Made by a program: the position numbers and the translations under genes. Of a DNA stretch of 64,000 nt, positions 1 through 64,000 are shown in pieces; positions within the stretch are counted from its first letter, which is position 1, and every line of letters starts with the position of its first letter. A model generated the notes under the pieces. The model saw only the letters and a program-made list of their open reading frames with translations, did not search any database and was not told the DNA's origin. The DNA comes from Hemiscyllium ocellatum. Lineage: Eukaryota. Where the stretch lies: the NCBI RefSeq assembly GCF_020745735.1, contig NW_026868127.1, forward strand, positions 1 to 64,000, given 5' to 3'.

Positions 1-1095
1 AAAATGTTTCCAGCATTGGGCACAGAACTGGCTGAGTAGGAGGAGACAGAGGGCAGTGATGGGGGGATGGTTTTCTGAATGGAGGGCTGTGACTCGTGGT
101 GTTCCACAGGGAACTCTGCTGTATATGGTCTACATAAATGATTTGGAGGAAAGCGTAGCTGGTCTAATGAGGAATTTTACAATTGATACAAAGATTGGTA
201 GAAGTGCAGAGAATGAGAAGGATTATCTAGGATATAGCAGGATAGAGATGCTTGGACAGAAAAATGGCAGGTGTAGTTTAATCCAGACAAATGTGAGGTG
301 ATGCATTTTGGAAGGTGATGTACAGGTGGGAATTATACAGTGAATGACAGAATCCTTTGGAGTATTGATATGCAGAGGGATCTGGGTGTGTATGTTCACA
401 GACCACTGAAGGTGCCAGCACAGGGAGGTAAGGCAGTAAAAAGGCTGATGGCCTGGTTGCCTTCATTGGAAGGGGCATTGAGTGTAAGGACAGACAAGTT
501 ATGCTGCAGCTTGAAAGAACTTTAGTTCGGCCACACTTGGAATAGTGCACACAGTTCTGGTTGCATAGAACTGCACACAGTCCAAAAGAAGGATGTGGAT
601 GTTTTGAAGACGGTGCAGAAAATGTTTACCAGGATATTGTCTGGTATGGGGGGATTGTAGTTCTGAAGAAAGGTTGGAGAGACTGGTTTGTTTTCACTGG
701 AATGCAGGAAAATGAGGTGTGTCCTGATAGAAGTTTACAGAGTTGTGAATGGGATAGGCAGAGTGGAAATAATGAGACTTTTTCCCAGGGTGGAGGGGGT
801 CAAATACTAGGGGACGCAGGTTCAAGGTGCAGGGGTTTGGGGGAATTCATTGTAAAGAGGTGTACAAACCAAGTATTTCACACAGTGGAAGTTGACTACC
901 TGGAACACACAGCCAGAGGAGGGGGTGGAAGCAGACACAATAGAAGTATTCAAGAAATTCCTGCACTAATGCATGAATAGGAAGGGAATAGAGGGATATG
1001 AATCCTGTCGATGAAGATAGTTTCAGTATAGAAGGGCAAAATGTATCAGCACAGGCTTGGAGGGCCGAAGGGCCTGTTCCTGTGCTGTATTGTCC
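1..1095 (+). mobile_element. CR1/HER1-type LINE, 3' fragment (RT C-terminus and tail), degenerate
   Basis: ORF 56-301 has GVPQG...YINDLEE...DTKIG RT motifs; ends in the gggccgaagggcctgttcctgtgctgta tail typical of this family. Confidence 0.85.
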
Positions 1096-1519
1096 CTTGT
1101 TCTTTGGTCCCTGCTGTTGAATTGGATTCTCGGGAGCCAGCTCCATATGAAGAGCCTGTTCTCATTCTTTTGTTGGAGTTCATGGGGCAGCTGCTGCTTC
1201 CTTGTTACGTCACTGATCAAACCAACAATGGGGAAAGCCTCTTGATATTTTAAATACACTGTCTGCAGGAAAATGTTTGGCTGAGGTTTTAATATTGTTT
1301 AATAAGATAATGACATCAATACACCAGTGTTCTTTACGGCTGGAGAGCATTTAACATCATAGTCCTTGTTTAAATGGACTCTCACTCATGATAATACAGT
1401 TTTCAATGTTTCTCTCCCTTTATGTGTTATGAAGAGATTTGCCAACATGTTTTGGTGAGGACAGTGCATCTTCATTGGAGGATTGGAAGATGATATCTTC
1501 AGGACACACACACTAAACA

Positions 1520-1680
1520 ACCCCACCACCCTGTGGCCGACCATTTCAACTCCCCATCCACTTGCTAAGGATATGCAAGTCCCTAGGCCTACTCCACCGC
1601 CAAATTGAAGCCATCTAACAACTGGAGGAAGAACACCACATCTTCCACCTTGAGACCCTCCAATGACACGGAATGAATGT
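1520..1680 (+). mobile_element. Penelope-like element, short 3' fragment
   Basis: accccaccaccctgtggccgaccatttcaactcccc resembles the post-GIY-YIG segment of the Penelope copy at 63950-64000. Confidence 0.5.
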
Positions 1681-1681
1681 T

Positions 1682-2290
1682 ATAGAGTCATAGAGTCATA
1701 GAGATGTACAGCATGGAAATAGACCCTTCAGTCCAACCCGTCCATGCCGACCAGATATCCCAACCCAATCTAGTCCCACCTGCCAGCACCCAGCCCATCT
1801 CCCTCCAAACCCTTCCTATTCATATACCCATTCAAATGCCTCTTAAATGTTGCAATTGCACCAGCCTCCACCACATCTTCTGGCAGCTCATTCCATACAC
1901 ATACCACCCTCTGCGTGAAAAAGTTGCCCCTTAGGTCTCTTTTGTATCTTTCTCCTCTCACCCTAAACCTATGCCCTCTAGTTCTGGACTCCCCAACCAC
2001 TGGGAAAAGATGTTGTCTATTTATCCTATCCATGCCCTTCGTAATTTTGTAAAACTCTATCAGGTTATCACTCAGCCTCTGATGCTCCAGGGAAAACAGC
2101 ACCAGTCTGTTCAGCCTCTCCCTGTCCGATCTTCCAACCCTGGCAACATCCTTGTAAATCTTTTCTGAACCCTTTCAAGTTTCACAACATCTTTCCGATA
2201 GGAAGGAGACCAGAATTGCATGCAATATTCCAGCAGTAGCCTAACCAATGTCCTGTACAGCCGCAACATGACCTCCCAACTCCTGTTCAA
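1682..2290 (-). mobile_element. CR1-type LINE 3' fragment
   Basis: ORF 2111-2329 (-) LEYCMQFWSPSYRKDVVKLERVQKRFTRMLPG; (ATAGAGTC)n tail at 1682-1703. Confidence 0.9.
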
Positions 2291-2294
2291 TACT

Positions 2295-2605
2295 CTGAAT
2301 GTTGATGTTACTTGTTTCCTCATCTCCACTCCCCCAGCTTATCCCAGATCCAACCCTCCAACTCGGCACCACCCTTTTGAAACTGTCCTACCTGTCCATC
2401 TTCCTTCCCACCTATCCACTCCCCTTCACTCTGACCTATCACTGTCACCCCCCACCTCCACGTACCTATTGCAATCTTCATTACATTTTCCCCAGCCCCA
2501 ATTCCCTCCTATTTATCTCTCTGACTCCTCACTCCCTCCTCTCCATTCCTGATGAAGAGCTTATGCTCAAAACGTCGACTCTCCTGCTCCAGGGATTCTG
2601 CCTAA
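2295..2605 (+). mobile_element. Penelope-like terminal fragment
   Basis: pyrimidine-rich stretch ending cctgatgaagagcttatgctcaaaacgtcgactctcctgctcc; the same terminal motif recurs at ~59650-59700 and (reverse) ~42950-43015. Confidence 0.5.
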
Positions 2606-3269
2606 CCAGCGCTACATGATTTCACTCTGTGCTGTGGTAAACAGTGTGTTAAAGCCCAGTGCAGGTCATCCGTCATCTCAATCAGATCACAGGGTCTAAG
2701 GTGGGTCAGTAATGTCTGGCCCCAGAACAATAACACTGACTGACTGGAGACAACCCAGATCAAGTCCCAGTGAGAGTGTTATTGACCTTCACACTCAAAG
2801 CCCACCAAGGAGGTGGTTGTTGTTAGTTCAATGTTGCCACAGATTAAATTCTCCCAGAGATTCATAATTCATTCCAGATTTTAAACAAGGGAGGGATGTT
2901 TGGGGGGAGACAGATGGGAAGGCATGGAGAGGAAACAAAAAGGAGAGAGAATTGCCCTTCTGTTACACTGTTCATGAGCTCAGGATGTTCAAAGATGTTT
3001 TACAGCTAATGGAGAAATTCCAAAGTCTAGTCATTGTTGTAATATGGGCGGGGGAATGACAGCTCCCCCGAACAGAAGGAATGCAAAAACTGCTATCACT
3101 ATGAGAGTGGAAAGGTCGGGTGGAGACAATGACAGTGACACCCTCCACAGAGAGAGAGGGGAAAGTACGCAGACACATTTAAAAACTGTATTAACACAAG
3201 TGAGAAATCAAACAAACACCCACTTCATCATGAGTCTTCCTGCATTGTTGGTTTGAATCCAATTCAACA

Positions 3270-4260
3270 GCAGGGACCAAAGAACAAGGAACTATACAGC
3301 ACAGGAACAGGCCCTTCGGCCCTCCCAGCCTGTGTTGACACATTTTGCCCTTCCTCACCGAAACTGTATTCACCTACAGGATTCATATCCCTCTATTCCC
3401 TTCTTTTCCGTGTATTCATCCAGGTATTTCTTGAATGCTGCTATTGTGTCTGCTTCCACCACTTCCACTGGCAGCGTGTTCCAGCCCTCACCACCGTTTG
3501 TGTGAAATACTTACCTCACACATCTGTTTTAATTCCCCACTGCACCCACCCCCCCTCCCACACCTTGTACCTGTGTCCCCTAGTAACTGACCCCTCTACC
3601 CTGGGAAAATCCCTCATATCAGACAGCATTCTTGGTACATTTTTTCAGTACCCTCTCCAAAGCATCCACATCCTTCTGGTCATAGTGACCAGAACCATAT
3701 GCAATATTCCAGTGTGGCCAAACTAAAGTTCAGTAAAGCTGCAGTATAACTTGTCTATCCTAATACTCAGTGCTCCTCCCAATGTAGCCAAGCCTGCCAT
3801 TGCCTTTTTTACTACCTTCGGTGCTGCCACTCTCAGTGATCTGTGAACATGTACACCGAGATCCCTCTGCATTTCAATACTCCAATGGATTCTGCCATTC
3901 ACTGTGCAGGTATTCTGCCACGTGCTTCATCTTTCAAAATGCATCATTTCACATTTATTTGGATTAAACTTCATCTGCCATTTTCTATCCACGCATCCAA
4001 TTGATCTATGTCCTGCTGTATCCTCTGATAATCTGATCATTAACTGCAACTCCAGCAATCTTTGTGGCATCCACAAACTCATGAATTAGACTAGCCATGT
4101 TTTCGTCCAAATCACTTATGGAGACCATGAACAGCAAAGGTCCCATCATTGATCCCTGCAAAACCCACAAGACACAGCCCCCATTCTGAAATCCATCCTT
4201 CCATCACTATGCTCTCTCCTCTGACACAGCCAGTTCTGTATCCAATGCTGGGAACATTTT
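3270..4260 (-). mobile_element. CR1-type LINE 3' fragment; inverted paralog of 1-1095
   Basis: reverse complement is collinear with 1-1095, including flanks beyond the LINE ends. Confidence 0.8.
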
Positions 4261-4722
4261 AGACAAGACACCTTGTTGCCAGATCGTTACTGCAACTTGA
4301 TCCAGTTCATTCAGAAAGAGACAAAGGACAATGTGCAGATTGTTGAACAGGCCCCTACACCTGGGCCTGAGGGAGGAGCCGAAGCTCCAATACACTACAC
4401 ATGGAACTTAAGACAGAGTGGGGTCATGAAGTCTGTCCATATGTTCCTTTGGGACCGGAAAGGAGTGAGGAAATAGAGGCAATTGTAGAAGAGTCAATAA
4501 GGATTAAAGCAAGATGGAGAGCGCGTTTTGGAAAGGGATTAGTGGAGAAAAATATACTTTTTGCCACCCAACGTTGACATAGTCTCCGTGTATCACATCA
4601 TGAATAAAATAGCACACTGTGAGGACAATCAAAAGTTACACCAAAGTGCTTATTTTTGATATATCACAGCATGCAGAGCATTTTTATTGTGGTGCAATTA
4701 GGTATCCTGGTTCAAAAGATGT

Positions 4723-4732
4723 TCTCTCTCTC

Positions 4733-4766
<34 letters not shown>
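4723..4766. repeat. (CT)n microsatellite
   Basis: direct reading, one interruption. Confidence 0.95.
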
Positions 4767-4769
<3 letters not shown>

Positions 4770-6808
4770 GTTTGTACAGATCCAGCTGGTTCGATCCTCA
4801 CAGAGCCCCAGTTTATTTGGACTGTTCAGTAATGTGGAAATGTCGATGGTGGACTGGGGTACACCTGATAAAGGAGCAGCGCTTCAGAAGCTTGTGATTT
4901 CAAATGAATCAGTTGGGCTAGAACCTGGTGTAGTGAGTCCTCTGACTTTGTATTGTTCAGGCACAGTGAAACAGCTGCTTTCTAGTTACTATGGAGGACT
5001 TGCACAGCTGCTGAAGACTATGGGTAATGACTCCTTCCATTAGCCGCAAACACACCAGTAGTCATTCCAGTGGATTCCAGTGGGAATGACCAATCAGTTG
5101 CTTTGACCTAGTTCCCCAGTTAATCAGGCCATGGCTGACCTGGAATACATTCTCCCTTTGTCCTGTAAACCGTACTGCCCTGAGAAAATGGATATTGAAA
5201 CCCAACCTCAACAGCTTTTTATTTTGGATTGAGGGTTCCAGATTTCCATCACTCTGTCGGAAAGAAATTTTCCTGAAATCGTCTGAATTACAATTTTAAC
5301 AACCCTCTTGTTCTGGACTCGGACTGGAGAAAGCAATTTACATCAACACTGTTCATCATCTCTGGGGAAAAGTCTGACTGATGTAACCTGTTCTCTCTCA
5401 TTAACAGTTTCTGATCTGAAGGTGACATCACAGGCTGGACACTGAGAGGGTGGTTCCTGTTATCGGGCAGACGAGGACTGGAGGGCAGGTTTAACACAAA
5501 CCAGTCTCCAGTTTAAAGGGAAGGAGGGTTTTCTTGCTGAGGGTTGATAGTCTGTGGAATTTTCTTCTCTACATGGGGATGGAGGTTCACTCATGGAGTT
5601 GGCACAAGGTTACAGTCGACAGACTTTTTGATGAACAAGGCAATTAAGGATAATGGGAGGGGGTGGGGAAGCAGAACGTACGGGCGAGACCATAACCAGA
5701 TGAGCAGTGATCTTCTTCATTGGCACAGCAGCTCCCAAAAGGCCTGCTCCTGCTCCTAGGTCCTATGTTCTGACAGAGGCTGCAGCAATCCTGGACCCCC
5801 ATCTTTCTTTGTCACTCACTGACAAAAATATAATTTTAAAATGAAAATTATTTTTTTGAACAAGACCAACTCAATTCTTGTTGCAGTCATTTTCTTTGCT
5901 GGCTTTTAATTTCAACAGGGTTTTAGCAACACGTCATTTGTCTTATGTTGCAGTGGAGACAGACACAAGGCAGTGAGGCCTCAGAGAGCACCGAGAGCTT
6001 TCACTCTGCACAACAAGGCTGTCAGCACAAGCATCTGGTGACAGAATTGTAGGGGGTTGAAAAGGAGAGAGTCACGGAGAAAAGAGACCTTATAGTTCAA
6101 AATAAAACCTCTTCATATATTCCCACACTTTAATGAATTAATGTTAGAGGATTAGAAACCCAGAACGGTGAGAGTGTGCTGGCTCAGAGGCTAAAAGGCA
6201 GAGAGCAAGGAGCTGCATTATTCCTTCTCATTATTATTTCTGCTTCATCATTGGTGAGCTTCATAAATATTGCCCACCCCCAGTTGCTTGGACTAAGTTC
6301 TTTGCTGAGCCAGATCATAGGGTCATTAAAAATGGATCATGTCACGGTGGGGCAGGAGTCACAGACCAGGCTCCCTCGCCAAAAGAACATTTGTGGACAT
6401 CACATTGAATTTCATGTCTTTTTTTGTACAAATTCCAGCGCCTTCCTTTCCAGATATTACATGGCTCACCACCGCCCTCTCCAGGACAATTAGGGGAAGG
6501 CAACCAATAACCAACACGTCAACGCCCGCCCCATCCCGGGAGAAATCAGGAGAAATGATGTAAAATTAAAATGATCAAATTGGTGAGGCTTGAATTCATC
6601 TCTTTGAAAGACTGGACTCTCGGTCAGAAACAGAGCCATGACATGGGTGAACCTGGTTTGTCAGATTGAAAGGTGGAGAGTCCTTTGGATTGACGCTGGG
6701 ATCAGCAAAAAAATGAATTGCACTCAAAGATTGAACAAACAGCTATCAAAGTGGGTCACCAAACTGCAGAGTACAGCACTTGCAGCGACGCGAGCAACGC
6801 GTCCCCAC

Positions 6809-7116
6809 CACGGTGGCACAGTGGTTAGCACTGCTGTCTCACAGTGCCTGAGACCCGGGTTCAATTCCCACCTCAGGCGACTGACTGTGTGGAGTTTGCA
6901 CATTCTCCCCGTGTCTGCGTGGGTTTCCTCCGGGTGCTCCGGTTTCCTCCCACAGTCCAAAGATGTGCGGGTCAGGTGAATTGGCCGTGTTAAATTGCCC
7001 GTAGTGTTAGGTAAGGGACAAATGTAGGGGTATGGGTGGGTTGCGCTTCGGCGGGTCGGTGTGGACTTGTTGGGCCGAAGGGCCTGTTTCCACACTGTAA
7101 GTAATCTAATCTAATC
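6809..7116 (+). mobile_element. tRNA-derived HE1-type SINE, full length, young
   Basis: tRNA-like head cacggtggcacagtggttagc...gggttcaattcc, LINE-derived 3' end gggccgaagggcctgtttccacactg, (TAATC)n tail; ~95% like the 18442-18752 copy. Confidence 0.9.
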
Positions 7117-7899
7117 TCTCTCCTTGCTGTTGCCCTTCCCTAACTGTCCTGGAGAGGGCGGTGGTGAGCCATGAGTTTCTCGAAGAGAATCTGACAGAGG
7201 GACAAGGTCATGTCCTCGGCCTGAGCACAACTGCCTGGCCAGCTGTGCTTTTCCAGCACCACACTTTTTGACTCTGAGTAAACTATCCTTCAGGAGAATG
7301 AGCTGTGGCACATGGGAAAACCTGGGAGTATTGGAAAGGCATCAGCAGCCTGGTCAGCCTGCAGAGGGGCAGAAACAGATTTGATGAATGAGATGATATC
7401 CTTTCAGAGCCACACAGTTTACATTGTTACTGACGGTGACTCCATGGGCAATGCTCCTGCTTCAGAGTCAAATGGTCATTGCATTGAAAGCCACCTCAGA
7501 AATGAGAACACAGAATCCAGGTTGAGACTGCAGTGAACTCTGACACAATATTATGTATGGGATGTTCATTTAAAGCCCCACCAGCACCACCCAGACCCCA
7601 ATCCTCCACCTCAGGGGGCTCGACAAGATCCCATTCTGAAGAGATTCCCTCAGGCATCCTGCTCAATATTCAACTAATGCCACCAAAAGGATTTGTCTCA
7701 TCATTCGTTTGCTGATTTTGGGATCTCAGCATTTTGTCTTGTGAAGGTGATTGCACTGTGCAGGCAGCTTTAAATATCCTGGGACGATTACAAAAAAACA
7801 CTGCACCAACAAGTGTTCTTTCTTCCTGTCACATAACAGGGGAGTAAATCAGTAACTGAAAATCCACACTGAAGGCAAACACTGAAGCTTCAGCTGAAA

Positions 7900-9530
7900 G
7901 GCTTTTTGCACCACGTTAACCTGCGCCCTGGGCATTTCCTTCCAGTGTCCGAGATCGTTACCAGGCTGGGATGGAGGCTTACAGGAGGCTGGAAGAACAC
8001 AGCAAGTCAGGCAGAATCTGGAGGTGGAGCAGTCAACATTTCGGGTATAACCCTTCTTCAGAACTGCAGGTGGGGGTAAGGGGAGCTGCAAATCAAGGTG
8101 GGATCGGTTGTTTGCGTGGGTGGAGGGGAATGGTGGAGTGGAAGGTATTGATGGATGAACACAGGTAGAGGGTTGGAAGTGCTTAGTCGATGGGAGGAAT
8201 GAATCCATTTGATGGCTGGAAGGGTGGGTCCATAAGTGGAATAGAATGGAGGAGGGGGACTGGAAAGGGAGTCGAAAGTTGGAAAAGGGAGACTTTTTGA
8301 AACTGGAGAACTCAATGTTGATTCCTTTGGGTTGTAAGCAACCCGGGCAAAAGATAATTATTTGTTCCTCCAATTTGCAGTCTGATTGCTTATGGTAATG
8401 GAGGAGGCAGAGGATAGTCATGTCAGAGAGGGAATAGGAAGGAGAATTGAAATAGGCAGTGACTGGGAGGCCAGGTCAGCCTTTGTGAGCCTGGCTGAGA
8501 TGCTCATCAAAACATGTCCTTAGTTTATGTTTGGTCTCACCGATGCAGAGAAGACCACAACGGGTGCACCAGATACAATAAACTAGGTTGGAGGAGAGGC
8601 AGGTGAACCTCTGTCTGACCTGGAAGGACTGGGGCCCTGGATGGAAATGACAGGGTTTGGTGTGTGGGCAGGTTTTGCATCTTTTACAGTTGCAGGGGAA
8701 GGTACCAGGGTTTTGTTGGGGGAGGAGGGGTAGGTGTGAAGTGTGGTGAAAACCAAGGATTGGCAAAGGGAACAGTCCTTGTGGAAGGCAGAGAGGGGTG
8801 GGGAGGGGAAGATGTTCTTGATAGTGGGGTCGAGCTGGAGTTGTCAGAATTGTTTGAGGATGATACGTTGGATGCGGAGATTGATTGGACGTAAGGTGAA
8901 GACAAGGGGGACCCTGTCTTTATTGCATTTTGGAGGGGAGTGTTTAAATTTGGGGAGCAGAGAATGGAGGAGGTGCGGTGGAGGGCTTTCTGGATGGCAG
9001 AGGTGGGAAAAGTACATTGTTCAAAATAAGTGGACATCTGGGACACTTGGGAGTGGAGCGTCTCCTCGTTCGAGCAGACATGACGGAGATGGAAGAATTG
9101 GGAAAACGGGAGGGTGTTCTTGCAGGATACTGGTTGGGAGGAGGTCGTTGTGAGAGTCTGTGGATTTACAGTAAATGTCTGATCCTAGACTGTCACCGGA
9201 GATGGAAATGGAGCAATCAAGAAAGAAGAAGGATTTGTCCAAGATGGACTATGTGAATTAAAGGGCAGGTTGGAGGTTGTTAGCAAAGTCGATGAACTGC
9301 TCCAGTTCAGCCTGGGTGGTGGATGCAGCACTGATGCAGTCGCTGATGTAATGGTGGATGATTTGGGGAATGGTGCCTGTGCATGTACTGGTGAGGTGTT
9401 GTTTGATGTAGCGACAACAAGCAGACATAGATCCTGAGAGAGCACCTTCCAAACCCATGACCACGTCCATCAAGAAGGACATGGTAGCAGATACACAGGA
9501 ACACCACTCTTTGCAAGTTCCTCTCATTGA
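7900..9530 (-). mobile_element. Penelope-like retroelement (RT C-terminus and GIY-YIG endonuclease), frameshifted
   Basis: ORF 8476-8766 (-) CKRCKTC...NLVYCIWCTRCGLLCIGETKHKLRTCFDEH; ORF 9258-9527 (-) includes an RT YxDD-like remnant and FIDFANN. Confidence 0.85.
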
Positions 9531-11477
9531 AATATATCGCTGTTCCTACATTGTTATTGGGTCAGGCTCATGGAATTCCCTTCCTCCGCACATTGTGGGT
9601 CTACCTACAGCACACAGACTGTAACAGTTCGAGAAAGCAGCTCAGCGCCACTGTGTCCATGACAATGAGAGATGGACAGTAACAAGGCTGGTGAACAGTA
9701 AGAGCAGGTTTGATTAGGGATCTGAAAGTGAGAATGTGATGTTTCAGTTCTTCCTGGACATCTCAAGGTTTGTATGAACTTTTGGTCTCCTAATTGCAGA
9801 AAGAATATAATCCATTGGAAGTGTTTCAGAGGAGTTTTATCCGACTGATCCCTGGTATGAGGGGGCTGTGTGGTGAGGAAGGATCGGAAAGGCTGGCCTT
9901 GATCTCACTGGAGTTTCGAAGAGTGGGGGTTTTTCCTGTCCCACTGTATTCTCCAAACCCTTATCTGACCCCCTCTTGGGTCATACCCTCCTGCCCCTTA
10001 CTAACATGGAATTGGACTGCCCAGTCCTGAGGCTTACACCTTCCATCTGGAACAAAGTCTCCAGGTAGCACTGACCCTCCCTGATGTATCAGGATTCTTA
10101 CAACTCAGCTTCCAATCCAAACCCCCTGAGTGGGAGTTGCTGTAGATTTGTACAGTCACTACAGATGTATTTACCCTGAATCATTTCAGTTTAATGAACA
10201 AATGCTGATTCCACTTACAAATGAAAGAAATCAATTCTTTCATGGAACTAGTAATTGTCCTCAGTCTCTGGATCAATGTTTCAGTACTTTTCATTTCTAG
10301 GATTTCCCTATTTGAGGTTTCCTAAGCATACTATTGATATGGTTCCTTACACAAAGCTCTTCCCAGCTGATCTGGTCAACAGACTCCTGTCCCCTTGTTT
10401 ATTATTTTGCTATTTTCAAACCAAGTGCATGTGCAGGCTCCCATCAGCTGAAGTGACAGTTCCAAACCAGTTTGGAAAAGCAAAGGTAGACCTCCTTCCC
10501 ACAGTTCACCGAACTCCCACATTGACCAAACCTCCCAGCATCCCCCTCTGTGCCAGCTGCAGGATATAGGCTGCCCTGTATTTATACTGGTGCTAATTGA
10601 TATCACTTTGTTCTGTCGTGCTATTAAAGTCATAGAGACAGCACAGAGACAGAACCTTTGGTTCAACTTGTCCACGCTGACCAGATATCCCAACGCAATC
10701 TAGTTCCACTTGCCAATGCTCAGGATCTGGGTTAAGTTAGATCATTTCTCAGTCTGAAGCTTCCTTCTTTCAGCCTGAGAAATATGTTACTTTTATAACC
10801 AACAAATGTGACTTTAATGCTGGAATCTGTTTTGAAGATTAATGGGCTCAATAGTTTGATTCAATGTGGTAAGATAAGAAATATCTGTGTCACTTGCTGT
10901 AATTCAGTCTTCTCTAACCAATCTCTTCAGGGGCCAGGATGAGTGTGAGGAGATTGGGTTTTGATGGAACTACCCACAGACTCAAGTCAAAAGAAGCAAA
11001 GCAATAAAGACAGGTGGATCGAATACAAGAGAGCACATTATGAGGGAAAACTAATTATTACCAAAGGAGAGAGTGACAACATTGAATTGCTTCTGCTGTC
11101 ATCCTCTGCGCCCTTACGTTTCACAGTGTCAGCTCCACATCCTTCCATTGACTTTGTCATTGAGAGCCAACGGTTCCTTTCCCACAGCCCTTTTTAAAAT
11201 GCCCTGCCCAGGGAATCACTCAGACAGAGAATATTTCACCTTTTCTGGGAAGGTTGGAAAAATATTGGATGTCGATGAGCTACTTTCTCAGACTTCAGTG
11301 TCTGACAGAAGGATGTGTGTAGGCTGTGGATTCTGGAGACAGATCACTGAGATATTCCTCACTCCCATCAACACCTGACTTTATCCTGAAATCAGTTTCT
11401 ATTCTTCATTATAAAGTACCCCCACCAGTTTCAGACTAGACATTTCACACCCAGCCCCCATTTCCTCACATTGGAAT

Positions 11478-11789
11478 CAAGAACCAAACTTGCCCCATCT
11501 CAGGATTGCCCTCTGAATGTGGTGTCAGTGTGCTAATGCTGTGTTTGATGAAAGAGCCACAGTGGAATCTGGGACTGAATCCAAGGCGTTTCTGATCCAC
11601 CAGCAGCCTCCTTGCTGTGTGAGATTCTGTTTGGATAAGATTTCAGCCCCATGGTTCCCACTGATACAAGAACCATGGAGTGAGATTGCTGGAGCCACGT
11701 GTGGACTGAGGAACACAACAGTCAGGACAATGAGCTGCTCTGGAATCCACCCTGAGCCCTGGATGGTTGTCACTGAGATGGTCCAGGGG
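11478..11789 (-). pseudogene. possible highly decayed Ig-superfamily V exon
   Basis: 312 nt after a tctgtag acceptor; frames give IPEQLIVLT/C...LYQWEPWG*...GFSPRFHCGS...STLT...PEMGQVWFL with V-like spacing, but one frameshift, one stop, Trp and second Cys lost, no RSS. Confidence 0.3.
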
Positions 11790-11929
11790 CTACAGAATAT
11801 GACAGCAGAAAGTGGAACCAGTTTATCATTGACTATACCCCCCCCAGCCATGACTCCCAGACTGAACATTCTCAATCTGACCCCAGGGACACACGGGGCA
11901 ATTCCATCTCATTTGAAAAGTAAAGAAAA

Positions 11930-12445
11930 CCCAGGTCTAATTTATGGAATATTTATTACCCAAACCCTGTGGAATTGTTATTTTGAGTTCCAAGATTCTG
12001 CTGATCATATTGATCAATAGAGTGACCCCAGTGACCCTGATCTGAATTGCTTGGCTCAGGATCTTGCTGTCCCTGATGGATGGGTTGGTGTGGAGGGGGA
12101 ATTGCCATCAGAATATTTTGTACCAGGGATGGATCAAGTTAGTATAGTGGGTGACAAGGTGGCTCAGTGGTTAGCACTGCTTCTTCATAGTGCCAGGGAC
12201 CTGGGTTCGATCCCTGCCTCAGGAAAATATCTATGTGGATTTTGCACATTCTCTCCAAATACAAATCAAATGCTGTATGGAATATTAACTTTGCAAACCC
12301 TGTGGGATTGTTATTCTGGGTAGTAAGATCCTGCTGGTCAAATTGATCAATAAAATGCGAACTGAACTGCTTGGCTCGGGATCTTGCTGTGCTGAAAGGA
12401 TGTGTTGGTGTTCAGGGGAATTCCCATCAGATTATTGTGTTCCCC
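11930..12445. repeat. imperfect ~190 bp tandem duplication separated by a SINE head fragment (~12150-12260)
   Basis: tatggaatatt..caaaccctgtgg..attgttatt..ttgatcaata..gcttggctc.ggatcttgctgt..ggggaatt.ccatcaga present at ~11945-12115 and ~12278-12432. Confidence 0.8.
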
Positions 12446-12584
12446 ATTGCCCCCTCTATTCTCCCCTTCCTGCTCCATACCTGGGGGTGGGGTGGAGCTT
12501 TTCACTTCATACACCTATCCCTGAGGCTTCAGCTCGGGCCATTCCCAAAGCACACACAGAGACAGAGACTGAATCTTCTTCATC

Positions 12585-12590
12585 TTTATT
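12585..12590 (-). terminator. polyadenylation signal AATAAA of cluster 1 transcript
   Basis: TTTATT on plus, ~490 nt past the C1 stop, followed by a GT-rich tract; conserved at 62925-62930 in cluster 2. Confidence 0.7.
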
Positions 12591-13081
12591 CCCTTTTCCA
12601 GATTGACATTGACAGAAAACAGTCAGCAATTAACAGCCCAGACAGAGGAAGCTGCTCAAATTCACAGCCACAATGGAGCTTGAGGAAAACACTTGTGGAG
12701 AATTTCTCAATAACATGAGAATCCTGTCCCTTTAAACAGTGACAAAACCTTAAATTGGAACTGGCGGCTGAGCAGAAAGGAGGTCTGTTTTACTGAAACA
12801 GAGACTTTTGAGGTTCACATTGTTTTTGCACAGCTGACAGTCTTTAGCACTGTCCCCATCAAACACATCCAGGTCAGGGAATGCATGGGACTAGATAAAG
12901 AGTAAAGTTTTCTCTACACTATCCCAACAACCAGCCTTAACCCCTGAAGCTCAGAAGTATCTCCAAGCCAGTCCTGAGAAGGAAGAGAGTTGAAATTCAG
13001 TGCTGAAAATGACCTTTGACCTGCCAGCTCAGCACTGTTCTATTTAAAGTTGTGTCTCCTCTGTGGACTGTCTCAAACACT

Positions 13082-13410
13082 CTACACACATTCTGATCTC
13101 CTGATGCTCTTGCTGAGGGGAGAGGGGAGTGTCACATGGGTGAGGGCACAGGAGAAGTGAGCGTTGGACTCCCAGTCAGACCCAGAGAGGGTCAGCAGGC
13201 TGCTGACACTGTAGGTGCTGTCCGAAGCTCGCAGGTAGTTGCTGGTCTGAACCCCGTCCGAAATGACTGCACCGTCCTTCTTCCACTGCACCTCCAGCTC
13301 ATCGGGATAGAAGTGATTGGCAAGGCATACCAGGGTGGCAGTGCCCTTGGCATTGACCTGCTCCGGGGAGGGGGGCAGCAGGGTCAGCTTGGGCTGAGAG
13401 TTGTCACGGA
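13082..13410 (-). CDS. IGKC: Ig light chain kappa-type (NS4/type III-like) constant exon C1
   Basis: tctttcag acceptor, phase 1; (I)RDNSQPKLTLLPPSPEQVNAKGTATLVCLANHFYPDELEVQWKKDG...ESNAHFSCALTHVTLPSPLSKSIRRSECV*; C1-set Cys/Trp/Cys and penultimate interchain Cys. Confidence 0.97.
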
Positions 13411-14037
13411 CTGAAAGACAAGAGAAACAATTTTAATCCCTGCCTTTTGAAGGTACATAGACTCTCTGAACATTAACTGCTAAAACGTTTGAACATTTGT
13501 ACCCAGTACCTAGCAGACCTGACAAAGCACTGGCATTTTAAACATTGCTTTTTAGGACGTGTATGGCACTGGCAGAGCCAGTCGCTGCCCATCCCTAACT
13601 GTCTCTGAGAAGGTGATGGTGACGCAGCAGAAAGATAAGGGACAGTCCGTGACCACCATTTGAGGAATGAATGTGGGCAGCTGGAAGGGCTATCAATGTG
13701 GGAGCATTTTAGTGACAGTGATCGGAACTCAGTGAGATTGAGAATAGGGATGGAAATGGAGAACCGTGGAGCAAGTGTAAAAGTTTTGATTTGGGAACAA
13801 TCCATTTTACCAAACTGTGTGGTAATTTGATAAAAGAGCACTGGAACCATCGCCTTGATGGGAGATCAGTGACAGGGCAGTGGGAGGTCTCCAAGGATGA
13901 GACAGGCACAGAGATCATTCAGAATCTTTTCCCAAAAGAGTAAGAGTGACACTCCCAAAGAGAGAGTCTCGGCAAAGATGTGAAACTATCGATATGATGT
14001 GGAGGCTCTGGTGTCCAACTGGGGTGGACATGTTCAG

Positions 14038-14205
14038 GAGTCACATGACACCAGGTTCCAGTCCAACAGGTTTATTTAAAATCACGAGCTTGTGAGACGC
14101 TGCTCCATCTTCAGGTGAAGTGACTTCAGTGCTGAAGGAACAGAGCTCTGAAAGCTTGTGATTTGAAATTAGTCTGTTGGACTATAACTTGGTGTCGTGT
14201 GACTT
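14038..14205. repeat. hairpin (inverted repeat, ~54 bp arms), MITE-like or Penelope-terminus-derived
   Basis: gagtcacatgacaccaggttccagtccaacagg...gagctt versus aagcttgtgatttgaaattagtctgttggactataacttggtgtcgtgtgactt. Confidence 0.75.
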
Positions 14206-14224
14206 CTGACCTCAAATGAAGCCC

Positions 14225-14700
14225 CGTTAGAGCACAATGAGAGAACTGTGTGCAGTTCTGGTCACCATATTGCAGGAAGGATGTGATCCCCCGAGAGATG
14301 GGGACAGTGGAGGATTTTGTCAGGAATGAGGAGTATTAGCTTTGAGGAATGATTGGTTTGGCTGGGACTGGTTTCTTTGGAACACAGGAGGCTGAGGGGA
14401 GAGTTGATCGATGGTGTGTAAAATGATGAGGGGTCTGGATAGAGTGGGTAGGAAGAACTGATTTCCATCAGCACAGAGGGCAATAACCATGGAGAGAGAT
14501 GGAAATGAATTGGGGGCAGGGTTCGAGGGGAGTTGAGGAGTAATTGTTTCACCCAGTGGCTGGTGGGGTCAGGACCTCACTAGCTGAAAGGGTGAGAGCG
14601 GCAGAAACCCTCATCACATTGAAAAAAACACCTGGATATTCACTTGAAACACCAAAGCCTCCAGAGCTATGGAGCAAGAGCTGGTATGTGGGGTGGAGTT
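14225..14700 (+). mobile_element. CR1-type LINE 3' fragment
   Basis: tgtgtgcagttctggtcaccatattgcaggaaggatgtg (CVQFWSPYCRKDV). Confidence 0.75.
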
Positions 14701-15699
14701 CGACACCTCTTTAACAAACCTCCGATCACTCACAGCTCGGGAGAACTTTATCCAACAACATTGGAGCAGAGTTGGATCAGCACACTTCAGGAAGGAGTCA
14801 CGTTGGGTGTCCATGTAGAAGGTTCCAGATTTTGTTTCAAGTCTTCCAGCTCAGCACTGGGGTAAGGTCAAATGTGAGGGTGCAAAGAGTCTCAGTGTCC
14901 TGGGATCAGACAGTGACACTGCTCTTAATGATCCCATGTTCCCTGGAAGATGGAAGCGTGCATCCAACGGGCAAGGGTCATGTTCTGGAGACTCCAACCT
15001 CAAAGAAAGACTTGCATTTATGTTGCACCTGCCTCCACCTAAGGATGTTGCAGTGGCTCTTTCCATCAGACTGTGCTCAGCAAGATCCCAGAGAGCTGGG
15101 TGACAATGAGGCGAGGATCAGATTTTTAGTGATGCTAATTAGGGAATCAATATTGACCAGGACACCAGGAGACACCGTCCTGCTGTCTGTCTAGGAGAGC
15201 CACGGAATGGCATCTCTGATATCTGAAAGGTTCCCAGTGCATCAAAAGAGAGACTTGTATGTCAGGCTCTCCCAAAGCATTTACAGAGAGTCAGGGACTT
15301 GTCTGGACACTGGTTAGTGTTGTAATGCAGAAAACACAATTTGCACACAGCAATATCGCACAAAAATAAATGAGATTATGAAGCATGTTCAGTGATATTT
15401 CAGGGATAAATATTGACCTGAAGTCAACCCAAAGAGAAAGCAAATGGGTTCAGTTGCACAAAACGTGAGAAAATGAAAGGCACAGGCGAAGGTGGGAGTC
15501 GTGGTTAGTGATGGGTTTGATTGTTACCAGAAAATAAAAGGAAGGATCAGAATTTGTGAATGTCATATTGTAACAAGGCAATACAGACAGTAGAAATAAC
15601 CTAAAATCTTTTTATGATAGCGCATTCGGAATAAGGTAGACAGAGTGATGCCACAAATTGAGGTTCCCAAGGACTTTAAAATCATTAAAGTGACGCAGG

Positions 15700-17009
15700 G
15701 TTCAGGAGAGGTTAGTAAAGTTCCCAAAACAATTAATAGGACATAGATTATGGAAAGGGTCAGAAAATTAATTTTAGGCACAGTGCATAAGGGGACAACT
15801 ATGAAAAGGAGGACAGTCAGTGCAGGACTGAGGGTGTTGTACCTGAATGCAGGGCGTATCCGAAATGAGGTAAATGAGCTTGTAACACAGATTGGAATTG
15901 GCAGGTACGATGTTTTGAGTATCACAGAGACCTGGCTGTAAGGGGTTGAGGGCTGGGAATGAAATACTCAAGGATGCACATCCGATTGACAGGACATGCT
16001 GATGGGCAGATGGGGGTGGGGTTACCTTCTTGGTAAGAAATGAAATGAGATCAATCACAAGAAGGGATTTAGAGTTGGAATGCATTTAATCTGTGTGGGT
16101 AGAGTTGAGGAGTTGCAAGGGAGAAAGAGCATGATGAGAACTTAGCACAGGACCCCCCAGCAGCAGTCAGGATATGAGGAAGAAAATAAATCAGGAGATA
16201 GAGAAGGCCCTGCTACAATAGTCATGAGGGACTTCAATATGCAGGGAGACTGGAAAATTAAATTGTTTGGGGATCTCATGGGTAGGAATTAATGGAATGT
16301 TTACAACATGGTTTTTAGAGCAGCTTGTGGTAGAGATCACTATGGAACAGGCAATTCTGGATTGGGTGATGTGTACTGAAGCAGACCTGATTAGGGAACT
16401 TAGGGTGAAGGAATCCCTTGGGGGTATTGACCGTAATATGACAGAATTCACCCTGCAGTTTGTGACAGGGAATCTGGAGTCAGTTGTACCGGTAATGCAA
16501 TTAACTTAAGGTAACTACAAAGACATGAGGGAGGAGCTGGCCAGAGTTGGTAAGAAAGGAAGCTGAGCATAAGAGAGAATGGAGCAGCAATGGCAGGAGT
16601 TTCTGGGGGTAATTTGGGAGGCAGAGCAGGAAGTTAACCCAAGGAAGAAGAAAGGTACTGAGTGGAGGCCAAGGCAACCATGGCTGATGAGGGAAGTCAG
16701 GGTCAGCATAAAAGCAAAAGAAAAAACAGGCAATGTGGTGAAGATTATTGGGAAGCCGGAGGATTGGGAAGCCTTTAATAAACAGCAGAGAGTAACTAAA
16801 AAAAAGTAAGGGTGGGTGTGTAAATAAAATATAATGGTCAGCGAGTTAGTAACATAAAAGAATATTGCAAGAGGTTTTCTTTAGATATATGAAAGGCAAG
16901 AGGGAGTCAATAATAGAAATTGTACCACTGGAAAAGGCAGAAGTAGTAATGGGGAACAAAGAAATGGTGGAAAAACTGCATCGGTGCCTTAAATCAGCTT
17001 TCACAGTAG
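15700..17009 (+). mobile_element. CR1-type LINE ORF2 endonuclease region (shared with cluster 2 intron)
   Basis: RVLYLNAG...YDVLSITETWL, EQAILDWVMC, PWLMREV; collinear with 58700-60300 (-). Confidence 0.85.
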
Positions 17010-17624
17010 TGTGGCAATGCTGCTCATTTCACAAGTTTGAGTTGTCCTTGGATTTTTTTTCAAGAGGGGTTGTAAAGGCAGAGGTTCCAATTTGTCTGGG
17101 TTAGGGACTTTGCTCATGGCTAACAGATACTGCCTAAGGCAACAGTCAGGGAAAAGGCTTTTAGGTTTTATATTAAACACTTGTCCAATAAAAGGAGAAT
17201 GGCCAGTTCTTCCAGTTTGCTGTTTTTGACAAACAGTCGGTTGGAAGCTCCTGGATAAAGAAAGCTGCTGGTGAGAAAGGTTCCCCAATTCAACATTTTC
17301 CAGTGGACTCACTTTCTGAAATTCCTCTCCTGTAAGAACCCCTGTGTTTATATTTACCTTTTTGCCAAGGCTATTACAGCAAATTGGAACAACTCTTTGT
17401 CAAGTTACATTTTTTCAAATAGTTGGGTTTTCAAATAGTTAAGTTATTCTAAATTCTGTTTTCTTTTGATTGTAAATAAATACTCTTTTCCTTCAAGCTG
17501 AGTGGTTTGGCCAGTTGTATCATTCCTGGAATATCCAGGTTACATTTGCTGAACACAATTCGAAAAGGTAAGGTCTGGGCTGCATTCTTAAAATGTTTTG
17601 AAGGGTCTGGCCTGGTCCATAACA
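17010..17624 (+). mobile_element. probable solo LTR (615 bp)
   Basis: TG...CA ends (tgtggcaatg...ggtccataaca), internal TATA-like and AATAAA, interrupts a CR1 copy; no TSD recognisable. Confidence 0.5.
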
Positions 17625-17629
17625 ATGTC

Positions 17630-19340
17630 ACAGAGTCCTACAGCATGGAGACAGGCCATTTGGACCAAACTGGTCCATTTACGCTAATCCTACACTTGGC
17701 CCATATCCTTCTGAATCCTTTCCTTTGCTGTATTTGTCCAAATGCCTTTTTAAATGTTATTAATGTACCCACCTCAACCACTTCCACTGGCAGCTCATTC
17801 CATATGCGAACAATCCTATGTGTAAAAAGGTTGCCCCTCAGGTTCCCTTTTTTTCTTTCCCCTCTAACCTTAAACTGATGCGCTCTAGCTCATATTCACA
17901 AACCTTGGGGAAAAGAACGAGTGAATTCACCCTATCCATGCCTCTCATAATCTTATGAGGTCCTCCCTCAGTCTCCTACACTCTAAAGAAAAAAGTACTC
18001 TCCCTTTAACCCAAACGATTGAATCCTGGCAAATTTCTTCTGCACTCTTTCCAGTTTAATAACATCCTTCCTGGAACAAGGTGACCAAAACTGAACACAA
18101 TATTCCAAGTGTGGCTTCACCAGTGTCCTGTATAACTGCAACATAACTTCCCAACATCTGTAGTCAATGCCCTGACTGATGAAGCTCTCTTCTCTGCTCT
18201 ATTTACTGTGACTCCATTTTCAGAGAACTGCTTATCTGAATTCTAAGGACCCTCTGTTCCACTATATTCCTTAAGGTCCTATCATTCACCATGAAACTCC
18301 TACCTTGCTTTAAATTTCCAAAATACAAGACCTCACATTTATCTGTATTAAACTCTATTTGTCATTTCTCGGCCCACTTCCCCAGCTGAGCAAGGTCCTG
18401 CTGCAATTTCTGATAACTGTCCGCACTGTCCACGATGCTGCTTAGATTAGACTTACAGTGTGGAAACAGGCCCTTCGGCCCAACAAGTCCACACCGACCC
18501 GCCGAAGCGCAACCCACCCATACCCCTACATTTACCCCTTACCTAACACTACGGGCAATTTAGCTTGGCCAATTCACCTGACCCCGCACATCTTTGGATT
18601 GTGGGAGGAAACCGGAGCACCCGGTGGAAACCCACGCAGACACGGGGAGAACGTGCAAACTCCACACAGTCAGTCGCCTGAGTCGGGAATTGAACCCGGG
18701 TCTACAGGCGCTGTGAGGCAGCAGTGCTAACCACTGTGCCACCGTGCCGCCCATAAATTATTTGAGTGTCATCAGCAAACTCACTAACCATGCCTTGTAC
18801 ATTCTCATCCAAAACATTGTTATAGATAACAAACAGCAATGGGCTCAGCACTGACCACTGAGGCACTCCACTAGTCACAGGCCTCCAGTACAATAAGGAT
18901 ACTTCCCCTATTACCCTGTGCTTTCTACCATCAAGCCAATCGTGTATTCAATTTGCCAGGTCACCTTGGATTCCATGCAATCTAACCTTCCATAACAGCC
19001 TGCCATGTGGAACCTTATCAAAGGCCTCACTGAAACCCATATAGACCACGTCTACCATCCTGCCCTCATAACCTTCCTGGTCAATTCATCAAAGTAACTT
19101 AACAGATTTGTGAGGCATATTCTCCCACTCACAAAGTCATGCTGACAACTCCTAATCAAATCCACTCTTTCCAAATGCATGTGTATCTTATCTTATCAAA
19201 CAACCTACCCACCACAAATGTTAAGCTTATAATTCCCAGGCTTTTGTTTTTCAGCCCTTTTTGAACAATGGCACAGTCTTCGCTATCCTCCAGTCTTCTG
19301 GCACCTCACCTGTGGCTAACCATGATGCTTGAATATCAGC
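17630..19340 (-). mobile_element. CR1-type LINE RT/3' fragment, interrupted by a SINE
   Basis: ORF 18702-18893 (-) WRPVTSGVPQWSVLSPLLFVIYNNVLDENVQGMVSEFADDT. Confidence 0.85.
18442..18752 (-). mobile_element. HE1-type SINE, full length, young
   Basis: same head, body and tail as 6809-7116. Confidence 0.9.
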
Positions 19341-19354
19341 CAGTACACCTGACC

Positions 19355-21000
19355 TTCAAGAGAGTTGGGAGCAGAAGTGAGTGGAAAGGGCATCACTAAG
19401 GTGGAGGGGTTGAGGCAGCTGAAAGGTCTGAAGGTGGATAAATCATTCAGACCCGATGGACTACACTCCAGAGTTCTGATGGAGATAGCTAAGGTAATTG
19501 TAGGGCCATTGGCTGTGATCTTTCAGAAATCACTGGAGTCAGGAGTGGTCCCAGAAGACTGGAAAATAGTGAATGTAACATCCCTGTTTAAGAAAGGAGG
19601 GAGGCAGAGATGGGACATTATAAGCTGGTTAGCCTGACCTCGGTCATTGGTAAGATTTTAGAGGTCTACCTAAGGGTGAGATTGCAGGTATTTGGAATCT
19701 CACCCTTAAGTCTGGTAAAATTGCAGCCTGGTAAAATTGGGCTGAGTCAGCACAGCTTCATCAAAGGGAGGCATGCCTGATAAATCTGTTAGAAATCTTT
19801 GAGGAGGTAACAAGTGAGTTAGACAAAGGAGAGCCAGTGGATGTGATCCATTTGGATTTCCACCAGGCCTTTGACAGGGTACAATAAAGGAGACTGCTAA
19901 GTCAAATCAGAGCCCATGCTGTCAGGAGCAAGGCACTGCGAAGTGTAGAGGATTGGCTGGCCGGCACAAAGGCGAGAGTAGGGACAAAGGGATTTTTTTC
20001 TGGATGGCTGGTGGTGCTTTGTGGCGATCTGCAGGGATCTGTGTTGGGACCACAACTATTCATATTATCCATTAACAATCTGGATAAGGAACTGAAGATA
20101 TTGTTCATATGTTTATAGATGACACAAAAATTGGTGAAAGGACAAGTGGAGTTGAGGAAGTGGGGGAGATTGCAGAAGGACTTGGTCAGGCTGAGAGAAT
20201 GTGCAAAGAAGTGGCAGGTGGAGTACAATGCGGGGACTTGTGAGGCTAGATACTTTGGTGGGAAGAATAGAGACACAGACTGTTTTCTGAGTGAGGAAAG
20301 ATTTCAGAAATCTGAAGCACGAAGAGAATTGGGAGTCCTTGCTCAGGTTTCTCTGAAGGTTAACGTGCAGGTTCACCATTGGCTGTTTGAAAGGCAGTTA
20401 CAGTGTTAGCATTAACTTTAACGTCAGAGGTGTACTGCTGAGTTTGTATAAGTCTGTAATCAGACCACATTTGGAATTTTGGTCTCCTTATTAAGGAAGG
20501 ATGTGCTGTCATTGGAGAGGGTCCAGAGGAAAAAGTGAGAAAGAATAAGAATGATCCTGGGAATGAAGGGGGTGTCATATAAAGAGCGGTTGAGGATTCT
20601 GGATCTGTATGCAATTGAGTTTAGAAAGATGATGGGGGAATCTTATTGAAACTACAGAATATTGAGAGGCCTGGAGAACATGGAGAAGGTGTTTCCACGA
20701 ATAGAAGAATCTCGGGCCCGAAGGCAAAGCCTCAGAGTGAAGAATGATCCGTCAGAACTGAGATAAGGAGGCATTTCTTCAGCCACAGGGTGGTGAATCT
20801 GTGGAACTCATTGTCACAGAGGTCTATGGATGCCAAGATGTTGAGAATATTTAAAACAGAGACAGATAGGTTCTTGGTCAGTAAGGAGATCAAATGTTAA
20901 AAGGAGAATGGGGTTGAGAAACACATCACACAAGGTCAAATGGCAGAGCAGACTCTCTTCTGACTGGCCCAATTCTGCTCCTATATCTTAAGTATTTTGG
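19355..21000 (+). mobile_element. CR1-type LINE RT to 3' end (continuation of the 15700 element)
   Basis: LKVDKSFRPDGLHSRVL...VPEDWKIVNVTSLFKKG; collinear with 57740-58640 (-). Confidence 0.85.
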
Positions 21001-21039
21001 GTTTATGTCGAGGTTCCTTGAAACCCTGGAAAACTGGAA

Positions 21040-21382
21040 GTACGGTCACTTAGTGGTTAGCCCTGCTACCTCACAGCGCTATGGACCCAGGTTTGATTCT
21101 AGCCTCGGGCGTCTGTCTGTGTGGAGTTTGCATGTTCTCCCCTGTGTCTGCGTGGGTTTCCTCCAGGTGCTCTGGTTTCCTCCCACAGTCCAAAGCTGTG
21201 CAGGTTCGGTGAATTGGCCATGCTAAATTGCCCATAGTGCAGGTTAGGTACATTAGTCAGGAGTAAATGTAGGTTAAAAAGGTAGGGGAATGGGTCTGGG
21301 TGGGTTATTGTTCGGAGGGTCAGCGTGGACTTGATGGACCAAATGGCCTGTTTCCATACTGTAGGAATTCTGTGATTCTATG
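21040..21382 (+). mobile_element. HE1-type SINE
   Basis: tagtggttag...gtggagtttgcatgttctcccc...gcctgtttccatactgtag. Confidence 0.85.
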
Positions 21383-21505
21383 GACATTGAAAGTACTGGT
21401 TTGTGAGCCCTGCTGTTGCTGTTTCTCAAAAGAACTTTGACAAAAGATAATCAGGGAGTGGTGAGAGTTGCATCAGGTTGCATGAGGAAACTGCTTGTCC
21501 TGCTT

Positions 21506-22480
21506 CCTGGAATACCATGAGCACAGGAAGTGTGGTCAGTGACAGCAGTTGGAACTCCGGGTTTCGGAGCTTGAGCAGCAGCTGGTGTCAGTGAGGAGCG
21601 TCCGTGAGGCTGAGAGCTCCGTAGAGAGCACGTTTCTAGATGTGATCACTCTGCAGCTTCAGAGTATGCAGGGAGAGAGGGAATGGGGGAGCAGCAGACA
21701 GTCCAAAAGGACCAGGCAGCTAGTACAGGAATCCCATGAGTGTATCTCACTCTCCAACCAGGATTCAGTTCAGAATCCTGATCAGAATGATGGTTCATCT
21801 GGGGCGTGCAGCCAGAGCCAAGTCCATGGCACCATGGGGGGCTCAGCTGTATAGGGGGGCACAAGGAAGACTGGAAGAGTGAGAGTGAGAGGAGATTCGA
21901 GAGTGAGGGCATCGATAGGTGTTTCTGCAGCTGCAGATGGGAATCCAGGATGGTGTGTTATCTCCCTGGTGCCAAGGTGAAGGATGTCACTGAGCTGCTG
22001 CAGAGCACCCTGAGGGGAGAGGGGGAACAGGCAGCAGTCATGGTCCACATCGGTCCCAGTGACAGCGGGAGAAAAGGGATGTGGTCCTCCAGTCAGAATT
22101 TAGGGAGTTCCAGAGGGAATTAGCAGCAGGAGCTCAAAAGTAGGAATTTCCAAGATTACCCCCAGTGCCCCACACAACTGAGAATAGAAAGAGGAGGATA
22201 GCACAGGTGACTGTGGAACTGAAAAGACAGTCCAGGAGGAAGGTATTTCGATTATTTTAACATTGGGACTGGCTTTGGGGGGAGATGGACATGTACAGAC
22301 CAGACGGGTTGCTCCTGAACAGACCTGGGACTGAGTTCCTTTGGGGTGATTTACTCGTGCTGTTGGAGAGGGTTTAAACTATCTTGGCCTGTGGGATCCA
22401 GGAGGGAATACCAGAGAGGAACACAGAGGTGCACAGAATCCTGGGAGAGATAGATAGCACCAGAATAAGGAATAGAACTT
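21506..22480 (+). mobile_element. CR1 ORF1 fragment (coiled coil and SGNH esterase)
   Basis: ELRVSELEQQL... then RMVCYLPGAKVKDV...VMVHIG, matching CR1 ORF1 esterase motifs also seen at 40786-41010. Confidence 0.75.
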
Positions 22481-22689
22481 CTTACCCAGTTTCAGAGTGA
22501 GGGAGAGAGAGTAATAAATTCTAAATCAGGGTAACTGTGTAAGGATGGGACTGCACGGAGTGTTGGGAATAAGACTGGGAAGGTACAGCCACAGAGTGTT
22601 AAGTGGAAATCTGATGTGTGTCTCTCACATAGGAAGATAAGATAATAAGAACATTAGAAATAGGAGCAGGAGTGGGCTATCTGACCCAT

Positions 22690-23141
22690 CGAGGATGAGG
22701 AACGTGAGTTATGAAGATAGACTGAAGACATTGGGACTGTTTTCCTCAGAGAAGAGAAGGCAGAGAGGAGATTTGATCGAGAAATTCAAAATCAGGAGGG
22801 GTCTGAACAGAGTAAACCAGGAGAAAATGTTCCCACCTGAGAAAGAATTGAGAGGGAGAGGCCATGGATTGAAAATAATTGGTAAAAGAGGCGAAAGTGA
22901 GATGGGGGAAAAACATTTTCAGCCAGTGGGTGGTTAAGGTGTGGAATGCACTGCCTGAGAGTGTGGTGGAGGCAGCTTCAATTAAAACATTCCGAAGGGA
23001 ATGAGACTGTTATTCAAAAAGGAACAATGTGCAGGGTGACAGGGAGAAGGCAGCAGAATGACACTCAGTGAATTGCTCATTCAGAGAGCCGGTCCAGACA
23101 GGATGAGTTGAATGGCCTCCTTGTGCACTGAAACGATTCTG
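22690..23141 (+). mobile_element. CR1/L2-type LINE 3' fragment, shared with 54180-54660
   Basis: RLKTLGLFSSEKRRQRGDLIE motif; tail gttgaatggcctccttgtgcactg. Confidence 0.8.
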
Positions 23142-23199
23142 TGATTGTGTGATTGAGCAGAGTTAAAGCTGGGGGAGGTGGGAGCTCGGTGTCTCACTG

Positions 23200-23201
<2 letters not shown>

Positions 23202-23231
<30 letters not shown>
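23202..23231. repeat. (CTG)10 trinucleotide repeat in J-C intron of cluster 1
   Basis: direct reading. Confidence 0.95.
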
Positions 23232-23601
23232 AGGTCAGTGAGATCAGAGACTGGGACAGGGAGCCAGAGCTCACATCAAACTCTGCCCCGTGTCCGTCAC
23301 ACTGAGACTGGCAGGAGGCTACTCACTGATTTCACTCCATGCTGCAGGAATGGGACCACAGGCTGCAAATGGACAGAGCTCCTCCACACGGTGAGTAAAA
23401 CTTACTGACTTATATCTTGCTGCTTAAGCAGGGCAATAGGACGACAGAAATACAGCTGGACACCCTGTTAGACACAGTGCTCCTCATTCAACCATTTCAT
23501 TCACTGCAGCTCCCCACTAACACCTGCATCAATTCAGCATTTGTGATTTAGAAAGTTTCAGTATTGAAAGGGTTAATAACGGAGGATTGAGGTTTACTTA
23601 C

Positions 23602-23636
23602 TCAGTCTGAGCTTGGTTCCTTTACCGAACGTAAGC
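23602..23636 (-). CDS. IGKJ: kappa-type J segment J1 (LTFGKGTKLRL)
   Basis: FGxG motif, GTAAGT donor at 23596-23601, adjacent 23-RSS. Confidence 0.97.
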
Positions 23637-23675
23637 CACAGTGAGAGCTCCCAGTGTAGAGGCTGTACAAAAACC
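23637..23675 (+). other. 23-bp-spacer RSS of J1
   Basis: CACAGTG (23637-43) + 23 nt + ACAAAAACC (23667-75), consensus. Confidence 0.97.
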
Positions 23676-24083
23676 TCAGCTCTCTGCTTCCCTCTGTCAC
23701 TCTCACCCTCTCCCTATTTCCCAGTCTGTCGGTCACTCTCACCCTCTTTTTGCCCCTATCAGTCTCTCCCTCATTCATGTGTCTTTCTGTCTCTGCCTCT
23801 GGGTTGTGAACTTCATTTTTTGTTGTTAAATCTTGCAGCTGTTCTTCACATGTGGCCATGCAGTGGAAGGGGGAAACTTGAGGCCTTCAGTGAGCGTTGA
23901 GACACCACAGGGACTGGAGTGTGTCGTGGGCAGTGACAATCCCAGCATGGGGTAATTTGATCAGTTTCATTTAGATCTAACTGTGGGATATGACAGTTCA
24001 GGCGGTGGGACTGTGTGTCCATTATTATGCATTTTATATAACCGTGGATGTGTCAGTACAGGAGGTGATTCTGTGTGCTTTGA

Positions 24084-24111
24084 GGTTTTTGTATGGCTCT
24101 GTGTCACTGTG
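24084..24111 (-). other. 12-bp-spacer RSS of V1
   Basis: CACAGTG acacagagccat ACAAAAACC on the minus strand, consensus. Confidence 0.97.
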
Positions 24112-24410
24112 TCGAGGGTAGCTGTAATCCTGCATACAGTAATAGTCAGCGACATCCTCATTCTGAACGTTGCTGATTTTCAGGGTGAAACTGGTCCCTG
24201 ATCCACTGCCGGTGAATCGATCGGAGACTCCTGTGAATCGATTTGTTGCAGCATAGATCAGGAGAGAGGGTTTCTGACCTTCTCGCTGCTGGTACCAGGA
24301 AAGCTCATTGCTAACAGATTGACTGGCCGTACAGGTGAGTGTTGCGGTCTGGCCCAGTCCCACTGACAGCACCGGGGGAGACTGAGTCATGATGATGTCC
24401 CCACTGATAC
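24112..24410 (-). CDS. IGKV: kappa-type V exon V1
   Basis: ccctcag acceptor; [100 protein letters not shown]; open frame. Confidence 0.98.
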
Positions 24411-24596
24411 CTGAGGGATCAGAGAGAAACACAGTGAAGTCAGAACTGTCACAGAAAGAGCCGGTCAAATGAGAGATTGTTGGAGACACTGAGCATTCCT
24501 CTGGTTTCAGCATTTTCCCTTCAATCACAAGTCAGTGGAATTGGAGTGAAATGGAGAGCAACTAAAGATTCAAGGCGGAAGGAGAGAGATTTGTAC

Positions 24597-24645
24597 CTGC
24601 GACACAGAATGCCAGGGGCCAGATCAGCTGGATGTGTGAAATCAT
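24597..24645 (-). CDS. IGKV: leader exon of V1 (MISHIQLIWPLAFCVA-G)
   Basis: ATG, 49 nt, phase-1 GT donor, 186-nt intron to the V exon. Confidence 0.92.
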
Positions 24646-24703
24646 GGTGTGTGCTCCTGTCCCTGTGCCTGGTTCCTGATAAACTCTCCCTTCACTGGGC
24701 TCT

Positions 24704-24800
24704 GCTTTATAAAGCTGCAGCCTGTGAGAGTCTGACTGGGTGTTCCTCAGTATGTAAATGGCATCAGGTAGAGAGAGCCACGTCAGCCCCTCACACTTCC
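24704..24800 (-). promoter_or_regulatory. V1 promoter: ETS core GGAAGTG (24794-800), variant octamer ATTTACAT (24752-59), palindromic TATA GCTTTATAAAGC (24704-15)
   Basis: motif order and spacing resemble IgL promoters and are conserved in cluster 2. Confidence 0.7.
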
Positions 24801-25767
24801 ACTTCTCTCTCTCTCTTTGTCTCAGAGAGTGATTGATGTGAACAGCACTGAATGAGGCCATTTGTCCTATTGTATCTGTGCTGGTAAACAAAGATGTGAT
24901 GACACTAATCCCATCCTCCAGCTCATGGCCCATTACCCTGGGGGCTATAGCAACACAAGGGAATATCTAAACACTGCTCCAATGTCACGAGAATTTGTGA
25001 CTCAACCAGCCTTTTAGGCAGTGAGTTCCAGACTCCCACCACCCTCTGGGTGAAAACATTTCTCCTCAATTCTCCTCTCACTCTGCAACTCAACTGGGCC
25101 TGGATTCACTCGAGTTTAGAAGGATGATAGGGGATCTGATTGAAACACATAAAATTGTAACAGGGCTGGGCAGGGAGGAGGTTTCCCCTGGTTGGAGAAT
25201 CTGGAACCAGGGGACACAGGCTCAGGGGGATACAGGGTAGACCATTTAGGACTGAGATGAGGAAACATTTCTTCACTCAGAGAATGGTCAACCTGATGAA
25301 TTCTCTACCACTGAAGGCTGTGGAGGACAAGGAACTGAATATATTCAAGAAAAAAAAAGTTGTTTTGTGTTTTAACAGCATGAAGGAAATAGGGAGAAAG
25401 CAGCAGCACAGCATTGAGAGAGAGGATCAGCCATGATCATACTGAATGACACATAAGATTCAAAGGGCCGAATGGCCTGCTCCTGCTCCAAGTTTCAATG
25501 TGTCCATGTCTGTGTTACCTTCAATCTCTGTCCCTGGTTATTGAGTCCTTTACTCTTGTATAAAGTGCCTTCCTATGCAACATATCACTGCCTTATCTTA
25601 TACCTCTCTATCAGGTCCCTCTCAACCTTCAATGCTCCAAGGAAAACAGCCCCAACCTTTCCAATCTTTCCTCATAGCTGACCCTTCATCCCAGGCAGCA
25701 TCCTGGGAAATCTCCTCTGCCCCCTCTCAAGTACAATCACATCCTTCCCAGAATGTGGTGATCAGGA

Positions 25768-26150
25768 CCTTTCTCTCTCTCTCTCTCTCTTTTCCCCTTT
25801 CTGTCTCACATCTGCTACTTTGATCTCTCTACATCTCTCTCTCTCTCCCACTGTTAATCTCTCTCATATTCCCTCTCTCTCACTCTGTCTCATAGCCACT
25901 CCCTCCAACTCACTCACGCTTCCTCACTCCGTCTCATAATCTTTCTCCATCTCTCACTGTCTTCGTCACTCGCTCCATCTCTCACTTCAATTGAAAGCCT
26001 CCAAATGTTATCTGCCCCTCTCTATTTCTCCCTCTGTTTCTCCCTCATTCTCCGCAGCCCACTCGGCCTCTATTTCTCTCTCTCTGTCTCACTTCTCTCT
26101 CTTTCTCACAGTGTCCCAGGTGGTGACAGTTGAATTCAGGATATATCTCT
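25768..26150. repeat. CT-rich low-complexity tract
   Basis: direct reading; inverted counterpart at 50870-51530. Confidence 0.85.
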
Positions 26151-26588
26151 CTCTGCTCTGCCCCACTAATGGATGTTAACCCTTGACCCCAGAAGCATGT
26201 CTTCTCCTGGAGTAAAGGCCCATTTCCACATTGACCAGGTTTTGGTATCTCTCAGGAAGATGGACAGATTCTTGTTAAATGAAGGGCAGTTCTGTGCTGT
26301 TGGCCTATTCTCACTGGGGACTGGTTTGGACACAAACCTCATTCCATGAAGGCCCAGCAGAGAGAGGAGATCCTCAGGCCATCAGTGTGAGCTGGAGGGA
26401 CAGCACAGGCTCTGACCCACTAACCCATCCTGTCCATTCACAACATGTTCCAATCCCTTCCCCTCTCCTTCCCCTTCTACGATCAGTCTCTGAGTCAGTG
26501 TGTTTTACTGGGATGAGGGTTGGACCATCACACAGTTACAACAGAAAGGAACTGAACCCCACACCCACCATGGTGTCCACACTGCACT

Positions 26589-26830
26589 GGACTCTCCAAC
26601 AGAGTCCAGTAAACATGGACGTCAGTTCACGAGAGTGCCCCATAGAGAGACATGGGCCTCCTTCCCACTGAGCTCCCAATAGAGACCAGTAAACATGGGC
26701 ATTGTTCCTGCTTGAGCCTCCAATAAATGTTGGCCTCCTTCGTAATGGACTCTCCAAAGGAAACCAGTAAACATGGACCTCCTTCTGACTGGATACTCCA
26801 AGAAGACCAGTAAATGTGGGCCTCCTATTC
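26589..26830. repeat. degenerate ~40 bp minisatellite (CCAGTAAACATGGGCCTCCTT core), about 6 units
   Basis: cores at ~26609, 26648, 26689, 26725, 26767, 26810. Confidence 0.8.
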
Positions 26831-26854
26831 ACTTGTCCTTCTAATGGTGACAAG

Positions 26855-28100
26855 TGGATAGTTGAGTTTTTGAAGAAATAGATAGCTTAAGATAGATCAG
26901 TACACATCGTCGACATGGACTTTAGCAAGGCCTTAGACAAGGTTCCCCATTGTAGACTGCTTAGTAAGATTATATCACAGAGGATCCAGGTAGAGTTAAC
27001 CAATTGGATATAAAATGGGCCTGATGGTAGGAGGCAGAGGCTGGTGAGAGAGGGTTGATCTTGAGACTGGAGGCCAGTGACCAGCCATCTTCCACAAGAA
27101 TCGATCCTGGATCCACTGTTGTTCATCATTTACATGAACAATTTGTATGAGAAAATAGCAGGAATGTCAGTAAGTTTGTGGCTGACATTAAAATTGTTGG
27201 CATCGTGGACAGGTAAGAAGATTATCTAAGAATGCAATGTCATCTTCATCAACTGGGCCAGTGGGTCAACAAATCCAGATGGAGCTTAATTTCGATAAAT
27301 GCAAGGAGTTGCATTTTGGTAAGACCAACTAGGGCAGGAATTACACAACTGATGGTAGAGCCATGGGGAGTGTTGTTGAACAGAGACACTGAGGGGTACA
27401 AGTGCATAGTTCCTTGAAAGTGGTGTCACAGGTAGAGAGGGTGGTGAAGAAGGCATTTGGCACGCTCACCTTCACTGGTCAAAGCAGGGAGTACAGGAGC
27501 TGGGACATCATGTTACAGCTGTACAAGGCATTGGTAAGGCCACATTTGGACACTGTGTACATTCCTGCTTACCCTGCTATAGGAAGGAAGTTATTACACT
27601 GGTTTGGATAAAAGAAAGATTAACAGGGATGTTACCAAGGTTGGTGAGTTTGAATTACAAGGCGAGGATGGATAGTCCGAGAGATTTTTCCAATGAATGC
27701 AGGAGATTGAGGGGTGACCTTAGACAGGTTTATAGAATCATTAGGGCCATAGATAAGGTGAATAGCCAAAGTTTTTTTTTCCCCCAGGGTAGGAGAGTCT
27801 AGTATGAGAAGGAATACTTTTAAGTTGAGATGGGAAAGAATTAGAAGGGGCCTGAGAGACAATCTTTTCACACAGAAGTTGGTGTGTATGTGCAATGAGC
27901 TGCCAGAGGAAATGGTAGAGGGGAGTACAATTACTAGATTTCAAAGACATTTTTACAGGAACATGGATAGGAAGGATTTAGAGAGGATTGGGCCAAACGC
28001 ATGCAGATGGGACTAGTTCAGTTTTGGAAACTTGGTCGGCATGGATGAGTTGAGCAGAAGGGCCTGTTGCCACGCTGTAAACCTCTATGACTCTATGATG
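26855..28100 (+). mobile_element. CR1-type LINE RT/3' fragment inserted in the minisatellite
   Basis: VDMDFSKALDKVPH, QLYKALVRPHL motifs; (CTCTATGA)n tail. Confidence 0.85.
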
Positions 28101-28180
28101 ATGTAAACATGGGGCACCTTCCCATAGGACCAATAAACAGTAAACATGGGCCTCCTTCCCACCGGACTGTCCAGTACCTG
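28101..28180. repeat. continuation of the ~40 bp minisatellite
   Basis: gtaaacatgggg.accttccc and gtaaacatgggcctccttccc resume right after the LINE tail. Confidence 0.75.
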
Positions 28181-28989
28181 AGCTGTAACCCCACATCCTG
28201 TCCATTACGTAGGTCTCTTATTTCAATCTGCACAACATTGTTTGTCTCTGCATTACCTCACTCTCTTGACCACAGAAACCCCAATTCCTGCTCATCCCAC
28301 CTCCTGACTCTATGATTTCAATGTCCTCTCCCAGCTTCCTGAAGCCACATTCCATAAACCCCAACTTGTCTGATATGGAGTGATCCCTTCCCTGTCTCAC
28401 AACTACAGTTGTTCTAGAATCTGACCTCACTGCCAGCCAATTGCCTCCATGGCCTCCCTCCTCCCTCACTCTGTGTCCTGCTGTAGACTCACATTCCCTC
28501 CCTCCCCCTTCCACCTTCTGTCTCTGGTCTCCTGCCCATTGTTGCTTCCTCCATCCCACCATTGACAGCAGAGCCTTCAGACCCCGAGAGTATCCTCTCT
28601 GCCTTCCTGCCCTTCATCCCTCCCTCTCTCGTTGTTTGTGATATTGAATATACTGTTCAGTTCCAACACTTTTGGGTCGCTGTTCCCTTGCCATTGATTT
28701 GCTGCTTTATTCTAGTAAATCTAGACTGGTGTGTTCTCTGAGTTGGTTCAAGAGTGTTTTGCTTGAGAAAACATTTCTGTGAACTGGTTTGTCTGTTTCT
28801 CCCAGTCTTTGTGTAAAGGTGAGACTAAGTGTGTAAATGCTGTCATTTCATGGAGCAATCCAGTCAGTCCCACCCCCTCCCCTACTCGACAGCCAGGGCC
28901 TTGCAGGTTTATTTCCATCAAGAGCCCATCCAATCTGCCATTGCCATCACTGAGTGTCTTCACCTGCCTCACCTGAATGGGCACTAATT

Positions 28990-29620
28990 TCCAAGTCATT
29001 ACCAATTGCTGCTAAAAAAAGTTCTTCCTGACATCCCATATCTCTTGCCCAACAAAATGCAAGGTAATCTCAATGTGAAGATGGGATTTTGTCTCCACAC
29101 GGACTGTGCAGTTGTCACCCTTACTGATACTGTCATGGACAGATACACCAGCAGCAGGCAGGTTGGTGAGGGTGATAGTGAGTATGATTTTCCCTCTTGT
29201 TGGTTCCCTCACCACTTGCCCCAGGTCCAGTCTAGCAGCTGAATCAGGTGGAACTTGACCAACTTGCTCAGTAGTGATGCTTCTGAGCAGCTCTTGATGG
29301 TGGGCTTTGAAGTCCCTTACTCAGAGTATATCCTGCATCCTTCCCACCCTCAGTGCTCCCTCCAAGTGTTGGTCAACATGGAGGAGGACTGACTGCTCAG
29401 TTGAGGTTGGAGTGGAGGGCGGTGCTATGTGGTAATCAGCAGGAGGTTTCCTTCCCCATGTTTGACCTGCTGTCATGAGGCTTCATGGGTTCCATAGTTA
29501 ATGGTGAGGACTCCCAGGGCAACTCCCTTCCGACTGTACACACCACTGTGTTGCCTCCCCTGCTTGGTCTATCCTGCCAGTTAAAAACTGAATGAGGGAA
29601 CAATTCCATTCAGGTTTTAC
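28990..29620 (-). mobile_element. LINE endonuclease fragment of a second family (same family as 48400-50050)
   Basis: VREPTRGKIILTITLTNLPAAGVSVHDSISKGD APE C-terminal motif. Confidence 0.65.
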
Positions 29621-29820
29621 AGCTTGGAGACAGAGCTGCTGCTGGATTCTGTTTCTGATCTCCGAGTGCAGGTGTATGTGTTTGTGAGAGAGTGACTGTC
29701 CTTTTTCCCCATCACTGTGCTGTTTCTGAAAAGAAAAATCCCAGAACCAGCCTCCTGTGCTGTCAGGTTCTTGGGAGTGCAGACAGTTCACAGTTTTCTC
29801 CCGTCTCAGTAACAAACATC

Positions 29821-30052
29821 CAGCTGCTCCGAGCTCTTTATTTCACTTCCTCTTTTGGTGAAGTTTCAACCTTGCGATCTGACAGTCTTTGCAGTTATTT
29901 TTTACACTGGGGCTTTCTGCTGTGGTCAGAATCTCTAATAATAAGTGTCCAATCAGTGACAATCACAGCAGCTAAGAGCAGTCAGGACTGAGGAGCCAGG
30001 CTCACTGGGAAACACATTGGGAAGATCAAAGCCATTCCCCTTCAGCTCCCAG
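29821..30052. promoter_or_regulatory. conserved non-coding island with EICE (TTTCACTTCC 29841-50), E-box (29821-26) and CCAAT (29949-53): candidate enhancer
   Basis: 9 differences in 232 nt versus the inverted copy 47311-47541; GGAAGTGAAA matches the Ets-IRF composite consensus. Confidence 0.6.
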
Positions 30053-30659
30053 TACAAATTCCATCCCTCTCCCTGAGCACTGCCTGCTGCTCAACCAGAC
30101 TCTTTACAAACTTGGCCTCATCTTTGGGGCTGATCTGAGCACCATATCCTCCATCTCACAAAGATCAGCAACTGAAAATCTCTGTCATGTGCATGGGACT
30201 CCAAACATGACCATACCAATGTTGCGCTTGCACACATCACAGCCACTGCCCTCCGTAACCTTCAGCTCATCCCAAATTCTGCTGCCCCATATCTAAACTC
30301 GTATCAAATCCCATTCCTCCAACCCCCTGCGCCCTGTGCCTACATTGGTTCCTGGTCCAGCAACACCTTGATTTTCAAATTCTCATCCTTGTTCTCAAGT
30401 CCCTCCCTGTCCTCCACTCTCCCTATCTCTGTAACCTCCTTCAAACTGCCTCACTCAGTGTGATCAACAATCTTGGATATATGGCTGTCTATTCCTTCAT
30501 CCAAGTCATTTAGAAATATCGTGAAATGCTGAGGTTCCAGCCCAATTCCCTGGGGACACCACTATCCAGATTTTGCTCATTGGAGAGCACACACATTATC
30601 CCTCCTCTCTGTCTCCTACCTCCAAACTAATTTCTGACCAAAGATAAATACTTTTCTCT

Positions 30660-31690
30660 AACTGGCGAGAATGGGAGAAAGCAGAGGGACATAGTGGAAG
30701 GATACTTGTCAGACTGGAGGCCTGAGTCTAGTGGAGTGCCTCAGGATTGATGCTGGGCCCATTATTGTTTGTTATCAATATCAATGATTTAGAAGACATT
30801 ACAATAGCCGGTATTGTGGACAATGAGGAAGGTTATCAGATATTGTAACAGGACCTTGATCAGCTGTGGAAGTGGGAAAAGAAATGATAAATTGAGTTTA
30901 ATGTAGATAAGTATGAGGTCTTGCATTTTGGAAAGTTAAATCAAGGTAGGAGTTTCATGGTGAATGGTAAGGCCTTCAGGACTGTAGTGAAACAGTGGGA
31001 TCTCAGAGTTCAGGTGCACAGTTCTCTGAAAGTTGAGTCACAGTTAGACAGGGCAGTGAAGAAGGCTTTTGGCACACTGGCCGTCATCAGTCAGGGCACT
31101 GGGTGTAGAAGTTGGGAAGTTATGTTTCAATTGTACATGACGTTGGTGAGGCTGCACTTGGAGTATTGTGTTCAGTTTTGGTCACCTTGTTATATGAAGG
31201 ATATTATTAAACTGGAAAGAGTGCAGAATAAATTTACAAGGATGTTGCCAGGTTTCAACATCTGAGTTTTTGGGAGAGTTTGGGCCAGCTAGGACATTTT
31301 TCTTAAGAATGTTGGAGACTAAAGGGGAATCTTTTAGAAGTGTATAAGATCTTGAGAAACATGGATAGGGTGAATGCACTCAGTCTTTGTCCCAGGGTTG
31401 GGGAATCAAGGCCTAGAGGGCATCAGTTGAAGGTTAGAATAAACGGGAACCTGAGGGGCATCATTTTTACACAGAAGGTGGTAGTCGTATGGAATGATTG
31501 AGGAGGGTACATGAACAACATTTAAAAGGTATTTGGACAAATACATAGATAGTATGTAATTTGAAGGATATGGGCCAAGTGCAGGGCAAATGGGGTTTGT
31601 GTGGATGGATATTTTGGTCAGCATGGTCTGGTTTGGGCCAAAGGGCCTGTATCTGTGCTGTAGGACTCGATGACTCTATGACTCTACAAT
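30660..31690 (+). mobile_element. CR1-type LINE RT/3' fragment
   Basis: ORF 30921-31265 LVRLHLEYCVQFWSPCYMKDIIKLERVQNKFTRMLPG. Confidence 0.88.
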
Positions 31691-31719
31691 TCCACATGTT
31701 TCCATGTTTATGAACAGTC

Positions 31720-33000
31720 TCTCAAACATAGAAACAGAGGAACTAGGAGCAGGAGGAGGCCATTCAGCCCTTCGAGTCAGCTCTGCCAGTCAATATGACC
31801 ATGACTGATCATCCAACTTAGTCTCCTGTTCCCATTTTTTCTCCATAACCTTTAATCCCTTTAGTCCTAAGATCTATACCTGTCGCTTTCTTGAAAACAT
31901 TTAATGTTTTGAGCTCAACTGCTTTCTGTGACAGAATATTCCACCAGCTTCCCACTCTCTGGCTAAAGAACTGTTCCTTATCTCAGTCCGAAATGGCCTT
32001 TCCATTTTCTTTAAACTGTAATTCCTGGTTCTGGATTCTCCAGTCATCATGAACATAATTCCTGTGTTTTCTGGTCTTGTCCTGTTAGGATTTTACAGGT
32101 TTCAATGTGATTCCTCTCAAATTTCTAAACTCCAGTGAATATAATCCTAACTGATCCAGTTTCTCATCAGATCTAAGTGCTGTCCTCCCAGGAATCAGTC
32201 TGGTAAACCTTCGCTGCCCTCCCTCCACAACCAGAACATCCTTCCTCAGGTAAGGAGACCAAAACTGCACACAACAGAAACATAAAATCACACAGTATAG
32301 AAGAGGCCCTTCAGCCCATTAACTGTGTACTAGCCAAACTACAGTAAACCTACACCAGTCCCACTTTCCAACATCAGGCCCATAGCTTGAATGTTCTGAT
32401 ATTTCAACTGCTCACCCAACTACTTTTTAAAGTTTGTGAGGTTTCCCACGTCAACTACCCTCCCAGGATGTGCGTTCCAGACCCCCACCACCCTCTGGGT
32501 AAAAAACACTTTTCTCAAAACGTCTTGAAACCTCCTATCTTTGACATTGAATGTGAGCCAACTTGTTATTGACCCTCCCAAGAAGGAGAACAGCTGCTTT
32601 CTCTCCTCCCTGTCCAATCCCCTCATAACCTTATACACCTCTATCAGATCCCCCCTCCACCTTCTCTGCTCTGAAGAAAACAACCCGAGCTAATCCAATT
32701 TCTCTTCATCACTGAGAGGTTCCATCCCACACAACATCCTGGTGATTCCCCTCTGCACCCCATCCAGTGCAATCACATCCTTCCTACAGTGTGGTGACCT
32801 GAACTGCACACAGTACTCCAGCTGTGGCCTCACCAATGTTCTGCTTAACTGCCACATCTCCTCCTGCTTTTATAACCGATACCTGACATGACAAAGGCAA
32901 GTGTCCCCTATGCCTTCATAACTGCTCTGTTAACCTGTCTTACCATATTCAGGGATCAGTGGAGAAGCACCCCAAGATCACGCTGTTCCTTTGAGCTTCC
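31720..33000 (-). mobile_element. two stacked CR1-type LINE 3' fragments
   Basis: CVQFWSPYLRKDV (32085-32291) and RRWRGDLIEVYKVMRGLD (32420-32683). Confidence 0.8.
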
Positions 33001-33029
33001 TCAGTTCAAAGACCAAAGAGCAATGAAAA

Positions 33030-36000
33030 TTACAGCACAAGAACTGGCCCTTCGGCCCTACTAGACTGCACTGGTCCAAATCCTCCATCTAAACCTGTCA
33101 TCAATTTCCCAATGGTCTGTCTCCCTTTGCTCCCTCCCCATCCATGTATCTATCTAGATATATCTTAAATGATGCTATTGTACCTGCCTCTACCACCTCC
33201 ACTGGCAACGTGTTCCAGGACCAATCACTCTCTGTGTGAAGAACTTTCCATACATATCTCCCTTAAATGTTTCCATTCTCACTTTGAACTCATGACCCAG
33301 AGTAATTGAGTCCCCCACTCTGGGAAAAAGGCTTCTTGCTATCCACCCTGTCTATATCTCTCATGATTTTGTAGACCCCAATCAGGTTCCCCCCGCAACG
33401 TTCGACTTTCTAATGAAAATAATCCTAATCTACTAAACCTCTCTTCATAGCTAGCACCCTCCATACCAGGCAATCCTGGTGAAACTCCTCTGCACCCTCT
33501 CCAAAGCATCCACATCTTTCTGGTAATGTGGCAACCAGAACTGTACGCAGTATTCCAAATGTGGCCAGGCCAAAATCTGATATAATTCTAATATGACCTT
33601 CCAACTCTTGTGCTGAATACCACGTCTGGTGAAGGAAGGTATGCCATATGCCTTCTTGACCACTCTGTCGACCTGTGTTGCCACCTCCAGGGTACAATGG
33701 ACCTGAACACCCAGGTCTCTCTGGGCATCAATTTTCCCAGGGTGTTCCATTCACCGTACAGTTTACTCCAGATTTGGATCTTCCAAATTTCTTCAGATCG
33801 CATTTGCCTGGTTTGAACTCCATCCGTCCGTTTCTCTGCCCAACTCTCCAATCTGTCTATATTCTGCTACATTCTTTGACGGTCCCTTTCAATATCTGCT
33901 ACTCCACCAATCTTAGAGTCATCTGCAAACTTGCTAATCAGTCCACCTATACCTTCCTCCAGATCATTTATGTATATCATAAACAAGAGCGGTACCAGCA
34001 CAGATTCCTGTTCTCCATTTTGAGAAACTCCTTCCATTACTACCGTCTGTCTTCTGTTGCCCAGCCTGTTCTCTATCCATCTAGTGAGTACACTCTGGAC
34101 CCTATGCGACTTAAATTTCTTTATCAGGCTGCCATGGGGAACTTTATCAAACGCATTCCTGAAATCCATGTGTATGACATCCATAGCCCTCCCTCATCAA
34201 TCAACTTCATCACTTCTTCAAAAAATTCTATAAAGATGGTAAGACATGACATTCCCTGCACAAATTCATGCTGCCTATAACTAATAAGTCAATTTTCTTC
34301 CAAATGTAAATAGATCTTATCCCTCAGTATCTTCTCCAGCAGGTTCCCTACCACTACATCAGGCTCACTGGTTGATAGTTGCCTGGATTATCCTGGCTAC
34401 CCTTCTTTAAACATTAGCAATTCTCCAGTCCTCTGGGACCTCATCCATGTTCAAAGTTGCTACAAAGATATTGATTAAGGCCCCAGCTATTTCCTCTCTT
34501 GCTTCCCTCAGTAACCTGGGATCAATCCCATCCCGACCTGGGGACTTGTCCACCTGGATGCCTTTTAAAATACCCAACACTTCCTCCCTCCTTAAACCTA
34601 CTTGACCCTGAATAAACAAACATCTATCCCCAACTTCAACATCTGTCATTTCCCCCTCCTTGGTGAATACCGACGTAAAGCACTCATTAAGAATCTCATC
34701 AATTTTCTCTGACTCCACACATAACTTTCCTCCTTTTTCCTTGAGTGGGCCAACCCTTTCTCTAGTCACCCTCTTGCTCCTTATATATGAATAAAAGGAT
34801 TTGGGATTTTCCTTAATCCTATTTGTTAATGATATTTTGTGACCCCTTTTAGCCCTTTTAATTCCTCACTTCAGATTGGTCCTACTTTCACGATATTCTT
34901 CCAAAGCTTTGCCTGTTTTCAGCTACCTCGACCATATGTATGCATCCTTTTTCCTCTTAGCTATGCTCACAATTTCATCTATCATCCAGCGTTCCCTAAT
35001 CCTGCCATTTCAATCCCTTATTTTCACAGGGACATGTCTGCCCTGACTCGAGTCAACCTCTCTTTAAAAGCCTCCCCACATATCAAATATGGATTTCCCT
35101 TTAAACAGCTATTCCCAATCCACATTCCCCAGCTCCTGCCAAATTTTGCTATAGTTGGCCTTCCCCCAGTTTAGCCATCTTCCTTTCGGAGCACTCTCGT
35201 CTTTGTCCATGAGTATTCTAAAACTTATGGAATTGTGGTCACTGTTACCAAAATAATCCCCTAGTGAAATTTCAACCACCTGGCCGGGCTCATTCCCCAA
35301 TACCTGGCCCCTTCCTGAGTTAGATTATTTCCACATTACTCTGTAAAATCCTCCTGGATGCTCCTTACAAATTCTGCTCCATCTTAACTTCTAACATTGA
35401 GTGAATCCCAGTCAATGTTGGGAAAATTAAAATCTTCCATCACCACCACCTTGTTACTCCTACATCTTTCCATAATCTGTTTACATATTTGTACCTCTAT
35501 CCCACGTTCACTCTTAGAGCCTTGTAGGATAGCACCGACATTGTTACTGCACCCTTCCTGTTTCTGAGCTCTGCCCATATTGCCCCACTGCTCGAGTCCT
35601 CCATAGTGCCCTCCTTCAGCACACCTATGATAACCACTCTGACCAATAATGCAACTCCTCCATCCCTTTTACCTCCCTCTCAAACCCATCGGATACATCT
35701 GTATCCTGGGATATTTAGTTGCCAATCTTGCCCTTCCCTCAACCACGTCTCAGTAATAGCAATAACATCATACTCCCAGATACTAATCCAAGCCCAAAAT
35801 TCCTCTGCCTTACCTACTACACTTCTCACATTAAAACAATACACCTCAGACCATCTGTCCCTTTGCTTTCATCATCTGCCCCCGACCTACTCTTAACCTT
35901 AGTCACGCTAACTTCAATATCTAGTTCCTGACAGGCTTTAGTTACTCCCTCCTTATTGTCCATTAACTTCCTCATTTGGTTCCCATCCCTCTGCTACACT

Positions 36001-36470
36001 ATTTTGAACGTGATCAAACATATCCCACAGGACACTGGTTTCAGTCCTGCCCAGGTGTAGACCACTCGATTTGTAATTGTCCCACCTCCCCAGGAACCAG
36101 TCCCAATGTCCCAAAAATCTGAACCCCTCCCTCCTGCACCATCTCTCAGGCCACGCATTCATCCTGCCTATACTTTCATTTCGACTCTGACTAGCACATG
36201 GCACTGGGAGCAATCCTGAGATTACTACCTCTGAGATCCTACATTTTAATATGGTTCCTAACTCCCTAAATTCTGCTTGTCGGAACCTCATCCCATTTAT
36301 TACCAATATCATCGGTGCCTACATGAACAGTCACAGTTAGCTGTTTACCTCCCCCTTCAGAATGTCCTGTAGCCGATCTGAGACATCCCTGAGCCGTACA
36401 GCTGGGAGGCAACATGCTATTCGTGAGTCTTGTCTTTGACCACAGAACCGCCGATCTACTCCCTTTACAA
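33030..36470 (-). mobile_element. long CR1-type LINE (ORF1 esterase, endonuclease, RT, 3' end), decayed
   Basis: TVHVGTDDIG (ORF1), DFNFPNIDW (EN), DKSPGRDG, DFRNAFDKVPH, FADDSKIGG, LEYCVQFW in collinear order. Confidence 0.9.
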
Positions 36471-37339
36471 AGTCCAAACAAACCATATCCATGGCCCCCC
36501 CTTATCAAATCCACTCACTACATCCTCAAACAATTCCAGTCAATTTTTTAAGCATGATTTCCCTTTCGAAAATTCATGCTTACTATCTCCAGTTCTGTCA
36601 CTGTTTTCAAAGTGCTAAGCTATCAAATATTTTGTAATGAACTTGAGCATTTTCTCCACTGCTGATTTCTAGCTAATTGGTCTAAAATGTTTGATTTTCC
36701 CCCTCTCTATCTCTCTCTCTCTCTTTCAATAATCGTGTTAAATTAGCTCCCTCCACTCTGTTTGACCTATTCCACAGTCGACAAACAGATAACCATCAAT
36801 GTTTCTAATATTTTACAACCCACTTCCTGAAGCACTCCTGAAAATAGATTATTTGGCCCTGCTGATTTAACACACTTTAATTTTCCCAGAACCATTTTCC
36901 TCAACAACTGATTTCCTTCAGCTCATTCCTCTGATAAAACCCCAAGTTCACCAACATGTCTGAGATTTATTTGAGAATTCATTTGTGCAGCAAGATCCAG
37001 AATATGTTTATCTGTCATCTCTTTGTTCCAACGATAACATTATAACACTTATGTGAAACTTCCTTGAATGTCATCTGGACGTCCATATAAACAACACATT
37101 CCCTTATCTCCCACATTAGTGACCTCGTTAAAACATGTAACCAGGTTAGTTAAAAATGTCTGACCCTTTTTAAATCCATGCTGACTTACTCTGATCTGTT
37201 CATATTTGTCAGACATTCTGTCTCTAAACCAGATTCAATTACTTCCCAACAATAGACATTCAACGGAGATGTTCATTGTGAGTGAGGTTAGTAAACAGCT
37301 AGCACTGACATGACGGGCTGAACAGCCTCCTCCTAGAGT

Positions 37340-40300
37340 CACAGAGTCAAAGAGATATTCAGAATGGAAACAGACCCTTCGGTCCAACTTGTCCATGCTG
37401 ACCAGACATCCCAAACCAATCTAGTCCCACCTGCCAACTCCTGGCCCAGATCCCTCCAAACCCTTCCAATTCATATACCCATTCAGATGCCTTTTAAATG
37501 TTGCAATTGTACCAGCCTCTACCACTTCCTCTGCTCTCACCACCTTGTGCATGAAAAAGTTGCTCCTCAAGTCTCTTTTATATCTTTCCCCTCTTACCCT
37601 AAACCTACGCCCTCTATTACTGGACTCCACCACCCCAGGGAAAAGACTTGGTCTCTTTGCCCTATCCATGCCCCTCATGATTTCATAAACCTCTGTAAGG
37701 TCACTCCTCAGCCTCCGACACTCCAGGGGAAATATCCCCAGCCTATTTAACCTCTCCCTATAGCTTAAATCCTCCAACCCTGGTAACATCCTTTTATATC
37801 TTTTCTGAACCCTTTCAAGTTTCACAACATCTTTCTGATAGGAAGGAGACCAGAATTGAATGCAATACTTCAAAAGTGGCCTAGGTGACCTCCCAATTCC
37901 TATACTCAATAATCTGACCATTAAAGGAAAGCATATCGAATGTCTTCTTCATTATCCTATCCAACTACTACTCTACTTTCAAGGAGCTATGAACATGCAC
38001 TCTAAAGTCTCTTTGTTCAGCAACACTCCCGAGGACCTTACTATTAAGAGTATAAGTCCTGCTCAGATTTGCTTTCCCAAATGCAACACCTTACATTTAT
38101 CTAAATTAAATTCCATCTGCCATTCCTCAGCTCAATTGCCCATTGGATCAAGATCCTATTGTAATCTGACGTAACCTTCTTCACTGTCCACTTCACCTCC
38201 AATTTTCATGTCATTTGCAAACTTACTAACTCTACCGCCTATGTTCATATCCAAATCATTTATGTAAATGACAAAAAGTAGTTGACCCAGCATCAATCCT
38301 TATGACAATCCACTGGCCACAGGCCTCCAATCTGAAAAACATCCCTCCACTACCACCCTCTGTATTCTACCTTTGAGCCAGTTCTGTATCCAAATGGCTA
38401 GTTCTCCTGTATTCCATGAGATCTAACCTTGCTAACCTGTCTCCCATGGGGAACCTTGTCGAATGCCTTATTGAAGTCCATTCAGATCCTGTCTAATGCT
38501 CTGCCCTTATCAATTCTTTCTGTTACTTCTTCAAAAGATTCAATCAAGTTTGTGAGACATGATTTCCCACACACAAAACCATGCTGCCCAACCCTAATCA
38601 GTCTTTGCCTTTCCAAATGTATGGACAATTTGTCCCTCAGGATTCCGGCTCATTGGTCTACAATTCCCTGACTTGTCCTTACCACCTTTCTTAAATAGTG
38701 GCACCAATTAGTGAACCTCCAGTCTTCTGGCACATCATCTGTGACTATTGAGGATACAAATATCACAGTAAGAGGCCCAGCAATCACTTCCCTAGCTTCC
38801 CACAGAGTCCTAGGGTACACCTAATTAGGTCCTGGGGATTTATCCACTTTTATGCATTTCAAGACATCTAGCACCTCCTCGTCTGAAATATGAACATTTT
38901 TCAAGATGTCACCATCTATTACTTTACGTTCTATATCTTCAATATCCTTCTCCACAGTTAAACAGAAGCAAAATACTCGTTTAGTATCTGCCCCATCTCC
39001 TGCGGCTCCACACAAAGGTCGCCTTGCTGATCTTTGAGGGGCCCTATTCTCTCCTTAGTTACTCTCTTGTCCTTAATGTATTCGTAAAATCCCTCTGGAT
39101 TCTCCTTAACCTTATTTGCCAAAACATTCTCATGTCCCCTTGTTGCCCTCCTGATTTCCCTCTTAAGAATACTCCTACTGCCTTTGTATACCTCTCAGGA
39201 TTCACTCGATCTATCCTGTCTATACCTGACATATGCTCCATTCTTTTTCTTAACCAAACCCTCAATGTTTCTTGTCATCCAATATTCCCTACACCTACCA
39301 GCCTTTCCTTTCACCCGAACTAAAATATACTTTCTCTGGACTCAAGTTATCTCATTTCTGAAGGCTTCTCATTTTCCAGCTGTCCCTTTACCTGTGAGCA
39401 ACTTCCCCCAATCAGCTTTTCAGAGTTTTAGATTAGATTACTTAGTGTGGAAACAGGCCCTTCAGCCCAACAAGTCCAGACGGACCCTCCGAAGAGCAAC
39501 CCACCCAGACCCATTCCCCTATGTTTATCCCTTCACCTAACACTATGGACAATTTAGCATGGCCAATTCACCTAACCTGCACTTTTTTAGACTGGGGAGG
39601 AAACCCACGCTGACATGGGGAGTATGTGCAAACTGCACACAGACAGTTGCCTGAGGTGGGAATTGAACCCGGGGCACTGGCACTGTGAGGCAGCAGTGTT
39701 AACCACTGTGCCACCGTGCCTGATACTGGCAAAATTAGCCTTCCTCCAATTTAGAACTTCAACTTCTGGATCTGGTCTATCCTTTTCCATCACTATTTTA
39801 AAATGAATAGAATTATGGTCGCTGACCAAAAGTGCTCCTCCACTTGCACCTCAGTCACCTGCCCTGCCTTATTTCCAAGAGTAGGTCGAGCTTTGCACCT
39901 TCTCTAGGAGGTACATCCACATACTGAATCAGAAAATTGTCTTGTACACACTTAACATATTCCTCTCCATCTAAATTCTTAACACTATGGCAGTCCCAGT
40001 CTATGTTTGGAAAGTTAAAATCCCCTACTATAACCACCCCATTATTCTTACTGATAACTGAAATCTCCTTAAAAATCTATTTCTCAATTTCCCGCTGACT
40101 ACTGGAGGGGGGCTATAATATAATCCCAAGAAGGTGATTATCCCCTTCTTTTTTCTCAGTTCCACCCAAATAACTTCCCTGGATGTATTTCTGGGAATAT
40201 CCTCCCTAAGTACTGCTGTAATGCTATCCCTTATCAAAAATGCCACTCCCCCTCCTCTCTTGCCTCCCTTTCTGTCCTTCCCGTAGCATTTGTATCCTAG

Positions 40301-41250
40301 AACATGAAACAGCCAGTCCTGTCTATCCCCGAGCCATGTTTCTGTAATTGCTATGCTATCCCAGTCCCATGTTCCTAACCGCGCCCTATGTTCATCTTCC
40401 TTCCCTGTTAGGCCTCTTGCACTGAAATAAATGCAGTTTAATTTATCAGTCTTACCTTGTTCTCTGCTTTGTCCCTGCCTGCCCTGACTGTTTGACTTGC
40501 CTTTGTTCTCAACTGTACCAATCTTAGATTGAAATCTTTCCTCACTATCTCCCTGGGTCCCTCCCACCCATCTTACTAGTTTAAATCCTGCCGAGCAGCT
40601 CTAGCAAATCTCCCTGCCAGTATATTAGTCCCCTTCCAATTTAGATGCAATCTGTCCTTCTTGTACAGGTCACTTCTACCTCAAAACAGCTTCCAAAGAT
40701 CCAAAAATGTGAATCCTTCTCCCATACACCAGCTCCTTAGCCATGCATTCATCTGCTCTATCCTCCTATTCCTGCCCTCACTAGCTCATAGCACTGGGGG
40801 TAATTTAGATATTACTACTCTCGAGGATCTCCTTTTTAAATTCCTGCCTAACTCTCTGCAATCTCCCTTCAGAATCTCAACCTTTTCCCTTCCTATGTCG
40901 TTGGTTCCAAAGTGTACAATGGCCTCCTGCTGGTCCCTCTCCACCTTAAGAACATTCTGCACCTTCCCTGAGACATCCTTGATCCTGGCACCAGGGAAGC
41001 AACACACCATTCTGATTTTTCACTGCTGGCCACAGAAACGTCTTCTGTTCCTCGGGCTCGAGAGTCCCCTAACACAGTCGATCATTTGGAACCCGACGTA
41101 CGTCCCATTACATTAGAGCCAGTGTCAATACCAGGAACTTGGCTGCTCATGCTCAGTACCCCTGAGTTTCCATCACTCCCTACATTTTCCAAAGCAGCAT
41201 ACTTGTTTGAAATGGGAATAGCCACAGAAGACACCTGCACCTCTCTGGCC
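37340..41250 (-). mobile_element. long CR1-type LINE (ORF1 esterase to 3' end) with a SINE insertion
   Basis: VCCFPGARIKDV...VHFGTNDIG; AITETWL; GDFNFPNIDW; DKSPGP; YCIQFWSPSYQKDV. Confidence 0.9.
39429..39720 (-). mobile_element. HE1-type SINE inserted in a LINE
   Basis: tail gattagatta, head ccactgtgccaccgtgcc. Confidence 0.85.
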
Positions 41251-42599
41251 TTTCCTGAAGTTATGGTCAGAGCCCATGGGATCCAAGGCATTTTGGCAAA
41301 TTGGATCCAAATATGAGGCAAAGAGTGATGGTGGAGGGTTGTCTTTGTGATTGGAAGCCTGTGACCAGTGGTTTTAGGCAGGGATTGGGGCTGGGACCCT
41401 TGCTGTTTGTAATGTACATTAACAAATTGACTGTGATTGTATAATTAGAAAGTTTTCAGAGGCCACATAAATTGGTGGTGTTATTGATATTGATTTGATT
41501 TTTATTTTAGTTTATTGTCACATGTACTCGAGTGCAAAAGTATTGGAGTACAGTGAAAAGTGTGTAACGTCACCTCACAAGGTGCCATCTTAGGTACAAG
41601 GACCTCAGTACAGAATCGTAAGAACAAGGTAGAAAGAAAGAATAAAGTTCAAAGTTACACGTTGCAGATCTTTTTAGTTTTAAGTAGAAAATGAAGAAAT
41701 AAAGCTGAAAGTTCAAGAATTATAGCCTTTCTTTAGAACTTAGCAACCATGGGATCATACTTTAAGTAATCATCTCGAGTCCAGAAGTCCTGGCTGAGGC
41801 CTTCCCTGGTGGAGAGGCCACCATATACAGAAAGGACCACTATGTGGGCTGAGAGACACCCACTCTGGGCCACTCAGAAATCGCTACACTAGGCCGAGTG
41901 ACCATCGCGCTGGGCTGACAGTCTAGCATGCTGGGCTGAGAGGCCACCACATTGAACTGAGAGGCCATCATGTTGGACCAAGAGTCTGTCTTGTTGGGCT
42001 GGAAGATCTCCCTGCCAGGCCAGGACACTGCCACACCAAGCCAGGAGGCCACATCATTAGGTCTGCACTTGGTCAGAGGCCTGGCGACTGAGGCTGGGAG
42101 TCGGTGCCCAGGAGAAGAAATAAGGGAGAAGAACAAAAGAAAAACACAAAAGAAAAGGAAAAGAGAAGTGGAATAGAAAGAAGAAAAGGAAACAGACGAA
42201 GCAGATGAACTCGGGCTGAAGCATCCTACTCTGCTGCCATCTTGGATTACCGGGTCTCAGGCTACAGTCTGATATTGGTCAGCTGGTAACTTGGGCAGAG
42301 CAATGGCAGATGTAATTTAATCCTGATACCTCTGAGGTGATCTAACTTGGGAGGTCTAATAAGGGAAGGATATACACAATGAAAGGCATGTGCCTTGAGT
42401 ATCCTTATGCATGAATCACAGAGGGTTGGTTACAGGTACAACAAACAATTAGGAAGGCAAATGGAATTTTGTCCTTCATTGCTAAAGGGATTGAGTTTAA
42501 AAAGCGGGAAGGTTATGTTGCAGCTGTACAGGGTGTTGGTGAGGCCACACCTGGAGTACTGCGGGGGGGGGGGGGGGGGTAGGTGGGGCAGAGAGGGAA

Positions 42600-44500
42600 G
42601 CCCCTGTAAACAACATCCATTGACATTACTGTGTCCAAGACTTTTGTATCCTCTTCAAAAATGTTCAATGAGATTTTTTCAGCGTGACCAACTTGTCATG
42701 AATCCATGCTCTCCCTGGTTAACTGACCATTTTCAAGGTCTTCAGTTACCCCCAATCCTTGATTATAGACTACAACAATTTCCACACCACAAATATTGGC
42801 TTAATGACCTGTAATTTCCTGGTTTTTCTCTCACATCCTTGTTAAATGTGAGGTGATATTTGCAATTTTCCAATCCAGAGGTATGACTGCTGTATCCAGG
42901 GAACTCTGAAAGATTATAGCTGAAAATGTGTTGCTGGTTAAGCACAGCAGGTCAGGCAGCATCCAAGGAGCAGGAGAATCGATGTTTCGGGCTTGAGCCC
43001 TTCTTCAGGAATCATTCTGAAAGATTATAGTCAGGGTGTCTACGCTGTGATCTGTTACTACCTTTATCACCCTCAGATGGAAACCTAGGTTCTGAGAATT
43101 TGTCACTCTTTAGTTCGATTAATTTCCTCATTATGGATATTTTACTGACATGAAATTTTATTCAATCCCTGTGCCTGATCCTCTGTTATTTCCTTTGGGA
43201 ATTCAGGCAAATCCTTTTCCTTTTCTACTGCAAATCTTGAGGTAAAGTATTTATTTAACATGGCTGTCATCTCCCCATTGTCACTGACAAGATCCCTCAC
43301 TTTCAGTTTTAAAATGGCCAACATTGCTCCTGACCTCCCAGCTTCCCTTTTATGGAACTGTAGCATTTCTCCTTATTGATTTTGATTTCCCTTATATGTT
43401 CCCTTTCAGCATCCCTTTTGGTGGCTCTTAGCTACATTGTGGCCCTTTGTATCTTTCCCATTCAGCAGAACCTGTTATTTTATTTGCTTTATTGTAAACC
43501 CTTGTCTTTTCCTTATCTCTTTAATTGTCCTTTGTTGTTTGTTCTAAGAAGTGGACCTTTTCCCTCTCAGGTATAAACTGGCTTTGTTTTGAGTTGAATG
43601 TTCCTTTAAATATTCCCCACTGTTCTTCAGTTGTTTTATCCATGAGCAGATTTTCCCAGATTACTGTGGACAGTCTCTGTCGCATCTCATTAAAGTCGGC
43701 CCTTACCTTAATCTCAAACTCTAGCAGCTGATTCATGCTTTTTACTTTCAAATGCGACACTGAACTCGATCATGTTATGATCACTATTTGATAAATATTC
43801 ATGCACAAATAGTTACGAACTAAATCTGGCTCATTATTCATTACTAATTCCAATATTGCTTGTCCCCTTGTTGTATCCAGGACCTATTGCTGTTGGAAAC
43901 TATTCAGCAGCAATTCACTATCTTTCTGACAGAGGGCTTGTCTGTCTCCCAATCTAAGTTAAAGTTAAACTTCCCCATTAATAATACACTGGCTTTGCTA
44001 CACACTTGTCTAATTTTTGTATATATTACAATCCAGCACCTCAGAGCTGCTGTTGGCGGAGTGTGTGTGTGTCTGGGGGGTGGGGGGTGGTGGGATGCAC
44101 ACAATATTTATGACAGTTTTAGATCCCTTTCTGGTCCTCAGTTGCACTGAATGCTTTCCCCTCATTATAACCTCCCTCACCATTGAAGTCTTTGTGTTTC
44201 TAATCAATATAGCTGCTCCACCTCTTCTGTCATTTCCCCATGTCCATCCTGTGAACCTTCTAACCGGATAAATTTAGTTCCCAATCCTAACGATTCTGTA
44301 AATATGTCTCAGTAATTGATCCTATAGCAAAATCTTTAATTTGAATTTGTGCGTGCAGATTATTGAATATATTCCTTACACTCAGTGCATTCGTATATTT
44401 CAAACTCTTATTTGGTCCATTCACTGGAATCTGTTCCTCAGCACTGATGCTGTATTCACCTCTTTCTTACTTCTCTCTTCTGATAGCTTTCCTGATATTG
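42600..44500 (-). mobile_element. CR1/L2-type LINE endonuclease/RT fragments
   Basis: EKPGNYR, ADFNEMRQRLS..W, LMGKFNFNLDW motifs. Confidence 0.7.
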
Positions 44501-44859
44501 CCCAAATATGACCTTTTGCCAATTTTCACTTAGGTTGTTGGTCCCAACACACACAACAACTAGATCCTCCCCCATTTCCCCCACCCCCGCACTCCATTAT
44601 ACTTTCAAGCCGGTTCGAGATGCCCCTTATCTTGGCACCAGGCAGGCAACACACCATGCAGGACACTCAATCCTGTTCACAAAGGATGCTATCAGTGCCC
44701 CTCATTATCAAATCCCCCCTCTTTCCTTTGTGGTCCCCCAGCCTGAATGGCCTCCTGGCCCACGGTGCAGTGGTTTTCTTTCATTCATTCATAGGATATG
44801 GGCATCTCTGGCCAAGCCAGCATTTCCTGCCCATAGGGCAGTTAACAGACAACCACATG

Positions 44860-45200
44860 AAATCATAGAATCATAGGTTCCATACAGTGTGAAACAGGCC
44901 ATTCAACCCCATGAGTCTACACCAACATTCTGAGGAGCATCCCATTCAGATGTATCCCTTTATCCCTGCATCTCCCATGGTTAATGCACCTAATCTACAC
45001 ATCCCTGAACACTATGGGTAATTTAGCATGACCAATCCATCTAGCTTGCACATCTTTAAATTGTGGGAGGAAACCAAAGCACCTGTAGAAATCAGGTGAA
45101 CGTGCAAACTCCACACAGACGGTCGCCCTAGAATGAATTAAACTCGGGATCCTGGCACTGAGAGGCAGCAGTGCTAACTACTAAGTCACAATACCACCCA
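44860..45200 (-). mobile_element. HE1-type SINE (older)
   Basis: gcaaactccacacagac...gaggcagcagtgctaac. Confidence 0.8.
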
Positions 45201-45555
45201 TTGCTGTGTGTCTGGAGTCACATTTAAGGCTGGGTAAGGATGACAGATTTTCTCCTCTAAAGGTTATTAGTGAACTGAATGAGTATTCTCCACAATCAAC
45301 AATGGATTAATATCACCAATAGCTTCTTAATTCCAGAACCATTCTTGAATTCAAATTCCACTGTCTGCCATGGCAGGATTTGAACCCAGGTTCCCAGAAC
45401 ATTAGCTGAGTTTCTGGATTAATAGTCCAGCGATAATACCAATGGCCATTGTCTCCCCCTGTGTTAGCCTAGCTAATGGTGTCAAAATTGGCCTTCCCCC
45501 TGTTTTGACACTTAATTTCTGCTCTATCATTATCTCTTTACTTAACATAAGTAAA

Positions 45556-45870
45556 GGGTGACACAGTGGCTCAGTGGTTAGCACTGCTGCTTCACAGCGC
45601 CAGGGTCCCAGGTTTTATTCTGGCCTTGGCCAACTGTCTGTGTGGAGTTTGCATGTTCTCCCCGTGTCTGCATAGGTTTTCTCTGGGTACTCCGGTCTCC
45701 TCCCACATTCCAAAGATGTGCAGGTCAGGTGAATAGCCCGTGTTAAATTGTCCATGGTTGTTAGGTGCATTAGTCAGACGAGGGTGGGTTACTCTTTGGA
45801 GGGTTGGTGTGGACTTGTTGGGCTGAAGGGCCTGTTTCCACACTGTAGGGAATCTAATCTAATCTAATCT
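45556..45870 (+). mobile_element. HE1-type SINE
   Basis: cagtggttagcactgctgc head, (TAATC)n tail. Confidence 0.88.
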
Positions 45871-47310
45871 TAATGACTTTGAACCTGATAGAGTTATGGT
45901 CACTATCGCCAAAATGCTCCAAACCACGCTTGACCATTCTGCAGTGTATCCACATTAGTTTCCAAAAGCAATCCTTTTCCTCATTGACACAGGGAGCAAG
46001 TACCTCATTCCTGTTGGACAAGGAGCTGAGGCACCTGAAAGGCTAAATCCAGGCTGCATCGACCTGTTCACTTTTGGTCACACCCTCCTGTCCCTGACCA
46101 CTGGCCATAATTTGAAGTATTTAACCTACAAGATGTAACTGTCTCCCCAAACACAGTGTCCAGGTAACTCTCCCCCTCCCTGATGTGTCACAGTGTTTGA
46201 AGCTCAGATTCCAGCTCATCAACTCTGAGCTGGAGTGCCTTGAGCAACCAACACTTGCTGTAGATGTGGTCACTCTGAGCTACAATGGGCTCCACCAGCT
46301 TCCCCATCGCAATTACACGTCACCTGGCCCTGTATATAGAAATTGTTTGAGGCGGTTTTAATTTGTATTTTTAAATTTCCTGTTGGTCTTTATTTTTTAA
46401 TCTGTAAAATATTTCTGTCAAGGAGACAGAGAAGGCTCCAGCACAGGAGGAGGCTGTTCAGCCCCTCGTGTCAGTGCTGGCTGTATATTAACCTCATTCA
46501 CAATGAACATCTCCATTGAATGTCTGTTGTCAGGAATTGATTGAATCTGTTTTTAGAGACAGGATGACTAACAAATGATTAACTAACATGAACTGTTCCG
46601 AGAGAGTCAGCATGGATTTACAAAGGTTCAAACATCTTTAACTAACCTGATTACACTTTGTTAGGAGCTCACTAATGTGGGATAGAAGGGAATGTTGATG
46701 GCTATTGTCCATAGGGAATTCCACAAGACATTTAAAAAGAGACATGGAATCAGATGGAATTTGAGAAATGCATTTATCTTGGGTCCAGAGCTAGGAGACA
46801 GAGAGGAGGGATAATGTGCACGTCCTCCAATGAGCAAGATGTGAATAGTGGTGTCCCCAGGGATCTGTGCTGGGACCTCAGCTTCACACAATATTTCTCA
46901 ATGACTTGGATGAAGAAATAGAGAACCATATTTCCAAGATTGTTGATCACTCTGAGTGAGGTGGTTTGGAGGGTGAGATGGGGAGGGTGGAAGGAGGCGA
47001 GAGGTTTGAGAACAAGGATGAGAACTTGCAAATCAAGATGTTGCTGGACTAGGAGCCAATGTTGGTCAGTGAGCACAAGGGGAGGGAATGGGGGAATGGG
47101 ACTTGGTGGGAGTTCGGATACTGGCAGCAGAGTTTGGGATGAGTTGATGTTTACCGAAGGTGGTGGCTGTGATGTGGGCCAGGATAACATTGGAATGGTC
47201 ATGTTTGGAGTCCCCATCACATAGCTGAGATTTGCAGTGTCTGATCTTTGTGATGTGGAGGATGTGGAGATCAGATCAGCCTCAAAGATGAATCTAAGGT
47301 AGTAAAGAGT

Positions 47311-47541
47311 CTGGGAGCTGAAGGGGATGGCTTTGATCTTTTCAATGTGTTTCCCAGTGAGCCTGGCTTCTCAGTCCTGACTGCTCTTAGCTGCTGTGAT
47401 TGTCACTGATTGGACACTTATTATTAGAGATTCTGACCACAGCAGAAAGCCCCAGTGCAAAAAATAACTGCAAAGACTGTCAGATCGCAAGGTTGAAACT
47501 TCACCAAGAGAGGAAGTGAAAGAAGGAGCTCAGAGCAGCTG
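47311..47541. promoter_or_regulatory. inverted copy of the EICE island (GGAAGTGAAA 47512-21, E-box 47536-41, ATTGG 47409-13)
   Basis: ~96% identical to 29821-30052; same ~5.2 kb distance from its leader. Confidence 0.6.
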
Positions 47542-48226
47542 GACCTTTGTTACTGAGACGGGAGAAAACTGTGAACCATCTGCACTCCCTGGAATCTGAC
47601 AGCACAAGAGGAGGCCATTCAGCCCATTGTGTCTGTGAGTGACCCAAGCAGTCCTACTACTCCTCTCTCTCCCCATAATCTAGCAAATCTTTCCTTTTCA
47701 GCTCGATCTTAATTGTCTCTTGTAGACCTGGGTAGACAGCGCAAGACTGCCCTTAATCTGGGTTCCAAATTGGTATCTCATTCATTCATTGGGAGACAAA
47801 CTGCCTGGGCTGGGAAATGGAGCTCAGGATCCTGAACATTCCCTCTCCCCTCCTGAGGAACACTTCATTCGGTTTTGCATATTCACTCGTGGGAAGTGGG
47901 CTTCACCAGCTGTCCCAGCATTTTCTACCCTGTCCCTAGTTACCCTGGAGAAGGCAGTGGGAAGCTGCCTTCTTGAATCACTGTAGTCCACAAGCTGTAA
48001 GTTGACTCACAATGCTCTTCAGGAGGGAATGCTAGTATTTTAACCCAGCAAGGCTGAGGGATCAACAACATATTTCCAAGTCAGGATGCTAAGCTTTTCC
48101 GAGGGGAAATTGCAGCTCATAGTGTTCCCATGTGTCTGCCGCTCCTGGTCTCCGAAATAGAAGTGGATGTGGGTTTGGAAGGAAACCAAAAGAAATGCGG
48201 ATGCTGTGAATCCGAGATAAAGATCA

Positions 48227-48354
48227 AAATTGCTGGAAAAGCTCGGCAGGTCTGGCATCATCTGTGAAGAGAGATGCACAGGTCAAGCACGAAACATTAA
48301 CTCTGATTTCTCTCCCCAGATGCTGGCAGTCCTACTGAGCTTTTCCTGCGATTT
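48227..48354. repeat. hairpin (inverted repeat, ~46 bp arms), MITE-like
   Basis: aaattgctggaaaagctcggcaggtctggcatcatctg versus cagatgctggcagtcctactgagcttttcctgcgattt. Confidence 0.7.
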
Positions 48355-48399
48355 CTATGTTTGTCCATGGGTTTGGAAGGTGCTATCTGAGGACCTTTG

Positions 48400-50050
48400 G
48401 TGAGTTTCTGCAGTGCATTTTACCGATAATACACACTTCTGCTACTGAGCATCGGGAATGGTGAGAGTGGATGCTTTGAGAATATGATGCCAATCAAGCA
48501 GGTTGCTTGGCTCTGGATGGTATCAAGCTTTTCGATTGGATGAGAAAGACATAGACAGGAATAGATTAGAGGGATACGGGCCAAATGCAGGCAAATGAGA
48601 CTCGTTCACTTCAGAAACCCTGGTCAGCATGGAATAGTTTGGCTTAAGGGTTTGTTTCTCTGCCATATGACTCTGTGACACTATCAGTCTATGAATGTTG
48701 TTGGAGCTGCACCTGTCCAGGCAAGTGGGGAGTATTTGCTCACACTCCTGACTTGGTTGACAGGCTTTGGGGGAATCAGGAGGTGAGTTACTCGATACAG
48801 TATTTCTAGCCTCTAACCTGCTCTTGTAACCACTATGCTTCTGTGGTGAGTCCAGTTGTATTTCTGGTCAATGGCATCTCAAGAATGTTGATAGTGGGGA
48901 TTCAGTGATGGTAATAGCATTGACTGTCAAGGGACGATGGTTAGATTGTCTCTTATTGCTGATGGTCATTGGCTGGCATTTGCATGACACCGATAGGAAA
49001 GACTGCTCCTGAGATGAAACCTGGATATTGTCCAGATATTGTTGTATTTGAACATGGACTGCTTCAGTATCTGTGGAGTTGAGAATGGTGCTGAACATTG
49101 TGAAATCTTTGGCAATCATCCCCATTTATGAGCTTGACTTTAGTTGCAATATCTGTCCAAAGTCTGTCCTATTCAGTACGGTGATAGTACCACACAACAC
49201 AATGGAGGGATTCTCAATGTGAAGGTCAAACTTTGTTTCTACAAGGACTGTGTGATGGTCACTCTTACCAATACTGTCAAGGATAGATGTACCTACAGCC
49301 ACAAGATTGGTGAGGGTGGGGTCAAGCATCTTTTTCCAAATTTTTGGTTCCTTCACCACCAGCTGCAGAGCCAGTCCTCAGCTACGTCCATGAGGAACCA
49401 ACCAGCTCGATCAGTAATGCTGCTGCCGAGCCACTCTCGGTGGTGGATATTGAAACCCCCCCACCCAGAGTACACTCTCTGCTGTCATCACCCTCAGTGC
49501 TTCCTCCAAATGTTGTTCAACATCCAGGAGAGACTGATTCATCAGCCGAGGGAGCAAGATATCTTGTAATCACCAGGAGGTTTCCTCGCCCATGTTTAAC
49601 TTAGTTTCATGAGTCTTCACGGGGTCCAGAGCCAACTTTGAGACTTCCCAGGGTAACTCCCTCCTGGCTGTAGACCACTGTGTCATCAGCTCTACTGGGT
49701 CTGCCTTTCTGGTGGGACAGGACACATGCAGGGACAGTGATGGTAGTGTCTGGGGCATTGTCTGTATGATTCTGTGAATATGACTGTGTCAGGCTGTTGC
49801 TTGACTAGTCTGTAAGACAGCTCTCCTGAATTTGGCCCTAGCTCCCAGATGTCAGTAAGGAGGATGGAGCAGGGTAGACAGGACTGTTTCTGTCATTGTC
49901 TTTTCTGTGTCTAGATCGATGCCTGTGGTCCGTCCGGTCTCATTTCTTTGTTGAAATATTGTCATAATTGATACAACTGAGAGCTTTGCTCGGCCATTTC
50001 AGAGGGCAGTTAAGGGTCAACCACATTGCTGGGGTACAGTTCCATGGACC
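48400..50050 (-). mobile_element. LINE endonuclease/RT fragments (second family)
   Basis: DSIGKSDHHTVLVETK; IQQYLDNIQ...CQPMTISNKR. Confidence 0.7.
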
Positions 50051-50869
50051 CTGCAGTACATTCTGTCCTCTCCCACTTCCCCATTGTTAATGTGGAAGGC
50101 TGGAGGTTGCCAGTAGGATATCCAACTGCAGGAGCTATCACAGCCCCCTGCACAATTTTGTCCCCACATTAAATCCACACAAATCTTGAAGTCACATAGC
50201 ACCTTCAATGTTCAAAACGGTCCGAGATGGTTCACAAAGTTGCAGTAAGAGGAATGGGGGAGGGGGTGAGGAACATAAGAACTAGGAGCAGGAGCAGGCA
50301 ATTCAGCCCCTAGAGCCCACTCCACCATTTAATACAATCATGGCTGATCCCATCTCAGACTCAACTCCACATTCCTGCCCACTCTCCATCATCCTTTAAC
50401 CCATTACCCATTAAATATCTGTCCATCTCCTCCTTGGTGTGAGACAGGGAAGGGACCACTCCATTTCAGAAAAGACTGACTGTGGAAGGGGAAGGAGAGG
50501 GGAAGGGATTGGAACATGTTGTGAATGGACAGGATGGGTCAGTAGGTCAGAGTCTGTCCTGTCCCTCCAGCTCACACTGATGGCCTGAGGATCTCCTCTC
50601 TCTGCTGGGCCTTCATGGAATGAGGTTTGTGTCCAAACCAGTCCCCAGTGAGAACAGGCCAACAGAACAGAACAGCACAGAACTGCCCTTCATTTCACAA
50701 GAATCGTCCATCTTCCCGAGACAGACCAAACCCTGGTCATTGTGGGAAATGGGGCTTTATTCCAGGAGAAGACAGGGGTCAAGGGGTAACATCCATTTGT
50801 GGGGCAGAGCAGAGGGAGATTTATCCTGCATTTAACTGTCACCACCCAGGACACTGTCAGAAAGAGAGA

Positions 50870-63149: not shown

Positions 63150-64000
63150 CCATTAATGACCACCTGGACCATCTCTGACACCTCCCTCCCCTTCCTGGAC
63201 CACTCCATCTCCATTAATGATGACCCACTTGACACTGACATTTTTTACAAATCTACCGACACCGAGGGTTCCACCTCTTCCCAACCTACCTCCTGCAAAA
63301 ATGCCATCCCGTATTCCCAATTCCTCCGCCTCCACCATATTTGCTCCCAGGAGGACCAGTTTCACCACAGAACCACACCACCACACCAGATGGCATCCTT
63401 CTTTAGTGACCACAATTTCCCTTCCCACGTGGTCAAAGATGCGCTCCAACGCATCTCGTCCACATCCGACCCCTCGGCCCTCAAGCCCCACCCCTCCAAC
63501 TGTAACAAGGACAGAATCACCCTGGTGCTCACCTTCCACCCTACCAACCTTTGCATAAACCACATCATTCGACGACATTTCCGCCACCTCCAAACGGACT
63601 CCACCACCAGGGATATATTTCCCTCCCCACCCATTCCTGCTTTCCTCAAAGACCGTTTCCTCCATGACTACCTGGTCAGGTCCACGTCCCCCAACAACCC
63701 ACCCTCCCTTCCTGACACCCTCCCCTGCCACCGCAGGAATTGCAAAACCTCTGCCCACACCTCCTCCCTCACCTCCATCTAAGGCCCCAAAAGAGCCTTC
63801 CACACCCATCAAATTTTTATCAGCACATCCATCAATATCATTTATTGTATCCGTTGCACCCGAGGCAGTCTCCTCCATATTGGGGAGACTGGACACCTCC
63901 TTGCAGAGCGCTTTAGGGAACATCTCTGGGACAAGCACACCAATCAACCCCACTGCCCTGTGGCCCAAGATTTCACCTCCCCCTCCCACTCTGCCGAGGA
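63150..64000 (+). mobile_element. Penelope-like retroelement (RT C-terminus and GIY-YIG), runs off the window end
   Basis: ORF 63156-63782 LPFLD...DIFYKST...KNAIPYSQFLRLHHICS...LVLTFHP; downstream IIYCIRC...HIGETG...ERFREHL. Confidence 0.88.

What the first reader, a model, noticed from the sequence alone, without database searches (positions are those of the whole stretch)
29751..30052. Perfect PU.1/IRF composite (EICE) plus E-box module conserved 5.2 kb upstream of both V genes: candidate shark kappa enhancer
29821-30052 and 47311-47541 are ~96% identical (9/232), whereas the adjacent shared TE flank is ~75-80%, and the sequence between island and promoter has been remodelled by different insertions. 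Both copies keep AGAGGAAGTGAAA (GGAAnnGAAA, the EICE consensus of the mammalian kappa 3' and lambda enhancers bound by PU.1/Spi-B with IRF4/8), a CAGCTG E-box exactly 14 bp away, and a CCAAT box. Because the pair is head-to-head, both modules lie inside the segment inverted by an inter-cluster join and would travel with their V. An upstream EICE enhancer per minilocus would be a distinct regulatory architecture; I cannot confirm from the sequence whether it has been described.
Basis: partly seen in the sequence, partly recalled or inferred. Interest (0 to 1): 0.8.

Follow-up and report, generated by a model that had tools for sequence, protein, structure and literature searches.

The report
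Candidate upstream enhancer of shark kappa clusters
A roughly 280-bp non-coding block about 5 kb upstream of each of two shark antibody light-chain genes keeps a PU.1/IRF-type site and an E-box at fixed spacing in other clusters and another species, so it is probably each cluster's own B-cell switch, though no activity has been measured.

Summary
29821-30052 and 47311-47541 differ at 9 of 232 columns (96.1%), while the distal flank is 77%. Both copies carry AGAGGAAGTGAAA and a CAGCTG 14 bp away.

The window holds two intact germline V-J-C kappa-type clusters head to head. The island lies 5.1-5.2 kb upstream of each V start codon.

It is not a dispersed repeat: its summed DNA depth matches the V gene and is 10-50 times below true TEs. 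It is not an exon: there are no splice joints and its RNA/DNA ratio is at background. Rfam finds no known RNA.

The island recurs 4.7-6.4 kb upstream of V in Chiloscyllium punctatum clusters. The E-box and the gap-free spacer are kept in 5 of 5 copies, and the exact Ets/IRF composite in 4 of 5.

Two cautions apply. The window is a mosaic of about eight such 95-100% patches, including the leader intron, so gene conversion inflates the 96% contrast. One old copy (L004b) looks nearly neutral. The CCAAT and MEF2-like sites are not kept in divergent copies, and there is no NF-kB site.

Enhancer function is inferred from motifs only. This scan has noted the same module on many other pieces of this genome. 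I found no published description.

The parts
29765..30040 (-). Island, left copy (reads in the direction of its V gene on the minus strand)
   Evidence: 94-96% identical to the right copy with sharp edges; 94.9% to C. punctatum L001:3268-3615
47323..47597 (+). Island, right copy
29786..29951 (-). 166-bp core, the best conserved part across divergent copies
   Evidence: 96-97% among winL, winR and L001; 84-85% vs L004a, where the distal part is 71%
29841..29850 (-). Ets/IRF composite GGAAGTGAAA (EICE consensus GGAANNGAAA), left
   Evidence: exact in 4 of 5 copies, GGAAATGAAG in L004b
47512..47521 (+). Ets/IRF composite, right
29821..29826 (.). E-box CAGCTG (E2A-type CASSTG), left; 14 bp from the composite
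   Evidence: invariant in 5 of 5 copies; start-to-start distance 24 in 5 of 5
47536..47541 (.). E-box CAGCTG, right
29921..29926 (-). RUNX/CBF-type ACCACA, left (right copy 47436-47441)
   Evidence: kept in 4 of 5 copies; lies in the 50-bp stretch that is 96% identical to L004a
29935..29944 (-). MEF2-consensus TTATTATTAG, left (right copy 47418-47427)
   Evidence: YTAWWWWTAR occurs 3 times in the window, 2 of them here; kept only in the three close copies
29949..29953 (+). CCAAT box, left (ATTGG at 47409-47413 on the right)
   Evidence: present in the close copies, lost in L004a and L004b
30083..30661 (-). Distal flank, shared but drifted (right copy 46760-47324)
   Evidence: 77.4% L vs R; 80.7% vs L001; DNA depth below the island
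24112..24645 (-). Left V gene: leader 24645-24597, intron 24596-24411, V exon 24410-24112, followed by a 12-spacer RSS
   Evidence: the splice is confirmed by RNA-run joints that skip 186 bases
52652..53185 (+). Right V gene: start codon 52652, V exon 52887-53185, open frame, followed by a 12-spacer RSS

Best explanation
The island is a conserved non-coding regulatory module that belongs to each kappa-type V-J-C cluster, most likely a B-lineage enhancer.

Inferred mechanism: a Spi-family Ets factor (PU.1/Spi-B type) recruits IRF4/8 to GGAAGTGAAA. An E-protein binds the CAGCTG that is held exactly 14 bp away. RUNX-type and other factors bind the upstream block at 29892-29951. The assembled complex then acts over about 5 kb on the cluster's own V promoter to open and transcribe that cluster, and possibly to target hypermutation.

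What is shown: the position, the linkage to clusters, the recurrence in other clusters and in another species, and the motif-level retention.

What is inferred: factor binding, B-cell specificity and the target gene.

Patchy gene conversion among clusters of one subfamily keeps whole copies near-identical, on top of this motif-level constraint.
For: - The composite pattern occurs only at the islands: 2 found against 0.04 expected. In the fetched loci it occurs only at the island of L001 and the island of L004.
- The combination EICE + CASSTG + RUNX + MEF2 within 280 bp occurs nowhere else in the 64 kb.
- Summed DNA depth in organism A is 1,045-1,119 for the island, 638-1,668 for V, leader and promoter, and 12,000-62,000 for TEs.
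- There is no other copy of the island in the window.
- L001: island 94.9%, against 86.8% for the V region and 80.7% for the flank, 6.4 kb upstream of V.
- L004a: exact EICE, E-box, spacing and RUNX site in a germline-joined cluster, 4.7 kb upstream. Its core is 84-85% identical against 71% for the distal part.
- All 7 of the L/R differences in 29817-29854 miss the 16 motif bases.
- Organism G contig: 94.7% on the island against 84.6% upstream of the promoter.
- Amniote Ig-lambda and kappa-3' enhancers use the same site types, and mutation showed them to be needed (PMC3972084).
Against: - There is no accessibility, binding or reporter data.
- The RNA/DNA depth ratio at the island equals that of neighbouring bins.
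- Against L004b the island (67-80%) barely exceeds its flanks (about 72%), and that copy has lost the IRF half-site and the RUNX site.
- Other 95-100% patches include a plain intron, so high identity alone does not show function.
- There is no NF-kB site or octamer, and MEF2 and CCAAT are not kept in divergent copies.
- The motifs were chosen after the fact. A single EICE has roughly 0.03 chance expectation per island.
Confidence: 0.55

Rival explanations
1. The island is a gene-conversion patch with no regulatory role of its own. Clusters of one subfamily exchange short tracts, which leaves a mosaic of near-identical patches. The motifs are then chance content of one such patch.
For: - About eight patches of 95-100% identity with sharp edges sit in a 70-88% background.
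- These patches include the leader intron at 98-99% and J-proximal intron DNA.
- The island is about 95% identical among winL, winR and L001, but only 74-79% identical to the L004 copies, whose flanks are about 72%.
- The island tree does not follow species: winR is as close to the C. punctatum L001 copy as to winL.
Against: - Conversion does not explain why, in L004a, the EICE, E-box, gap-free spacer and RUNX block survive while the distal part falls to 71% and the flanks become unalignable.
- It does not explain why the L/R differences avoid the motif bases.
- It does not explain why the four-motif set is unique in the 64 kb.
- Conversion and function are not mutually exclusive.
Confidence: 0.2
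2. The island is a conserved cis-element of another kind: a promoter of an upstream non-coding or sterile transcript, a silencer, or a boundary element between head-to-head clusters.
For: - CCAAT and A/T-rich elements are present in the close copies.
- The island lies at the outer edge of each cluster unit, facing its head-to-head neighbour, both in the window and in L004.
- Contigs from RNA libraries cover it in organisms D and G.
Against: - No joints start in the island, and the RNA-library contigs run colinear across its edge.
- The RNA/DNA depth ratio is 0.011-0.016 in X19, the same as neighbouring bins.
- CCAAT is lost in the divergent copies.
- There is no CTCF-type core.
Confidence: 0.13
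3. The island is an old transposable-element fragment that was present in the ancestral cluster and copied along with it, carrying its own Ets/IRF-like promoter motifs. It may or may not have been co-opted.
For: - The V-proximal edge runs into a GGAGGCCATTCAGCCC-type repeat in winR, L004a and L004b.
- TEs crowd the region.
Against: - The island depth tracks V, not the TEs.
- No island-like sequence accompanies other copies of that repeat in the window.
- In the fetched loci it is found only upstream of V.
Confidence: 0.07

Closest known systems
Amniote Ig-lambda enhancers (mouse E-lambda 2-4/3-1, human and chicken Ig-lambda enhancer)
   Same: Both have a composite PU.1-IRF4 site, an E2A-type E-box downstream of it, and a MEF2 consensus upstream. 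The order MEF2, then Ets/IRF, then E-box matches the order described for the human enhancer (PMC3972084).
   Different: - The shark island lies upstream of V, not downstream of C.
- It has no NF-kB site.
- The MEF2 site is kept only in the close copies.
- The E-box is 14 bp from the composite, not about 50 bp.
- A RUNX block lies between the MEF2 and Ets/IRF sites.
- Sequence homology was not tested.
- There is one element per V-J-C cluster.
Mammalian Ig-kappa 3' enhancer core
   Same: Both have a PU.1-IRF4 composite next to an E-box (PMC3972084 Fig. S5 legend). The shark light chains here are kappa-type.
   Different: The mammalian element is 3' of C-kappa and serves a whole translocon locus with an NF-kB site. 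The shark island is 5' of V and there is one per minilocus.
Chicken Ig-lambda 3'Core (DIVAC element)
   Same: Both combine an E-box, a CBF/RUNX site and a PU.1-type site.
   Different: The chicken sites are putative, and that element was defined by its hypermutation-targeting activity, which is untested here. A C/EBP site was not looked for here.

Membership tests
Ig light-chain enhancers with an Ets-IRF composite (lambda enhancers, kappa 3' enhancer) | Composite GGAANNGAAA site | tested here: met
   Exact in winL, winR, L001 and L004a; one change in the IRF half in L004b
Ig light-chain enhancers with an Ets-IRF composite (lambda enhancers, kappa 3' enhancer) | E2A-type E-box (CASSTG) close by | tested here: met
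   CAGCTG in 5 of 5 copies, separated by a 14-bp gap-free spacer
Ig light-chain enhancers with an Ets-IRF composite (lambda enhancers, kappa 3' enhancer) | MEF2 site | tested here: inconclusive
   YTAWWWWTAR is present in the three close copies only
Ig light-chain enhancers with an Ets-IRF composite (lambda enhancers, kappa 3' enhancer) | NF-kB site | tested here: not met
   No GGGRNNYYCC or relaxed form in any of the five copies
Ig light-chain enhancers with an Ets-IRF composite (lambda enhancers, kappa 3' enhancer) | Location in the J-C intron or downstream of C | tested here: not met
   The island is 4.7-6.4 kb upstream of V in all clusters seen
Ig light-chain enhancers with an Ets-IRF composite (lambda enhancers, kappa 3' enhancer) | B-cell-specific enhancer activity; PU.1/IRF4 and E2A occupancy | not testable with these tools
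   No chromatin or reporter data are reachable
Ig light-chain enhancers with an Ets-IRF composite (lambda enhancers, kappa 3' enhancer) | Sequence homology to the amniote enhancers | not tested
Dispersed repeat / transposable element | Copy number far above the linked gene family; copies at unrelated sites | tested here: not met
   Island summed depth is about 1,100, against 638-1,668 for V and 12,000-62,000 for TE bins. There are no extra copies in the window or the loci. The tool warns that summed depth is only a relative guide.
Exon or structured RNA gene | Splice joints, RNA enrichment, or a match to a known RNA family | tested here: not met
   No joints start in the island, and the RNA/DNA ratio is at background. 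Rfam gives 0 matches at E<=1. The copies differ by indels of 1 and 8 bp.
Gene-conversion tract | Sharp identity steps, patches over plainly non-functional DNA, and divergence that is discordant between pairs | tested here: met
   it contributes to the identity contrast but does not explain the motif-level retention

The most novel reading that the evidence does not exclude
The island is the cartilaginous-fish version of an ancestral jawed-vertebrate Ig light-chain enhancer core (Ets/IRF composite + E-box + MEF2/RUNX), placed upstream and carried one per cluster. It drives both transcription and hypermutation targeting. Its retention upstream of a germline-joined VJ gene fits a role beyond recombination. 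Rare, stochastic activation of one such element would then explain how a shark B cell expresses one cluster out of many.
Probability: 0.15. Interest if true: 0.8.

Novelty: new variant of a known kind. Interest (0 to 1): 0.58.

Why it matters
How sharks choose and activate one Ig cluster among dozens to hundreds is an open question, and in the papers I could search no cis-regulatory element of a shark light-chain cluster is described. This island is a defined 166-280 bp candidate with two mutable sites, which makes the question directly testable by ATAC-seq, reporter assays, DT40 hypermutation assays and single-cell pairing of open islands with the expressed cluster. If the element is active, it would show that the Ets/IRF plus E-box logic of amniote light-chain enhancers predates the translocon organisation.

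Tried and rejected
- **Exon or abundant transcript.** This was prompted by RNA runs holding up to 65% of the island's words. I rejected it: the contigs are colinear with the genome, there are no joints, depth is about one ten-thousandth to one two-thousandth of the V exon, and the RNA/DNA ratio equals that of neighbouring bins.\n- **Dispersed repeat.** Rejected on depth and on the lack of other copies.\n- **Known RNA family.** None found.\n- **Deeper species.** Loci for Heterodontus, Cetorhinus, Hemiscyllium and Scyliorhinus torazame were located, but no DNA was returned because the files are too large. Conservation beyond bamboo-shark relatives therefore rests only on coded run shares.\n- **L002 and L003.** These do not reach far enough upstream to include the island position.\n- **L005.** It was fetched as a control for a different isotype but proved to be a kappa pseudogene cluster.\n- **Metagenome scan for the core.** 0 hits.\n- **Literature.** Searches for a described shark IgL enhancer found nothing relevant; one search failed because a term was too short.

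Full report
**What is in the window.**
The window holds two light-chain clusters arranged head to head as a large inverted duplication, about 12.5-30.7 kb against 46.8-63 kb.

The left cluster reads on the minus strand:
- TATA-like box near 24712
- leader 24645-24597
- intron 24596-24411
- V exon 24410-24112, with a 12-spacer RSS
- J at about 23637-23601, with a 23-spacer RSS
- C exon at about 13400-13082

The right V (start codon 52652, exon 52887-53185) is also open and has an RSS. RNA-run contigs confirm the leader-V splice. The closest V proteins are from Chiloscyllium punctatum, at up to 92% identity, so the source is probably an orectolobiform shark.

- 29821-30052 against 47311-47541 is 96.1% identical, with 8 mismatches and 1 gap in 232 columns. 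The distal flank is 77.4%.
- The island has sharp edges. There is no homology on the V-proximal side. On the distal side there is a roughly 50-bp indel and then about 80% identity for 550 bp.
- AGAGGAAGTGAAA occurs only in the two islands.
- The composite GGAANNGAAA-N14-CAGCTG occurs only there, with 0.04 expected by chance.
- The Ets/IRF site is 5,205 bp (left) and 5,140 bp (right) upstream of the start codons.

**Context that weakens the headline contrast.**
Along the duplication, identity is a mosaic. Patches of 95-100% lie at 12545-12700, the C exon, 21528-21620, 22943-23340, J, 24151-24720, 26314-26489 and the island, all set in a 70-88% background. The V patch includes the leader intron at 98-99%. 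Patchy gene conversion is therefore at work, and high identity by itself is not proof of function.

**What the island is not.**

*Not a dispersed repeat.* In a DNA run of the best-holding organism, summed word depths compare as follows:

| Region | Summed word depth |
|---|---|
| Island | 1,045-1,119 |
| V, leader and promoter | 638-1,668 |
| Poorly conserved cluster DNA | 200-340 |
| True TEs in the same stretch | 12,000-62,000 |

The tool warns that this depth is only a relative guide. There is no further copy of the island in the window.

*Not an exon.* RNA runs do hold island words. However, the contigs are colinear with the genome across the island edge, no joints start in the island, and the RNA/DNA depth ratio (0.011-0.016 in X19) equals that of neighbouring bins. 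V exons are 10^4-fold deeper.

*Not a known RNA.* Rfam finds nothing.

**Other clusters and species.**
- **L001.** In this C. punctatum contig the V protein is only 76% identical to the window's. The island is 94.9% identical over 350 bp and lies 6.4 kb upstream of V. The V region is 86.8% identical and the distal flank 80.7%.
- **L004.** This is a more distant cluster (V 85%, C 78% at the DNA level). It has one copy 4.7 kb upstream of V and a second, inverted copy 3.6 kb further upstream, so the head-to-head layout recurs. This cluster is germline-joined VJ.
- **Coded runs.** Runs of five organisms hold 75-90% of the island words in DNA. A contig of organism G is 94.7% identical on the island, against 84.6% just upstream of the promoter.

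**Footprint.**
In the five-copy alignment:

| Feature | Copies that keep it |
|---|---|
| CAGCTG | 5 of 5 |
| Distance from Ets/IRF site to E-box, with no gaps | 5 of 5 |
| Exact GGAAGTGAAA | 4 of 5 (L004b has GGAAATGAAG) |
| ACCACA (RUNX type) | 4 of 5 |
| MEF2 consensus | 3 of 5 (the close copies only) |
| CCAAT | 3 of 5 (the close copies only) |
| NF-kB, octamer, EBF or CTCF-type site | none |

- Conservation among the divergent copies peaks at 80-87% over 29786-29859 and at 79-83% over 29902-29951. It falls to 52-67% at the edges.
- The 166-bp core is 84-85% identical to L004a, against 71% for the distal part.
- Between the left and right copies, 7 of the 16 differences lie in 29817-29854, and all of them miss the 16 motif bases.

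**The counter-evidence.**
Against L004b, identity is about 72% along 1.6 kb, and the island (67-80%) barely rises above that. That copy has also lost the IRF half-site and the RUNX site, so it may be decaying. The near-identity among winL, winR and L001 therefore owes much to conversion within a subfamily. The motif-level retention in L004a is the better sign of constraint.

**Reading.**
The site set matches what mutation analysis showed to matter in amniote Ig-lambda enhancers and the kappa 3' enhancer (PMC3972084). I therefore read the island as a per-cluster B-lineage enhancer, at about 0.55 confidence, with conversion superimposed.

Its retention upstream of a germline-joined gene argues for a role in transcription or hypermutation, not only in recombination accessibility. 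That rests on a single case.

One C. punctatum cluster colinear with winL (L005) has a frameshifted V and lacks the island where it is expected. This is suggestive, but it is one case in a draft assembly.

However, inter-cluster joining in sharks is not supported by the literature (PMC3014032).

**Novelty.**
I found no published description of this element. This scan has flagged the same module on many other pieces of this genome, and one follow-up reached a similar verdict. Those notes were used as leads only.

Noticed in passing
window 26202-26489 and 50473-50760; L001:8367-8651; L003:32-320; L005 about 12330-12660: A second conserved non-coding block of about 290 bp lies about 1.6-1.8 kb upstream of V. 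It is 93-98% identical among clusters and is kept even in the pseudogene cluster L005. It has no Ets/IRF composite, and its function is unknown.
   Followed up: partly
L004:10380-10620: This C. punctatum kappa cluster is germline-joined: V runs straight into J (…[23 protein letters not shown]…) with no RSS, matching protein P0027. Its J-C intron is only about 3.4 kb, against about 10 kb in the window.
   Followed up: yes
L005:14180-14860 and L005:8327: This C. punctatum cluster is colinear with the window's left cluster and has a dead V, with two 1-bp insertions and a 22-bp deletion across CDR1/FR2. Homology breaks 112 bp short of the expected island position, and no island is found in the 4.1 kb upstream.
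   Followed up: partly
window 24411-24596 vs 52701-52886: The leader intron is 98-99% identical between clusters whose background identity is 70-88%. This is a sign of gene conversion, not constraint.
   Followed up: partly
window 24757-24764 (minus strand): The V promoter carries ATTTACAT, one base off the octamer, about 45 bp upstream of the TATA-like TTTATAAAG. The only exact octamer in the window is at 48978-48985, in the right copy only.
   Followed up: no
window 47599-47640; L004 about 5297-5310 and about 975-990: The V-proximal edge of the island continues into a GGAGGCCATTCAGCCC-type repeat in winR, L004a and L004b. An old TE therefore abutted the element before these clusters diverged. 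winL and L001 have replaced it.
   Followed up: partly
runs X32 (65 Mb) and X33 (149 Mb): Very small DNA runs hold 75-80% of the island's sampled words. This implies either multi-copy sequence or a targeted library, and I did not resolve which.
   Followed up: no
protein P0012: An 89-aa shark-like kappa V fragment is filed under a Salmonella enterica assembly on a 299-bp contig. This is almost certainly contamination.
   Followed up: no
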